Shown: positions 1-64,000 of the stretch, piece after piece
How positions within the stretch are numbered: the first letter of the stretch is position 1
Layout of the letters: the number at the start of each line of letters is the position of its first letter
From: Kiritimatiellia bacterium
Lineage (GTDB): Bacteria; Verrucomicrobiota; Kiritimatiellia; RFP12; UBA1067
Length of the DNA stretch: 64,000 bases
Reading direction: 5' to 3'
Assembly: GCA_050949565.1 (NCBI GenBank)
Contig: JBMNFY010000020.1
Coordinates: forward strand, 60,215-124,214
Translations under genes and position numbers: made by a program
Notes under the pieces: generated by a model
Databases searched by the model: none
Told to the model about the DNA's origin: nothing
What the model saw: the letters and a program-made list of their open reading frames with translations, nothing else

Positions 1-1
1 A

Positions 2-622
2 AGTTATAAGGAACAATATCCGTTGGTCACAACAAACGTGCTGTTGGAAGGTGTGGATGCTAATGAAAGAAATACGCCGGGATTTGTGGTGATTTCCAAT
101 AGCTCGGTCAGGATTTTTCGACACTTCCCGAACATCGTTAACACACTGACGAACTGTACGGCAAGTCATTACGTCAAATGGGAAGAGTATGTAACGGCCA
201 CCTATGAGAACAGGCTCCATTTGTTTAATATGACATCCCGAAACCCCTTGGCTTCAATCGATCAACTTTTTGATGCCGACGTTCTTTGGTCGCCAACAGG
301 GCGCTATCTTGCCGTGCGGGGGTACCGTCTAATCAATGATCCGCCATCTGATACGGTGTCTCCAGCAATGACAGAAAACAGCAGACTCAAAAGTTACTTA
401 TGGGTCGTCGATACGCAGCAGCCTGAGAAGCTTTATGCCATAGATCAATTTTATGATTTTGCCGTGTCAATGGAAAATCAAGGCATGAAAATGCGGTATG
501 ACCTACGCAAGTGGATTGATTGCGATAGTTTGAAGTGCGGTGTCGGGTGGAATGATGAGGGCAAAACGATAATAATTCGTTTTGATGCAATGACTGGGAA
601 GCCAACGGTTGTGCCCGAATAG
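2..622 (+). CDS. Hypothetical protein, 5'-truncated by window edge (possible beta-propeller/TolB-like C-terminus)
   Basis: Frame is open from base 2 to TAG at 620-622. WSPTGRYLAV resembles a WD40/TolB blade. More AT-rich than neighbours. Confidence 0.6.
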   Translation, partial: SYKEQYPLVTTNVLLEGVDANERNTPGFVVISNSSVRIFRHFPNIVNTLTNCTASHYVKWEEYVTATYENRLHLFNMTSRNPLASIDQLFDADVLWSPTGRYLAVRGYRLINDPPSDTVSPAMTENSRLKSYLWVVDTQQPEKLYAIDQFYDFAVSMENQGMKMRYDLRKWIDCDSLKCGVGWNDEGKTIIIRFDAMTGKPTVVPE

Positions 623-625
623 GGC
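552..625 (+). repeat. 74-bp direct repeat, copy 1 (3' end of the first ORF)
   Basis: Aligns ungapped to 2642-2715 with 7 mismatches. Confidence 0.9.
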
Positions 626-707
626 TAACCGATTACGCGGTGCGTTCCTAAAACCAGTTGCTGGACCGTTTCCGCAGTAGTATTATTTTTTCAGAGGTAG
701 GAGGAGT

Positions 708-2627
708 ATGATGAAAACGAGAGACTTGGTCATTGGATTGTGCGTGTTTTGCGTTGTTGCGGGTGCGTTTGCCGAGCGGACGGGGCCGTGGCCAAAGGAG
801 AAGGCGTGGGCGTGGTACAACGCCCAGCCATGGATGCGCGGTTGCAACTACATGCCCGCGAGTGCGGCGAACCGCGTGGACCAGTGGCAGGAGTTGGGCA
901 GCGAAGAACGGTTCAAGGAGGTGGATCGCGAACTGGCGCTGGCGGCGTCGATCGGCTTCAACACGTTGCGCATCTTGGTCGAAGAGCAAGGCTTTGGCGT
1001 GTGGTATCACGATCATGACGGTTTCATGGCGCGGTTCGAGCGCATGCTCTCGATCATGGAGCGACATGGAATCCGCGCCATCGTCGTGCTCGGCAATGAT
1101 TGCTCGCGTCCGAAGGAGTTGTGGAAACTGCCGGCTCCGGGGCCGCAGCCCTGCGACTGGGGTTACCACGGGGGACGGAAGCTCTCGCAGCACGGATCGT
1201 TTCCGGGGGCGATCGGTTACACGTCGCTTGATGATCCTGAGCTTAACCCGAAGTTCTTCCAGATGTGCGAGGAGTTGTTGACGAAGTATCGCGATGACGA
1301 CCGCATCGCCTTTTGGAACCTCTGGAACGAGCCGGGCAACAACGGACGCGGAAAGATCACCGCGCCGCACCTGCGGAAGCTCTTTGAACTGGGGTGGCGG
1401 ATTGATCCGAAGCAGCCGCTCGCGGCGGATCTTTGGGGTGGTGCCTACGGCGCTGCCGATGACAAGAACGAGGCGCAGAAAGTTGCGGGCGCGTGTTCGG
1501 ACATCGTCAGCTACCACTCGTATCGTCCGTTCGCAAGCCAGATCGAACTCGTGAAACGGCTCAAGACGCTTTACGGGCGTCCGATGGTCAACACGGAGTG
1601 GCTGGCGCGCATCCTCGGTTGCGAGGTGTTTGACTGTTATCCGTTCTTTGCTCAGAACCGCATTGGCTGCATGTGCTGGGGGTTTGTGGCGGGGAAGTAT
1701 CAGACCTATGAGCCGTGGGAGGGGATGTGGCGAGAGGTCGAGCGGGGCGGCGGTCAACACTATGACCTGTCGAAGTGGTTCCATGATCTGTTCCGGCCTT
1801 CGTTGCGTCCGTATGATCCGAAGGAAATCGACGTGATCAAAAACGTCAATGCGCAGATGGATGCGGAGCGCGCGGGAGGATCCATCCGTGCCAAGATCGC
1901 GAAGACGCGCAAGATCGTTGCGGAGGATATGTGGCAGGGTTTCCGCCGGACAAAGTTTGACTTCAACGGCCGTACGGCCTGGGTGGTGGAACCTTCGCGC
2001 GCACCGCGGGCGGGGGTGCCTTGGACATGGACGATGCAGTGGGCCGAGGCGTTTGTGGACCGTACGGGCGTGCCTGATCTTCTGCGTCAGGGCTTCCATC
2101 ATGTGACGCTCGAAGCCTTTGACCTACGTGCGAATGACGAGGGGGTCGCGCAGTTTGCCGAGTTTCAAAAATTCCTTGTGAATGAGCTTGGCTTCGCGCC
2201 GAAGGCAGATTTGGTAGGCATGAGCTGGGGCGGCTTTTTCTCCGTGCGTTACGCGGCGGCGCATCCGGCCAACGTGGCGAAAATCTATCTGGATGCGCCG
2301 TTGCTGAACTTCGACGGATTTGGCAGCGATCCGAATCGCATCGGGCCTTGGGGCGCGGTCGCGCCTGCGGACGGCAACTGGGGTGCGGTGCCGGGCATGC
2401 CGGTGAATCAGGCGGAGGCGATCGCGAAGGCCGGTATCCCGGTGCTGCTCTTGTACGGCGGTCAGGATCAGACCGTTCTGCCGGCGAAAAACTGCGAGTT
2501 GTTCGCCGCCCGCTTCAAGGAGGCCGGCGGCAAGATCGAGGTGAATCAGCGCGGTCTGTTCGGGCACCACCCGCACGGCGTGGACCCGGACAAGACGGGG
2601 CTGATCACGAAATTTTTCATGCGGTGA
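708..2627 (+). CDS. Secreted GH-A clan (GH5-like) glycoside hydrolase fused to a C-terminal alpha/beta-hydrolase (esterase)
   Basis: Signal peptide; WNLWNEP acid/base and NTEW nucleophile motifs; C-terminal GMSWGG elbow, DQTV and GHHPH; RBS ggagga. Confidence 0.85.
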   Translation: MMKTRDLVIGLCVFCVVAGAFAERTGPWPKEKAWAWYNAQPWMRGCNYMPASAANRVDQWQELGSEERFKEVDRELALAASIGFNTLRILVEEQGFGVWYHDHDGFMARFERMLSIMERHGIRAIVVLGNDCSRPKELWKLPAPGPQPCDWGYHGGRKLSQHGSFPGAIGYTSLDDPELNPKFFQMCEELLTKYRDDDRIAFWNLWNEPGNNGRGKITAPHLRKLFELGWRIDPKQPLAADLWGGAYGAADDKNEAQKVAGACSDIVSYHSYRPFASQIELVKRLKTLYGRPMVNTEWLARILGCEVFDCYPFFAQNRIGCMCWGFVAGKYQTYEPWEGMWREVERGGGQHYDLSKWFHDLFRPSLRPYDPKEIDVIKNVNAQMDAERAGGSIRAKIAKTRKIVAEDMWQGFRRTKFDFNGRTAWVVEPSRAPRAGVPWTWTMQWAEAFVDRTGVPDLLRQGFHHVTLEAFDLRANDEGVAQFAEFQKFLVNELGFAPKADLVGMSWGGFFSVRYAAAHPANVAKIYLDAPLLNFDGFGSDPNRIGPWGAVAPADGNWGAVPGMPVNQAEAIAKAGIPVLLLYGGQDQTVLPAKNCELFAARFKEAGGKIEVNQRGLFGHHPHGVDPDKTGLITKFFMR

Positions 2628-2641
2628 TGCCGCAACGGTTT

Positions 2642-2715
2642 ATGATGAAGGCAAAGCGATAACAATTCGTTTTGACGCAATGACTGGGAAGCCAATGGTT
2701 GTGTCCGAGTAGGGC
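2642..2715 (+). repeat. 74-bp direct repeat, copy 2 (orphan gene-end remnant)
   Basis: Reads DEGKAITIRFDAMTGKPMVVSE* versus DEGKTIIIRFDAMTGKPTVVPE* in copy 1. Confidence 0.9.
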
Positions 2716-2767
2716 GAAACTTCATTCGTTATTCACTCTCTCTTTCGGATCGTGTATGCTTTGTTCC

Positions 2768-3436
2768 ATGTTACGCGGTGGGGAGAGGCGAGATGCTACG
2801 ACAAGCGGTTGCGGGCCGTTGTTCAGGCATGTAGGCTGGATAGGGCGGTTGGCCGTCGGCGCGTTGCTGCTGGTCGGGGTCGTTGGGTGCGGCGACGGAC
2901 CGCGATTGCGTCCGGTGACACCGGAGTCGGTGGTGCTGGCCTTTGGCGACAGCTTGACCTCAGGAGAAGGCGCCGATGAGGAGCAGAGCTATCCAGCGGT
3001 GTTGGCGCATCTTTTGGGTTGCGAGGTCGTGAACGGCGGTGTGGCCGGCGAGATCACACAGCAGGGCGTCGCCCGTTTGCCGGAGATGTTGCTGGACCAT
3101 CGACCACAGATGGTTATCATCTGTTTCGGCGGTAACGATATGTTGCGTAAACTGGACGATGAGGTGATCACGCGGAACCTGCGCGAAATGATCCGTGCAG
3201 CGCATCAGGCGAAAGCCGACGTGATCCTGATCGGCGTTCCGCGCCCCGGATTGTTGCTGCGCGCGCCCTCCTTTTATCAGGAGGTTGCGGAGGAGTTCGG
3301 CTTGGTTTACGAGGACAAGATCGTGGCCAAGATCCTCTCGAGGCCGACGCTGAAAAGTGATTTGATCCATCCGAACGCCAAGGGTTACCGGAGACTTGCT
3401 GAGCGTCTGGCCGATGTGATCCGAAAAAATTCTTGA
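2768..3436 (+). CDS. GDSL/SGNH arylesterase (TesA-like), probable lipoprotein; start uncertain
   Basis: FGDSLT, NGGVAG, GGND and DLIHPN blocks; lipobox-like VVGC. Confidence 0.85.
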   Translation: MLRGGERRDATTSGCGPLFRHVGWIGRLAVGALLLVGVVGCGDGPRLRPVTPESVVLAFGDSLTSGEGADEEQSYPAVLAHLLGCEVVNGGVAGEITQQGVARLPEMLLDHRPQMVIICFGGNDMLRKLDDEVITRNLREMIRAAHQAKADVILIGVPRPGLLLRAPSFYQEVAEEFGLVYEDKIVAKILSRPTLKSDLIHPNAKGYRRLAERLADVIRKNS

Positions 3437-3464
3437 AGTAGAAAAAAACAGAGTGGAGGAGATT

Positions 3465-5807
3465 ATGATGAAAAAAACTGTGTTTCTTTGGGGCGTGTTG
3501 GGCCTGGTGTCGGCATCGGTTTGGGGGCAGACGTCATGGACTTTTGAGAAGCCGCATGTGTGGGCGCGCGATAAGGATGCGATCACACTGGAGAAACAGG
3601 GGGATCACTTTATCGTGCGCCATACTGGACAGCGCGATTGGTGCATGGGGGGCTTTCAGCGCATTGCTGTTGAACCCGGCGAGATCTTCGAATTGCGCTG
3701 TCGGGTCAAGGCGGTTTCCGAGGTGGGAGCGGTTGCGGTGTCGACCGGCGTGGTTCTGCGTGACGGCGCGGGCCAGGAAATCAAGTGGATCTATGGCGGC
3801 GCACAGGTGATGACGCCCTGCGATTGGACTGAACTGGTTTCGCGGTTCGTCCTGCCCAAGAATGTCGCCACCATTGAGCCGCGTCTTACCGGCAGCCAGC
3901 CGGTCACAGTCGAGGTGCAGCGCTATGTGGCCATGCGCGCGGGATCGGTGAAAGATCGCGTCAAGTCGGGTGCACAGGGACAGACGCAGATTGAGAACGG
4001 ACGGTTGCGTTTCAACGTCGACGGCGCGGCTGCGCGTTTGTCGGTGACGGACCTGCGTACCGGCCGCGTTTGGTCGCAAGAGGGCGGCGATGCGGGCTGG
4101 ATGGTTACCAGCGCAGAGGTGTCGGGCGACAAGCGTTCGCTGACGCTGGCCTTGCTGGAGCCTGAGACCGTGCGGGAGTTCAAGGCTGTGTTCGCGTTGG
4201 ACGAGCAGGCGGCGGAGTTGTCGGTCGCGATCTCGATGGACGGGGCGATGCAGCGCCCGCTCAATTTCCCGTTGCCCTTCGCAACGCGCAAGGGCGACCG
4301 GCTGATCGTGCCGATGAATGAAGGGGTCGGGTATCCGGTTCACGAAGAGCATCAGGGCCTGCACCGGTTGATCGCCTACGGCGGGCATGGGATCTGCATG
4401 GGATTCTTCGGCGTGACGGAAGACGCGACCGGCGCCGGTTGGATGTGCATTTTGGAGACGTCGGATGATGCGGCCATGGATGCCCGCAAGGGGGCGGACG
4501 GAATGTGGGTGGCCGGTCCATCGTGGGATGCGCAGCGCGGTCAGTTTGGCTACACGCGCAAGGCGCGTTACGTGTTTTTTGAGGCGGGCGGGCATGTGGC
4601 GATGTGTAAGCGTTACCGTGCGCACGCCCGGCAGGTCGGTTTGCTCGTGCCGTTTTCCGAAAAGGTCAAGCGTATTCCGGCCATCGATCGTCTGATCGGT
4701 GCCGCGAACATCTGGCGCATAGGCAAGGGGGCGGGGGATGCCGTGGCGCTGGTCAAGGAGATGCAGGCGCTCGGTATGCGCCGACTGCTGTGGAGCGGGG
4801 GCGGATCGCCCGAACAGATCCGGGCGCTGCGGGAACTGCCGGATGTGCTGGTGGGCCGCTACGACATCTACCAGGACATCATGGATCCCGCCAATCACGA
4901 GAGGATCGGCTACAAGCACGGCGATTGGGTGACTGAGGCCTTCCCGCACGATATTAACTGGGCCGGTCCGGACGCGACGCAGTGGCGGCGCGGCTGGCGC
5001 GTCAAGGCAAAGGACGGCGAGATGATCCCCTGCGCGGTGATCTGCGACTCGAAAGCCCTGCCCTACGCCCGCAAGCGAATCGCCAAGGACTTGGAGACCA
5101 AGCCGTATACCGCGCGCTTCATCGATACCACCGTCGCGGCGCCCTGGTTCGAGTGCTATCATCCCGACCATCCGATGACGCGCACGCAGAGCCGCCAGTA
5201 CAAGATGGAGTTGCTCAAGCTAATTGGTGATTTTGGTCTGGTATGCGGCAGTGAGACCGGCCATGAGGCGTCGGTGCCGTTCTGTGACTATTTCGAGGGT
5301 ATGCTCAGCCTCGGTCCCTACCGCGTGCCGGATTCGGGCCGCAACCTGCTGCCGGAGTGGGACGAGGTGCCGGAGCGGCTGGCCAAGTATCAGGTGGGCG
5401 AGGCGTACCGCCTGCCGCTGTGGGAGCTGGTGTATCACGACTGCGTGGTGGCGCACTGGTATTGGGGCGACTACAACAACAAGCTGCCGAAAGTCTGGCG
5501 CAAGCGCGATCTGTTCAACGCGCTCTACGGAACGCCGCCGATGTATCTGTTCGACGGCGCGCGGTGGGAGGCGAAAAAGGCGCAGTTCGCCGCCAGCTAT
5601 CAGGTGGCCGCGCCGGTGGCGCGCGCGACCGGGTATCACGAGATGACCGACCACCAGATTCTGTCGCCGGACCGCACCGTGCAGCGCACGGTCTTTGCCA
5701 ACGGGGTGACGGTCACGGTAAACTTTGGCGAGCGCCCGTACCGTATGCCCGACGGGAGTGAGATCCCGGCGATGGATGTGAAGGTCGCATACCCGAAGGA
5801 ACAGTGA
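3465..5807 (+). CDS. Secreted putative glycoside hydrolase (CBM-like N-terminus; GH101/GH129-like catalytic region)
   Basis: Signal peptide; FIDTT, GSETG and LPLWELVYHDCVV motifs recall GH101/129-related proteins; RBS ggagga. Family not verified. Confidence 0.6.
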   Translation: MMKKTVFLWGVLGLVSASVWGQTSWTFEKPHVWARDKDAITLEKQGDHFIVRHTGQRDWCMGGFQRIAVEPGEIFELRCRVKAVSEVGAVAVSTGVVLRDGAGQEIKWIYGGAQVMTPCDWTELVSRFVLPKNVATIEPRLTGSQPVTVEVQRYVAMRAGSVKDRVKSGAQGQTQIENGRLRFNVDGAAARLSVTDLRTGRVWSQEGGDAGWMVTSAEVSGDKRSLTLALLEPETVREFKAVFALDEQAAELSVAISMDGAMQRPLNFPLPFATRKGDRLIVPMNEGVGYPVHEEHQGLHRLIAYGGHGICMGFFGVTEDATGAGWMCILETSDDAAMDARKGADGMWVAGPSWDAQRGQFGYTRKARYVFFEAGGHVAMCKRYRAHARQVGLLVPFSEKVKRIPAIDRLIGAANIWRIGKGAGDAVALVKEMQALGMRRLLWSGGGSPEQIRALRELPDVLVGRYDIYQDIMDPANHERIGYKHGDWVTEAFPHDINWAGPDATQWRRGWRVKAKDGEMIPCAVICDSKALPYARKRIAKDLETKPYTARFIDTTVAAPWFECYHPDHPMTRTQSRQYKMELLKLIGDFGLVCGSETGHEASVPFCDYFEGMLSLGPYRVPDSGRNLLPEWDEVPERLAKYQVGEAYRLPLWELVYHDCVVAHWYWGDYNNKLPKVWRKRDLFNALYGTPPMYLFDGARWEAKKAQFAASYQVAAPVARATGYHEMTDHQILSPDRTVQRTVFANGVTVTVNFGERPYRMPDGSEIPAMDVKVAYPKEQ

Positions 5808-5816
5808 GCGTGGGCG

Positions 5817-5844
5817 TTGACAACCGGGTATGGTTTAGTATGCT
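5817..5844 (+). promoter_or_regulatory. Putative sigma70 promoter
   Basis: TTGACA-N16-TATGCT, 21 bp upstream of ATG 5866. Confidence 0.5.
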
Positions 5845-5865
5845 GAAACCGTGGAGGGTTTAACT

Positions 5866-8319
5866 ATGCGCATGATGATGTGGGTTGTGTGTTGTCTGAT
5901 CGCGGTGAGTGTGTCTGCCGGGACTGGAGACGGTGTGCTGGTCAAACGGGTGGCGGAGGGTGGTCACGCTGAAAAGCTGACGCCGCTGGTACCCGAACGC
6001 GCGGGGGCGTACGGGGCGGGGTTCACACGTGACGGTGTGGAGTATATCTGTGACAACGGGGATCAGGCGGCGCAGCAGCGTGGTGTCGCGTGGAGCATAG
6101 AGTTGAACCAGAGCCGGGCTGAGCCGGTGGTGGCATCGGCTTGGGCGCGTGCCGAGCAGACAGAGGGTTCGCCCAACAGTGACTTCTCGCTCTATCTTGA
6201 TCTTGTGTATACCGACGGCACACCGCTCTGGGGGCAGTCCGTGCCGTTCGATCCTGATCCGGCGGTGGGGTGGCAGCGGCGTGAGGTGGTGGTTACGCCG
6301 GACCGCCCGATCCGTCGCATAAGCTACTACCTGCTTTATCGTAACCGCGCCGGGCGGGTGCGTTTCAAAGATGCGCGTTTCGGAACGCTCGCTATCGACG
6401 ATGTCCTGCGGTTTGACGGTGCAGTGACCGAGCAGGTCGGTACGCCGCAGCGGGGTTTCCTGATACGCGATGTGGCGCGGGAGTCGGGCTTTGTATCGAT
6501 CACGCGCGAAGCGCTCGGCGTCCGGCTGACGACCCGCGAGCGGCGTGCCGCCGGCGTGACCTTTTATGATGTGTCGCTGGAAGAACTCACCGGTCAGGAT
6601 CGCGCGATGACGCTCGTCTATTCCCTGCCGCAGCCGTCTGGGGCACTGGTATGGTTTCATGATCTGCGGCGGGCGATGGACTTGGACGGGCGCATGGCAG
6701 AGGTCATGAACACCACGCGGCGGCAGGTCGGCGCGAACGGCCAGCTTTCGCGCTATCCGTTCGGGGCGGTGGCGGCTGGCGGGAAGGGGTGCGCGCTTGG
6801 TATCGACACGGCGACGCCACTTTATTACCGGGTTGGCTGTCAGCCTCGGACGCGCGAGTTGTTCCTGGCGTGCGATATCGGTTTCGCGCCGGAAAAGCGG
6901 ACGGCCGATTTCCGTTTCTGCGTGTTCGATTTCAAGGCGGACGATGGTTTCCGCGGTGCGCTGGCGCGCTATTATGAACTTTATCCTGACGCCTTCGTAA
7001 CGCGCATCAGCAAGCAGGGGGTTTGGATGCCGTTCGCGCCCATCAGCAAGGTGGAGGGCTGGCAGGATTTCGGTTTCCGGATCAAGGAGGGCACTGACGA
7101 AACGGCGTGGGACGACGCGCACGATATACTGACCTTCCGTTATACCGAGCCGATGACCTGGTGGATGGCGCTCAAGGGGGAGGGTCCGCGCACGTTGGAG
7201 CGCGGCGTGGAGGAGGCGAAGCGGTTGGCGGCAGCCGGTAATCGCGCCGGACTGGCTTGGGAGAGCAGTGCGTTCGAGGATGAGAAGGGGCGGATTCCTG
7301 GGCGCGTGCTTGACACGCCTTGGTGCAACGGCGTGGTCTGGAGCATGAACTGCGCGCCTGGGGTGCCGGGCGCGGTGACCGATTTTTCAAACAAGTGGAA
7401 CGCCGCGTACATCGAGCACCAATACGGCGCCTCGCGTAAGGCCGCCTGTGACGGCGAGTACATCGACTCGGCCGAAGCGTATGTGACCGACGAACTGAAC
7501 TTCAGGCGCAGCCACTTTGCGAGCGCGGAGCGTCCACTCTGCTACGCGCTTGGTTCGCGCCGCGTGGGCATCTACAAAGGCATGATCGGTTTCGAGTATG
7601 TGCGGGAGTTAGCGCGTGAGATGCATGCGCGCGGACACTACATGATGGCCAACAGCACGCCGATCAGTTGGTGCTGGTTGGCACCGTTGCTGGATGTGAT
7701 GGGTACCGAGACCAATTGGAAGCACGGCGGGAAATGGCGGCCGATGGCTGACGAGGAGTTGCTCTACCGCCGTGCGATGTGCAAAGGCAAGCCGTTCTGC
7801 TTTTTGATGAACACGGAGTTTACGGCCTTTTCGTATGAAGACTCGGAAAAGTTCATGAAGCGGTCGCTGGCATACGGCATGTTTCCGGGATATTTCAGCG
7901 CCGATGCCTCGACCGGCCACTACTTTAAGCGGCCCGAACTGTACAATCGCGACCGTCCGCTCTTCAAAAAGTATATTCCGCTCTGTCGTCTGGTCGCCGA
8001 GGCTGGATGGGAGCCGGTGACCGGCGCGCGCTCGGACAACGCGGCGGTGACGCTGGAGCGGTTCGGCTGGCAGCCCGGCATCTGCTATCTGACGGTCTTT
8101 AACCAGTCGGAAACGCGCCAGAAAGCGACGGTGACACTGACCGCGCTTGCGCAGCCGTCGACCTGCCGCGATCTCGTGCGGGGTACGGAGGTTACATGGC
8201 GGGATAAGCGCACAGACATTGAGTTGGATGCCGACGATGTCTGCGTGCTGGCGTTCGAAGGGCCGTACGTAGGCGACGTGTTGGCCAAAGATGCGGCGGT
8301 TGTTGCACCTGTGGAGTAG
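5866..8319 (+). CDS. Secreted hypothetical protein, probably carbohydrate-active (CBM-like domain plus TIM-barrel-like region)
   Basis: Signal peptide; 817-aa ORF with host-like codon usage; DGEYIDS and MGTE resemble GH catalytic strands. Confidence 0.6.
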   Translation: MRMMMWVVCCLIAVSVSAGTGDGVLVKRVAEGGHAEKLTPLVPERAGAYGAGFTRDGVEYICDNGDQAAQQRGVAWSIELNQSRAEPVVASAWARAEQTEGSPNSDFSLYLDLVYTDGTPLWGQSVPFDPDPAVGWQRREVVVTPDRPIRRISYYLLYRNRAGRVRFKDARFGTLAIDDVLRFDGAVTEQVGTPQRGFLIRDVARESGFVSITREALGVRLTTRERRAAGVTFYDVSLEELTGQDRAMTLVYSLPQPSGALVWFHDLRRAMDLDGRMAEVMNTTRRQVGANGQLSRYPFGAVAAGGKGCALGIDTATPLYYRVGCQPRTRELFLACDIGFAPEKRTADFRFCVFDFKADDGFRGALARYYELYPDAFVTRISKQGVWMPFAPISKVEGWQDFGFRIKEGTDETAWDDAHDILTFRYTEPMTWWMALKGEGPRTLERGVEEAKRLAAAGNRAGLAWESSAFEDEKGRIPGRVLDTPWCNGVVWSMNCAPGVPGAVTDFSNKWNAAYIEHQYGASRKAACDGEYIDSAEAYVTDELNFRRSHFASAERPLCYALGSRRVGIYKGMIGFEYVRELAREMHARGHYMMANSTPISWCWLAPLLDVMGTETNWKHGGKWRPMADEELLYRRAMCKGKPFCFLMNTEFTAFSYEDSEKFMKRSLAYGMFPGYFSADASTGHYFKRPELYNRDRPLFKKYIPLCRLVAEAGWEPVTGARSDNAAVTLERFGWQPGICYLTVFNQSETRQKATVTLTALAQPSTCRDLVRGTEVTWRDKRTDIELDADDVCVLAFEGPYVGDVLAKDAAVVAPVE

Positions 8320-8439
8320 GGGGCGCGGTAGCGGTTTTTCTCACACGAAGGCGCGAAGGATTTGAGATTTGGGATTTGTGCTGCTCGGGTTTGTTTAACG
8401 CAGAGACGCAGAGGTTTTTGGAGGGGTAGACCGCCTGTT

Positions 8440-8464
8440 ATTGCGACCACCCAGTGGTCGCAAT
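8440..8464. repeat. Palindrome attgcgaccac-N3-gtggtcgcaat
   Basis: 11-bp perfect arms; related copies at 8618 and 10091. Confidence 0.8.
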
Positions 8465-8617
8465 GATGAGTGTAAAAACGGGCGGGAGGATGGGCACCGA
8501 GCGCGCAAAGGGCATGCAATGGTTGGGCAAGCGCGGGAACGGCCCCAAAAGTGCCCAAAATGCTGTGAATGGCCACGGGCGGGGCGCGGCTGCGTCGTGC
8601 GAGGTTTTAACCTCATC

Positions 8618-8642
8618 TTTGTGACCACTGAGTGGTCACAAA
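8618..8642. repeat. Palindrome tttgtgaccac-N3-gtggtcacaaa (possible terminator/operator)
   Basis: Perfect arms, 6 bp beyond the stop of the minus-strand gene. Confidence 0.8.
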
Positions 8643-8648
8643 AAGTGG

Positions 8649-9974
8649 CTACCTTTGCCATCCCTCAATCTTAAAGATACGTTCGGCAAGTTTGCGGTCC
8701 GGCTTGCCTGAGTCTGGCGTGAACCACACCTCAAAACGAGCCGCGTAAGGCTTGCCCCAATCACCTTCGTAGATCGTGAACCCGGCCTTCGCGCCGAACC
8801 GTTCCGACGGGTCGGCCGACCATGTCATACGCGTCCTTGATTTCGCTTCCAGTCTATCAACGGACAAAGGTGTGCCCTTGGTGACCTCAAACGCTTTTAG
8901 ATACACCGAACCAGGTTCGCCGGGATTGATCGAATAGGCGACACCGTAGATGCCGGGCTGCATTCCTGTAAGCAATTTGAACGGATGCCCCACGTCGCCT
9001 GCGAGACGGCCGGCCAACTCGCGGGATCTGGCGCGGGCCGAAGCCACGGCGGCTTCGGGATCCGTCAGGAATTCCGAAAACTCTGCTTCTAAATGGGCTA
9101 TTGTGGCTTTGGTTACACGGCGTTCACGATCATCTGATTCTTCAAAGATTTCGACCCAGACTCCGCCACACTCAATCATGACTCGACTCTCCTGCAGGTC
9201 ATTATCCACGTTCAATTTCGGCGTAACCAGATTGCTTCCCTCGTGAACATGCTGCACCGGATACCGGCCCCACTGTTTGAGATCAAGGCACAGGAGACAT
9301 CGCGTTTGAAACCGGGGATTACCGCCGAACCCTGAAATGTAGCCATGCAATGTATCTCGGGGTTCTCCGCCGTAACTCCAGCGTCTCGACGCAAAGCGGT
9401 CCCCCTGGTCCATAAACACATGCCAGTCCGGAGAAGCTTCAATGTAGTCACGGAAAGCTTTGGGGTGATCGATTGATGCTTTGCGCAACGAGGGCATCGC
9501 AGGCATGAAATCCGGTACGCCGGTTCCCGGAATGGTCAGCGCTTGGCGAACAGCGCTCTGAAGCTCATCACTCCCGGCAGGCGTACTTGAGCCCCAACGG
9601 TCGGTTGCATCTTGAACGGGCTCAGCAATCTCAATGCCTTCGGGAATCGTTAAATTGTCCGCAAACCCGTCTTCACTTGGCCCAAACATCAGCGTAAACA
9701 TCACGAAACCCAAGGCGAAGCTAGTCACAACTCCACACGCGACAAGGAGACAAAGGTTGGTGACGCCGATGCGCCATCTCTTCCGAATAAAGTTCCATAA
9801 GGTTGCGGCGATGATGCCCAAGAATGCGATTCCCGTACCCAAGAGTAGGACGTCGGTCAGAACGACAAGAGGTTGCCATCGGACGGCTGCCGTGATCACA
9901 AAGCAGCCGAGGAGGCAGAGGTAGACCAGCGCAGGCAACCATCGGCTGCTGAAATATCGCGTCAGTATTCTCAT
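8649..9974 (-). CDS. Hypothetical membrane protein (3 N-terminal TM helices plus soluble domain)
   Basis: Likely start MRILTRYF at 9974; hydrophobic N-terminus; lower GC than flanks. Confidence 0.75.
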   Translation of the reverse strand: MRILTRYFSSRWLPALVYLCLLGCFVITAAVRWQPLVVLTDVLLLGTGIAFLGIIAATLWNFIRKRWRIGVTNLCLLVACGVVTSFALGFVMFTLMFGPSEDGFADNLTIPEGIEIAEPVQDATDRWGSSTPAGSDELQSAVRQALTIPGTGVPDFMPAMPSLRKASIDHPKAFRDYIEASPDWHVFMDQGDRFASRRWSYGGEPRDTLHGYISGFGGNPRFQTRCLLCLDLKQWGRYPVQHVHEGSNLVTPKLNVDNDLQESRVMIECGGVWVEIFEESDDRERRVTKATIAHLEAEFSEFLTDPEAAVASARARSRELAGRLAGDVGHPFKLLTGMQPGIYGVAYSINPGEPGSVYLKAFEVTKGTPLSVDRLEAKSRTRMTWSADPSERFGAKAGFTIYEGDWGKPYAARFEVWFTPDSGKPDRKLAERIFKIEGWQR

Positions 9975-10090
9975 TTCCCGCTCCGCTAAGAGACGGGAAC
10001 AACCCCCGTCCCGGATTGCTTTGAATGGTAGCACTGAGGGTGCAGATTGTCGAGCCGGTGCGTAATCGGTGGATGGGTCGATTGGAACTT

Positions 10091-10116
10091 GTTGCGACCA
10101 CATAGTGGCTCGCAAC
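10091..10116. repeat. Palindrome gttgcgaccac-N3-gtggctcgcaac
   Basis: Third member of the family, with a one-base bulge. Confidence 0.7.
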
Positions 10117-10126
10117 GACGAGTGTT

Positions 10127-10201
10127 AAAACGACCGCGCCGCCTGTCTCCGGCTCCACGCCCCCATCAGGGTCACATATTCGAATATGTGACCCTCGAAC
10201 G
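10127..10201 (+). repeat. 75-bp direct repeat copy 1, containing perfect 28-bp palindrome agggtcacatattcgaatatgtgaccct (10168-10195)
   Basis: Matches 12974-13048 with 2 mismatches. Confidence 0.9.
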
Positions 10202-10239
10202 TCCGAACGCAGAACGTCGAATGATGGGTGGCACGTATT

Positions 10240-10358
10240 CAGTGTGGTGACAAGAGCCGCGCGATGCGCGGGTCGCGGCACCGCTTTTGCGCACAGCCCT
10301 GTCACTGCACCCATGCTCAAAAAGCGGCGTCGCGCGGAATACCGCTTGCCGCCGCACT
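10240..10358. repeat. REP-like palindromic element (GGAGTGCG...CCGCTTT / AAAGCGG...GCACT type)
   Basis: Left half matches 58570-58616; right half is the reverse complement of ~13130-13170. Confidence 0.7.
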
Positions 10359-10507
10359 GATCCTTTCACCAAAGTTGCGAAACACTGATATCGAAATCGG
10401 TCTTGTCCGACGCGGCGGGAAAGGGGTATGATACAAAACACAGTGGGCGCTCGAGTCGTACGCTGGGGGTCAGCGGTGGCGGGGCGCACGAGGATGGGGG
10501 AAGACGA

Positions 10508-11869
10508 ATGAAGCAGCTTTCACGGCGCGGTTTTTTGCGTACCAGCGTTGCAGCCGGTGCGTTTTCTTTGGCTGGGTATTCCAGCATGTCGATCGCCAAA
10601 CCGGCGGTGTTTCGCAAGCCGGGGGACCGGCTGAATATGGCGTTCATCGGTTCGGGCGGGCGCGGCGGGGCGAACCTTAAGGAGTTTTACGATCTGGGCG
10701 AGCAGATTGTCGCCGTGTGCGATGTCGACCGCGGACGCCTCAACCACTCTGCCAATGTGGTGAAAGAGCGTTGCCCCGATGTGCGCAAGTATCAGGATTT
10801 CCGCGAACTGCTGGCGACCGAGAAGGATCTGGACGCGGTGGTGGTGTCGACGCCCGATCACATGCACGCGGCGGCGGCGATCGCGGCCATGAAGCAGGGC
10901 TGCCACGTCTACGTTGAAAAACCGCTGGTGCGCACGGTGTGGGAGGCGCGCCGCTTTGCGGAAGTCGCCAAGGCGTGCGGCGTGATGACCCAGATGGGCA
11001 ATAACGGTAACGGTTCGGATCACCAGCGCCGCAATATCGAGATCGTGCAGTCCGGCGTGCTGGGCGATATCCGCGAGATCCATGTTTCGACCGACCGTCC
11101 GATCTGGCCGCAGGCGATCAATCGGCCGGAGGGCAGCGACCCGGTGCCGGAGACGTTGGCGTGGGACTGCTGGCTGGGCATTGCGCCGGAGCGCCCCTAC
11201 AAGAAGGATGTGTATCACTCTTTCAAATGGCGTGGCTGGTTTGACTTCGGCACCGGTGCGATGGGCGACATCGCCTGCCATAGTATGAGCTTCTTCTGGC
11301 GCGCCCTGCAACTGGGCGAGGCGATTTCGGCCGAGACCGTGAAGACGACGGAGCGTTTCTCGGAGACCTATCCGGCGGCGACGACGGTGAAGCTTGTCGT
11401 GCGCTCCGCCAAGCAGCAGAAGCCGGTCACGATCTACTGGTACGACGGTAAGACCAAGCCGGCCGACGAAGTGTGCCCGGAGGCGATTGCCACGTGGCAG
11501 AGCATCGGCGTGGGGTCCACGCTGATCATCGGCGAGAAGGGCAAGTTCATGAACGGCGCGGTCTGCATGGCGGGCGAGCCCAAGTTCCGCGGCTACGGTC
11601 AACATGAGGCGACCAAGGGCATTCCGGTCACGTTGCCGCGCGTCAAGAACCACCACTGGGAGTTTGCCGAGGCGATCCGTGGCGGCGCGACGCCCTTCTC
11701 TCATTACGATCATGCAGTGCCATTGACCGAGGCTGTGTTGCTGGGATGCATCTCGCAGCAGGTGCCGGGTGAACTGCTGTGGGATGCGTCGGCCTGTCGC
11801 TTTAAGAACAGCGAGGCGGCCAACGCGCTGTTGAAGCCCCATGTGCGCAAAGGCTGGGAGATCGGTTGA
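10508..11869 (+). CDS. Tat-exported Gfo/Idh/MocA family oxidoreductase
   Basis: SRRGFL Tat motif; IGSGGRG Rossmann motif; STPDHMH; VEKP. Confidence 0.92.
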   Translation: MKQLSRRGFLRTSVAAGAFSLAGYSSMSIAKPAVFRKPGDRLNMAFIGSGGRGGANLKEFYDLGEQIVAVCDVDRGRLNHSANVVKERCPDVRKYQDFRELLATEKDLDAVVVSTPDHMHAAAAIAAMKQGCHVYVEKPLVRTVWEARRFAEVAKACGVMTQMGNNGNGSDHQRRNIEIVQSGVLGDIREIHVSTDRPIWPQAINRPEGSDPVPETLAWDCWLGIAPERPYKKDVYHSFKWRGWFDFGTGAMGDIACHSMSFFWRALQLGEAISAETVKTTERFSETYPAATTVKLVVRSAKQQKPVTIYWYDGKTKPADEVCPEAIATWQSIGVGSTLIIGEKGKFMNGAVCMAGEPKFRGYGQHEATKGIPVTLPRVKNHHWEFAEAIRGGATPFSHYDHAVPLTEAVLLGCISQQVPGELLWDASACRFKNSEAANALLKPHVRKGWEIG

Positions 11870-11931
11870 ACAGGATATGTCCGGGCGGCATCCGCCCGGG
11901 AAGACGTGATAGCAAAGAAGGAGACGGCGAT

Positions 11932-12774
11932 ATGAAGACACGGCGTGAGTTTATGAAGGGTGCGGGGCTTGCGTGCGCGGGCCTTGCGGCGTTGCGCGGC
12001 AGCGCGAGGACGGTGGCGGGCGCCAAGAAGATTCCGGTCGGTATTCAACTCTACTCGTTCCGCAAGCAGGGCGAAAAGGACTTTGCGGGAATCATCAAGA
12101 AGTCGGCCGAATTGGGTTTCGCCGGTGTGGAGTTCGCGGGGTACGGGCCGTATGGCGGCAAACCGGCTGAACTCAAGAAGATGCTTGATGACGCGGGGTT
12201 GAAGGCGTTCGGCACGCACACGGGGCACAACCTGATCCAGCCGGACCAGATTCAGAAGACGATCGATTTCCATAAGGCGCTGGGGTGTCCTTACATCATC
12301 GTGCCGTGGATCGATCCGAAACAGATGGCGACGAAGGACGCCTGCCTCAAACTCGCCGAAGCGCTCACGCGTGCGAGCGACACCGCGCAGGCGGCCGGCC
12401 TGTATGTGGGCTATCACGCGCACGGCGGCGACTTCAAAAAGATCGACGGCGACCGCACCTCGTGGGATGTGCTCTTCGATCACACGCCGAAGGCCTTTAT
12501 CCATCAGATCGACTTGGGCAACTGCTTGGGCGGCGGTGGCGATCCTTACGCCATGATCGCTCGTTATCCCGGACGGTCACTGAGTGTGCATCTCAAAGAG
12601 CACGGCGGTCCGAAAGGAGCGGTGTTCGGGCAGGGTACCGTCGACTTCAAGCGCGCGTTGACGCTGTGTGAGCAGGTCGGCGGCACGACCTGCTACGTGA
12701 TCGAGCACGAGAGCGATCCCGAACATGCGTTCGAGGCCGCCAAGAAGTGCTTGGATTACGTGGCATCGCTGTAG
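11932..12774 (+). CDS. Tat-exported sugar phosphate isomerase/epimerase (xylose-isomerase-like TIM barrel)
   Basis: TRREFM; GIQLYS, YHAH, DLGN, HLKE and IEHE motifs; RBS aggaga. Confidence 0.9.
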   Translation: MKTRREFMKGAGLACAGLAALRGSARTVAGAKKIPVGIQLYSFRKQGEKDFAGIIKKSAELGFAGVEFAGYGPYGGKPAELKKMLDDAGLKAFGTHTGHNLIQPDQIQKTIDFHKALGCPYIIVPWIDPKQMATKDACLKLAEALTRASDTAQAAGLYVGYHAHGGDFKKIDGDRTSWDVLFDHTPKAFIHQIDLGNCLGGGGDPYAMIARYPGRSLSVHLKEHGGPKGAVFGQGTVDFKRALTLCEQVGGTTCYVIEHESDPEHAFEAAKKCLDYVASL

Positions 12775-12874
12775 GCGCCTCCGCGCACAGCGCGGAGAGT
12801 GGTTTCAGGTTTTCTGGTTTCAGGGCTCGCGGAGCGCCGGGAGGGACGAGCGTCTGCTCGTCCGGCGGCGTAAA

Positions 12875-12927
12875 CGCCGCCCACAGAACCGCCGCCCACA
12901 GAACCGCCGCCCACAGAACCGCCGCCC
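12875..12927 (+). repeat. Tandem repeat, 3.5 x cgccgcccacagaac
   Basis: 15-bp unit at 12875, 12890 and 12905, partial at 12920; grows out of REP hairpin ggcggcgtaaacgccgcc. Confidence 0.9.
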
Positions 12928-12973
12928 CGGGATTCGACGCCACATATTCCGTGGCCTGAAGGGCCTCCTCAAA

Positions 12974-13048
12974 AAAACGGCCGCGCCGCCTGTCTCCGGC
13001 TCCATGCCCCCATCAGGGTCACATATTCGAATATGTGACCCTCGAACG
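12974..13048 (+). repeat. 75-bp direct repeat copy 2 with 28-bp palindrome (13015-13042)
   Basis: Matches 10127-10201. Confidence 0.9.
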
Positions 13049-13207
13049 CCGAACGCATGATTTGGAAGGCGAGTGTCCCCACGAGCCGTATAGCTTGAGC
13101 GTTAAAAGTTGAGCGTTGCACGGATTTGGAGTGCGTGCGGCAAGCGGTATTCCGCGCGACGCCGCTTTTGGGGTTACCAAGGGACAGGTAATTAGACGGC
13201 TGTGGGT

Positions 13208-14008
13208 TTAGCGGGTGCACAAGATACGCCACGGGAAGAAGTAGACGGCGTAGACCACGGCATAGACGATGAACGATTCGAGCTTGAGGAAGTGGCAGGC
13301 TGCGAAGAAAAAAATCAGCAGGTGCATGCGTACCACGTTCCGGTAGGGGCGGACCATGGCGGTGCCAAAGATTTCGGGGTTCAGGCGTTTTGACGGGGGC
13401 GCCGGAGTGTCCGGGCAAGCATGCGAATTGTCGTCGCGGCGCCGGGAGCGGATGGCGGTGCGCAGCGGCTTGAAGATCTGTTCCCGCTCGGCGATCAGCA
13501 CCGGTATGAGAAAGAGCCCGTACGGCTTCATGAGGTGTTTGGAAGCCAGCGCCAACAGGAGCGGCGGATTTGTAAAGGCCGCGCCGAAACCTTCGCGCGG
13601 CACGCCGTCGAGCGGGAAAAAGCCTTGAAGGAAAACAGAATGTCCGGCGTGAAAGCCGCAGAAGTGGAGCGAGAAGAAGCCTAGGAAAAAGAGCCCCCCG
13701 AGAATCCCGGCAAAGACAATTGAGGGTTTCGATGCCGACTTGGCATCGACAACGTTGAGTACGCGCAGACTAATGCAGGCTGCAGCCCCCAGAGCGGCGA
13801 GGAGCGTGGCGTATCCGGAGATCAAGCTGCTCAGCCAGAGACTCCAGACGAGGTCGCGCGTCTCCCACTCGAGCAGGTAGGCCATGCTCAGTCCGATGAC
13901 GAACGCAAACAGGTCGGGCAGCGTGCGGCGCCACGTCGGCGCATCGGTGCCGCCGGTTGCAGAGACTGTTGCCGGCGTGCCGTCATTCCTCGCGCGCTTT
14001 GTCTTCAT
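13208..14008 (-). CDS. Integral membrane protein (DUF6498-like)
   Basis: Multiple TM segments; FFSLHF and PYRNVVRMH motifs; overlaps the 3' end of gltA. Confidence 0.7.
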   Translation of the reverse strand: MKTKRARNDGTPATVSATGGTDAPTWRRTLPDLFAFVIGLSMAYLLEWETRDLVWSLWLSSLISGYATLLAALGAAACISLRVLNVVDAKSASKPSIVFAGILGGLFFLGFFSLHFCGFHAGHSVFLQGFFPLDGVPREGFGAAFTNPPLLLALASKHLMKPYGLFLIPVLIAEREQIFKPLRTAIRSRRRDDNSHACPDTPAPPSKRLNPEIFGTAMVRPYRNVVRMHLLIFFFAACHFLKLESFIVYAVVYAVYFFPWRILCTR

Positions 14009-15296
14009 CGCGGAGCAGTCGCATATTCGGGCCGATATAAATCTGGCGCGGGCGTTGGAGCTTGAAGCGCGGATCTTCGCGGGCCTCTTTCCAGTGCGCG
14101 ATCCAGCCGGGCAGACGTCCGAGCGCGAACATCACGGTGAACATCTCCTTGGGGATGCCGATGGCGCGGTAGATGATGCCGCTGTAGAAATCCACGTTGG
14201 GGTAGAGGTTGCGCGACAGGAAATACTCGTCGTTCAGGCCGTAATCCTCAAGCTCATGCGCGATGTCGAGCAGCGGGTCATTGACCTCGAGCTTTTTGAG
14301 CAGGTCGTGGCAACATGCCTTGATGATTTTCGCGCGCGGGTCGTAAGTCTTGTAAACGCGGTGCCCAAAACCGTAGAGCAGTTTGTGGCCTTTTGAGGCT
14401 TTGATTTGCTCAACGTAGTCGCGCACGCTCTGACCGCTGTCGCGGATTTCTTCGAGCATGTCGATCACCATCTGATTCGCACCGCCGTGCAGCGGCCCCC
14501 AGAGGGCGCAGATGCCGGCCGATACCGAGGCGTAGAGGTTGACGCGCGCGCTGCCGACAAGCCGCACGGCTGCGGTCGAACAGTTCTGCTCGTGGTCGGC
14601 ATGGAGGATCAGGAGGATGTTTAGCGCCCGCACGATCTCCGGTCGGATTTCATACGGGCAGACCGGCGAACTGAACATCATGTTGAGGAAGTTCGCGCAG
14701 TACTTGAGGTCGTGGCGCGGATAGACAAAAGGCTCGCCGATCGATTTCTTGTATGAAAACGCGGCGATTGTGCGCAGCTTGCTCATCAGGCGCGTGGCGG
14801 CGATGCGGATCTCCTCCTCGGGCTCGTCGGGGCGGTGCTGCGTCAGTTCGGGGTAGAAGGTTGACAGCGACACCACCATCGCGGAAAGAATCGCCATCGG
14901 GTGGGCGCGATCCGGGAAGCGGTAGAAAAAATGCCGCATGTCTTCGTGGATCATCGAGTGCTCGTTCAAGAGGCTCGACCACCTCGTACGTTCGTCCGGG
15001 GTGGGCATGTGCCCGTTGATCAACAGATAGGCGACTTCCACAAAGCGCGAGTGGGCGGCGAGATCCTCGACCGGATACCCTCGATAGCGCAAAATCCCTT
15101 TTTCGCCATCCAGATAGGTGATGGCGCTTTCGCAGGAACTGGTGTTGAGGTAGCCGTAGTCTAAAGTAACGGCACCGGTTTTTTTGCGCAATGCGGTGAT
15201 ATCGATTCCGAGTTCGTGCTCGCTACCGGTGATTACCGGGAACTCGTGGTCCTGACCACGGAAGTGGAGAGAGGCAATGTCGTCAGATGTAGGCAT
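13983..15296 (-). CDS. gltA: Citrate synthase
   Basis: GILRYRGY, HADHEQNCST, GPLHGGAN, GFGHRVYK, YPNVDFYSG. Confidence 0.97.
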   Translation of the reverse strand: MPTSDDIASLHFRGQDHEFPVITGSEHELGIDITALRKKTGAVTLDYGYLNTSSCESAITYLDGEKGILRYRGYPVEDLAAHSRFVEVAYLLINGHMPTPDERTRWSSLLNEHSMIHEDMRHFFYRFPDRAHPMAILSAMVVSLSTFYPELTQHRPDEPEEEIRIAATRLMSKLRTIAAFSYKKSIGEPFVYPRHDLKYCANFLNMMFSSPVCPYEIRPEIVRALNILLILHADHEQNCSTAAVRLVGSARVNLYASVSAGICALWGPLHGGANQMVIDMLEEIRDSGQSVRDYVEQIKASKGHKLLYGFGHRVYKTYDPRAKIIKACCHDLLKKLEVNDPLLDIAHELEDYGLNDEYFLSRNLYPNVDFYSGIIYRAIGIPKEMFTVMFALGRLPGWIAHWKEAREDPRFKLQRPRQIYIGPNMRLLRDEDKAREE

Positions 15297-15352
15297 AGAG
15301 ACCTTTGTGTGCGGTTATCGGGGGTGGTGGAAAAGGCGAGCGGACAGATGGG

Positions 15353-16147
15353 TCACTTGCCCGCACCGTTGAGGCGCTGCGCAAAGAACCAGCTAAGGAC
15401 CGCGTTGTCGTCATAGGTGCGGGTCCAGACGTTGTGGCCGGCGCCGGGATACTCGCGGTATTGGATGTTGCCGCCGCACGCCTTGAGGGCGTTGACCATG
15501 TCGCGCGAACGGTTTACGGGCACGGCACCGTCTTTATCGCCGTGGAAGGTCCAGATCGGGACGCGTTTGATGGCCGGTGCCTGCGCGGTGTCGCCGCCAC
15601 CGCAGATCGGCAGGGCCGCCGCGAACAGTTTCGGTTCACGCTGGATGGCATCCCATGTGCCGTAGCCGCCCATCGAGATGCCGGTTACGTACACGCGCGC
15701 TGGATCGACCGGCAGGGATGCCATGGTTGTGCGGACCAGTTCCAGTGCCAGACGCATGGAGTATGACGGTTCGGCGGGCATGGTGTGCGACGGCGCATCC
15801 CAGGGAACTTCGACCCAGCGCTTTCCTGCCGGGCATTGCGGGATCAGCAGGATGGCGGGATCGTTGGCCTGCTGGCCATAACGGATCAGCGATGCGATGC
15901 CGTGTACGAGCTGGCTGACGTTGTTGGTGCCGCGCTCGCCGGCGCCGTGCAGGAACAGGACAAGCGGGAGCTTGCGGTCGGCGGCTACGCCGGTCGGCCG
16001 GTAGAGGCGGTAGAGTAGTTTCTCACCTGCGGAATTACTGAAGCACTCGGCAGTGGTCAGCTCGGCGGGGGATTGTGCGTACAACGGAGCACGCATCACG
16101 CACAGGAGCGCAACGGCAAAACAGGCAAACAGGTTGTGGGGGTTCAT
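15353..16147 (-). CDS. Secreted alpha/beta-hydrolase (esterase/peptidase)
   Basis: LFLHGAGERG, GISMGG, FHGDKD, GAGH; signal peptide. Confidence 0.88.
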   Translation of the reverse strand: MNPHNLFACFAVALLCVMRAPLYAQSPAELTTAECFSNSAGEKLLYRLYRPTGVAADRKLPLVLFLHGAGERGTNNVSQLVHGIASLIRYGQQANDPAILLIPQCPAGKRWVEVPWDAPSHTMPAEPSYSMRLALELVRTTMASLPVDPARVYVTGISMGGYGTWDAIQREPKLFAAALPICGGGDTAQAPAIKRVPIWTFHGDKDGAVPVNRSRDMVNALKACGGNIQYREYPGAGHNVWTRTYDDNAVLSWFFAQRLNGAGK

Positions 16148-16199
16148 GTTGGACGATCCTTTCAAAACGCAGTGGCACAAAACTCAAAAAACGTCCCAA

Positions 16200-16276
16200 A
16201 GGATAACAATGCGTGGCACGGGCTGTCAAACAGGAAGGATTTTCGCATTGCCGATCGGGGTCTTAAAACGTATGAT
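16200..16276. promoter_or_regulatory. Putative divergent sigma70 promoters
   Basis: Plus strand: TTGCCG-N17-TATGAT (16248-16276) before ftsH. Minus strand: TTGACA-N18-TATCCT (16229-16200) before the esterase. Confidence 0.5.
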
Positions 16277-16284
16277 ATGCGGCT

Positions 16285-18345
16285 ATGTCTAATGAGCCTC
16301 AAAATAAACGTGAGATGCCCCCCAAGCAACCTCCGGTTTTGCCTCCGTCGACTGAAAAGAAAGAGAGGGACGCCGCTGGTGCCATACCGCCCAAGCGGGT
16401 GTTCGGGGCGTGGCTGGTGGTGGGGATGCTGCTGCTCCTCATGCTGGGCATGATTTACCACAAGCCGGAAGGCGAGTTCAAACCGATTGATCAGCTCGCA
16501 TTCCGTCGCATGGTCAAGGAGGGGCAGATCGAAGAGGTCTCGCTGGTGCGCGAGGCCAACGGCATCACCTATCTGCGTGGAACGAAAAAGGGCGTGTCCA
16601 AGGAGCGGTTCCGCGTCAATGTGATACCCTCCGAGAATCTCGAGCAGTTCCTGTTGGAGAACAATATTCCGTGTCCGGTGGTGAACAGCAACAACTTTTT
16701 CGGTCCGTTGTTGCGCGAACTGCTGATGATCGCGCTCTTTCTGGGGGTGCTCTACTTTGTGTTCTTCCGCCAAGTCAGGTCGGCCAACATGGGGGCCATG
16801 AGCTTCGGCAAGAGCCGGGCCAAAATGCTCAGCCAGGATAAGAAAAAGGTTACCTTCGCAAATGTGGCCGGTATTCAAGAGGCGAAAGAGGAGGTGCAGG
16901 AGATCGTCGAGTTCCTGAAAGATCCGCAGAAGTTTCAGAAGTTGGGCGGACGCATCCCCAAGGGCGTGCTGTTGATGGGGCCGCCCGGCACGGGCAAGAC
17001 GCTACTGGCGAAGGCAATCGCCGGGGAGGCAGGCGTGCCCTTCTTCAGTATCAGCGGGTCTGACTTCGTCGAGATGTTCGTGGGTGTGGGGGCGTCGCGC
17101 GTGCGCGATATGTTTGAGCAGGGCAAGAAGCATGCGCCCTGCCTGATCTTCATCGACGAGATCGATGCTGTCGGGCGCAGCCGTTTCTCCGGTATCGGCG
17201 GCGGCCACGACGAGCGCGAGCAGACGCTCAATGCGTTGCTGGTGGAGATGGACGGCTTTGAGACTTCGGAGGGCGTGATCATCATTGCGGCGACCAACCG
17301 TGCCGACGTGTTGGATCCGGCGTTGTTGCGCCCGGGGCGTTTTGACCGTCAGATCATCATCGACCTGCCGACGCTTTCCGGCCGCAAGGAGATTCTCGAC
17401 ATGCATGCGCAGAAGATCAAGCTCTCGCCCGGCGCGGATCTGTCACGTATTGCGCGCGGTACGCCGGGTTTCTCCGGTGCCGATCTTGCCAATTTGCTCA
17501 ACGAGGCCGCGTTGCTGGCCGCGCGCTGCGGCAAGCGGTCGGTGGAGCACATCGACCTTGAAGAGGCACGCGACAAGGTGTTGTGGGGCCGTGAGCGTCG
17601 CAGCCGCGCCATGGAGGACCGCGAGCGCCTCATCACGGCGTGGCATGAGTCCGGCCACGCGCTGTTGCAAGTGTTGTGCGAACATGCCGAGCCGTTGCAC
17701 AAGGTCACGATTATTCCGCGCGGGCAGGCGCTGGGAGCGACGATGTCGCTGCCGGAGCGTGACGTGCTCAACCGTACTAAGAAGGAGTTGCTCGATCAGT
17801 TGGTCGTGCTGATGGGGGGACGTATCGCGGAGCAGATGTTCACCGGTGACCTGTCGACCGGCGCGCGTATGGATATCAAGATGGCCAGTGAGATCGCGCG
17901 CAAAATGGTTTGCGCCTACGGCATGAGCGATGCTTTCGGGTTCCAGTCGTTCGGCGATAATCAGGAGACGCTCTTCCTTGGCCGCGAGGTGGCGCGCCAT
18001 CAGGCTTACAGCGAGGCCACGGCGCGTAAGATTGATGAGGAGGTCGATCGGCTGGTATCGGAAGCCTACGCGCGGGCTTCGCAGATGTTGGCGGAGAACC
18101 GTAAGCGACTCGAGTTGTTGGTGGAGCACTTGCTTGAGGCTGAGACCATGGACGGCCGCGATGTTGAGGAGTTGATCAAAGAGGGGCGGATTCGGAACGA
18201 TGACGAACGCGCTGCTCAAGAGTCGGCGCATGAGGATTCGGAAGACGCGCCGCCCGCTATTGACGAGCCTCTGGCGCAGCCTGCCGATGATACGCCCGTA
18301 TCCGAGGAGGATGGCGCGGTACCGCCGCCGCTGCCGGGGGAGTGA
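16285..18345 (+). CDS. ftsH: ATP-dependent zinc metalloprotease FtsH
   Basis: Two TM helices; GPPGTGKT; FIDEID; SRH; HESGH. Confidence 0.97.
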
Positions 18346-18382
18346 CGAACGAGGCTGTGCGCCGAGTGCAAGAGTGAACGTT

Positions 18383-19234
18383 ATGGATGAACGATCTGTC
18401 CAGTTTCAAGAGTGGCAATGCCGGGAACGGCGTCTGCCGTTGACACGGCCTCTGGTGATGGGCATTGTCAATGTGACGCCTGACTCGTTTTCCGATGGCG
18501 GCAAGTGGTTCGACGAGGAACGCGCCGTGGCCCATGCGCTGGAGTTGGTGGAGGAGGGGGCGGACATTCTTGACATCGGCGGTGAGTCGACGCAGCCGGG
18601 CATCGCACCGGTCAGCGAGGACGAGGAGTGCCGGCGCGTGCTGCCGGTGATCCGTCGTGTGACGGCAGTCAGCGATGTACCGATATCGGTCGATACGCGT
18701 AACGCCGCTGTTGCGCGCGAGGCGGTCGCGGTCGGCGCGTGTATTGTGAACGACGTGATGCCGTTCGCCGGTGATGTCGCGATGGCGGCGGTGGTGCGTG
18801 AGACCGGCGCGGGGATGGTTGCCATGCACATGCGCGGTACTCCGCAGGATATGGCGGGACTTACGGGCTACGATGACGTGGTGGGCGAGGTTGAGGAGGA
18901 GCTGCGCAAGGCGTTGGTTTTTGCCGCCGAACAAGGCATCGCGGCGGGACAGATGGTCATTGATCCTGGTATCGGCTTCGCCAAGGACACGGCGCAGAAT
19001 GTGGCACTGTTGGCGGCCACGGAACGATTCACGCGGCTTGCGCCGGTGCTGATCGGTGTGTCTCGCAAGCGGTTCATCGGTGAACTGTGCAACGAACCCG
19101 TGCCGACCGAACGGGTGGGGGGCAGTGTCGGGATTGCGGTTTGGTGTGCGATGCACGGCGCTGCCGTGGTGCGCGTCCACGATGTTAAAGCGACCCGTCA
19201 GGCGTTGACCGTTGTGCAGGCGTTGATGGCTTAA
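18383..19234 (+). CDS. folP: Dihydropteroate synthase
   Basis: MGIVNVTPDSFSDGG, DIGGEST, DPGIGF, SRK, RVHDV. Confidence 0.96.
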   Translation: MDERSVQFQEWQCRERRLPLTRPLVMGIVNVTPDSFSDGGKWFDEERAVAHALELVEEGADILDIGGESTQPGIAPVSEDEECRRVLPVIRRVTAVSDVPISVDTRNAAVAREAVAVGACIVNDVMPFAGDVAMAAVVRETGAGMVAMHMRGTPQDMAGLTGYDDVVGEVEEELRKALVFAAEQGIAAGQMVIDPGIGFAKDTAQNVALLAATERFTRLAPVLIGVSRKRFIGELCNEPVPTERVGGSVGIAVWCAMHGAAVVRVHDVKATRQALTVVQALMA

Positions 19235-19243
19235 GGCGCAATC

Positions 19244-20473
19244 ATGATGCGGGGAGTCAGAATAGAATGGCTGGTGGTGCTGGCGTTGGCCTTAGCGCCT
19301 TTGGCGGGACCAGCGCAGACGATGGAGGGGCCGCGGCTACCGCGCGGGGCTGCGCCTGCGGCACCGGTCTATTCGAGTGACGGCACGGTGACGGTTTTTG
19401 CGCCCGGGCATAAGGCGGGGTACCGTATGCCGGTGTTGACCTTTGTGACGCAGTTCAGTGCCGAGTTGCAGCGGGTGCTGCGGCTCAAATTGGGTACGCA
19501 ACTCGCGCCACTGGAGGTGGCGATCGGCGGCAAGAGCGATGGCGATACGCGTGTGTTGACGGCGCGTCTGCGCGATGCCGGCGGTGTGGTGCGTGAGCGG
19601 ATCGAGTTGCCCGATCCCGAAACAGCGGATCTGGATCTGTTCCGGCGTGCGATCTGCGTGGCGTTGCTGCGGGGTTGGATGGTGGAGGCCGGCGGGACGG
19701 AAGCCACCATGCAGGATGTGCCGGCGTGGTTGATCGATGGACTGTTGCGCTATATCGATCGCGGGCGGCGTCAAGCGGACATTGATCGCACGCTGTTGCT
19801 CTGGTCGCGGGCCTGCCTGCCGCCCGCCGCCGCATTGGTTGAGGCGGACAGCCAGGCGGCGACGCGTGAGCCTGCGGTCGCTGCGGTGCTTGCGGGCTGG
19901 TTGATGGAGCGGCGCGATGGAGTTTCGCATTTCGAACATCTGCTGCGCGCGGCTGCGACCGGTGTGCCGTGGTCGGTCGAGCAGGTTGCGCGGCTGTTGG
20001 CCGGGAGTGACGACATGTTCGCCTTCGATGAGCATGTGGACCGGCGGATGTTGACCGAGGGCCGTGTTGTGGCGCGGCCGGGACTGACGACAGCCGGAAT
20101 TGTCCGTCGTTTTCGCGCGTACCTGTTGCTGTACCCCGCGTTTTATGATAAAAACTTTAGCGACACCCACCCGTGGTGTACGTTTCAACAGGCGGTGGTG
20201 CGTGCGGAAGCACCCGAGGTGCGCGCCGCCGCTGCTGTGCAAAGCGTACGCATGCGGGTCGCTGCGGTTGGGCGTGATGGCATGCTTCTTGCGGTTGCTG
20301 ACGCCTACGGAGCCTTTCTCAGCGCGTTGGCGCGCGGTGCGGAACAGGGGGAACTGGCGCGCCTGCTGTTGGAAGCGGAGGGGATGCGCGGAACGCTCGA
20401 ACGGCGCGTGGCGAGTGGTGAGGTTTTTCAGCGGAGCGCGGGTGCGCAGGGAGCTGACGCGCAAAGGAATTGA
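19244..20473 (+). CDS. Secreted hypothetical protein
   Basis: Signal peptide; tight spacing within the ftsH-folP-argH operon. Confidence 0.75.
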   Translation: MMRGVRIEWLVVLALALAPLAGPAQTMEGPRLPRGAAPAAPVYSSDGTVTVFAPGHKAGYRMPVLTFVTQFSAELQRVLRLKLGTQLAPLEVAIGGKSDGDTRVLTARLRDAGGVVRERIELPDPETADLDLFRRAICVALLRGWMVEAGGTEATMQDVPAWLIDGLLRYIDRGRRQADIDRTLLLWSRACLPPAAALVEADSQAATREPAVAAVLAGWLMERRDGVSHFEHLLRAAATGVPWSVEQVARLLAGSDDMFAFDEHVDRRMLTEGRVVARPGLTTAGIVRRFRAYLLLYPAFYDKNFSDTHPWCTFQQAVVRAEAPEVRAAAAVQSVRMRVAAVGRDGMLLAVADAYGAFLSALARGAEQGELARLLLEAEGMRGTLERRVASGEVFQRSAGAQGADAQRN

Positions 20474-20474
20474 C

Positions 20475-21863
20475 ATGGCGAAAGCAGACGGAAATCAGAA
20501 AACGATCGTCGGCCAGATCCATCCGGATGTGTTGTCGTTCACGGTCGGCAAGGATCCGGTGCTTGATCTGGAACTGGCGGTGTGGGACTGTCTGGGCACG
20601 GCGGCGCATGTGACGATGCTTTCAAAGATGCGCGTCACGCCGCCTATCATGGGGACAGAAGAACGCAACCGGGTGGTTGCGGCGCTGGTTGAGATCATCC
20701 GCGAGGTGCGCGACGGGACGTTTTCGATCACAGAGACCGATCAAGATGTGCATCTGGCAGTGGAGCGGCGGCTGACCGAGCGGCTGGGCGATCTCGGGCG
20801 CCGGGTACACACCGGACGCAGCCGCAACGATCAGGTGGCGGTGGACATCCGCCTGCACGCCAAGGATCAATTGCTGGGGCTGACCGAGGAGGTCGCCGTG
20901 CTGGTCGAGCGGTTGACGGCGTTCGGTCGGCGTCATGTGCGGTTGCCGATGGTGGGGCGTACCCACTTGCAGCCGGCGATGCCGAGTACGGTGGGCCTGT
21001 GGGCCACCGGGTATGCCGAGTTGCTTTTGGACGATCTGCCGCTGGTGGAGGCTGCCTATATCACAAACGATCGTTGTCCGCTCGGCTCGGCCGCCGGATA
21101 TGGTGTGCCGTTGCCGCTGGATCGTGCGTTGACGGCGCGGTTGCTGGGTTTCGATCGTCCGCATCACAACGTTTTCCACGCGAGCAATGCGCGCGGCAAG
21201 AATGAGGCTGTGATGCTTGCCGCCTGCGGGCAGATCATGCTGAGTTTGTCGCGTCTGGCCGAGGACCTGATTCTGTTTTCGATGCCGGAGTTTGGCTATT
21301 TCGTGCTGCCTCCCGAGTTGTGTACCGGCAGTAGCATCATGCCGCAGAAGTACAATCCGGATGTGCTGGAACTGATTCGCGCCAAGGCTGCGATGGTGCT
21401 GGGTTACGGTACGGCGGCGAATACCATTTTGAAGGCACTGCCGGGCGGTTACAACCGCGACCTGCAGGAGACCAAGGAACTGTACATGGAGGGACTGCGC
21501 GTGACACGTGCGTCGCTGCGTATCATGGCGTTGATGGTCGCCGCGCTCAAGGTGCGGCCCGAGCGGCTGCGCGCGGGATTCGCGCCGGGCGTGTTTGCGA
21601 CTGACCGTGCGCTGGAACTGGTGGCCGGTGGCATGCCGTTCCGAGACGCCTACCAACATGTACGGTCGCATCTCGATGAGTTGGAAGCGGCCGATCCTGA
21701 TCAGGCGGTGGCCGCCAAGACGCACGAAGGCGGCACGGCGGGTCTCGATTTCGATTTTTACCGCACACGTGCCGGCGAGGTACGCCGGTGGGTGCGCGAA
21801 CGGCGCAGGCACGCGCATGCGGCCTTCGCCAAGCTACTGGGCGTGGCGTTTCCGGTAGCGTGA
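20475..21863 (+). CDS. argH: Argininosuccinate lyase
   Basis: HTGRSRNDQ, GRTHLQPA, GSSIMPQKYNPD, GYNRDLQ. Confidence 0.95.
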   Translation: MAKADGNQKTIVGQIHPDVLSFTVGKDPVLDLELAVWDCLGTAAHVTMLSKMRVTPPIMGTEERNRVVAALVEIIREVRDGTFSITETDQDVHLAVERRLTERLGDLGRRVHTGRSRNDQVAVDIRLHAKDQLLGLTEEVAVLVERLTAFGRRHVRLPMVGRTHLQPAMPSTVGLWATGYAELLLDDLPLVEAAYITNDRCPLGSAAGYGVPLPLDRALTARLLGFDRPHHNVFHASNARGKNEAVMLAACGQIMLSLSRLAEDLILFSMPEFGYFVLPPELCTGSSIMPQKYNPDVLELIRAKAAMVLGYGTAANTILKALPGGYNRDLQETKELYMEGLRVTRASLRIMALMVAALKVRPERLRAGFAPGVFATDRALELVAGGMPFRDAYQHVRSHLDELEAADPDQAVAAKTHEGGTAGLDFDFYRTRAGEVRRWVRERRRHAHAAFAKLLGVAFPVA

Positions 21864-21900
21864 GAGTGACGGGGTTTGTGAAGAGGAAGACGGAGAAAGG

Positions 21901-22683
21901 ATGACGAGCATGAGGATGCAACAGGTGGTGGCAGGCGTTGGAATGTTCCTGGGCACGGCGGCGTGCGCGGTGGCTCAGGAGGCGGCTGCGGCCGCGGCGT
22001 CGCCTGCGGTTAATGAATATGGCATGTCGCTCAAGCAGGCCTGGGGATACGGCGGCTGGATCATGTGGGTGCTCGCCGCGATCTCGGTGTTCGCTCTGGC
22101 GATGGTCTTCTATTTCATGGCCGTCCTACGCACCAACGTGGTGACGCCGCGTGAACTGATGGTGGACCTGCTTGCGCGCATCCGCTCCAACGACATAAAT
22201 GAGGTGCGCCGACTCTGCGAGCGCCATCCCTGTCCGTTGGCGTCGGTTGTGCTGTCCATGCTTGATTGCCTGCGTAACGTGCCGCAGTGCGACGTGTCGT
22301 TGCTGCGGGGGGCGGCCGAATCGGAGGGTGCGCGCCAGGCTGACGCGATTCAGGGGCAGACCGAGTTCCTGCTGGACGTGGCGACAATCGCGCCGCTGCT
22401 GGGACTGCTGGGCACGGTGCTGGGCATGCTCACTGCCTTTGGATCGGTAGCGAGCGACATTGCCAGCGCCAAGCCGGTGGTGCTCGCGGCGGGCGTGTCG
22501 CAGGCGATTGTCACGACGATTTTCGGTCTGATTGTCGCGATTCCCTGCATGGCTTTCTACGCTTGGTTCCGTCGTCGTGCAAGCCGCCAGATCGCCAACC
22601 TTGAGAGCGCTTCGGCCGAGATCATGAACGCGATCATCGGTGTGGCCGCAGGAGCAAAGGGCTCCGCTTACACTGACCGGTAA
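21901..22683 (+). CDS. exbB: MotA/TolQ/ExbB proton channel protein
   Basis: APLLGLLGTVLGM and AIVTTIFGLIVAIP helices. Confidence 0.9.
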   Translation: MTSMRMQQVVAGVGMFLGTAACAVAQEAAAAAASPAVNEYGMSLKQAWGYGGWIMWVLAAISVFALAMVFYFMAVLRTNVVTPRELMVDLLARIRSNDINEVRRLCERHPCPLASVVLSMLDCLRNVPQCDVSLLRGAAESEGARQADAIQGQTEFLLDVATIAPLLGLLGTVLGMLTAFGSVASDIASAKPVVLAAGVSQAIVTTIFGLIVAIPCMAFYAWFRRRASRQIANLESASAEIMNAIIGVAAGAKGSAYTDR

Positions 22684-22704
22684 CCGAGAGGAGGTGCACC
22701 AACC

Positions 22705-23139
22705 ATGACTTTTCGCAAAACTCGACGGGGTGTGCTCCCGGCGGTCCAGTTGACGTCCATGATGGACATCATCTTCCTGTTGCTCTTTTTCTTCATTACG
22801 ACCTCGGTCTTTTCGCAATGGGAGTACGAGATCAATATCAGCCTGCCCTCGGCCCAGAGCGGTAAGGTGCCGGACCGTTTGCCCGGTGAGATCATCATCA
22901 ACATCACCAAAGACGGACGCGTTTCCGTCAACCAGCAGGACCTGACTCTCGATGCGCTTAGGACGCGCCTCGACCGTCTGGCACGTTACTTCCCGGGGCA
23001 GCCGGTCGTGATACGCGCCGACAAGGCGACGCTCTATGAGGATGTGATCAAAGTGATCGACACCTGCCGCAAGGCCGACATCTGGAACTTTTCAATGGCG
23101 ACGACCGAGGAGAAGAGCGACGCGACGGAGAAACAATGA
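22705..23139 (+). CDS. exbD: ExbD/TolR biopolymer transport protein
   Basis: LTSMMDIIFLLLFFF; VIRADK. Confidence 0.9.
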   Translation: MTFRKTRRGVLPAVQLTSMMDIIFLLLFFFITTSVFSQWEYEINISLPSAQSGKVPDRLPGEIIINITKDGRVSVNQQDLTLDALRTRLDRLARYFPGQPVVIRADKATLYEDVIKVIDTCRKADIWNFSMATTEEKSDATEKQ

Positions 23140-25505
23140 TGAGGAGTGTCATATACTTATGCGCGGGAATATTGTTGGCCGGTCTGAATGCTGTGGCGGC
23201 CTCCGATTCCGTGGACGTGACCGACCGCATGCAGTTGGCGGACGGGCTCTTCCGTCGCAGCCTCTTTGATCTGGCGGCGCGCGAGTATGCAACACTGGCC
23301 GAGACGCCGGACGTGCCGGCGCTTGATGATGTGCTCTTCCGCTTGGGTGAGTGTTGCCGCCGCCTGAAGAAACTCCCCGAGGCCGAGGCCGCTTACAAAC
23401 GCCTGATCGAGTCCTTCCCGGAAAGCCGCAACACGTTGCGCGCCCGGTTGCAACGCGCTTTGATCCTGATGGAGTCCGGCGGCGCTTCGCTTGATGAGGC
23501 CGTTGCCGAGTTCACCAAGTTGTCGGAAGCCTCCATGCCTGCCGAGGTGCGCGCGGCCGCGCTCTACCACGGTGGCGAGACGCTTGAGAAACTGAAGCGC
23601 CCGGATGAGGCGCTGGCGCGTTATGAGGTGCTGGTCAAAGAGTATGTGGATACCGATTACGGGATGTATGCTGGACTGCGCAAGGCTTGGTTGCTGACGC
23701 GGCGCAACACGGCGGAGGATCGCCGCCGTGCTTTGGGTATCTATTTGGATCTGGCACACAAGGCCAAGGATGTCAAGGTGGTCGAGGAGGCTTCGTATTT
23801 CGCGGCGCAGGTCTCGTTGCTGGACGGCCGTCACGAGGAGAGTGCCAACCTCTTCTTGGCACTGCGCACCAAGTTCCCGAATTCGCCGCGCGTGACTGAG
23901 AGCGCCCTGCCCGCCGCATGGGCCAACTACCATGCGGGCCGCTACAAAGAGGGCTCCGAGTTGCTGGACCGCTTGATCGGTCACGCGCAGCATCCGGACC
24001 GCGAAGAGATTCTCTATGTCAAGGCGAACTGTCTGCGCCAGCTTGAACAACGCGCTGATGCGGTGGCGATGTATACCCGGCAGTTGACCGAATTCCCGAA
24101 AGGCAAGCTGGCACCGCCGGCCCAGTATGAACGGCTCTCAACGCTTTACAGTGACGGCAAATACCAAGAGGTTTTGGACGCTGCTGCGCAGATTGTCTCG
24201 CCGCTTCCGGAGTATGCCGACAATATCTACTGGATGAGCGCGGAGTCAGCGGTTGCCGTGCAGAAGGTCGAAGCTGCCGTGCAGAACTATCGCATGTTGG
24301 TGGATAAGTGCCCTGAGAGCCCGCTCGTCAAGGATGCGCTCTACCGTCTGGGCTGGCTGTTGCAGAAACAGGAGACGTGGGAGTCGGCGGCTGCTTGGTT
24401 CCAGCAGGTAGCCGAGCGTTTTCCCAAAGACCCGCTGGCATCGAAGGCGCTCTACGCCGCCGGGGTTTGCCGTTCGCGTCTTGGCCAGAGCGATGCCGCT
24501 TTGCGCGATTGGACTGCGCTGCTGACGCAGTATCCGGAGAGCGAAGAGGTGGCTGAGACGCTTTACCAGAAGGCGATGGAAGAGTTGCGCGCCAAGAATC
24601 CGCGCGCGGCCGGTGCGACGCTGGATGAGCGCACGCGCCGTTTCCCGAATGATGCGCGCAAGGCTGAGGTGCTCTATTGGCGCGCTGCGGTGGCCCGTCA
24701 GACCGGTGAGCGGGCGGAGGCGGAAAAGTTGTTCCGCGCCTGTCTGGCCGCTTCGCCGCCGAAGGAGTTCGAACGCGAGGCGATGCTGGATTTGGGTCTC
24801 TTGCTACAGGAAGACGGACGTAACGAAGAGGCCGCTGAGATCTTCCAGACGTTGCTGGACGCGCCGATTACCGAAAGGCTCGGTCCTGACCGTCTGGCAT
24901 GGCTCGCGGAGTTTCAGTTGGGGCAAAAACGGTTGGATGCTGCAGCTAAGGCGGCGAACACCCTGCTGTCGCTCAAGCCTGATAAGGGATGGGTGCAGAC
25001 TGCTTGGACCCTGCTCGGTAGGATTCATCGGGCCAAGGAAGAACGCGATCCCGCGATCCACGCGTTCAAGGAGGCGCTGGCCTCTGGTGCATCAACCGCT
25101 TACGGTGCCGAGGCGGCACTGCGGCTGGGCGAAATGCTGATGCAGGGCGGCCATTTTGATGAGGCCGCGAATTATTTCAATGACGCTGCCGCGCGTGCGT
25201 CCACACCGGAGTTGCTGGGGTTGCGGGTGCATGCCTACATGGGGCTTGCGCGCAACGCTGAAGCGAAGGGCGATGAAGATGCCGCGCTACGCTACTACAT
25301 GAGCGTCGGCATCCTGTTCAACGATGCCACGCTTGTGCCGGAGGCGCTGCACAAGGCTGCGACCCTGCTCGATAAGCTGGGACGCGGGCAAGAGGCGCAG
25401 GCGATGCGTGAAGAATTGAAGGCGCGTTATCCGGATTCGCCGCTGTCGCGCCAGGGATCGACGCAGACGGAGACGCAGTCTCGTGAGGGGAAGGGTGGAG
25501 CATGA
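23136..25505 (+). CDS. Secreted multi-TPR protein (BamD/YbgF-type repeats)
   Basis: Signal peptide; recurrent (F/Y)PxS...ALY TPR pairs. Confidence 0.88.
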   Translation: MMRSVIYLCAGILLAGLNAVAASDSVDVTDRMQLADGLFRRSLFDLAAREYATLAETPDVPALDDVLFRLGECCRRLKKLPEAEAAYKRLIESFPESRNTLRARLQRALILMESGGASLDEAVAEFTKLSEASMPAEVRAAALYHGGETLEKLKRPDEALARYEVLVKEYVDTDYGMYAGLRKAWLLTRRNTAEDRRRALGIYLDLAHKAKDVKVVEEASYFAAQVSLLDGRHEESANLFLALRTKFPNSPRVTESALPAAWANYHAGRYKEGSELLDRLIGHAQHPDREEILYVKANCLRQLEQRADAVAMYTRQLTEFPKGKLAPPAQYERLSTLYSDGKYQEVLDAAAQIVSPLPEYADNIYWMSAESAVAVQKVEAAVQNYRMLVDKCPESPLVKDALYRLGWLLQKQETWESAAAWFQQVAERFPKDPLASKALYAAGVCRSRLGQSDAALRDWTALLTQYPESEEVAETLYQKAMEELRAKNPRAAGATLDERTRRFPNDARKAEVLYWRAAVARQTGERAEAEKLFRACLAASPPKEFEREAMLDLGLLLQEDGRNEEAAEIFQTLLDAPITERLGPDRLAWLAEFQLGQKRLDAAAKAANTLLSLKPDKGWVQTAWTLLGRIHRAKEERDPAIHAFKEALASGASTAYGAEAALRLGEMLMQGGHFDEAANYFNDAAARASTPELLGLRVHAYMGLARNAEAKGDEDAALRYYMSVGILFNDATLVPEALHKAATLLDKLGRGQEAQAMREELKARYPDSPLSRQGSTQTETQSREGKGGA

Positions 25506-27643
25506 TACCGCACGGCTTTGGACAGCAACAGAGACAGAGCGAGCATCGCGTGATGTTGGCCTGCGTGGCCGTTTTGTTGTCCGCGGTCATCCATGTGGTC
25601 TGCATGTATCTGTTCGCGGACTGGGCGTTGGGCAGCGTTGCGAGCGGTCTGCGCCAGAAATCACGTGAATGGTTCGATGGCGACCGCGTGCCGCCGATGC
25701 GCGTGGAGATGATGCATGCCGATCCAATGCGTATCGCTGAGAGAATAATGGGTGAGCGCGAAGCGCCGAGCCGCGGGCCGATTGAAGCCGGCGAGCGGGT
25801 GGACGAACTCAGCCAGAGCGCGACTCCCGTGCTCACTGTGCCGCCACCGATTCCGCGTGAAGCGTTGATGCCGGGCGTGCCCGTGTTGAAACAGGTGGTC
25901 CCCGAGCAGATCGACACCACACCGTGGATGCCGCGCCAAGAGATCGCGCAGATTTTCGACCGCACCGTACAGGATGATGTGGCTGCTTTGCCACGACGCG
26001 AAATTCCGATGATCGAGCGGGTGCCCAAAGCACCGGACATCGTACCGTCAATCGATCTGGCCGGTCGCCGTTTCGGCAGAGACCCCGAACCGCCTAAACT
26101 TGCAGAGGCGGCTGAAATATTCGATACGGATATCACTAAGGGAACCTTCAAACCACCGATTGCGGAAGTGCCCGAGACCGCGCCTAAAGTCAGCACTGAC
26201 ACAACCGAGGCACGTTTCGGAGTGCGGCCCGGTGAGAAGACGGGCGTGACCGCCGACGGCACCGTAGTCAAGGGCACAACCGCTGGAAAGAAGGGCACCG
26301 ACAGTGCGATCGCCGATGGAACGACAGCTACTGGGGCGGCGGCGGCCGATGGTGCGGCCACTGGCAAGAGAGCTACCGACGGCACGACCACTGACGGTGC
26401 GACCGCTGGCAAGAAGGCTGGCGATGATACGATCACTGGAAGCCCCGACGGTGAAAAGCTTACGCAGGCGCAGCAAGAGCGCGTCAGACAGCAGCTTGAA
26501 GAGGCGGCCCGGCAGACACCGGCCGGGCAAGAGGTCAGTGCGGAAGAGCTGAGAGCGCGCGAGGCCCAAGCGCAGATCGCGGCGTTGCGGGAGACGATCG
26601 ACTACGTGCCGATAGATGACCTGCTGGCTGTCGGTCTGGAGACCTTCCGCGATCCTGCCGAGCCGGGTCAGGTTTATTTCCGCATCGGAATTCAACCGCG
26701 TACCGATAAACAGGTGCCGGTCATTGCCAAAGACATTGTCTTCGTGCAGGATGTTTCGGCCTCAATGACCGAGGAGCGCATGGTCTTCTGTCGGCGCGGT
26801 ATGGCGGCGGCGCTCCGGACCCTTAATCCAGGTGATCGCTTCAATGTGGTCGCATTCCGCGACACATTCGATGCCTGCTTTAAAGAGTGGGCTGTCGCTT
26901 CAACCGAAAACCTTGTCAAGGCGTCGGCGTTTGTGGATGGTATGCGCGCCTTCGGTCAGACAGACCTCTTCGGTTCGCTGCGCTCGCTGATACGGCTACC
27001 GCGCGATCCTCGGCGTCCGATGATCGCGGTGGTTGTCACGGACGGCAGGCCGACCGCTGGTCTCACGGAGAGCGCCAAAATCATCGGTGAATTTTCCAAA
27101 ATCAACAGCGGTATGATCTCGGTCTATATGTTCGGTGTCCAGAGCAAGGCCAACGTCTATTTGCTTGATATGCTCACTTATTGCAATCGCGGTACGTCAA
27201 CCATCATGTACCAAGGTAACCGCTGGGATCTGCCGGCAGCGTTCCAGCCGGTCTATGATGGGCTGCGCTATCCCGTCATGGGGGATATCACGGTGGTTTT
27301 TGACTCAGCGTCGAAATGCGAGGTGTACCCCAAAAACACGCCCAACCTCTACAAGGGCCGCCAATTGGAACTGTGCGGCGTCTGTCCGGACACTACGGAG
27401 GAATTAATCTTTCAGGTGCGCGGTCTGGCATCGGACAAAGGTTATGATTCGATCTTCCGGCTTAGCATGTCGCGCCATGCTAAACTCGGATCAGCCGCCT
27501 TGAAGCAGCGCTGGGCGAACCAGAAGATGTATCACCTCGTGGCGGAATATTCGCGTGAGGCGCGCCAGCAAGTGATGGCCGAAATGTTGAAAGTCCACAC
27601 GCGTTACGGCGTGCCGATCCCCTATGAATCTGAATTGAAGTGA
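25502..27643 (+). CDS. Membrane-anchored VWA-domain protein with Pro-rich and low-complexity linker
   Basis: N-terminal TM (SAVIH); MIDAS DVSAS; VVTDG. Confidence 0.85.
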   Translation: MIPHGFGQQQRQSEHRVMLACVAVLLSAVIHVVCMYLFADWALGSVASGLRQKSREWFDGDRVPPMRVEMMHADPMRIAERIMGEREAPSRGPIEAGERVDELSQSATPVLTVPPPIPREALMPGVPVLKQVVPEQIDTTPWMPRQEIAQIFDRTVQDDVAALPRREIPMIERVPKAPDIVPSIDLAGRRFGRDPEPPKLAEAAEIFDTDITKGTFKPPIAEVPETAPKVSTDTTEARFGVRPGEKTGVTADGTVVKGTTAGKKGTDSAIADGTTATGAAAADGAATGKRATDGTTTDGATAGKKAGDDTITGSPDGEKLTQAQQERVRQQLEEAARQTPAGQEVSAEELRAREAQAQIAALRETIDYVPIDDLLAVGLETFRDPAEPGQVYFRIGIQPRTDKQVPVIAKDIVFVQDVSASMTEERMVFCRRGMAAALRTLNPGDRFNVVAFRDTFDACFKEWAVASTENLVKASAFVDGMRAFGQTDLFGSLRSLIRLPRDPRRPMIAVVVTDGRPTAGLTESAKIIGEFSKINSGMISVYMFGVQSKANVYLLDMLTYCNRGTSTIMYQGNRWDLPAAFQPVYDGLRYPVMGDITVVFDSASKCEVYPKNTPNLYKGRQLELCGVCPDTTEELIFQVRGLASDKGYDSIFRLSMSRHAKLGSAALKQRWANQKMYHLVAEYSREARQQVMAEMLKVHTRYGVPIPYESELK

Positions 27644-28080
27644 CCGCCATGATCTCTTACAAGCTCGTGATGCCTGAACACATGAACCAATACGGTGCGT
27701 TGTTCGGCGGCAATCTGCTGAAGTGGGTGGACGAGATAGCGTGGATGGCGGTCAGCCTTGATTACCCTGGGGCGCGTTTTGTCACGATCGGCATGGACCG
27801 TGTCGAGTTCAAGAAAAGTGTCTCCGGCGGGTCGATCCTGCGCTTTGAGATCGTTCGCCAGCGGGTTGGCCGTACTTCGGTCACATACGAAGTCCATGTT
27901 TCGCGACGCGAATTGCATCAGAGCGTGGAGGACGTGATCTTCAGTACCGACATCACGTTCGTGCGGGTCGACGAAAACGGCGAGAAGATACCGGTTTTTG
28001 CTGTGTGTGATGCGCACTGTCAGACCGAGACAACTCCCCCCAACAGAGGTACAGGATGTCAGGCCGAAACAGAGAGGTGA
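27640..28080 (+). CDS. Acyl-CoA thioesterase (hotdog fold)
   Basis: NQYGALFGGNLLKWVDE; VGRTS. Confidence 0.88.
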   Translation: MTAMISYKLVMPEHMNQYGALFGGNLLKWVDEIAWMAVSLDYPGARFVTIGMDRVEFKKSVSGGSILRFEIVRQRVGRTSVTYEVHVSRRELHQSVEDVIFSTDITFVRVDENGEKIPVFAVCDAHCQTETTPPNRGTGCQAETER

Positions 28081-29048
28081 TCCGCTGCGGCATCTGCCCG
28101 AAGGCATGCCGCATCCCGCCGGGATTCAGCGGCGAATGCCGGGTCCGGATGAATCTGGACGGGCGGCTGGTGGCGGTGACGTACGCGCGTCCATGCGCGG
28201 TGCATGTGGATCCAATGGAGAAAAAGCCGCTGTTTCATTTTTTTCCGGGTGAGATGATTTTGTCGCTCGGTTCGGCTGGGTGTAACCTGCACTGTAAGCA
28301 CTGCCAGAACGCGGATCTTTCGCAAGGCAATCCGGAGGATATCACGGCCTTTGATCTGCCGCCGGCGGCACTCCCCACGCTGGCGAAAAAACATGGCTGC
28401 GCCCATGTGGCATATACCTACAATGAACCGCTGATCAATTATGAGTATGTGCGCGACTGCTGCATCGCCGCGCGCGAGGCCGGGCTGCGCAATGTGCTGG
28501 TGACAGCCGGATACATCAATGCGAAACCGCTGGCCGCGTTGCTGCCTTATGTGGATGCGGCGAATGTCGATATCAAGGGGTTCAGCGAGGACTTTTACCG
28601 AGAGGTGTGCGGGGCCAGTTTGGCGCCGGTGCTGGCAACCGTCCAGCGGATGCTTGAGGCGCGTGTGCATGTGGAGATCACGAGTCTGGTGATCCCGACG
28701 CTTAACGATTCGGATGAGATGCTGGACCAGCTTTTTGGATGGGTGGCCGAGTACGCCGGCGCGGATATCCCATTGCATCTCTCGCGATTTTTTCCGGCGT
28801 TCCGCATGACGCATCTGCCGCCCACGCCGCTGGCGACGCTACTGCGGGCGCGGGAGCGCGCCAAAGCTGCGGGCCTCAAGCATGTGTATGTGGGCAATGC
28901 CGAGGTGCCGGACGGCGACGACACCTTCTGCGCGGGCTGTGGCGCACGCGTGGTGACGCGCCAGCGGTATGTAGTGACCGCCAACCGCATCAAGCCGGAC
29001 GGCGGCTGTATGGCGTGCGGTAGGCCGGTCTATGGAGTCTGGTCGTGA
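28056..29048 (+). CDS. amrS: AmmeMemoRadiSam system radical SAM enzyme
   Basis: N-terminal CxxCPxxC...C; DPMEKKPLFHF; CNLHCKHCQN; YTYNEP; HLSRFFP. Confidence 0.93.
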   Translation: MSGRNREVIRCGICPKACRIPPGFSGECRVRMNLDGRLVAVTYARPCAVHVDPMEKKPLFHFFPGEMILSLGSAGCNLHCKHCQNADLSQGNPEDITAFDLPPAALPTLAKKHGCAHVAYTYNEPLINYEYVRDCCIAAREAGLRNVLVTAGYINAKPLAALLPYVDAANVDIKGFSEDFYREVCGASLAPVLATVQRMLEARVHVEITSLVIPTLNDSDEMLDQLFGWVAEYAGADIPLHLSRFFPAFRMTHLPPTPLATLLRARERAKAAGLKHVYVGNAEVPDGDDTFCAGCGARVVTRQRYVVTANRIKPDGGCMACGRPVYGVWS

Positions 29049-29061
29049 TGCGCACGGCGCG

Positions 29062-29733
29062 TAATCGGTTAATGACAGGGATGTGCGAAGATCATGCGTT
29101 TCTGGTGAAAAGGAGAACAGAGAGTCGGGAGCAACGTGTCTTGCAAAAGGCTGTGGCACGGGCATCTTGCCCGTGTTCCATGATTTTATTTTTGACATGA
29201 TTGACACGATTGACATGCTTTGGAGGGCGAGTGTCCCCACGAGCCGCCGAGGCGCGGCAATGGAGGGCGAGTGTCCCCACGAGCCGCCGAGGCGCGGCAA
29301 TGGAGGGCGAGTGTCCCCACGAGCCGCCGGGACGGGCAATGGAGGGCGAGTGTCCCCACGAGCCGCCGGGACGGGCAATGGAGGGCGAGTGTCCCCACGA
29401 GCCGCCGGGACGGGCAATGGAGGGCGAGTGTCCCCACGAGCCGCCTTCCGCTGTGCGGAAGGATGGTTTCATAGGCGATTGCGGAGCGCCGGGAGGGGCA
29501 AGCGTCTGCTTGCCCGCGGACGAGCAGACGCTCGTCCCTCCCGCCCAGCGGCGGTAACGCCGCTGAACCGTGGAAAATCTCTGCGTCTTCGAGTCTCTGC
29601 GTTAAAAAAACGCTCAACTCTCAACGTTCAACTCTCAACTCTCAACGTTCTGCGGGCGTGGACGCCCGCGCTCCCGACTGCGCACGCACGGAACACGCAC
29701 TCGACTCGCATGGCTCCTGTCGCCAACCGATTA
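29062..29733. mobile_element. 672-bp non-autonomous element (MITE-like) filled with REP-like repeats
   Basis: TIRs taatcggttaatgacagg and cctgtcgccaaccgatta (15/18); flanked by direct repeat cgcacggcgcg at 29051-29061 and 29734-29744; no transposase. Confidence 0.8.
29221..29445 (+). repeat. Tandem array of six GGAG-type REP-like units (28-bp core tggagggcgagtgtccccacgagccgcc)
   Basis: Units start at 29221, 29261, 29301, 29340, 29379 and 29418; linkers gaggcgcggcaa x2 and gggacgggcaa x3; solo copy at ~13063-13088. Confidence 0.92.
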
Positions 29734-29865
29734 CGCACGGCGCGTTTTACGCGCCGCGGCTTCTTGGTGTCGCTGGCGGCGGCGATGCTGTGCCGCCAGC
29801 GGCGGATGCGCGTGTGCCGTCTGGATGACGCGCGTGTGCGGCAAATGGCCAAGTGGGCGGGTTGA
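29710..29865 (+). CDS. Small twin-arginine-motif peptide; native start at 29048 separated by the MITE
   Basis: MAPVANRL-RTARFTRRGFLVSLAAAMLC...KWAG*; the reconstructed empty site gives a 44-aa ORF coupled to amrS via TGATG. Confidence 0.6.
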   Translation: MAPVANRLRTARFTRRGFLVSLAAAMLCRQRRMRVCRLDDARVRQMAKWAG

Positions 29866-29882
29866 GCGCGGGAGGGAATGAT

Positions 29883-31460
29883 ATGCGCAGGATACTGCCG
29901 GGAGTGGTGTCGATTGTATGTGCGGTCGCGATGGTGGGCTGTTCGGGCGAGCGGCCACGGTCGCCAAATCAGGAGGATGTGCCAATGAAAAAAGTAATGG
30001 TGTCGCCGTTGGCGGGCCGCTGGTTTCAGGATAGCGAACGCGCATTGCGTGATGAGATCGCGGAGTTGTGCAAAGGCATCACAGTCGTGCGCAAAAAAAA
30101 TGTGTGCGCGGCGGTGGTGCCGCATGCGGGTTACCGCTTTTCAGGACGTGTGGCGGCAGGAGTTTTTCTGCGCATTGACCCCAAACCGATCAACCGCATT
30201 GTGGTGATGGGGCCCAGCCACTACGTGGGGATGCACAACCGGGTCAGTATTCCGGATGCGACGCATTTCCGCACACCGCTCGGTGAGTTGCCGGTAGACA
30301 CGGCGTTCGTGAAGCGCGCGCGGGCATTGCCCTTCGTCACACAGGAGCCGCAGGCACATACACAAGAGCACAGCGATCAGATCCAGTTGCCGCTTATTCA
30401 GGCGTGCTTGGCCACCAACATCCCGGTCGTGTGCGTGGTGTGCGGGAGGTTCAATCCAGAGAATCTCCTGAAGGCGGCCGCCGCGTTCAGAGAATTACTG
30501 GATGACCGTACGCTTGTGGTCGCGAGTTCGGATTTCACGCATTACGGCGCGAACTACAGGTATGTGCCGTTCACCAACGATGTGCAGCGCAAGATTGAGA
30601 CGCTGGACATGGGAATCTTCGACCTGTTCGCGCGCAAGGATCTTGATGGTTTTCTGAAACGGCTGGATGAGACGGGTGCCACGGTTTGCGGGCGCGATCC
30701 GCTGGCGTTCCTGTTGGCGATGATGCCGGAAAACGCCAAGGTCGAACGCACGGCTTATGAAACATCGGGACGGCTTACGCATGATACGCGGAATTCGGTG
30801 AGTTATCTCGGGGCGCTGGTGACCGGGACGTGGGACACGCCTGCAAAAAAGGTTCAGCCAACCGTAGCGAGCACGGAAAAAATCCCCGACGAAGATTGCG
30901 ATTGGCTGTTGGCTTGGGCGCGTGAGACGCTTGAAGAGGCCTTCAAGAGCGGTGAGCGACGCACGGCCTTGCGCGAGCCTGCGGCCTTGACGGATGGGCT
31001 GCGCGCGATGCGGGGCGGGTTCGTGACGCTGAACAAGCGGGGCGAGTTGCGCGGTTGTATCGGCGAGATCGTGCCGCGTCGCGAGATCTGGAAGGTCGTG
31101 CGCGAGCAGGCGCTCAATGCGGCGTTTCATGATCCGCGTTTTCCGTCGCTTACCGAAAAGGAACTCAATGAGATTGATATTGAGATCTCGATGCTGACTC
31201 CGCCGCGTCCGGTGGCATCGTGGCGTGACATTGTGATCGGCAAGCATGGGATGGTGTTGACCAAGGGCGGGCGTAGCGCGGTGTTCCTGCCGCAGGTTGC
31301 GCCGGAGCAGGGGTGGGGCCTCGAAGAGACGCTTACGCATCTCGCCATGAAGGCCGGACTTTCCCCGGAAGCATGGCGCGAAGGTGCGGAGTTCTTGGTG
31401 TTCGAAGCGCAGGTGATTCAAGAGAAGGCCGGGAAGGGGAACAAGGAGGATGGACGGTGA
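29883..31460 (+). CDS. amrB: AmmeMemoRadiSam protein B (MEMO1) - protein A (AMMECR1) fusion with lipoprotein signal
   Basis: PHAGYRFSG, GPSH, EHS, SSDFTHYG, TVCG; then GGFVTL...LRGCIG, DPRF, FLPQVA; N-terminal AMVGC lipobox; RBS ggaggg. Confidence 0.92.
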   Translation: MRRILPGVVSIVCAVAMVGCSGERPRSPNQEDVPMKKVMVSPLAGRWFQDSERALRDEIAELCKGITVVRKKNVCAAVVPHAGYRFSGRVAAGVFLRIDPKPINRIVVMGPSHYVGMHNRVSIPDATHFRTPLGELPVDTAFVKRARALPFVTQEPQAHTQEHSDQIQLPLIQACLATNIPVVCVVCGRFNPENLLKAAAAFRELLDDRTLVVASSDFTHYGANYRYVPFTNDVQRKIETLDMGIFDLFARKDLDGFLKRLDETGATVCGRDPLAFLLAMMPENAKVERTAYETSGRLTHDTRNSVSYLGALVTGTWDTPAKKVQPTVASTEKIPDEDCDWLLAWARETLEEAFKSGERRTALREPAALTDGLRAMRGGFVTLNKRGELRGCIGEIVPRREIWKVVREQALNAAFHDPRFPSLTEKELNEIDIEISMLTPPRPVASWRDIVIGKHGMVLTKGGRSAVFLPQVAPEQGWGLEETLTHLAMKAGLSPEAWREGAEFLVFEAQVIQEKAGKGNKEDGR

Positions 31461-33794
31461 AACGAGGATTGACGGGAATCATCTGTTGCCTAGCGATATG
31501 TGCAGGCTGTGAATCGACGAGACCGGAGCATCGGGCAGAGGCGGTTAGCGCGCCTTGCGATTGGCAAGGCGCGCGCTGGATCGGTGATGGTCTGCCGCAG
31601 CCGGAACGCGACGAGGATTTTTATAAAGACGATCCCGCGCCGATCTTCCGCCGTCGCTTCCCCGTTACGAAAAAGGTGGATGCGGCGCACCTGCATGTGG
31701 TTGGTCTGGGCCTGTATGCAGCGACATTAAACGGCGTGCCGCTGCATGACGGACTGGCACCGCTGTGGACACCGTTCGGCGCACGTGTTTTGTACGACAC
31801 CTATGATGTGTCGAAGGCGGTTCAACGCGGTGACAACGAGATACGGATAGCATTGGGCAACGGATGGTACAACCCCTTGCCGCTACGCATGTGGGGACGA
31901 TTCAATCTGCGTTCGGTGTTAGCGGTCGGGCGGCCTTGTCTGATCGCCAAACTGGACGTGCGTTACGCGGACGGATCGCGTGAAGAGGTGGTGAGCGACA
32001 CAACGTGGCAAGTCGCAACGGGTGCGGTGGTGCGCAACAGTTTGTATCTGGGGGAAACGTACGATGCGCGGCGCGAGGGTGAGTTGACATGGCGACCGGC
32101 GGTGGCCGTTGCCGGTCCTGCCGGTGCGTTGCAGCCGCGTCTGGCACCGCCGGTCTGCGTATATGAAACTTGGCGGGCGAAGCAGGTGACCGAACCGACG
32201 CCCGGTGTGTACGTGGTGGATATGGGACGGAATTTCGCCGGGGTAGCGCAGATTGATCTGGGTGTCGGTGCGCGTGGCGAACGGATTGTTTTCCGTTACG
32301 GCGAGTTACTGAATAAAGACGGCACGGTCAATGGGTTGACGGGCGTGTGCGGTCAGATCAAGCGCGCGGGGATGGGCGGCGCGGGAGCCCCGGCTGTGGC
32401 GGAGCAGCGGGATGAGTACATCAGGCGTGGCGGCGAACCTGAGCGCTATCGGCCGCGGTTCACGTGGCACGGCTTCCGATATGTCCAGATCGAAGGCTTG
32501 GCGTCACGCCCGCGACCGGAGGATGTGACGGCATACGCGTTGGCCTCGGCTGTCAAAGACGCTTCGCGTTTCGAGTGTTCGGATCCCATGCTGAACAGGT
32601 TGCATCGTGTGTGTCGCGATACGTTTTTGGGCAATCTAATGGGTGTGCAGTCGGATTGTCCGGCGCGCGAACGTTTCGGTTACGGTGCGGATATCGCTGC
32701 TACGACAGAGGCGTTCATCTTTCAATTCGACATGCAGACTTTCTATGCGAAGACGATTCAGGATTTTGCGGATGAAGCGGCGCAAGACGGTTGGTTCACA
32801 GAGACCGCGCCGTATGTCGGCATTGCGGATCGCGGGTTCGGCGGACGGTCGGGACCGATCGGCTGGACGGTCGGCGTGCCGGTGATGATGCGCGACCTTT
32901 ACCGATATTACGGTGACCGTGAGGTCGTCGCGCGTCACTATGAGGCCTGTGCGCGTTACCTTGAATTGGTGAAAGGCAAGTGCCCGGATCTGATTGTGCC
33001 GCGTTGCATCGGCGATCATGAGGCGCTGGAAAAAGCACCCGAGCCGCTGACGGCCACAGCGCATTTTTACCAATGGGCGCGGCTGGTCGCGGACTTTGCC
33101 ACGATTCTCGGTAAACCGGAAGAGGCGAAAAAGTTTGATGTGCTGGCGGACGATATCCGTACGGCGTTTCAAAAGAAATTCGTGGCGGGCGGCAAGGTGG
33201 GGCAGGGGACGTCAAGGCGAACAGGCGTTCGGGCTGTATCACCGGTTGATCCCGGAAGCGGATCGTCCGGCGGCGCTCGAGATGTTACGTAAAGACATCG
33301 AAGCGCATGGCGGCGCGTTGACGACCGGTATTTTCGGTACCAAATACCTGCTGGATGTTTTAAGCACGGAGGGGTTGGAAGAGTGGGCGGGCAAACTCGC
33401 GGTACGGCGTGAATTCCCGAGCTGGGGTTACATGCTGGACAACGGGGCGACAACCCTGTGGGAAACGTGGAAGCCGTCCGACAACACTTACAGCCAAAAT
33501 CATCCGATGTTCGGATCGGTGGATGAGTGGATGATGAAGCATGTGCTGGGGATCGAGGTGCCTGATGATGCCGTAGGCTGTAACAAGGTTATGATCCAGC
33601 CAAAACCTGTGGCGGGGCTGACGTGGGCGCGCGGTAGCTACGACACACCGCACGGGCCGCTGCGGGTGGATTGGAAACTCGATGCCGATCAAATGAAGCT
33701 GACGGTCGAGGTGCCGGACGGCGTGTGCGCCCGTGTTTGGCTGGCGGCTGAAAAGAAGTGGGTTGAAGCCCGTATCGGAAAAAATCAGTGGTGA
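31457..33794 (+). pseudogene. Alpha-L-rhamnosidase (GH78), split by a +1 frameshift near 33205-33211
   Basis: SDCPARERFGY in the first frame; TGIFGT, GATTLWETW and SQNHPMFG in the second; removing one G of GGGG restores a single ORF. Confidence 0.85.
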
Positions 33795-34579
33795 CGTCGA
33801 TCCCCAAAATAAAACTATACGACACGCACGCGCATTTTGACGGTTCGCCGTTGGAGACGCTGACGGTCATGGAGCGGGCGCTTGCCGCTGGTGTAGAGCG
33901 CGTGGTGGCGGTGGGCGGCAGCACGTCGTTGAATGTGGGGGCGATCGCGGTGGCGGGTGCTTTCCCGGAGTGTGTGCGACTGGCGCTCGGCTTCGACCGC
34001 GATCAGGCAACGGACGCATCGCCGGAAGTATATGTCGAGACGTTGCGCAGTCTGGCGGCGGTGAATACGCTATCTGCGGTAGGCGAGACCGGATTGGACT
34101 TCCACTATCACCCCGAGACGGCTGATGCGCAACGCGCACTTTTCCGCGCCCAGTTGCTGTTGGCCGATGAATGGCAATTGCCGGTGATCATTCACACGCG
34201 CGAGGCTGAAGAAGCCACGTTGCAGGTGCTAGACGAAACGCCGTGGCGCGGCGAGGGGTTGCGCGGCGTCGTGCATTGTTTCACGGGTGACAAGACCTTC
34301 GCAGAGCAACTGATTGAGCGTTCGCTGGCCATCAGCTTCAGCGGCATCGTGACTTTCCGCAACGCCGATATGCTGCGTGAAAGCGCGGCGTCTGTGCCGG
34401 ACGAACGGCTGCTGATCGAGACGGATTCGCCGTTTCTGGCACCGGTGCCCAAACGCTCGCTGCGCAATGAACCGGCTTTCGTGGTATACGTCGCCGAATG
34501 TCTGGCGAAGGTGCGTGGCACGACCGTCGAGCACATCGCGGCAGTTACGTATGAAAATGCGGTACGGCTATTCGGGTGA
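33788..34579 (+). CDS. tatD: TatD family hydrolase
   Basis: DTHAH, VGETGLD, IHTREA, HCF, ETDSP. Confidence 0.93.
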   Translation: MVTSIPKIKLYDTHAHFDGSPLETLTVMERALAAGVERVVAVGGSTSLNVGAIAVAGAFPECVRLALGFDRDQATDASPEVYVETLRSLAAVNTLSAVGETGLDFHYHPETADAQRALFRAQLLLADEWQLPVIIHTREAEEATLQVLDETPWRGEGLRGVVHCFTGDKTFAEQLIERSLAISFSGIVTFRNADMLRESAASVPDERLLIETDSPFLAPVPKRSLRNEPAFVVYVAECLAKVRGTTVEHIAAVTYENAVRLFG

Positions 34580-34592
34580 GGCACTGTTTGGT

Positions 34593-34622
34593 GAACCATG
34601 AAACACATGAAACTTCATGAAA
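34593..34622 (+). repeat. Short dispersed repeat gaaccatgaaac(ac)atgaaacttcatgaaaa
   Basis: Near-identical copy at 58472-58500; both lie at gene 3' ends. Confidence 0.65.
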
Positions 34623-34645
34623 ATTGGTAAAATTGCGATGCGCGG

Positions 34646-35914
34646 TTATATCAGAGTGATTGGCGTTTCTTCGCGGGTGGTGAGATTTTTGCGTTTGGCG
34701 CTACCGGCGGCGACATCGTCCGGGCCGATGAAAATCGCGTCGGCCGCGTCGCTGGCACCGGCACGCGCGAAAAACTGTTTGGGTTTGAGACGCGCCAGCA
34801 TGAGGTCGACGCGCTCACCCTGTTCGCGCAGACTGCGGGCGAGGCGTGTGGCAGCTTCGCGCTGCTCGGGGAACATGTATCCGATGACGACGCCGTGTTT
34901 CTCAGCGGCGGCGGTTTCGCCCAGTAGCTCTTTCAGCACCTCTACCACGACAACATCGCCGAAGCCGAGTCCGACGGCGGGCGTGGGCGCGCCGCCGATG
35001 GTGGTGAGCAGGCTGTCGTAGCGGCCGCCGCCGAAGATCGCGCGGAATTTGCGCTGCGTGTCGAAGGCCTCAAAGACGATGCCCGTATAATAGGCCAGAC
35101 CGCGGATCACCGAGATATCGAAAACCAAGCGGTCGGCGATGCCGTAGACTTCGGCGAGGGCAAAGAGTTCATGTAGTGCGGCGAGCGCCGGCGAGTCGGG
35201 CCCGGCGAGCGCAGCTGCCTGATCGAGCGTCTCGATGCTCAGCAGCTCGAAGGTCTTGTTGATCGCGTCGTCGCCGAGTCCTTCGGCGCGCAGCAGGACG
35301 GCGATATCGTCGTCGCTGATTTTGCCGCGTTTGTCGAGCGCCAGGAAAACGGCGGCGTGGTTGTCCTGGGCGATGCCGGAGGCGGCCAGCAGTTCGGCCA
35401 GCAATTCCCGGTTGTTGACGCGGATGCGGTAGGCGTCGTCGGGCATGCCCATCGCGCGCAGCGCGGCGGCGGCGGCGGCGAGGATTTCGATCTCGGCCGA
35501 GACGCTCTCCTCGCCGATGATATCCATGTTCCACTGGTAGTGTTCGCGTTTGCGGCCGCGGGTCATGCGTTCATAGCGGAAGCACTGGGCGACCGTGAAC
35601 CATTTGACCGGGAAGCTGAGCTGGCCTTGGCGCGCCGCGATCATGCGGGCGAGCGTGGGCGTCATTTCGGGACGCAGGGCGAGCTTGCGGCCGCTCTTGT
35701 CTTCGAAGTGGTAGATCTGCTCAGAAACCTCCTCGCCGCTTTTACGCTGCAGCAGTTCGAGGCTTTCGACGACACAGGCGTCGTAGGGCTGGAAGCCGTG
35801 GGCGACCGCTGCTTCACGCCACGCATCAAAGACGCGATTGCGCCAGCGCATGTCTTCCGGATAAAAGTCGCGCATGCCGCGCGGGGGATCGAAGGAGAGG
35901 GATGTGGAACTCAT
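34646..35914 (-). CDS. hisS: Histidine--tRNA ligase
   Basis: PRGMRDF, LRPEMTP, FRYER, RGLAYYTG, GGGRYD. Confidence 0.96.
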   Translation of the reverse strand: MSSTSLSFDPPRGMRDFYPEDMRWRNRVFDAWREAAVAHGFQPYDACVVESLELLQRKSGEEVSEQIYHFEDKSGRKLALRPEMTPTLARMIAARQGQLSFPVKWFTVAQCFRYERMTRGRKREHYQWNMDIIGEESVSAEIEILAAAAAALRAMGMPDDAYRIRVNNRELLAELLAASGIAQDNHAAVFLALDKRGKISDDDIAVLLRAEGLGDDAINKTFELLSIETLDQAAALAGPDSPALAALHELFALAEVYGIADRLVFDISVIRGLAYYTGIVFEAFDTQRKFRAIFGGGRYDSLLTTIGGAPTPAVGLGFGDVVVVEVLKELLGETAAAEKHGVVIGYMFPEQREAATRLARSLREQGERVDLMLARLKPKQFFARAGASDAADAIFIGPDDVAAGSAKRKNLTTREETPITLI

Positions 35915-35919
35915 GGGAT

Positions 35920-36234
35920 TTACTTGTCGTCGGCCAGCATGTCGCGCATGCGTTTGCCGGGTTTGAATTTAACGACGCGGCGGACAGGAATCACCACCAC
36001 GTCTTCGGGTTTATTGGGGTTGCGGCCGATGCGGGCCTTGCGGGTGGTCACTTCAAAGACCCCGAATTCACGAAACTCCACATGCCTGCCCGCTCCGAGT
36101 GCATCGATGATGCCATCGAGTGTTTGCTGGACAACGTTAAAGACGTCGTTCTGTGTGAGTCCGGTCTCTGCGGCGATCTGCGCAACCAGCTCGCGCTTGG
36201 TCAAAGCGGTGCTTTTCAGAGCATCAGTCTTCAT
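35920..36234 (-). CDS. HU/IHF family DNA-binding protein
   Basis: LTKRELV, FGVF, RKARIGRNP, VKFKPGK. Confidence 0.93.
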   Translation of the reverse strand: MKTDALKSTALTKRELVAQIAAETGLTQNDVFNVVQQTLDGIIDALGAGRHVEFREFGVFEVTTRKARIGRNPNKPEDVVVIPVRRVVKFKPGKRMRDMLADDK

Positions 36235-36258
36235 GGTGGAACCTCACGGTGGGAGGGT

Positions 36259-37977
36259 TTACGGGCACAAGGCCTCGGTCAGTGCGGTAGCCTGCGCGGC
36301 GATGGCGTCTGCGGCCTGTTCGACCGGCACCAACGTGACCTCTTTGGAGGTGCGCAACTTAATTTCGACACCGCCTTTGGCCAGGCCTTTGGCGCCAACG
36401 ACCACGCGGATCGGGCTGCCGATCAGGTCGGCGTCCTTGAATTTTACGCCGGGGCGTTCTTCGCGGTCATCGACCAAGACATCGAGTCCGCGGGCGGCGA
36501 GCGTTTGCTCGAGGTCGTCCACAACCGCGCACACGGCTGGATCCTTGGGGTCGAGCAACAGCAGGGAAACGGCATACGGGGCGACTGAGATCGGCCAGAT
36601 GATGCCATCGGCGTCATGGCTTTGCTCGACGACAGCCTGGAGCGTTCGGGTGACGCCGATTCCGTAGCACCCCATGACCATCAATTCGCTTTGACCTTTA
36701 TCGTTCAGGTAGGTGGCATCAAACGATTCGGTATATTTGGTGCCGAGCTTGAAGACGTGGCCGACCTCGATGCCGCGTTTGATTTGCATCGGTTTGCCGC
36801 AGCGAGGGCAGGCGTCGCCCGAACCGACGATCACGAGATCTTCGAATGCGGTCACCGACGCATCACGTTCGAGCGAGACGTGGGTCAAGTGTGTGTCGGC
36901 CTTGTTCGCGCCGGTGGTGCGGTCGGTTGCGCCGTGCAGAGCCCGGTCAGCATAGATCGGAATGGTGAGCCCAACGGGACCGGAGAAGCCTGTGGGGGCA
37001 CCGGTGACCTTCTCAATGGTCGTATCGTCCGCCATGACGAGTTGCTTGGCATTGAGGAGACGTTTGAACTTATTCTCGTTGAGATCGCGGTCACCGGGGA
37101 CCAGCGCGGCGACCGGTTTGCCGTCGGCCAGATAGATCAACGTTTTGATGAAGCGGTCCGCAGGGCATCCGAACAGAGCGGTCAGATCATCAATCGTACG
37201 TGCGTCGGGGGTGTCGACTGCGAGCGGTGACGGGCACTCCGGGTCGTTGGCGGGGGTATCGGCGCGTTCGGCACGCTCTTGGTTGGCCGCGTATCCGCAG
37301 GCCGGGCAATCGATGATGCCGTCTTCACCCGAGTCGGCGAGCACCATGAATTCGTGGGACCACTTGCCGCCGATGTCGCCGGTGTCGGCCTCGACCGGAC
37401 GGGCGTCCAGGCCGCAGCGCTGGAAGATCCTGACATAGGCGTCGAACATGGCCTGATAGGAGGCGTCAGCGGCTTCGAGCGAGGTGTCGAAACTGTAGGC
37501 GTCCTTCATGATGAATTCCTTGGCACGCATCAGGCCGAATCGCGGGCGGATTTCATCGCGGAACTTGGTCTGTATCTGGTAGACGGTGCAGGGGAGTTGG
37601 CGGTAAGAGGAGACCTCACCTGCGAGGAGATCGGTGACAACCTCCTCGTGGGTGGGGCCGAGGGTCATTAACCGTTCGGCGCGGTCCTTCAGCCGGAACA
37701 TGCCGGGCCCCATGGTAGCGAGGCGACCGGAACGTTCCCAGAGTTCGGCAGGCTGGAGGGCCGGCATCAGGATTTCCTGGGCACCGGCGCGGTCCATCTC
37801 CTCGCGGACGATGTTGGAGACCTTATGCAGAGCACGCAGACCGAGGGGCATAAAGGTGTAAAGTCCACCCGAAAGCTTACGGATGAGTCCGGCGCGGACC
37901 ATGAGCTTGTGACTAACGATTTCCGCCTCCTGCGGGTCATCCCGCAGGGTGGCGAGGAGTAGACGCGACCAGCGCAT
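36259..37977 (-). CDS. proS: Proline--tRNA ligase
   Basis: LGPTHEE, KFRDEIRPRFGLMR, IEVGHVFKLG, MGCYGIG; editing insertion present. Confidence 0.97.
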   Translation of the reverse strand: MRWSRLLLATLRDDPQEAEIVSHKLMVRAGLIRKLSGGLYTFMPLGLRALHKVSNIVREEMDRAGAQEILMPALQPAELWERSGRLATMGPGMFRLKDRAERLMTLGPTHEEVVTDLLAGEVSSYRQLPCTVYQIQTKFRDEIRPRFGLMRAKEFIMKDAYSFDTSLEAADASYQAMFDAYVRIFQRCGLDARPVEADTGDIGGKWSHEFMVLADSGEDGIIDCPACGYAANQERAERADTPANDPECPSPLAVDTPDARTIDDLTALFGCPADRFIKTLIYLADGKPVAALVPGDRDLNENKFKRLLNAKQLVMADDTTIEKVTGAPTGFSGPVGLTIPIYADRALHGATDRTTGANKADTHLTHVSLERDASVTAFEDLVIVGSGDACPRCGKPMQIKRGIEVGHVFKLGTKYTESFDATYLNDKGQSELMVMGCYGIGVTRTLQAVVEQSHDADGIIWPISVAPYAVSLLLLDPKDPAVCAVVDDLEQTLAARGLDVLVDDREERPGVKFKDADLIGSPIRVVVGAKGLAKGGVEIKLRTSKEVTLVPVEQAADAIAAQATALTEALCP

Positions 37978-38106
37978 ATCAAAGAATCCTTCCTAACCTT
38001 CTATCGAACAAACAGTTGTGCAATATTTGACAGGATTCTCAGACAATGCGCAAGCGAAAAAAGACGAAGAAAAACCCTTGCCTCTCGTGATGAGATAAGC
38101 GACAAT

Positions 38107-39096
38107 ATGACTCGTAAAAGCGGACATAGGAGTGTTATGAATTTTCGGTCAAAAGCTAAGGGTTTTACTTTGGTGGAACTGTTGGTTGTGATCTCGATTT
38201 TAGGGATTCTAGCGGCGGCCTTGACGACTCAGATGACGAACGCGCGCGAGGCGGCGCGGGCCGTGAAGTGCAAGACGAATCTCAAGAATCTGACGCAGGC
38301 TGCTCTGGCGTACGCGACCGAGGATCACCCCGACACGGACTCGAATGAGTATGGGGATCGATGTATGCCGCGGGCGAAGTCGACCGAAGTGTTCCATTTT
38401 GATAGGGGTTGGATGGCGATCAAGTACAAACATCATCCAGGGTGGGTCTCGTGGACGTGGTCTAGCGGAGGCAACCCGTGGCCCAGCAGGAGTCCTCAGG
38501 CTGGTGCGATGAAGGCCGCCTGTTTTCATGGGGATCCCTCGGTGACGTATCATTCACTCTCGAACGGCGTGTTGTGGAAATATGCGGGTGCTGACGTGGA
38601 TACGTATGTGTGTGAGGCCCACAGAAAGGCCTGCAGGAGCAAAGGGGTGGGCAGTCTGAGGGCGCCGATCCGCCGTTCGTATGTGATGAACAAATATTTC
38701 GATGCAGACCGGTATGTTGGCGATCTTTCCGCTAGGGGGAGCGCCGGGGCGTTGTTGCTTTTTGCAGAGCTGCCCGCTTACACAGTCAAGGGCGGTGGGT
38801 TTGTTGAGTCAGTATCTACAGACACGAAAGCTTCTGACGGGGTTTTGGATGTTAAACTCAGCGGGCAGGGCGCTGCGGCCGATGAAGAGATCATCGGCTT
38901 CAATCACAGGGTCGCTAAGCGTCGCGTGGCTCATGTCGCCTTTGCGGATGGACATGTGGAAGGTATTGTGGCTCCCGAGAAAAAGGATCTGACGATCTCG
39001 AAACTGAAGGATTTGACGTGTCTGTTGTGCAACGGTGTGGATGTGCCAGCCGATCCAGGAAAGTGGTCGGCTGCTAAGAATGATCACGTGAAGTGA
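38107..39096 (+). CDS. Prepilin-type N-terminal cleavage/methylation protein with H-X9-DG motif
   Basis: GFTLVELLVVISILGILAA; CKTNLKNL; FNH...VAFADGHV. Confidence 0.9.
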   Translation: MTRKSGHRSVMNFRSKAKGFTLVELLVVISILGILAAALTTQMTNAREAARAVKCKTNLKNLTQAALAYATEDHPDTDSNEYGDRCMPRAKSTEVFHFDRGWMAIKYKHHPGWVSWTWSSGGNPWPSRSPQAGAMKAACFHGDPSVTYHSLSNGVLWKYAGADVDTYVCEAHRKACRSKGVGSLRAPIRRSYVMNKYFDADRYVGDLSARGSAGALLLFAELPAYTVKGGGFVESVSTDTKASDGVLDVKLSGQGAAADEEIIGFNHRVAKRRVAHVAFADGHVEGIVAPEKKDLTISKLKDLTCLLCNGVDVPADPGKWSAAKNDHVK

Positions 39097-39167
39097 GCTG
39101 GCCGTGGTAGCGAGCGGTGTGTGTGGATGCGCGATGTGACGGATCGAGAGAGGAGCGGTGGATCTGG

Positions 39168-42100
39168 ATGAAGAGAGCGGCATTTAGGTTGTTTTGTTTC
39201 CTTGGGGTCGTTCTGCTGACAAGCCTCACGGCGTTGGGGCAGGATATGTCCTTGCCCGTGGAGCGTCGAATGCTCTTTAACAATTGGACCGGACGGGACC
39301 CGCTAAACGACAAACGGCAGCACTATTATCATGAGTCTCTGGACACACGAGGGAACAGAGCCCCCGGGGCGCCCTAATGACAAGCGGAAAGCGCTTTTGT
39401 TTGGCACGAACCACGTGTACACGGTGATTTCCGAGGATGGTGTGCGTACAAACACGTGGCGGTTTTTGGGATGTCGAACAGGTACTTCCGCGCCTATTGC
39501 GGATTCACAAATTATTCCACCCCTCTCATATAGTGCCGCCATCCAGACGAACTGGCAGGCGAACCTGCAAAATTCGTCATCCGCAAGGATTGAAACGCCA
39601 TTTTATCCGGAGGGGATCGGGACCTTGTATTTTGATGCGATCAATGTGACGGCAGCGGAGACTAACGAGCTCACTATCGAGATCGCGACAAACATGTGTG
39701 AGTACATATACTTGGGCGGTGGCGTGACAAACATAATGTTTGAGCATGAGAGCGCGCAGTTTTCTAATAACTGGGAGGTTCTTGATGTTTTGCCTATCAA
39801 TGTTGCCGATGGTGTGCCCATTAGATACAAAAAGGTCCTGAATTATCGTGGTGCCGCGCGACTGAGGATAAAACGGACTGGTCCCGTTTACCACTATCCC
39901 GATGATGATGATATAGCCTTTGTTGCGGTGGATAACATTTGTGTTTCGTATCCGCCATCGGATGTTGTGATGGAGACCCCCTTGCCCGTTTTTTCGCCAG
40001 CTTATCCAGCACAAGGGGAGCCGCTCGTCATAAAATGTACGGTCAGCAATTTCGGAACGAACGATTATGAACGGACGCAATATGGTGTTATCGGTAATAA
40101 CCGGTCGCTTTCTGTTTTTTACCGGTGGCGGTATTTATCGCAACAATCCAATGCGTGGGCGAGCTTGCCGATGACCTATGTCCTGGGAACCGGCAATAAC
40201 GGAGATGGAGAGGTTTATCAGGCCGAATTGCCTCCTCAATCGCAGGTCGGCGACTTAGAGTACTATTTTGTCTGTGATTTTGGGGGGTATCGCTATAGCC
40301 CCATTGATTTTACGAGGACCTCGTACAACTTCTGGCCGGATTCTCCGGAAGGGAGTGAAGGCTTGTCTCCCCGCACTTTGCGCAGTGACACGGTGGCGGA
40401 GGGAGGGCGCGAGTTTTATACGCGGTTGCGTCCCTACCCGTCGCCTTACGAGACGGTCTGGATGGTGACGGGGCCGTATTACGACGAGAATCCGATTCCG
40501 ATGACGTTGATTAGCAATGACGTGTGGCGCGGTATGATCCCGATTGCAAACGTCCAGACGAACTTGCAGTTTTATTTCCGCGGCAACCGGAAGTATGATG
40601 CGGCCACCGGTACTGTGCAGGACGATCCGGTCTATTGGGCCGAGCCTTCCCAGGCATTGATCGGGGTGGTGCCGTTCGGCGGAGTGTGCGCGGCGTATGC
40701 AAACCGGCAAGAAGTTCGTCCGATGCGCGTGACCGCGCTGGGCGGCGGTTTTGTTCAAGTCACATTTGATGCGAACACGCTGGAGTACATGACCAGTCGT
40801 GCTGAGTATCAGAATTTCAATGGATGGGCAGCCCCTCCGGATGTCTTTACCGACAGTAACGGCCAGGTTTCCAAACAGCGGCTCAGCAACACGTTTGATT
40901 CTTGGCCGGCGCATGGCACCCGGACCGTCGACGAGTTTTTCCTCGGCTATCCCGCTCAAACCAACGTGTATAACGAACTCCCGTACCTGACGATTAACGG
41001 CTGGCTGAGCGGCTCTTCCGCCTATGTGGTTGACCGGCTGGCGGCCGACGTGTTCAACACGCCGGATCCCTCCAACCAGAGATTCCGCAACGTGGCGATC
41101 CGTTTGCAGGGTGGCGAGGCGGGCCTTGGCCTTGGATATATCCATAACCGCGAGGGGAATACTTTGCCGGACGGAATTGACAGAATTTCCTTCAAGTGTA
41201 GGTTGGGGCAGGTGGCTTCGCCAGACAAAGCGATCTGGTACAAGCCAGGGGGCACCATGCAAAACTACTTGGTCCGTGCCAGCGTCGGGGCGGATCGCAA
41301 CATGTCTCCGCAGGAGCCTTCGCTCTCTGTGCTCGGGTATTATCAGGATTTCCAAAATTTCTACGAATATCGGATGACGCAAGTCCCTGATACTGCCAAC
41401 TTGGATCGTGACGAACGGCTCCTTCATGAGCTTTACAAATGGCGGGGAGGCGTGCCTTATCGGCTGGCATTTGCCAGCAGCGAAAAGGACGCCATTCACA
41501 AACGCACGGTAGTAGAACTGCGGATGTTCACGTCTGGCAATTCAACTACGCTTCGCTGTAAATTCGGCTCTACAGACAATATTTTGCAGGTTACCGATGA
41601 CGGCAAGACTGGCGGTGCGGCGCTGACCTACGGCACCTGTGGATTCATGTCGGCGGAGTGCAGGTCCGGTTTTGGCGAGGTGTATTCGCAAGAAACAATG
41701 GCTGGTGCGGTCGCAAAAGGCGGGACGACATTAACGCCGCTGCTGGTTGGCGGAACCTTTGCCACCGATATCCTGAACTGGTCGTTTGCGCCGTCAAGCC
41801 GTTGGAAAGCGCTTGATAATGTCACTCCTCGCGGGATTTATTCGGTAATTCCCTCGCAGAAGCTGGGTGTATTTTTGCAGCGGACGGAGTTCGGCACGGA
41901 TGAGCAACCGCAGGCGCCGGGTACTCTGGCATGGGAGCCTTTTAAGGAGGTGACGCTCACGGGATTCGGGTATCATACCTACGACGTGCCTGTCTATGCG
42001 TGGCGCTCGCACTTCTTGATGTTGCGGGTCCTTGGGCGTACTGACGGTCAACGCGTCGACGTGATCGTCGATGAAATCAAGCTGTCGGGTTGGCGCGGTC

Positions 42101-45100
42101 AGGAGGCGTCAGACCTGAGCCCCGGCGACACTGAAGCGAACAATCAAAGTCGTCCCACTGAGTGGGTGGCGTCAGAGGCATGGGTCATTACCAACAGTGT
42201 CGCGGGCCTGAATGAAGGCCGGGTCCCAGGAGCCTTCAACACCGGGCAGGTGAGCCCAATGTCATCGGTGCAACTCTCGACGCGGTATGCGAATACAGAC
42301 GAGGGGTGGGTGACGAATACGACGTATGTGTATAACGGCTGGATTTATCTGGATGGCGCAGGTAACGCGAATAGTTTCGCTGAAAACTTTATCGGTAGTG
42401 TGCAACTCAAGATCGACGGTGCGGAAGTCCTGTACAACGAGGATCCAGATACATCATCTACCAATACGATCTCATATCTTGGTTCGGGGTGGTATCCCTT
42501 TGAACTGCGGTTGGGTTGCGGTTCGGACGGCAGGGTTGGCCCGGCCGGGGGTGGCCTTTTGAACGGGCTGGGTGTGGCGTATAGCCGGAACAACGGAGCT
42601 TCGTGGGTGCCCCTCAGAGATACGGGTTCGGCGGCGTTTCTGAGAACGACAACAAAGACGGTATTGTTGGATCATCAGCGCGGCGGGCGTGAAATCGACT
42701 CGAACGGAGATGAAGGTGACTGGTTGGATCAGGCGATCAGGTCACCCCGTTTGCTTAGCGGCACGGGGATGCTGGAGTTCGACTACCGTGTCTCGCGGGC
42801 ACCGGCTCGCCTTGTCGTGCAATTTGCCCCGGCCGAGAATGCCACCCTGTGGAGCGGGATACACACGGTCGTGGTTGATTCGGCCATGTCGAGCTTCAAC
42901 CATGCGATGGCGTACCTCGGGACGAATATGAATGGTTACCTGCGGGTGGTGAACGATCGCAGCGGCATCTACACCAATGCACTCGTTGAAATCAACAACG
43001 CCGTGGCGTGGGATGAACCGGTTGTCGAGGATGCGGACTGGCGCGCGTACAATGTCAAGGTTACAGATACGGACCTGCAAAGGATAATGCTGGATGAGAC
43101 CAAGGCCTGTTTCCTGAATAACAGTCAGACCGCCGAGACAGACCCCGCGCAGTCGCTGCATCGAGAGGCGTACGTTATGAGCCCGTTCCTACCGACCGGC
43201 TTGGGCTCGTTAACGTTCATGGCGCGCAAGTTCACAAGTGCGCCGGCGCCGCTGTTCCTATATGTGACGACAGATCCAGAGTTGAAAGCATCCAATACCT
43301 GGACGCTCGTTCACACCTTCCAGGTTACTAACCAACTTTATCAGACGTACTCCTTCACGCCGACCGACGGCCGCGCGTACCGTGCCGTAAAACTGGCCGT
43401 GCCGACAACCGGCGGCGGGCAACGGGTGTGCGTTGAGGAGTTGGCGGTAACGGAGCCGGTGCTCCCCGGTTTTGAGATTGTCGATGTCCGCGCACTCTGT
43501 GCGGAGGGCGGAGGATTCAGTACGGACCGTTTCCAGCCGTTGCACTCGGACGAAGTGGGGTTCGAAGCGCGGATAAGCAACATTCGGCTCTCGCCGCAGA
43601 ATATCCGTTTGTACGTGGATTATTACGTGGGTACCAACGTCTGGGGTACCAAAAACTGGCCGGCTGGCGAGGTTGTGACCTTGGACATGGAACTCGTCGA
43701 TGAAGACCTGCTGCTCTACCGTACAGACCTTTTCAATGTGGTCCCGCCGCAGGAGAAAAATCAGGTTGTTCAATACCGGGTGCGCGCAACATATGAGGAT
43801 GCGTCGCACACAGAACTGGATGCTTACCAAAGCGTCTTTACGGTACCCTCGTGGTATCATCCGATTGACCTGAACCAACGATTCGCCGCGACCGGTGGCT
43901 GGGCTGCGTACTACATCGTGTACGATGTGCCGGTCGGTGCCATATGGCTGAACGAGATCAATGCGTACGAACCCTATGAAGGCGGGGAACTTCATTTCGG
44001 GTACAACACGTACGTGGAGATCGCAGTCCCCGCTGCAGTGAGCCTCTCGGGATGGCATCTTGATATTGTGCCGTGCAATGATTACGATCCTGTTTACACG
44101 ATCTCCTTTTTGGGAGACCTGCCGGCGCAGGAGCCGGTCACGAACGGTTATGCCTTCTTTGTGGTTGGGCACGATCCGAGTACGCCGCCCGGTGGACACA
44201 GCGGTATCCCGCCGCTGCCTAAGTTGGACTATAGCGACCAGAATATCGCATACAAGTTCTCCTATGACAGCAAGCCGCTGGGAATCCGTCTGCGTCGGCC
44301 TTGGGGTATGTATGAGCATGCCGTTGTTTACGATCGCAATCCGGGGTGGGGCGGGGCCTACTCAGGTGCAGTCTGGGTTGATGAAAACCCTGAACGTGGG
44401 TTTATGTACGTCGGGCCGGAAGGTAAGGGCGGCTCGTTGAACGTGATCACGAATTCGGTGCGGTACGCGTTGCCCTTGGCCACAGACTGGGCCACTAATT
44501 TGACGTGGACGCCGGGCGGAGTCAATATCGGCCAGACCGTGGAAGACTTCAACGTGATGGCCCCCGGGGTTTCGAATGTGGTGGTGACATCATCGTTGAC
44601 ACCGATGCACGGCGTCCAGAACGGCATGCGTGTCACGCCGCTGACGTTCAAGCTCCGTCTCAACACTCCGACGAATATTCTGTATGAGGCGGATGGGTGG
44701 TATCGCATCAAGTCGGTCACGGTGAACGGTGTCGAGCATCTGACGGGAGGCGAGGTGGAAGTGTTCGATCTGCCTCTGCTTGTGACGGAACGTACCAACT
44801 TGAATGTTGTTGTCACTTTCGGTCTCCGCGGGGATGTCGACAATTTAAATCTGGGTAGCGATGTTTTGACGTGGTTGATGGGCTTTGGCGATGCGCCACT
44901 TGCGCCGACCTACTACTACGGCCGTGAGCTTGAGATCTACGAGCGGTACTGGCTGAATGCCAACCCCACGACAACCAACTATCTGGAGGGTGGTATTCTC
45001 AAGGTGGAGCGGGAAGAGGCGACGACCAACTACTTCATGACTGCATGGTTGGCGTTGAACGGTACTAACGTGCCCACTCTGCTCGGTGACCGTGTTTTCG

Positions 45101-45342
45101 GAGACGCCGTCTTCAAGGTTACAGCCAAAGACAGCCTGACCGCTCCGGACTGGACAATGCTGGCGCAATACAGACTGGGGCCGTCGTCTTTCGACAGCAA
45201 TCATACGACCCGCGTGTTTATTCAGAACCCTCACCTGAATGACGAGTTTTCAGCGGCCAAGCAGCTCTTCTTCAGATGGGTGATTGAGTATGAGGATCCG
45301 CGGTTTAGTAAGCCGATACTGGTCATCACAAATTCACCGTGA
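39168..45342 (+). CDS. Very large secreted/surface protein (~2050 aa; PA14-like and lamin-tail-like segments); signal-peptide region separated by an apparent frameshift at 39305-39307
   Basis: 2003-aa ORF 39331-45342 lacks a signal peptide; the upstream ORF from 39168 has one and joins in frame if one A is removed. Confidence 0.75.
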
Positions 45343-45570
45343 TGCATGCCGTCGCGGTCGTGAGGCTGAATGCTGTGCGGTAGGGCGTTGCGCGGACTGG
45401 TCCTGAGTCTGGCGGATGGCCTGCACCAGCATGCCTACGAGGAACAAAAACACGACGAGCAGAAGCGCGCGTCGCTCAGTGGGCGTGAGTCGTGCGCGAC
45501 GCTCACGGCGAGGGGAGGACGGTCTGACGAAGGTGCGCGATGCGCGTTTCTTCTTGTTGAAGGCGGTCAT
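45334..45570 (-). CDS. Small single-TM hypothetical protein
   Basis: LTPTERRALLLVVFLFLVG helix; convergent overlap with the giant gene's stop. Confidence 0.5.
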   Translation of the reverse strand: MTAFNKKKRASRTFVRPSSPRRERRARLTPTERRALLLVVFLFLVGMLVQAIRQTQDQSAQRPTAQHSASRPRRHASR

Positions 45571-45646
45571 GTGTTTCACATTAGCGCGGATAGGAGTCGG
45601 ATGCAACTCTGGAAGTTGCGAAATCGCTAAATCGCGAGGATCGGTC

Positions 45647-45676
45647 TTGACGGAGGATCGGGTACGGCTCTATAAT
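45647..45676 (+). promoter_or_regulatory. Putative sigma70 promoter
   Basis: TTGACG-N18-TATAAT upstream of ATG 45724. Confidence 0.55.
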
Positions 45677-45723
45677 CGCCCCCTCAATGTGGTTTTGGGG
45701 ACAACTCGAATCTAGGATCTTTT

Positions 45724-47127
45724 ATGACAGGCGAGAGAGCAGATCTGAGGAATCAACAGGCGCAAAACTTTTTCAACAAGGGTAGCGCCGCTTTTGAACG
45801 TGGCAATTTTGATATCGCGATAGACCTGCTTATGCAGTGCGTGTCGCTGTCGCCCGGATTTTCTAGGGCGCGCAAGTTGCTCCGTGCCACGCAAATCGCA
45901 AAGTTCCGTAAGGAAAAGAAGAGCGGGCTGACGACGAAGCTTGATGATGTCAAAGCGGCGATGATGCGCGTGAAAATAGCGGGGTTGCTGAAGGCTGGTA
46001 AGGCCGAAACCGCATTGATTGAGTGCGAAAAATTACTGACGCTCAATCCGCTCCACTCTCAGAATGTCGAGATGGCGGTTGAAGCGGCGGAAGCGGCCGG
46101 CCACCCAGAGGCCGCGCTCTTTACGGTCGAAGCGGCGTACGAGAATAACCCAGATGATATGGAGTTGCTACGGCGGGTGGCGGACTACTACATGACGGTC
46201 GGCGATTACACCAAGGCGCGCGATGCCTACGTGAAGTTGAACGCCTACCTGCCCAATGACCAAACGATCTTCAAGCAACTCAAAGATGCCGAGGCGCGTG
46301 TGACGATGGCGGCAGGATGGGAAGAGGCCGCCGGTAAGAAGGATGCTTACCGCGACTTGATTGCCGACAAGGATCAGGCGAAGAAACTGGACATGCAGGC
46401 CAAGGCGGTCATCGCCGGTTCCGATGCGGATGCGTTGATCGAGGAGGCCCGTGCGCGTATCGAGCAGGAACCGAACAATCTGAACTACTACCGTGCACTG
46501 GCACGGCTGCTGTCGCAGAGCAAGCGTTTCGATGAAGCTGTCGAAGTCCTAGAGGCGGCGCGTAAGATTAATGCTGCTGATCCCGAACTTGATCGCACGT
46601 TAACGTCCACCCGGATATCTGCGTTTGAAGCCAAGATTGATGCGATGAAGGAGGCCGGTGACGCGGAGGGCGCCGCTGAACTGGAAGTCGAGATGAATCA
46701 GTTCATCTTTGATGATTTGAGTGCCCGTGTGCAGCGTTATCCGAACGACCTCAAGCTGCGCTACGAGTTGGGGATGCAGTATTTCATGTACGAGCATTAC
46801 GACGATGCGATCGGACAGTTTCAGCTCTCGCAACGTAGCCCGAAAGAGCGCATCGCGTCGCTCTACTATCTGGCGATGTGCTTCGCTCATAAGGGCCAGC
46901 GCGACATGGCGGTTATGCAGCTTGAAACCGCTAATGATCAATTGCCGATCATGGACGACCTCAAGAAGAAGGTGGTGTTCGCCTTGGGCAAATTGGCCGA
47001 AGAGGCGGGCGATATCGAAAAGGCGTTCGGGTATTACAAGGATGTCTATGGAGCGGATATCGGCTTTGAAGATATCTCCGAGCGTATGGAGCGTATCTAC
47101 AAGCTGAGACAATCCCAGCAGGGCTGA
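45724..47127 (+). CDS. Cytoplasmic TPR protein
   Basis: Multiple TPR helices; YPNDLKLRYELG. Confidence 0.88.
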   Translation: MTGERADLRNQQAQNFFNKGSAAFERGNFDIAIDLLMQCVSLSPGFSRARKLLRATQIAKFRKEKKSGLTTKLDDVKAAMMRVKIAGLLKAGKAETALIECEKLLTLNPLHSQNVEMAVEAAEAAGHPEAALFTVEAAYENNPDDMELLRRVADYYMTVGDYTKARDAYVKLNAYLPNDQTIFKQLKDAEARVTMAAGWEEAAGKKDAYRDLIADKDQAKKLDMQAKAVIAGSDADALIEEARARIEQEPNNLNYYRALARLLSQSKRFDEAVEVLEAARKINAADPELDRTLTSTRISAFEAKIDAMKEAGDAEGAAELEVEMNQFIFDDLSARVQRYPNDLKLRYELGMQYFMYEHYDDAIGQFQLSQRSPKERIASLYYLAMCFAHKGQRDMAVMQLETANDQLPIMDDLKKKVVFALGKLAEEAGDIEKAFGYYKDVYGADIGFEDISERMERIYKLRQSQQG

Positions 47128-47170
47128 TCACAGCCCGGCGAGGCGATCAACGCGTAGGATGTGCGCCCTC

Positions 47171-48028
47171 TTACCAGGGTGCCGGTTTCTTGATGCCTAG
47201 TAGGCGAGCGGCGTTGCCCCCGAGCACAAGCTGCTCGTGCGCGAGGGATCCCATTCCGGAGCGCACGAAGTCAATGCCCTCGCCGAAGCTCAGCCAAGGC
47301 CAGTCCGTGGCGAATAGCAATCGATCAACGGGGTGCTCGCGCAGCACCCGTTGCGGGGCGTCTTCCGTTGCATTCATTGGTAGGATCGACGTGTCAAGGT
47401 AGATATCCTGTCCCACGAGGTGGCTCAAGGCTTCTTCCCACTGAAGCCAGCCGCCCAGATGCGCGGCAATCAGCCGTAATCCGGGCACGCTGCGAATGAC
47501 GCGACCGATTCGCGCCGGGTTACATACGGGGTCAAGCGGAAAGCCGATGTCAAAGCCGCAATGGCATTGAACTACTAGGCCGAGATCGCGGCAGCACCGG
47601 AAATATTCCAGCATTTCAGACGAGTCTACCACGCATGGCTGATAGTACGGGTGCAGTTTGATGCCGCGGATGCCCCTCTCTGCCACCTGCCGCAGATGGC
47701 TGAAGCGCGCTTCATCGTCAGGATGAACGGATGCGAAGGGGATCAGGTGTGCCGCCGCTTCTGCTCCGCGCTCTCCCGAACGTAACGCGTCAGCCTCAGC
47801 CAATATTCCCGCAAATTGTGCCGGCCGCGTGGCGATCGGACACACCACCGCATAATCAACCGCTGCTGCGCGCATCTGCTTTAAGAGTCCACCGACCGTG
47901 CCGTCTCCGACGGTAGTGATTCTATTGTCCGCCTTATCGACGAGCTTCTGCAATGCGCGTATTGCGAGGTTGTCAGGAAAGGTGTGGACATGAACATCGA
48001 CGACCATGTCATTCTCTCGCGCGCTCAC
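47171..48028 (-). CDS. Amidohydrolase_2 family metal-dependent hydrolase
   Basis: DVHVH, GIKLHP, HCG, AHLGG, YLDTS, FATDWP. Confidence 0.9.
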   Translation of the reverse strand: MSARENDMVVDVHVHTFPDNLAIRALQKLVDKADNRITTVGDGTVGGLLKQMRAAAVDYAVVCPIATRPAQFAGILAEADALRSGERGAEAAAHLIPFASVHPDDEARFSHLRQVAERGIRGIKLHPYYQPCVVDSSEMLEYFRCCRDLGLVVQCHCGFDIGFPLDPVCNPARIGRVIRSVPGLRLIAAHLGGWLQWEEALSHLVGQDIYLDTSILPMNATEDAPQRVLREHPVDRLLFATDWPWLSFGEGIDFVRSGMGSLAHEQLVLGGNAARLLGIKKPAPW

Positions 48029-48040
48029 GGCCCATAACGC

Positions 48041-49564
48041 TCACGGCGTTGCAATCGTGTTTTTGAACGTGAAAAGGGTATCCGGAAACATCTTAGGTGT
48101 GATGCCGGCTTGCCGCAGCGCATTGACGTGCGGCCAGAACTCACCGGCTTCCGCCAGGTCGTGGGCATCAGAGGCCAGCGCGATTTTCACTCCCTTTTCG
48201 GCACACATGCGGATAAATGCTGTTTCGGGCTGGTAGGCGTGAAAATTAACCTCCGTTGCCACTCCGCTGTCGGCGAGCAGGCCGGCAAGCGTGGCAAACA
48301 AATGGGAGGGCACCTTGAGGTGGTTGAACGTGAAGAAACGGAACGGGTGGGCCAGCACATCGATGTCGCGTTCAAGCAATCGTTCGACGTCGCGCAGGAA
48401 GAGCCTCTCGGCCTCTTGCTGCGATGTGCGCCCGGGAACAAAGCCCGGTATCACATGAATGGCACCGATGGCGATATCCCAGTCGAAGTCGAGGTCTTCT
48501 GGCGCAAGCAACAAGTTCCCGTCGTCAAGGAGGTCTAGCTCTAAGCCGATCTTGACAAAAGGCGAGCGTAACTTTGCGGCGAACTGACGGTAGGCTGCCA
48601 TGCGACCGCGTTCGGGCGTCTCCCAGACCGCCTTCACCATGGAGGGATCGGACTGCCAACGAAAACCCATGGCGTTCGGTTTATCAAAATAAAGCTGGAA
48701 GGCATGCTCGGTGATGCAGAGGGTTGAGACACCCAGCGCCTGCGACAATGCTACACACGGCGCAGTGTCGGCAGTCGTGCCGCAATAGGCATGCTCAGTA
48801 TGACAGTGCACATCGATGATGTTCGGCACCTGCAAGCCAAGGCACAGATCCTCGATCTCCACGCGCGAATCAACCAAGTGGATGAGACTGAATCGGAACG
48901 GCGGCTCGCACAGTGCAGGAACCGTGTGGTAGAGGATGCGTTCGTGCACGCGTGCTTTTTGACCTTTGTGGTAGTGGCCGCTAAGCGAAAGAATCACGCC
49001 GGACTTCTGATACGCATCAATGATCTCTGCCGCGTTGGTCGGCCGGTACGGATAATGAGAGTCGATCGGCGGATAGATCGGTGGGTGCTGCACGGCGACC
49101 AACGGCAAATCGGGATGGTCTGCGGCACATTTTTTGAGTGCCGCGAGGTCCGCCGTCGCGCGTATGCATTCGCGGTTTTCGTTGTAGTGGTCGTTGAACA
49201 ACATAAAGCCGTAACCACCGATTTTGTGAAGGCCCGGCTCGCTTCCGAAGAGCGCGTTAAAAGTGGCGGGGTCGCCATCATGGTTGCCCGGGACAACCAG
49301 AAAAGGAATACCGCTGCGCAGGAGTTCTCCGTGTAGCGACACCATGTCCAGCGGGGCGTTGCGGTCTGCGCTGTCTTCCACCAGATCGCCAAGAACGAGG
49401 GTTGCGTCCGGTTTGATTCCCATGTGGCGGAGGCGTAAGAAAACTTTTTTTAACAAAGCCCGCGCTAGTTCACCGCGCATGTGCTGCGTTTGATCTGTCT
49501 GGCGAGCCAGTCCTGTATAGTGCAGATCAGAAACAGCCAAGAGGGTTAAACGATTCTCACTCAT
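48041..49564 (-). CDS. Calcineurin-like metallophosphoesterase fused to a PHP domain
   Basis: SDLH, GDLV, GNHD, SGHYH; then DVHCHT, ITEH, GLE, AHP, ASDAH. Confidence 0.88.
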   Translation of the reverse strand: MSENRLTLLAVSDLHYTGLARQTDQTQHMRGELARALLKKVFLRLRHMGIKPDATLVLGDLVEDSADRNAPLDMVSLHGELLRSGIPFLVVPGNHDGDPATFNALFGSEPGLHKIGGYGFMLFNDHYNENRECIRATADLAALKKCAADHPDLPLVAVQHPPIYPPIDSHYPYRPTNAAEIIDAYQKSGVILSLSGHYHKGQKARVHERILYHTVPALCEPPFRFSLIHLVDSRVEIEDLCLGLQVPNIIDVHCHTEHAYCGTTADTAPCVALSQALGVSTLCITEHAFQLYFDKPNAMGFRWQSDPSMVKAVWETPERGRMAAYRQFAAKLRSPFVKIGLELDLLDDGNLLLAPEDLDFDWDIAIGAIHVIPGFVPGRTSQQEAERLFLRDVERLLERDIDVLAHPFRFFTFNHLKVPSHLFATLAGLLADSGVATEVNFHAYQPETAFIRMCAEKGVKIALASDAHDLAEAGEFWPHVNALRQAGITPKMFPDTLFTFKNTIATP

Positions 49565-49732
49565 GTGTCCATGCAACTTTCGTCATTGAATATTCGGCAT
49601 ATCAAAAACACCGGTTCCGAAAAAGTGGTCCTAGCGTACGGGAACTTACTGTGTCGGTCAACAGGAAAACCCGCGTGTTGCGGGCGAACTTATTACTTCC
49701 GCTTGCACGGCTGATTTGTGTATCTTCTTGGC

Positions 49733-50290
49733 ATGAGACTTTTTTTCGCGATTCCGGTACCTGACGATGTCAAAATCTCTCTTTGCAACGCGGTTGATCG
49801 GTTGGCACCGATCGCTTCAGGCGTCGCATGGCGCAAGCGTGATCAACTCCATATCACTCTAGCCTTTTTGGGTGAGGTGGCACCGCTGATTCTGCCGCAT
49901 GTGACCGCAGCAGCCGATCGCGTGTGTGCGACGCTGCCGCCGTTCGTATGCCGTGCGTATGGATTGGGCGTCTTTGGAACCAAGCGCATGCCGACGACCT
50001 TGTGGGCGGGTGTTGATCCTTCGCCTGAGCTTGACCTTCTGCACGAGCAGTTGTGGTTGGAACTGGAAAAATACGGCTTGAAAAAAAAGACATCGGATTT
50101 CCGGCCACACATTACGCTCGGGCGCTGCCGCAGCAAAACCAACAACCGGAATTTGGTCCGTGCGATGGAGAACGACGGAGAGATCGAGTTCGGCGACTGG
50201 ACGGTCAAAGGCGTGACGCTGTATGAGAGTCGTTTGACACCGCACGGTGCACTCCACCGCAGACTGAATCAATCACCCTTGCTGGGGTGA
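49733..50290 (+). CDS. thpR: RNA 2',3'-cyclic phosphodiesterase (2H family)
   Basis: MRLFFAI; two HITL motifs; TLYES. Confidence 0.92.
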   Translation: MRLFFAIPVPDDVKISLCNAVDRLAPIASGVAWRKRDQLHITLAFLGEVAPLILPHVTAAADRVCATLPPFVCRAYGLGVFGTKRMPTTLWAGVDPSPELDLLHEQLWLELEKYGLKKKTSDFRPHITLGRCRSKTNNRNLVRAMENDGEIEFGDWTVKGVTLYESRLTPHGALHRRLNQSPLLG

Positions 50291-50300
50291 CCGACGCCCA

Positions 50301-51227
50301 TCACCGCGCAACCGGCGGCGGCGGGGGCGGCGGGGGGACGGCCCCCGCGGCCGATGTGCGCCGGGCAGCAGCCGACACCGGGGCGCCCGGCAGCAGCGTG
50401 AAGGCTTTCTCCAACAACTCGCGCGCCTGGGCGTCGCGCAATTTACGGTTCTCACTGCCCAGCACCACGACGATCACGCGCCGTCCGTTGCGTTTCGACG
50501 TCACGACGATCGACCAGCCAGCGCTTGCCGTATAGCCCGTCTTGAATCCGTCGCAGCCCTCCACGCGCTCTTTGAGAAAAGGGTTGTGCGTGCGCATGTC
50601 AAAGGGGCGCGGCGTGTTGGCGCGGAGTTGACGGTAGACGGCGGAGGTGTAGGCGAAAATCTCGGGATGTTTGCACAGTTCGCGTCCGAGCAGAGCCATA
50701 TCGCGGGCGGTCGAAACATCGGGGCGCTGTCCCGCTGAGGGTGGCAGGCCGTGGACCGAGGTGAAGCGCGTATCTTTCATGCCGATCTGTTGGGCGCGCG
50801 TATTCATCAGTTCGACAAAACTCTCTTTGGTTCCCGCCACATGCTCGGCCAGCGCAACCGCCGCGTCGTTCGCGGACTGGATCATCATGGCGTATAGCAT
50901 CTCCTCCAGCGGGAAGGTCTCCCTCGGGTCGAGATACACTTGCGAGCCGCCGGTTTTATAAGCCTCGACCGAAACTTTAACGGTATCATCAAGTCTCACC
51001 TTGCCAGCATTGATCTGTTCTTGTACTACCAGTAGAGTCATCAGCTTCAGCGTACTGGCGGGGTAGCCCGGCACATCCGCCCCGTCCTCAAACAATGTCG
51101 CTCCGGTGTCAGCATCTACGATAATCGCGCCGATGTAGGGCGTTCGTGAAATGCAACCTTTAGGGCGCTGAGCGATCACGCTGCCAGCAAGCACCAGTAC
51201 CGTCAAAAAAAGAAAAACACGCTTCAC
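50301..51227 (-). CDS. D-alanyl-D-alanine carboxypeptidase (peptidase S11)
   Basis: PASTLK, SAND, KTGYT; signal peptide. Confidence 0.92.
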   Translation of the reverse strand: MKRVFLFLTVLVLAGSVIAQRPKGCISRTPYIGAIIVDADTGATLFEDGADVPGYPASTLKLMTLLVVQEQINAGKVRLDDTVKVSVEAYKTGGSQVYLDPRETFPLEEMLYAMMIQSANDAAVALAEHVAGTKESFVELMNTRAQQIGMKDTRFTSVHGLPPSAGQRPDVSTARDMALLGRELCKHPEIFAYTSAVYRQLRANTPRPFDMRTHNPFLKERVEGCDGFKTGYTASAGWSIVVTSKRNGRRVIVVVLGSENRKLRDAQARELLEKAFTLLPGAPVSAAARRTSAAGAVPPPPPPPPVAR

Positions 51228-51470
51228 AGAAAAAAACCTCCATCGTCATATCGTCATCGTGTCTGTCGCGCCAACACCTCTTGCAGGCACAAACATCGCA
51301 GATGGCGGGGTATTTAAACAGGTTCGGTGCGTTTTGAAAAGCATTCACCCGTTCGACTTCCAACACCCAAAAAGACCTTGTGCCCGTTGAACAGCGTTTG
51401 CTACGATCAATCTATCAATGGAGCGGATTGATTTTGGTTCCGTGCGTATTCGGCGATCGGCGGGGAAAGA

Positions 51471-52967
51471 ATGAAAAAAAGTTTGGCAGTCACCTTGTTG
51501 CGAATGTTGATTGGGTGGCATTTCCTGTATGAGGGAATTTGGAAGTTGATCCAGCCCGGCGGTTGGTCATCAGCCGGATACCTGCGCATGAGTTCGTGGT
51601 TTGCCGCGCCGCTGTTCAAGATGATCGCCGATACGCCTTGGCTCCTGCGGATCGTCGATCTAGTCAACATGTGGGGACTGACGCTGATCGGCTTGGCGTT
51701 GATTATCGGTATATTGGTGCGACCGGCCGCGGCGGCTGGCATCTTGCTGTTGGCGTTTTACTACGTGGCGCAGCCGCCTTTCCTGTCGGCTTATGCTTAT
51801 TCCGAGGGCCACTTCCTCTTTATCGATCGTAATGTTGTCGAGGCGGTGGCATTGCTGGTTGTCATGCTGGTACCGTCATACGGGCTGGGCTCCTATCTGG
51901 CCTCCTTGCCGCGTACCTGTTTCAAGCGCAGCCTGCGAAAAGCCAAAGAGGGGGTACAGGGTGAACCGGTCGCCTCCACCGCTCGCCGCGATCTGTTGCT
52001 GAGCCTCAGCTCGCTGCCGGTACTGGGGGCCTTCGGTTATGCGCTCTTCCGTCGGCACGGGCGTGTGTGGGAGCGCGAGAACCTGCTGGCCCAGCCGGAT
52101 GCCGTGACGAGTGCGACCGTCAAGACCTTTAGCTTCGTCGATGTTAAAGACCTCAAAAAGCCCATCGATCAATATGGGACAATCGGTTCACTCAAGTTAA
52201 GCCGTATGATTCTGGGCGGCAACCTGATCGGCGGTTGGGCGCACGCACGCGACCTGCTCTATACGGACAAGTTGGTCAAGGCGTACCATGAAGACTGGCG
52301 CGTGTTCCGCACGTTCAAGATGGCCGAGGCGTGCGGGATCAATTCGATTTTGACGAACCCGGCGTTGATGCGGGTGATCAATGATTACTGGCAAAAAGAG
52401 GGTGGTAAGATCATGTTCCTCTCGGATTGCGGTCACAAGGATGGTTTGATCCGCGGTGCGCAACTATCGGTTGAGCGGGGAGCCTCGGCGGTGTACACGC
52501 ACGGGGGAATCTCCGACAGAATGGCCGAGAAAGGTGACTACAAGCAGTTCGCGCAAGTTTTGGAGGGCATGCGTAAGCTCGGAGTACCGGTTGGCATTGG
52601 CGCGCATAAACTCGAGACGATCAAGTTTTGTGTCGAGCATGACTTGGTGCCCGATTTCTGGATGAAGACACTGCACCAATTGAACTATTGGTCGGCTCGC
52701 CCAGATGGTCCGCAACACGACAATATCTGGTGCATGAACCCGGAAGAGACCGTGGCGTTTATGGAAAAGCTGGAGCAGCCGTGGATCGCTTTCAAAGTGT
52801 TGGCGGCCGGTGCGCTCCGCCCCCAAGAGGCGTTCCCTTATGCGTTCAAGAGCGGGGCGGACTTCATTTGCGTCGGTATGTATGATTTCCAGATTGTTGA
52901 GGACGTGAATCTGCTTACGGGCATTCTGGATCAGCCTGTTGAGCGCAAGCGGCCTTGGCGCGCGTAA
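51471..52967 (+). CDS. DoxX-family membrane domain fused to an aldo/keto-reductase-like TIM barrel
   Basis: LRMLIGWHFLYEG; internal ARRDLL; SRMILGGN; AFKVLAAG. Confidence 0.8.
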   Translation: MKKSLAVTLLRMLIGWHFLYEGIWKLIQPGGWSSAGYLRMSSWFAAPLFKMIADTPWLLRIVDLVNMWGLTLIGLALIIGILVRPAAAAGILLLAFYYVAQPPFLSAYAYSEGHFLFIDRNVVEAVALLVVMLVPSYGLGSYLASLPRTCFKRSLRKAKEGVQGEPVASTARRDLLLSLSSLPVLGAFGYALFRRHGRVWERENLLAQPDAVTSATVKTFSFVDVKDLKKPIDQYGTIGSLKLSRMILGGNLIGGWAHARDLLYTDKLVKAYHEDWRVFRTFKMAEACGINSILTNPALMRVINDYWQKEGGKIMFLSDCGHKDGLIRGAQLSVERGASAVYTHGGISDRMAEKGDYKQFAQVLEGMRKLGVPVGIGAHKLETIKFCVEHDLVPDFWMKTLHQLNYWSARPDGPQHDNIWCMNPEETVAFMEKLEQPWIAFKVLAAGALRPQEAFPYAFKSGADFICVGMYDFQIVEDVNLLTGILDQPVERKRPWRA

Positions 52968-53054
52968 GACACGCATAGGAGCAATTGGTGACGACCGGTT
53001 TTGGACGAGCCCGTGTGTAGGGCGGGAATCAATGACGAGGAATAGATTGAACAA

Positions 53055-53900
53055 ATGAAAACGAGTATGTCGACGATCGCCGCGCTGGCGTTGCTGCTGT
53101 GTGCAGGCTGTTTTGAGAACCGTGAGGCCCCGTACCGGCCCGTTACGGCACGTTCATTGGATGAGGCCATCACGAATCAGGCTGCGGTCGAGCGTGTCAT
53201 TCTTGCCAAACAGAACCTTTCCGGCTTTCCGCGAGAGCTGGCCAGTATGCCGAAGCTTACTGTGTTGGAACTGCGCGGGACACAAGGGTTAGGCACGTTG
53301 GAGGGACTCGCTGACCTGAAGGCGTTGAAACAGTTAGACCTGTCCGCTACGCAGATGGAAACGGTACCGGATGCGGTGTTTGCGTTGGCCGGACTCGAAA
53401 GGCTCTATCTGTCAGACAACAAGATCAAGGAACTGCCAGCGGCCATCGGCAATCTGACCGCGCTCTCTTACCTCAATTTGGATGTCAACCAACTCGGCGC
53501 GTTGCCGCCCGAATTGGGTCAGATCAGTGGGTTGCGCTGGCTGAGGTTGAACAGCAACAAATTGACCGCTTTGCCGCAGGAACTCGCCGGGTTGAAGCGC
53601 CTGCAGCGCATCTACCTGCGCGACAACCTTTTGACGACGGTTCCAGAATGCCTCAAGGACCTGCCCCTGTTGGAGGACATTAGTCTCAGCGGCAATAAAG
53701 TGACGCAGATACCGCCGTGGGTGACCCAGTTGCCAAAACTGCGTCAGGTGGATCTGAACGGCTGCCCGGTGAGCAAGCTGCCGGATGATTTGTCGGGCTG
53801 GACCTCTTTGCAGGTGCTCTCTCTGGTGCGCTGTCCGATCGACGACACGGAGAAGGCGCGCATACGTGCCGCACTGCCAAAGGTTCATGTCGCCTTCTGA
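53055..53900 (+). CDS. Leucine-rich-repeat lipoprotein
   Basis: LCAGC lipobox; 23-aa LxxLxLxxN repeats. Confidence 0.9.
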   Translation: MKTSMSTIAALALLLCAGCFENREAPYRPVTARSLDEAITNQAAVERVILAKQNLSGFPRELASMPKLTVLELRGTQGLGTLEGLADLKALKQLDLSATQMETVPDAVFALAGLERLYLSDNKIKELPAAIGNLTALSYLNLDVNQLGALPPELGQISGLRWLRLNSNKLTALPQELAGLKRLQRIYLRDNLLTTVPECLKDLPLLEDISLSGNKVTQIPPWVTQLPKLRQVDLNGCPVSKLPDDLSGWTSLQVLSLVRCPIDDTEKARIRAALPKVHVAF

Positions 53901-54921
53901 CACCGTGAGCGTCCAGTCCCCAACGCATCGCCTTCAATGTTCACCCGCAGAGTGGCAGGATTGGCGTTGGCAGATGCGCCATGCAGTCGTCGGTCCCGTG
54001 CCCGAACTCGCGGCGTACGGCGTTGACCTCGACATGGCGGAGCGGGTACACCACCGTTATCCGATCCGGCTGACACCGTATGCTTTATCGCTGTTACGTC
54101 CGGGAGCCCCCGCCGATCCGCTCGCGCTGCAAGCCTTGCCTGCGGCGGCTGAGCTAATTGATGAGCCCGGCATGACGGCAGACCCGTTTCACGAAACCGC
54201 GCAGGCGGCCTGTTGCCACGGTCTCAAGCAGCGTTTTCCCGACCGTGTGCTGGTGATGGCGCATGACCAATGTGCCATGGCCTGCCGACATTGTACCCGC
54301 AAAGGGCTGCTCGGTACGGCCGACGTCGTGCGTACGCCGTCGCAGGTGGCGCAAGCCGTGGCGTGGGTGCAGGCGCACCCCCAGGTGCGCGAGGTGCTGC
54401 TTTCGGGGGGCGATCCGTTACTGCTCTCCGACCGCAGACTGATAGGACTGGTACGCGCTTTTGCTCGCTTGCCTCAGATCGATGCCGTGCGCATCGGTAC
54501 CCGTGTGCCGGTGACGCTGCCCATGCGCGTGACGCCGGAACTGGCGCGTGCGCTGGGGGTTTCCAAGAAGGTCTGGGTCAACACCCAATTCAACCACGCG
54601 CGCGAAATCACTCCGGAGGCAGTCACGGCGTGCGCGTGCTTGGTGGACGCGGGGATCCCCGTCTCCAATCAAACCGTGCTGCTCAAGGGTGTCAACGATT
54701 CGGTTGAGGCGCTCTTCGCGCTCTGCGCGGGCCTGCAGCGCATCCGCGTGCGGCCGTATTATGTGTTTCTGTGCGATCCGGTTGCGGGGATCGCGCACTT
54801 CCGCGTGTCGTTGCGACGCGCCCGTTCGCTCGAACGTGAGTTGGCAGAACGGATCGGCGGTCTTGCGTTGCCGCGTTTTGTGATGGACGTACCGGGCGCG
54901 CTGTGTAAACGACCGATTTAG
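53887..54921 (+). CDS. KamA family radical SAM aminomutase (lysine 2,3-aminomutase/EpmB-like)
   Basis: CAMACRHCTRK, LSGGDPL, RIGTRVP, NQTVLLKGVND, RPYY. Confidence 0.9.
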   Translation: MSPSDTVSVQSPTHRLQCSPAEWQDWRWQMRHAVVGPVPELAAYGVDLDMAERVHHRYPIRLTPYALSLLRPGAPADPLALQALPAAAELIDEPGMTADPFHETAQAACCHGLKQRFPDRVLVMAHDQCAMACRHCTRKGLLGTADVVRTPSQVAQAVAWVQAHPQVREVLLSGGDPLLLSDRRLIGLVRAFARLPQIDAVRIGTRVPVTLPMRVTPELARALGVSKKVWVNTQFNHAREITPEAVTACACLVDAGIPVSNQTVLLKGVNDSVEALFALCAGLQRIRVRPYYVFLCDPVAGIAHFRVSLRRARSLERELAERIGGLALPRFVMDVPGALCKRPI

Positions 54922-54941
54922 GCTTAGCCTTCATTTAAGTT

Positions 54942-56030
54942 TTAGTCATTCCGGTGGAACATGTAGCATATCAAGCCTGCACTTGCGCCGCCCAGATGCG
55001 CCAGCGCGGATACGTTGCTGAAGCCGGATACTTGCGTAAGGACGCCGAACAACTGCAGCGCGACCCAGACCCAAAATGCCGCGCGCGCAGATATGGACAG
55101 CCAGTGGGCACCCATCAGGTACCGGAAGAACAGCTTGAGCCTCACGTTCGGGAACTTCGATGCGTAGAATGCAAGAATTCCCGAAATGCCGCCGCTCGCG
55201 CCAACACAAGGAACTGTAGAACTCGGGTCCGCGAGAATGTGTACGATGTTGCCAAGTAGTGACGCGCCAACAATCAGGAGCAAAAAATGTTTCCAGCCCA
55301 ACCAGTCTTCCACATTGTCTCCGAAAACCAGAAGGAAATACAAGTTGCCCAGTAGATGCGCAATGCCACCGTGCAGGAAGAATGAGGACACGAACGTCAG
55401 ACCGCCAAGACGGCCCGCTTGTGCCGGCACGAGACCGTATTGCTGAATGGCGGCCGGGAGGTCTCCCAGTGTTGCGAGCCCTACCATCACGATGAGTGTC
55501 CCCAGTGTCCACGTCACCCATGGCCGGCTCCGGCATATACTGGCCCCTTGTTCGATGGGAAGCCCGAACAAGCCCGGAATCCACTGCCACCAGACGTCGG
55601 GCATGCTGCCGCTGCTTTCCAACTCCCTTGCCTCACGGATGCGTTCGATCTCCAAGATTGCCAGCCGCTGGCGCATCTCCGGCGGGAGCGTCTCCTCCCA
55701 AGAAGGCGTGCGGGGGATCTTGGGCATTGCTTCCTCTTCGCCGATATCGAACCAGACGAACTGGCACCGGGTGCAGACGTCGATAAAAAGTCGCTTTTCG
55801 TCGGCAGGCACCTCGACCATACGGCTCATACAGGCCGGACACGTATGGATCGCAGGAAAGGCTCCGGATCGCGCAGCTAGCCAGACCGCGTTCACGACCT
55901 TTGCCGGGACGCTTTTCCGAAGCAAGGCAATCGTGGCGGAGCGGCCCGAGCAGGACGGACATCGCCAAAACACTCCGGTCCGGCTTTTGACCGTCTCCAT
56001 CGCAATCTTGCATTTTGGACAACTATACAC
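54942..56030 (-). CDS. Rhomboid intramembrane serine protease with N-terminal Zn-ribbon domains
   Basis: Four CxxC motifs; HGGIAHLLGN, GASG, AHLGG. Confidence 0.92.
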   Translation of the reverse strand: MYSCPKCKIAMETVKSRTGVFWRCPSCSGRSATIALLRKSVPAKVVNAVWLAARSGAFPAIHTCPACMSRMVEVPADEKRLFIDVCTRCQFVWFDIGEEEAMPKIPRTPSWEETLPPEMRQRLAILEIERIREARELESSGSMPDVWWQWIPGLFGLPIEQGASICRSRPWVTWTLGTLIVMVGLATLGDLPAAIQQYGLVPAQAGRLGGLTFVSSFFLHGGIAHLLGNLYFLLVFGDNVEDWLGWKHFLLLIVGASLLGNIVHILADPSSTVPCVGASGGISGILAFYASKFPNVRLKLFFRYLMGAHWLSISARAAFWVWVALQLFGVLTQVSGFSNVSALAHLGGASAGLICYMFHRND

Positions 56031-56213
56031 GCCCGCGCCCCACCGTCTGCCCGTCTTTTACACGAACCGTTACAGGCTTCCTTTCTTCCAGTACTCGACC
56101 ATCGGTGGTCATGGTACGCGGTTAAGGTGAGGGCGTCAACCACGCGCAAAAACAAACGTTGAAGGCGTCTTGACTCTCAGGGCAGGAAAAACTACAGTGG
56201 CACCGTTGGTTGG

Positions 56214-57176
56214 TTGTGCAACTTGTACAATAGTGAGGTGTTTGTGACTGTATTCAGACCTGTCATGTGGTGTTTGGTCGCGGCAACGACGGCGTTCGGT
56301 GCTGCGGATGGTGCGTTCGCGCCGCTCTTTAACGGCAAGGAGCTGTCGGGATGGATGATGCCGACCGGCAAGCCGCCAGCCTTCGCGGTCGCAGACGGCA
56401 TTCTTGAGACGCGCGTTCCGAATGGCAGCGACATTTTCACGACGGCGTGGTACGGCAATTATGTGTTGCGCTTCGAGTATCTGCTCTCCAAAGTCGGAAA
56501 TAGCGGCGTGTTGATCCGTTGCGATCCCAAGAATCCGTGGGGCACCGGCGTGGAGGTGCAGTTGCTGGCGCCGTGGACGCCACACCGTGATGACCTGCAT
56601 TGTACGGGATCGTTGTACGGATATGTCGCGGTGACCAATCGGCCCGACGAGACGACCGGCATCTGGCACCGGATGGAAATCCGCTGTGACCGCAATACGG
56701 TCGAAGTCTCGGTGGATGGAAAACTCACGACCCGCGCAGATACCCTCGCGGTCAAGGCACTCAATGCGAAACTGCTGTCCGGCGCGATCGGCTTTCAGTC
56801 TAACCACAGCAAGCAGGGAGAGTTCGCGCAGTTCCGCAAGATCGAACTCCGTGATTTGGACAGGGAGCCGGATTATGTGCTGGCGGGCTTTTCGCATGCG
56901 GATGAACGTTTCCGTGTGCAGGCGCGCGAGGCGGCGGTGGCGCTCGGCCCTGTGATGATCGTCCCGCTTGTGCGGACGATGGAAGGGGAGTCGGTCATGG
57001 CGCGCAGTGTGGCGCGGCAGGCGCTGTTCGACATTACGGCGGCTGCCAGCGCGCCGCAGGCGGATGCGGCGGTGCGCGATGCGGCGTCGCGGGCGCTGCG
57101 GGAAGCGCTCGACACAAAACCGTCTGCACCGACCGCCGGATATGTGACGTGGTTGCTGGGCATGTTGCGGAAGTGA
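56214..57176 (+). CDS. DUF1080 (3-keto-disaccharide hydrolase-like) secreted protein; true start probably slightly downstream
   Basis: LFNGKELSGW, GNSGV, EVQL, GSLYG, IGFQ, FRKI. Confidence 0.88.
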   Translation: MCNLYNSEVFVTVFRPVMWCLVAATTAFGAADGAFAPLFNGKELSGWMMPTGKPPAFAVADGILETRVPNGSDIFTTAWYGNYVLRFEYLLSKVGNSGVLIRCDPKNPWGTGVEVQLLAPWTPHRDDLHCTGSLYGYVAVTNRPDETTGIWHRMEIRCDRNTVEVSVDGKLTTRADTLAVKALNAKLLSGAIGFQSNHSKQGEFAQFRKIELRDLDREPDYVLAGFSHADERFRVQAREAAVALGPVMIVPLVRTMEGESVMARSVARQALFDITAAASAPQADAAVRDAASRALREALDTKPSAPTAGYVTWLLGMLRK

Positions 57177-57193
57177 CGGAATAGGGGGGGGGC

Positions 57194-58480
57194 ATGATGA
57201 AGACGAACATCGGACGCAGAAATTTTTTGAAACAGTCGGGAGCGACGCTCTTTTACGGGGCGCTGATCACGCGGGCGCAAACGCCGCCGAGCGAGCGCAT
57301 CAGGGTTGCGCACGTCGGAACCGGTGGCATGGGTGGCGCGCATATCAATGCATTCTCCGCCATGCCGGATGTTGAGACGGTCGCGCTGTGCGACGTAGAC
57401 AGCACGCGGCTGGCGGCGAGTGCTCAACGTCTCGTGCAGCGCAAGCCGACGGCCAAGCCGCAGACCTACGCCGATTACCGGCGTATTCTTGAGCGCAAGG
57501 ATATCGATGTGGTGACCTGCGCCACGCCGGACCATTGGCACGCCTTGGTCGCGATCCATGCGTTCGAGGCCGGCAAGGACGTGTACGGTGAAAAGCCGCT
57601 CTCCTACTCATTGCGTGAAGGGCAACGCATGGAACAGACCCAGCGCCGGACCGGGGCGGTGTTTCAACTCGGGACGCAAATCCACGCCGGTGACAACTAC
57701 CATCGCGTGGCGGAGATCATCCAATCCGGTGTTCTGGGCAAGATCGGCACCGTCCGCCTGTGGAAGACCGGCGGCTCGCGCGGATTCGGATTCCCCGCCA
57801 ACCAAAGGCCGCCGGACACGTTGGACTGGAACATGTGGCTTGGCCCGGCGCCGTATGCGGAGTACACGCCGGTACGCTGCCACGGCACTTTCCGTTATTT
57901 CTTCGATTATTCGGGCGGCGTGTTTGCGGACTTCTGGTGCCACATCGCCGATATACTCTTCATGTCGCTGCAGCCCGAGGGGTTGACGACGATTGATGCG
58001 CGCGGCGAGGTGCCCGGGGACGGCATTGCCGACACGCCGAAGTGGATTGACGCCGATTTCGCGTTCAAGGGATTGAACGTCCATTGGACCACCAAGCCGC
58101 CGCCGGTTCCCGGAGCGGACAAGATGTCGATCGGCGCACACTTCGAAGGAGAGAAGGGGACGCTCACCTGCGACTATGAAACGCGCAAGATCCGTATCGG
58201 TAAAGAGGTGCTGGACGATCTGCCGAATGTGCCGGTGACGCTGCCGCGCTCGCCCGGTCATCATCGCAATTTCTTGGATGCGGTCAAAAGCCGGGGCGTG
58301 CCCGAAAGCAATCTGCCGTATGTTCGGAAAATGACGCTGCCCATGCACCTCGCGCTGGCTTCGTTCCGCCTTAAGCGGAAAATCACTTGGGACAGCGTGA
58401 AAGAAGAAGTAGTCGGCGATCCGGCGGCCAATTATTTGCTGGATCGCGTCAACCGCAACAACGTTCAAGTGGAACCATGA
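57194..58480 (+). CDS. Tat-exported Gfo/Idh/MocA oxidoreductase
   Basis: GRRNFLK; VGTGGMG; TPDHWH; GEKP. Confidence 0.92.
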   Translation: MMKTNIGRRNFLKQSGATLFYGALITRAQTPPSERIRVAHVGTGGMGGAHINAFSAMPDVETVALCDVDSTRLAASAQRLVQRKPTAKPQTYADYRRILERKDIDVVTCATPDHWHALVAIHAFEAGKDVYGEKPLSYSLREGQRMEQTQRRTGAVFQLGTQIHAGDNYHRVAEIIQSGVLGKIGTVRLWKTGGSRGFGFPANQRPPDTLDWNMWLGPAPYAEYTPVRCHGTFRYFFDYSGGVFADFWCHIADILFMSLQPEGLTTIDARGEVPGDGIADTPKWIDADFAFKGLNVHWTTKPPPVPGADKMSIGAHFEGEKGTLTCDYETRKIRIGKEVLDDLPNVPVTLPRSPGHHRNFLDAVKSRGVPESNLPYVRKMTLPMHLALASFRLKRKITWDSVKEEVVGDPAANYLLDRVNRNNVQVEP

Positions 58481-58642
58481 AACATGAAACTTCATGAAAA
58501 ACAGGGGCACCTTGGCGGTTTCAGAAAGCGTTCAACTTTCAACGCTCAAGTAAGGCTGCAAAATTTGGAGTGCGGTGACAAGAGTCGCGCTGTGCGCGAG
58601 GTCGCGGCACCGCTTTCTCTCCGCGCTGTGCGCGGATACACT

Positions 58643-58689
58643 CTTAGTCCCCACACTTAGTCGGATACACTTAGTCTTCACTCTTAGTC
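58643..58689 (+). repeat. Four cttagtc direct repeats, period 13-14 bp
   Basis: Copies at 58643, 58656, 58670 and 58683. Confidence 0.8.
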
Positions 58690-58884
58690 GATTGCGCCAG
58701 CGACGAAGTGTTTTGGACGAAGTGCAGGGACGAAGGGACGTGTGGCCTGCGGCACCGCTTTTACAAACACCTTGCCACCAAACTCGATCGCGCGCGCGAC
58801 CGGCCAGCGCAACACCTAAAGTTTTGAAAGCGGCCACGCGTTGAAGTACACTTCCTTCATGCGGTAAACAGGAAGGAGACAAAA

Positions 58885-59856
58885 GTGTCTTACGAACGCG
58901 TGACCGAGGGAGAGCGTAACCAGATTTACGCTTTGAGGCAAGCCGGAAAAGGCATCAACGAGATAGCGCGGCAACTGGGTCGCCACAAGAGCACGGTGAG
59001 CCGCGAAGTGAAGCGAAACGCCGGGCAGCGGGGCTACCGGCCCCGCCAGGCGCACCGGAAGGCCGTGGAGCGGGCGAAGCGTCCCGGCCCGCGGCGGTTC
59101 ACCGAAGAGGTTCGGCGCTACGCGGAGGAGAAGCTCCGGCTGGGGTGGTCTCCCGAGGCGATCTGCGGGCGGGCCGGGTTGGAGGGCCGCGCGCACGTGT
59201 GCAAGGAGACGATCTACAAGCACGTGTACGCAGACGCGGAGGCGGGCGGCGACCTTTGGACGCATCTGGCGCGCGCGAAGCGCAGGCGCAAGCGGCGCTG
59301 CCCCCGTCAGGAGGGGCGCGGGCGGGGCGTGATCCCCGGCCGGCGCGGGATCGAGACGCGGCCGCCGGAAGTCGGGCTGCGTGTCGTGCCGGGGCACTGG
59401 GAGGGCGACCTCGTGGCCGGCGCGGCCGGGACGGGCTATCTCGTGACACTGGTGGAGCGGGTGACCCGGTTCGCACTGGTGGGGTGGGTGCCGACCAAGG
59501 AGGCGGACGTGGTCAGCGCCGAGATCATCCGGCTGTTCAGAGGGATCGGCGTGATCTGCACAGGGATCACGTTCGACAACGGCAGGGAGTTCGCCGGCCA
59601 CGCCGAGATATCCTGTGCCCTGGAGTTGAGGGACGGCGTGTTCTTCGCCACCCCGTACCACTCCTGGGAGCGGGGGACGAACGAGAACACGAACGGGCTG
59701 ATCCGGCGCCTGTACCCCAAGAAGTCCTCGTTCGCATCGATCGGCGCGGCGGAGCTCCGGCGGATCGACGAGTTCCTGAACGACCGTCCGAAGAAGTGTC
59801 TCGGCTGGAAGACGCCGAGGGAGGTGATGGGCGCCTTCCTTGCCGCAGCCGTGTGA
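58885..59856 (+). CDS. IS30 family transposase
   Basis: HTH IARQLGRHKSTVSRE; GHWEGDL, TFDNGREF and WERGTNENTNGLIR DDE motifs. Confidence 0.96.
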   Translation: MSYERVTEGERNQIYALRQAGKGINEIARQLGRHKSTVSREVKRNAGQRGYRPRQAHRKAVERAKRPGPRRFTEEVRRYAEEKLRLGWSPEAICGRAGLEGRAHVCKETIYKHVYADAEAGGDLWTHLARAKRRRKRRCPRQEGRGRGVIPGRRGIETRPPEVGLRVVPGHWEGDLVAGAAGTGYLVTLVERVTRFALVGWVPTKEADVVSAEIIRLFRGIGVICTGITFDNGREFAGHAEISCALELRDGVFFATPYHSWERGTNENTNGLIRRLYPKKSSFASIGAAELRRIDEFLNDRPKKCLGWKTPREVMGAFLAAAV

Positions 59857-59889
59857 GCGGCATTCTCCAGCAAAGGGCGAGACCGCATC

Positions 59890-59939
59890 CCCTTCCCCGC
59901 CCCCTCCGGCGGAATACCGCCGGAGGGGGCGGGGAAGGG
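59890..59939. terminator. Perfect 23-bp GC-rich hairpin downstream of the IS30 transposase
   Basis: cccttccccgccccctccggcgg-aata-ccgccggagggggcggggaaggg; no U-tract, so terminator function is uncertain. Confidence 0.5.
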
Positions 59940-60123
59940 CCGGCCTTGCTGTGCCCTTTCGCAACCCGGCTCCCTGCTCTGAGCCGGTTCAGCCTTGCCA
60001 AGCCCCCTCTCTCATGCCAAAATGACCCTCATTCAGCACCTGAAGGAAGCGTGCGCCCGCCAGCCAGCGGCCAGCGTTGCGCTGGCCGCTGGCTGGCGGG
60101 CCATAACCAAAGGAGAATCGGGA

Positions 60124-60402
60124 ATGAGCTTCATTGACGTCAAGAACAAGAAGGGGACAGCGGACAAGAACCCTCCCGCAGGCTATGCAAGTTGGTTGGA
60201 CTTCTGGGAAAAGAAGAAAGGAAAGAAGGCAACGCAATGCGAAGCCATGCTGTGCAAGGGCTCTCCTGATGTTGGCGGGCACGTCATCAAGGCAGGAGAG
60301 GGTAGCAAGGAGTACATCCTGCCGCTATGCTACGACTGCAATAACAAACCAGACAACGAGGTTTTCAAAGCCTGGGATTATGATTTGGTTCCGGTACAAT
60401 AG
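60124..60402 (+). CDS. 92-aa integron-cassette protein, Cys/His-rich (HNH/His-Me-finger-like)
   Basis: RBS aggag; CxxxxC...GGHV...PLCxxCN; attC directly after the stop. Confidence 0.75.
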   Translation: MSFIDVKNKKGTADKNPPAGYASWLDFWEKKKGKKATQCEAMLCKGSPDVGGHVIKAGEGSKEYILPLCYDCNNKPDNEVFKAWDYDLVPVQ

Positions 60403-60405
60403 GAT

Positions 60406-60468
60406 GTCGAACCAGAGGCTTGTGGGTATCGTCGCTAACGCGCCGAACCCACAGCCTCGCCGTTGGGC
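60406..60468 (+). other. attC site 1 (63 bp)
   Basis: R'' gtcgAAC ... R' GTTgggc; stem gaggct/agcctc and gtgggt/acccac with extrahelical bases. Confidence 0.85.
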
Positions 60469-60478
60469 AAAAGAATAA

Positions 60479-61231
60479 ATGTCACGCTATTATCGAGGTT
60501 ATCGTCGTCGTGGATTCTCCCGTAACTACTGGGGCTATCAGAATGTCTCGGAGCGTGCTCAGCTCTCAGCCATTGCAGGTGGCATTGACAAGGACATCGA
60601 AAGAATCTTTCTGAGTCTCCCATCTTACAAGCTTGAATCCGTCTTCACGCGATATGGACGCGAACACGGAAGCTCGGCCTTGTCCTACGCCCGCAATACC
60701 TATCAGAAGTGGAAGTCAGGTTCCGTTCAGATGAGTGGGAAGGTAGCTGAAAGACTTTTGAATCTGGTTCCAACCGTCCTAGATTCTGACTCACGCTTCG
60801 AACTCGTCAAGAAACTGAGGGAGGCTCATCGCAGGAAGATAAACAAGCATGTTCAGTGTGAGCCTCATGAATGGCGAAGCAAGGTAGCCCCCGAAATTGC
60901 TCAACTCCTCGCCTCAAGCGGCGAATTTCAATTGCCTGATACTGCCTTGAATCGAATTCGATGGTTGACTGATGGTGATTCACAAGCTGCTCAAAGACTG
61001 CTGGCTGCCGCAGAAGAGGAGGAGGCCGTAGCGCGGCTACGGCACCTCGAACTGGAATTCCGACGAATAGATGCCCTGATTCAAAGCGTCGAAGGCAAAA
61101 CGACCGTGAATCATCTGATTGACTTGCCACAAGGCACTGTAAGCGTGAGAATCGGTAAACCTCAGCAATCTGGGTGTTTTTCAGTTCTTTGTATTCTGAT
61201 CATTCCAATCGCTTTATTTTTCATACTATGA
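60479..61231 (+). CDS. Cassette-2 protein A: basic N-terminus, helical core, coiled coil, C-terminal TM helix
   Basis: 250-aa low-GC ORF starting 10 bp after attC1; hydrophobic C-terminus. Confidence 0.8.
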   Translation: MSRYYRGYRRRGFSRNYWGYQNVSERAQLSAIAGGIDKDIERIFLSLPSYKLESVFTRYGREHGSSALSYARNTYQKWKSGSVQMSGKVAERLLNLVPTVLDSDSRFELVKKLREAHRRKINKHVQCEPHEWRSKVAPEIAQLLASSGEFQLPDTALNRIRWLTDGDSQAAQRLLAAAEEEEAVARLRHLELEFRRIDALIQSVEGKTTVNHLIDLPQGTVSVRIGKPQQSGCFSVLCILIIPIALFFIL

Positions 61232-61614
61232 GCAACGACCAAAACAACCTACCGGTCAAGCGTGACGATTTCACGTTGGCGAAACCAGGCAGCCTTCTTG
61301 ACGAAGCTTTATCTAAACTTCCAAAAGAACAGCAGGAGCGAATGCTTGCGAAGGCGATAGAGAAGCGCATTGATATCGATGCAGAAGCCAAAATTGCAGA
61401 CTTAAGATATCAAGCGAGTTCCGTGGACATGGCGAATACCATTCGACAAGTCCACGCGCTTGAGCAAAGCACAAAAAGCGACTACACCGTTCGAGCCGAC
61501 TGCCAGACTGCAAGTGGCAAAACAATCGTTGAGGTCAAGAAGTCAAACAATACTGTCATTATCGTTATCGCAATAGTCATCGGTGTTATTCTTTTGCTAT
61601 TTTTTGCGAATTAG
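61228..61614 (+). CDS. Cassette-2 protein B: 128 aa, coiled coil plus C-terminal TM helix
   Basis: ATGA overlap with the protein A stop; VIIVIAIVIGVILLLFF tail. Confidence 0.8.
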   Translation: MSNDQNNLPVKRDDFTLAKPGSLLDEALSKLPKEQQERMLAKAIEKRIDIDAEAKIADLRYQASSVDMANTIRQVHALEQSTKSDYTVRADCQTASGKTIVEVKKSNNTVIIVIAIVIGVILLLFFAN

Positions 61615-61619
61615 TCCGT

Positions 61620-62129
61620 ATGCCAACACAAGTAACAATCCATCCCACTGCCAAGATCGCTTTGGTTGCTGTTCTGACCTCAGTATTTGTAGGAGGTGGA
61701 ATTGTGAGGCTAAAGCGGCTTTTGTCTCCAAAAGAGACCCATTTGGAGGCACCCGCTTCCGCACTAACCGTCACGCAAGTTCGCACATTGAATGAATACT
61801 TGCTCCCTGTAATTGATCTACCGGTTTCCGCAGACGCACCCGAGTCTCATTGGAGTGAAGCGCTAGCAGCGGTTTTGGGCGGCCAAACTGAAGTCGCGAC
61901 ACAATATGGACGTGTTGATGTGATGACTGACAGATTTGCAATTGAGGTGGATCGATTAGCTAAGTGGCATGAGGCGATCGGGCAAGCCAGTCACTATAGC
62001 CACACTAGTAACAAGAGAGCGGCGGCAGCAATTATTATTCTGCCAACAGACTCACTGGAGAAGATACCTTTGATAGAAGAGACATGCCTCAGTAAGGGAA
62101 TAAAGCTCATTCTACTGCAAACAAAATAA
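61620..62129 (+). CDS. Cassette-2 protein C: N-terminal TM plus PD-(D/E)xK-like restriction-endonuclease fold
   Basis: TEV...GRVDV...AIEVD...WHEAIGQA..Y pattern. Confidence 0.7.
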   Translation: MPTQVTIHPTAKIALVAVLTSVFVGGGIVRLKRLLSPKETHLEAPASALTVTQVRTLNEYLLPVIDLPVSADAPESHWSEALAAVLGGQTEVATQYGRVDVMTDRFAIEVDRLAKWHEAIGQASHYSHTSNKRAAAAIIILPTDSLEKIPLIEETCLSKGIKLILLQTK

Positions 62130-62242
62130 GCCCAACAATGCAGTCCACCCAACGGCTACCCGCGTCACGCTCCGTGCTTGGTCGCTTCGCTCCCGGCACG
62201 GATCGCGCCACGGGTAGCCGTGGGTGACTGCGGACGTTCGAC
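62130..62242 (+). other. attC site 2 (113 bp)
   Basis: R'' gcccAAC immediately after the stop; R' GTTcgac; stems gcagtc/gactgc, accca/tgggt, cggctacccg/cgggtagccg and tccgtgc/gcacgga. Confidence 0.9.
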
Positions 62243-62250
62243 TGACAGAT

Positions 62251-63901
62251 GAGGCTCTTGCAAAACCCCCTCGTGACATGGGCGTCCCGCCCATGAAACA
62301 CGGGCAGGATGCCCGTGCCACGCCTGCACGCAAGGGATTTTGCAGGATTTTCTGACGAAGAGGCGCAGCGGTTGCTGAAAAACGGACGCGACAGGGCGTT
62401 TTTCCCGTTTTTCGGATGTTTCCGGGCAGACCCCGGCGCCTCCGCCCGGTCGCGGGCGGGTTTTCAGGGAGGGCAGTCTGCCGCGGGGCCGGTCAGGGAA
62501 GCATTCTGAGCATCTGCTCGGCGGCGATGACCAGCAGCCCGAAGGCCAGATGCGCCGCCACCTTCGCCGGGCCGCGCACCCGGACGTTCCGTCCGCCGTG
62601 CTCTTCGTGCAGATGGCTGTTGACGCGCTCGACGGCCGTGCGTTCGTGGTAGCGCCGGGCTTCCGCCGGGGAGAACTCGATCTTCTCGCCCCGGCGCGGG
62701 TTGTGGTCGATGAGCGCCACGTGCCCCAGCCGCGCCGACATCTCGCGGATCTCCTTGGCGTCGTAGGCGGCGTCGGCCAGATCATAGAGGTTGACGATCC
62801 GTCCGGCGGTCATCTGCGCCAGCGGGATGGCGGCCTGGCTGTCGTGCAGGCTGGCGGAAGTGAGTATGAAGCTGACCGGGATATCGCCGTCGATCACGTC
62901 CAGATGGGCCTTGTAGCCGCGCCAGCATTCTGTCTTGCCCTTGCTGTTCTTCTTGCAGCCCCAGTCGCAGGACGCGGGCAGGTCGGCCAGGTTTTCCTTC
63001 AAGCCGCGGTTGAGCTGCAGTTGCAGCCGTGTCGGATCCGGCGGCGGCGCCGGGGGCTCGCCCTTCCTGCGCCGGCCGCGTTTGCCGCGCTCGGGGGCGG
63101 GGGCCGTCTCCGGCTTGGCCGCGGCCTTCTCGCGGGCGCGGATCGCGGTGGCGTCGCGGCTGACGTGCCCGGCGAGCTTGTCGCCATAGCGGGCCTTGAC
63201 CATCGCCTCGTGGATTTCCTGCGGGCACCCGTTTTTGGCGAATTCGGCGAAGGCGCGCGAGAAGGTCGACGCCGAGGGCACTTCGCCGAGCGTCTCCCAG
63301 CCGCACAGCCGGCGCAGGGCCGGACGGTGGCGGATGGCGTCGATCAGGCCGCTCGTGGTGTCGAAGTTCCAGACGGTCTTGCCTATGAACGCCTTGCACA
63401 TCGCCAGCCGGTCGCACGGCGGGCAGCCGTTGCCGCACCAGCGGTAGGCGCCCATGTGATCCTGCGGGGCGCACAGCTCGCAGACCGCGACGAACTGGCG
63501 GTGCTTCTCGTCGAGTTCCCCGATCTCGTCCTCCAGCATCGGGAAGAGCCATGACTGGATGCTGTTCCACAACTGGCCCAGAGGGGGTTGATGTCGCGTT
63601 TCCTTCATGCGTTTTTGTCTCCTTTCCGCGTTTGTTTTTCCGTCCTTACGGATGATGGAGGCATTGTAACATATTGCGCGGCAACAAGATACAACAAAAA
63701 TCGGGGGGGGTAGACAAACACCCCGGAATGTGCGACAATACCCCTGTTCGTTTTGGGCGCGGTATGGTGCCGTGCAGAAGGCGACGCGGCGTGGGGCGGA
63801 GCGTCATGCCCGGCCGCGCCGGGCGGTGGGATGGTTCGCTGACAAGACGTCCCGCCCGCAGGCCGTCAGGCGTTGCGGTGTGGGGGTTTTGCAAGAGCCT
63901 C
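62251..63901 (-). mobile_element. 1651-bp IS (IS5/IS1182-like DDE)
   Basis: Perfect 20-bp TIRs gaggctcttgcaaaaccccc / gggggttttgcaagagcctc; flanking GAT on both sides. Confidence 0.92.
62493..63608 (-). CDS. DDE transposase (DUF772-like N-terminus plus DDE_Tnp_1)
   Basis: LRRLCGW..VPSASTFSR; SRDATAI; GYKAH; ADAAYD; RTAVERVNS. Confidence 0.93.
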   Translation of the reverse strand: MKETRHQPPLGQLWNSIQSWLFPMLEDEIGELDEKHRQFVAVCELCAPQDHMGAYRWCGNGCPPCDRLAMCKAFIGKTVWNFDTTSGLIDAIRHRPALRRLCGWETLGEVPSASTFSRAFAEFAKNGCPQEIHEAMVKARYGDKLAGHVSRDATAIRAREKAAAKPETAPAPERGKRGRRRKGEPPAPPPDPTRLQLQLNRGLKENLADLPASCDWGCKKNSKGKTECWRGYKAHLDVIDGDIPVSFILTSASLHDSQAAIPLAQMTAGRIVNLYDLADAAYDAKEIREMSARLGHVALIDHNPRRGEKIEFSPAEARRYHERTAVERVNSHLHEEHGGRNVRVRGPAKVAAHLAFGLLVIAAEQMLRMLP

Positions 63902-63960
63902 GATAGATTGCCCCAATGGGACAGCGATCTACCACTCGGGGAGTTCAGAATTCAGGCATT

Positions 63961-64000
63961 GCCGAACCAGCCGTTGCACGCGACGGCTGATAGCCGCGCG
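63961..64000 (+). other. attC site 3, cut by window edge
   Basis: gccgAAC-cagccgttg-cacgcg-a-cggct-gat-agccg-cgcg: R'' box and stem geometry like attC1. Confidence 0.65.

Follow-up and report, generated by a model that had tools for sequence, protein, structure and literature searches.

The trio of AMMECR1, Memo and a radical SAM enzyme is conserved from archaea to humans (AMMECR1, MEMO1), and we know of no reaction that it carries out. The main comparative study of Memo-AMMECR1-radical SAM contexts is reportedly that of Burroughs et al. 2019. Our literature search returned no link between AmrS, the radical SAM enzyme of the bacterial system, and either a Tat signal or a small peptide, and AMMECR1, radical SAM and twin-arginine appeared together nowhere in it, the mentions of AmmeMemoRadiSam being incidental as judged by title and abstract; Burroughs et al. 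2019 (cited in the available excerpt of PMC7159879) lay outside that search and may mention exported versions. The closest described parallels are the Tat hitchhikers, an established mechanism by which a signal-less iron-sulfur partner is exported: in the NiFe hydrogenases (large subunit with small subunit HybO/HyaA) and among formate dehydrogenase subunits, a folded, cofactor-loaded cargo without a signal travels with an RR-bearing partner encoded by an adjacent, co-expressed gene (PMC10924467, in excerpt). A comparable passage is proposed for AmrS at the locus described here, which would depart from these cases in that the signal bearer is no enzyme subunit, being, at 45-60 residues, barely more than a signal and a putative docking tail, and in that the cargo would be a radical SAM enzyme. 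Within the AmrS family itself, homologues with a fused Tat signal have the same RRxF(L/I) signal and exported AmrB(A) partners; however, their signal and a (K/R)EAxx(Y/W)xKL motif lie within the enzyme, whereas here they belong to a separate gene that follows the enzyme gene (split, and in permuted order), and the tail of the Kiritimatiellae is a diverged one that reads LDxxxV(R/G)xMAxWAG. Small stand-alone Tat-signal proteins beside a redox enzyme are also described by TIGR02811 ('formate dehydrogenase region TAT target'), which 3 of 17 peptides match weakly (best E 0.0086), but the likeness is confined to the signal, and context and C-terminal tail differ. Finally, the peptide precursors mycofactocin MftA, PqqA and QhpC resemble the AmrS peptide in being encoded by a small ORF beside a radical SAM gene and in having a conserved C-terminal motif. 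They differ from it in that AmrS is without a SPASM or recognition domain, and in that the AmrS peptide carries a Tat signal, is missing from most AmrS systems and tracks localisation signals in its occurrence.

Anaerobic digesters harbour the organism in abundance. The window, a stretch of 64,000 nucleotides of Kiritimatiellia bacterium DNA, holds an AmmeMemoRadiSam locus in which a small ORF between the enzyme gene and its partner is interrupted by a repeat, with the following features:

28056..29048, + strand: amrS, AmmeMemoRadiSam radical SAM enzyme, 330 aa (TIGR04337)
29045..29061, + strand: 5' stump of the small ORF, start GTG 29045 or ATG 29048, overlapping the amrS stop and running to the insertion point
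29051..29061, no strand: left copy of the target-site duplication, 11 bp, CGCACGGCGCG
29062..29733, no strand: MITE-like non-autonomous repeat, 672 bp, imperfect terminal inverted repeats TAATCGGTTAATGACAGG / CCTGTCGCCAACCGATTA
29155..29195, + strand (that of the operon): terminator-like hairpin with T-rich tail inside the element, 10-pair stem with 6 GC pairs
29221..29445, no strand: 39-bp tandem array inside the element, 5.7 copies
29710..29865, + strand: possible rescue ORF, 51 aa, ATG from the element's right end, whole RR motif and tail kept
29734..29744, no strand: right copy of the target-site duplication, CGCACGGCGCG, a perfect 11-bp repeat
29745..29865, + strand: 3' body of the small ORF, with TRRGFL Tat-like motif, short hydrophobic stretch, basic stretch, conserved tail LDDARVRQMAKWAG and stop
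29883..31460, + strand: amrB-amrA fusion, 525 aa (TIGR04336, 194.5 bits, cut-off 26; TIGR04335, 165 bits, cut-off 99)

The enzyme matches TIGR04337 at 368 bits (cut-off 220), with residues 7-329 covering positions 10-333 of the 349-position model, and its CX3CX2C cysteines C76, C80 and C83 are invariant (n=25 sequences); the adjacent Memo-like (TIGR04336) and AMMECR1-like (TIGR04335) parts, here fused, complete the system. As the preliminary description had remarked, this AmrS has no N-terminal signal, and the first 9 model positions are missing. Its partner begins with what looks by eye like a lipoprotein-type signal (residues 1-20, lipobox MVGC, Cys at 29940-29942), and relatives keep the N-terminal hydrophobic stretch and xxGC of AmrB-A. 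The preliminary description also held that deletion of 29062-29744 would yield a 44-aa ORF coupled by TGATG to the amrS stop and ending 17 bp before the start of amrB-A. That layout stands: the amrS stop is TGA 29046-29048, an ATG lies at 29048, and removal of the 683 bp restores the frame to a TGA at 29863-29865, 17 nt upstream of the ATG at 29883. The length of the ORF needs revision, since, to judge by the relatives, the start is probably the in-frame GTG at 29045, which creates the family-typical GTGA overlap, and the product would then have 45 aa and not 44. Across 28900-30000, neither a sigma-70-like promoter nor an Rfam family was detected, the four Rfam matches (E 0.44-0.91) lying far under gathering scores.

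The interrupting element shows terminal inverted repeats (TAATCGGTT.../...AACCGATTA, bounding 29062-29733), a target duplication, many copies and no transposase, for which 672 bp is too short, and can be classed as a MITE. Its family accounts for 123 BLAST matches, 129 terminal-repeat ends and 18 paired elements in its own genome; an exact target duplication flanks one of these 18, with mismatches one more pair reaches 10/11 (a second element copy, C17:1018819, has a 10/11 duplication), and two are partial by eye. A target duplication of just 'TA' was considered and rejected: the restored site would keep a 13-bp duplication and a frameshift. The element sits 14-17 nt into the small ORF, having entered behind its fifth codon if GTG 29045 is taken as the first. 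Relatives have an empty site, among them a locus whose AmrS is 99% identical and whose ORF is intact (L012 in G004), and the insertion in the window genome is recent. It breaks the coupling of the small ORF to amrS, but the 51-aa version beginning inside the element, whose in-frame ATG at 29710 had been noticed earlier and is indeed present, could still form. No Shine-Dalgarno-like sequence was seen upstream of that ATG. RNA-library contigs bridge 29526-29903 (run X7, 0 differences) and 29593-29992 (run X16, 1 difference), a hint of transcription across the rescue ORF that is weak because DNA carry-over is possible. Among the RNA-library contig joints listed, none skips 29062-29744, and such contigs drop rare variants. 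Terminator-like sites in the region number 2, against 0.8 expected from shuffles, as consensus matches only.

The proposal of an overlooked gene turned on comparable small ORFs existing at orthologous loci and on coding-type conservation at the empty sites of relatives, and both were found. Of 29 relatives' loci, 17 have the ORF intact, and in 16 of these 17 it starts at the xTG of an xTGA (ATGA or GTGA) on the amrS stop. Selection acts on one frame specifically, with pN/pS at 0.36 in frame but at 1.37 and 1.55 once the frame is shifted, and R9, R10, V37, W43 and the C-terminal G45 are invariant (n=17); for the terminal glycine all four codons are in use, and diversity at third positions is 0.46 as compared with 0.25 and 0.24. 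An order-level profile search recovered the window copy at 29740-29862 (G000:C20:89954-90076; E 2.3e-17), and all 12 full-length matches in 201 genomes adjoin amrS; in one genome (G024), amrS and the peptide gene remain together on a contig different from that of amrB-A. The peptide is conserved down to 60% AmrS identity and into other phyla, and a profile search of 1.84 billion representatives gave 23 matches, every one a stand-alone protein of 45-64 aa; databases hold 23 + 86 proteins of its size, and no Pfam or NCBIfam family covers those of 45-64 aa. The small ORF is a genuine, conserved gene linked to amrS. The predicted signature of the peptide, RRxFL...(W/L)AG*, came close to what is observed, in that 27 of 30 peptides in the wide alignment end in G.

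The N-terminal half of the peptide resembles a Tat signal, as had been noted from the consensus motif TRRGFL and the short hydrophobic stretch behind it. This motif fits the (S/T)-R-R-x-F-L type; the RR is invariant and the F at least 90% conserved in the 17 relatives, and RR or RK occurs in 30 of 30 peptides of the wide alignment. By eye, a core of 11-13 uncharged residues is followed by basic residues, with no evident AxA cleavage site in the peptides. By profile the signal is weak: among the 17 peptides, 5 match PF10518 (best E 0.0032) and 4 match TIGR01409 (best E 0.0023), L013, the nearest orthologue with an intact ORF, matches neither, and all 14 peptides from other phyla fall under the TIGR01409 cut-off (16.7 bits); for comparison, just 10 of 24 AmrS-fused signals match curated Tat profiles at E<=0.1. 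The genome encodes tatC (144.7 bits, cut-off 132.7). N-terminal signals were called throughout by a home-made rule and by eye, without a trained predictor.

To place the peptide in the wider family, we surveyed 80 AmrS loci from many phyla. An N-terminal RR signal is present on AmrS itself in 27, and a separate RR mini-ORF directly follows amrS in 14, leaving 66 without a separate peptide. The anticorrelation with Tat-bearing AmrS that had been suggested for checking is complete: fused signal and separate peptide occur together in none of the 27 fused-signal loci and in none of the 14 + 17 peptide loci. The partner protein follows the same division, with an N-terminal signal on AmrB(A) in 10 of 10 separate-peptide loci, 3 of 3 fused loci and 10 of 10 further fused-signal genomes (23 of 23 readable in total), as compared with 12 loci that have neither fused signal nor peptide, 9 of which are clearly without one. 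Likewise, AmrB-A has no N-terminal extension at the peptide-less loci within the order (G017, G025, G026, G035, G036, G037), although co-occurrence within the Kiritimatiellales, being that of one clade, counts as one event. Three Bacteroidales loci (L090, L132, L133) count against the pattern, having by eye a possible AmrB(A) signal and no Tat signal on AmrS. No locus, then, combines the fused with the separate form, and the peptide is found in the company of an exported AmrB(A). Separately, in-frame TGA codons in the AmrB-A matches of four Desulfobacterota-type genomes were considered as selenocysteine at the AMMECR1 RGCIG Cys and rejected, that codon being TGT/TGC.

Besides the first 9 model positions missing from the AmrS of the window, the sequences bear further marks of a split gene. 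The AmrS family's N-terminal motif (K/R)EAxx(Y/W)xKL is present in none of the 14 AmrS from separate-peptide loci, and peptides of the Omnitrophota, Nitrospiraceae and Elusimicrobia end in a motif of that type (...KEARHYEKLAG*, ...KEAMFWRKVD* and ...REALFYHSDDGLAG*, respectively), ranking 1, 2 and 4 of 1842 small ORFs against the motif HMM (E 7.6e-4, 0.018, 0.089). The tails from the Kiritimatiellae do not match that HMM (best such peptide E 2.5), no peptide matches TIGR04337, and hhalign of separate peptides against fused AmrS N-termini aligned the signal part alone (19 columns, probability 90%). Judged from these sequences, the peptide is most likely the split-gene counterpart of the Tat signal that is fused to about a third of the sampled AmrS homologues.

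A complex of AmrS and the peptide was modelled from the G002 orthologues, with alignments and three controls, and scored 0.85, the best control reaching 0.00. Among solved complexes, 116 of 157 attain the mark for this score, as do 2 of 215 mismatched pairs, counts that hold only roughly here because our own alignments were used; contacts agree between runs at 77% or more, and the pLDDT of the partner is at least 58. The nearest solved structure to AmrS is PFL activase, over residues 74-227, and since no structure of AmrS itself has been solved, the score does not derive from a solved look-alike complex. In the model, the C-terminal half of the peptide docks on AmrS: contacts are confined to peptide residues 25-45, leaving the signal half free, and the predicted interface takes in Q84 and N85 beside the cluster loop, as well as T121 and Y122, two residues that line up with GGE, the SAM-binding motif of PFL activase.

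We favor, with a probability of roughly 55%, the reading that the peptide is a Tat-targeting module detached from AmrS, which it carries or anchors. The protein, of some 45 residues, would have two parts, a Tat signal at the N-terminus and, at the C-terminus, a tail of roughly 20 residues for docking on AmrS. Owing to the overlap of its start codon with the amrS stop, it would be translated in step with the enzyme, bind folded, iron-sulfur-loaded AmrS in the cytoplasm and serve as its export tag in trans. As a hitchhiker, AmrS would pass through the Tat translocase or be anchored there, and would in this way join the AmrB-A fusion, a protein predicted to be exported by the Sec/lipoprotein route in the same genomes. 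The export of AmrS, and any activity of it outside the cytoplasm, we infer from these associations. Two considerations count against the export step, in that we know of no radical SAM enzyme that works outside the cytoplasm and, to our knowledge, neither SAM nor a low-potential reductant is available there. The preliminary description had proposed a fourth component and named two roles for it: the peptide could be what the enzyme acts on, or it could provide AmrS with a detached Tat signal or carrier. A fourth component is supported, and the evidence favors the second of these roles.

If AmrS instead acted on the peptide, or used it to carry its product, the peptide's tail would be modified, for example at or near the terminal Gly, and the peptide would be exported by Tat to the periplasmic AmrB-A lipoprotein, which would process or use it. 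In its favor, peptide-derived cofactors usually have this layout, in which a short ORF whose product ends in a conserved motif adjoins a radical SAM gene; the terminal glycine is kept in 27 of 30 peptides; and PFL activase, to which AmrS is closest, is an enzyme that acts on a protein glycine. The model, too, places peptide residues 41-45 at the barrel mouth, near AmrS residues 84-85, 121-122, 149 and 170, but it was built without SAM and cluster, so the tail may simply fill an empty cofactor or substrate site, a placement that fits a substrate equally well. Nevertheless, we consider a substrate role unlikely. A peptide substrate would not explain the family at large, given the 66 of 80 loci that have no such peptide; the avoidance of Tat-bearing AmrS and the constant company of exported AmrB(A) are predicted by a targeting role but not by a substrate role; and in three phyla the tail is the enzyme's own canonical N-terminal motif. 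Nor was a peptide-recognition or SPASM/twitch domain, as expected of RiPP-type enzymes, found in AmrS, whose SPASM-family matches (E 1e-4 to 7e-4) amount to about 20 bits against cut-offs of 400-650.

Somewhat less probable still is a function on the side of AmrB-A, in which Tat would insert the peptide as a small subunit of the membrane or periplasm, there to serve the lipoprotein or to anchor the complex, while AmrS stays at the cytoplasmic face. The position of the gene, directly upstream of amrB-A, would suit such a subunit, but in G024 the peptide stays with amrS and not with amrB-A, and the predicted docking is with AmrS, the sole partner modelled. With no signal-peptidase site evident, the signal may remain as an anchor, and other loci offer anchor-like parallels, namely non-RR hydrophobic N-termini on five AmrS homologues (L092, L120, L137, L138, L143) and, at L145 and L084, a second small ORF that lies ahead of amrS and combines a hydrophobic segment with the canonical motif; however, many of the AmrS-fused signals have the look of cleavable ones, SANA|F and SHA|W being examples of their AxA-like sites. 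That the ORF is no gene at all, being an open frame in a GC-rich spacer or the decayed remnant of a former amrB signal, is highly improbable, for although the peptide is short and without a family model and the spacer's other two frames are also largely open in this GC-rich DNA, one-frame purifying selection, invariant residues alongside synonymous variation, persistence across AmrS divergence and phyla, and the many database proteins of the same size all speak against it.

The peptide gene adds a fourth, hitherto unrecognised member to the bacterial system in the PVC group and other phyla, and the predicted location of that system appears to switch as a unit, an exported AmrB(A) going with a Tat signal on or beside AmrS. 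For Tat biology, the peptide may be an example of an adaptor that, as a signal standing alone, marks a different protein for export, and if AmrS truly leaves the cytoplasm, radical SAM chemistry would take place where none is known. Should the substrate role prove true after all, the whole of AMMECR1/Memo/radical-SAM chemistry would be exposed on a 45-residue molecule amenable to mass spectrometry. Whichever reading holds, the pair of peptide and AmrS offers a small and tractable handle on an enzyme family that has resisted study.

In the window, the gene for the radical SAM enzyme AmrS is separated from that for AmrB-A, a fusion of Memo-like AmrB and AMMECR1-like AmrA, by a MITE-like repeat, and the preliminary description was correct in its placement of this element, its target copies and the ORF that it interrupts:

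Features of the amr locus in the window
28056-29048, plus strand: amrS (TIGR04337, 368 bits)
29051-29061 and 29734-29744: exact 11-bp direct repeat on both flanks of the element
29062-29733: MITE-like element, 672 bp, with imperfect terminal inverted repeats
29883-31460, plus strand: amrB-A fusion (AmrB, TIGR04336, and AmrA, TIGR04335)

The element contains a 39-bp tandem array and belongs to a family with 123 BLAST matches in the same genome (G000), where 129 terminal-repeat ends form 18 paired elements; one further element pair is flanked by a duplication matching 10/11. The terminal repeat consensus of the family is TAATCGGTTAGTGACAGGGG, paired elements range from 183 to 1424 bp (other copies include C17:1018819-1019073 and C17:1149820-1150312 of G000), members differ in how many internal 39-bp repeats they contain, and in the window copy one frame is open throughout (29083-29865, 260 aa). 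Upstream lies a 146-aa hotdog-fold thioesterase-like ORF (27640-28080; weak YciA and TIGR00369 matches) that overlaps both the amrS start, by 25 nt, and the end of an upstream 713-aa gene, and that may belong to the same operon as amrS.

Deleting the element and one repeat copy in silico restores a small ORF that starts on the amrS stop (GTG 29045 or ATG 29048) and ends at 29865, 17 nt 5' of amrB-A. We searched for AmrS in the genomes of 40 relatives and examined the spacer 3' of amrS in the 29 loci returned: The same ORF occupies the empty site in 17 of them, at AmrS identities from 99% down to 60%, and in 16 of the 17 its start codon overlaps the amrS stop as the xTG of ATGA or GTGA (the exception, L025, starts 17 nt later). 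Across these 17 peptides, R9, R10, V37, W43 and G45 are invariant, and the tail reads LDxxxV(R/G)xMAxWAG-stop, with all four codons in use for the final glycine. In the tail, third codon positions are about twice as diverse as first or second positions, and for the last 14 codons pN/pS comes to 0.36 in the reading frame versus 1.37 and 1.55 with the frame shifted. When 1.84 billion representative proteins were searched with a profile (E 0.001 or better), the 23 matches were all stand-alone 45-64-aa proteins, none of them within a larger protein, named 'hypothetical protein' or 'twin-arginine translocation signal domain-containing protein [Kiritimatiellae]' at source; no Pfam or NCBIfam family covers the peptides beyond weak matches to generic Tat-signal models. 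Among 201 genomes of the order, 12 contain full-length matches, each adjoining amrS, and the many weaker matches are signals of large proteins. The hidden small gene proposed in the preliminary description is real, as evidenced by the empty sites, the coding-type conservation and the database matches.

In this genome the gene is split, its start being severed from its body by a recent insertion: Its target duplication is perfect, and a relative with a 99% identical AmrS has an empty site. Both insertion junctions are present in contigs of two DNA runs from different studies (X1 and X6; 0 to 2 differences). With the element came a terminator-like hairpin (29155-29177, followed by a T-run; operon strand) and an internal ATG (29710) that would give a 51-aa protein with complete motif and tail. 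Contigs from two RNA libraries span the right end of the element, the ORF body and the amrB-A start (29526-29903 and 29593-29992), a weak hint of transcription given that DNA carry-over is possible. There is also a strain difference right at the start codon of the small ORF: in RNA-library run X7, position 29049 is C, not T (depth 22.7 of 22.7), which yields the family-typical GTGACG start.

Scanning species genomes from many phyla with an AmrS alignment produced 80 named loci, which were classed by script and by eye:

Signals at 80 amrS loci
N-terminal RR (or KR/RK) signal on AmrS: 27/80; AmrB(A) signal in 3/3 readable in the locus and 10/10 further genomes searched
Small RR ORF directly after amrS: 14/80; AmrB(A) signal in 10/10 where readable
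Non-RR hydrophobic AmrS N-terminus: 5/80; AmrB(A) signal in 1/2 readable (L120 yes, L092 no)
None of these features: 34/80 (one at a contig edge); AmrB(A) signal clearly absent in 9/12 readable, with alternative start codons making three Bacteroidales loci ambiguous

The anticipated anticorrelation between the peptide and a Tat-bearing AmrS was found, with none of the 80 loci having both. Fused signals occur in Desulfobacterota, Bacteroidales, Acidobacteriota and others, and separate ORFs, which overlap the amrS stop in 9/14 loci, in Pirellulales, Phycisphaerae, Lentisphaerae, Syntrophales, Elusimicrobia, Omnitrophota and Nitrospiraceae. Searching proteins again, with a wide alignment, added 86 mini-proteins, all 'hypothetical' where named and most of a highly uniform 60-aa Planctomycetota type with the C-terminus ...KYPGxLKPLxDISKQGKWSG. 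From the classification of the 80 loci we therefore draw the rule that a Tat signal lies on or beside AmrS wherever AmrB(A) is exported. Within the order, AmrB-A at all peptide-bearing loci has an N-terminal hydrophobic stretch and a lipobox-like xxGC (MVGC, AAGC, LLGC), and at the peptide-less loci (G017, G025, G026, G035, G036, G037) it starts directly at the Memo domain; at none of these loci does AmrS itself bear a signal. The peptide goes with amrS, because in G024, whose operon is broken, the two remain together and overlapping and amrB-A, its signal retained, is on another contig. The next gene after this pair (L048:905-1375, minus strand) encodes a 156-aa protein with a lipoprotein-type signal (…LFMAGCETPQ…).

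Several further variants surfaced in the survey. In the five non-RR loci (L092, L120, L137, L138, L143; Chlamydiae, Auribacterota, Elusimicrobia and others), the hydrophobic N-terminus (anchor or Sec-like) precedes the canonical AmrS motif. A shorter AmrS type (L086, L117, L133, L136; Bacteroidales, Prevotella/Segatella and one gammaproteobacterial MAG), whose match ends near residue 281 with C-terminus …YLGN(V/I)*, is without the C-terminal CxxC…CxxC ribbon. One in-frame TGA within the AmrB-A match (genomes G212, G216, G217, G219; loci L155, L157, L167, L170) is at a different position from the AMMECR1 RGCIG cysteine and is probably the stop between separate same-frame amrB and amrA genes.

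Canonical AmrS starts with (K/R)EAxx(Y/W)xKL, a short turn and VxCxxCP, and Tat-fused AmrS with the signal, a linker, ...WKWSxEGxxYxKL, the turn and VxC. In the window AmrS, only eight residues precede VIRCGICP (the TIGR04337 match begins at model position 10), and the canonical N-terminal motif is absent from all 14 AmrS proteins of separate-peptide loci. Exactly this motif forms the C-terminal end of the separate peptides in Omnitrophota, Nitrospiraceae and Elusimicrobia, which rank 1, 2 and 4 of 1842 small ORFs against an HMM of the canonical N-terminus. This looks like fission at the turn into two genes, one for the signal and the first structural segment and one for the enzyme body. The link suggested for the PVC and Kiritimatiellae tails (…KWSG, …MAKWAG), which the motif HMM does not reach, is positional only (K-(L/W)-(A/S)-G versus fused ...KKLAGG-VVC), and hhalign of separate peptides against fused N-termini aligned the signal alone. 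The two null ORFs at ranks 3 and 5 proved to be additional small ORFs immediately 5' of amrS in L145 (2298-2510) and L084 (2226-2489), both on the plus strand and at loci that also bear a downstream Tat mini-ORF; they combine a hydrophobic anchor-like segment with a canonical-motif C-terminus (…REAKYYRVIEE*, …HEAEYWEVVP*), in L145 the stop overlaps the amrS start (ATGA), and each may represent either another detachable N-terminal module or an N-terminus put out of frame.

How the peptide might bind AmrS was modelled with the G002 orthologues, an alignment being supplied for each. Against a best score of 0.00 among three controls, the complex scored 0.85, a mark attained by 116/157 solved complexes and 2/215 mismatched pairs (rough counts, because our own alignments were used); at least 77% of contacts were shared between runs, and partner pLDDT was at least 58. 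Predicted contacts are confined to peptide residues 25-45, best defined at V37, M40, A41 and W43, and leave the signal half free. The modelled AmrS face comprises strand 47-53 (CAVHVDP), 56-58, 69-74, 96-101 and 109-113 and takes in barrel-mouth residues 84-85, 121-122, 149 and 170; interface residues are mostly conserved across all AmrS, with tighter conservation of T42, R45, H50, L69, P93 and E94 in the peptide-bearing clade. There is no solved AmrS structure, the nearest solved protein being PFL activase (aligned over residues 74-227). The reading of the peptide as an AmrS substrate is retained, because in this model, built without SAM or cluster, the last tail residues may occupy the cofactor or substrate place.

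We favor, at a probability of about 0.55, a detached Tat-targeting module. The main objection to the export that we infer for AmrS is chemical: Neither SAM nor a reductant has a known source outside the cytoplasm, an objection that holds equally for the 27 fused-signal AmrS proteins. Our literature search, which did not cover the key comparative study (Burroughs 2019), found no paper connecting AmrS with Tat or a small peptide. The AmrS-peptide pair can be placed within the known principle of Tat hitchhiking, described for hydrogenases and formate dehydrogenases (PMC10924467), but here the signal-bearing partner is reduced to a signal and a modelled docking tail, and the cargo is a radical SAM enzyme. 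As a detached targeting module, the mini-protein would bind folded, cluster-loaded AmrS through its tail and offer its RR signal to the Tat translocase (this genome has tatC), such that AmrS would be co-exported or membrane-tethered as a hitchhiker and would end up beside the lipoprotein AmrB-A.
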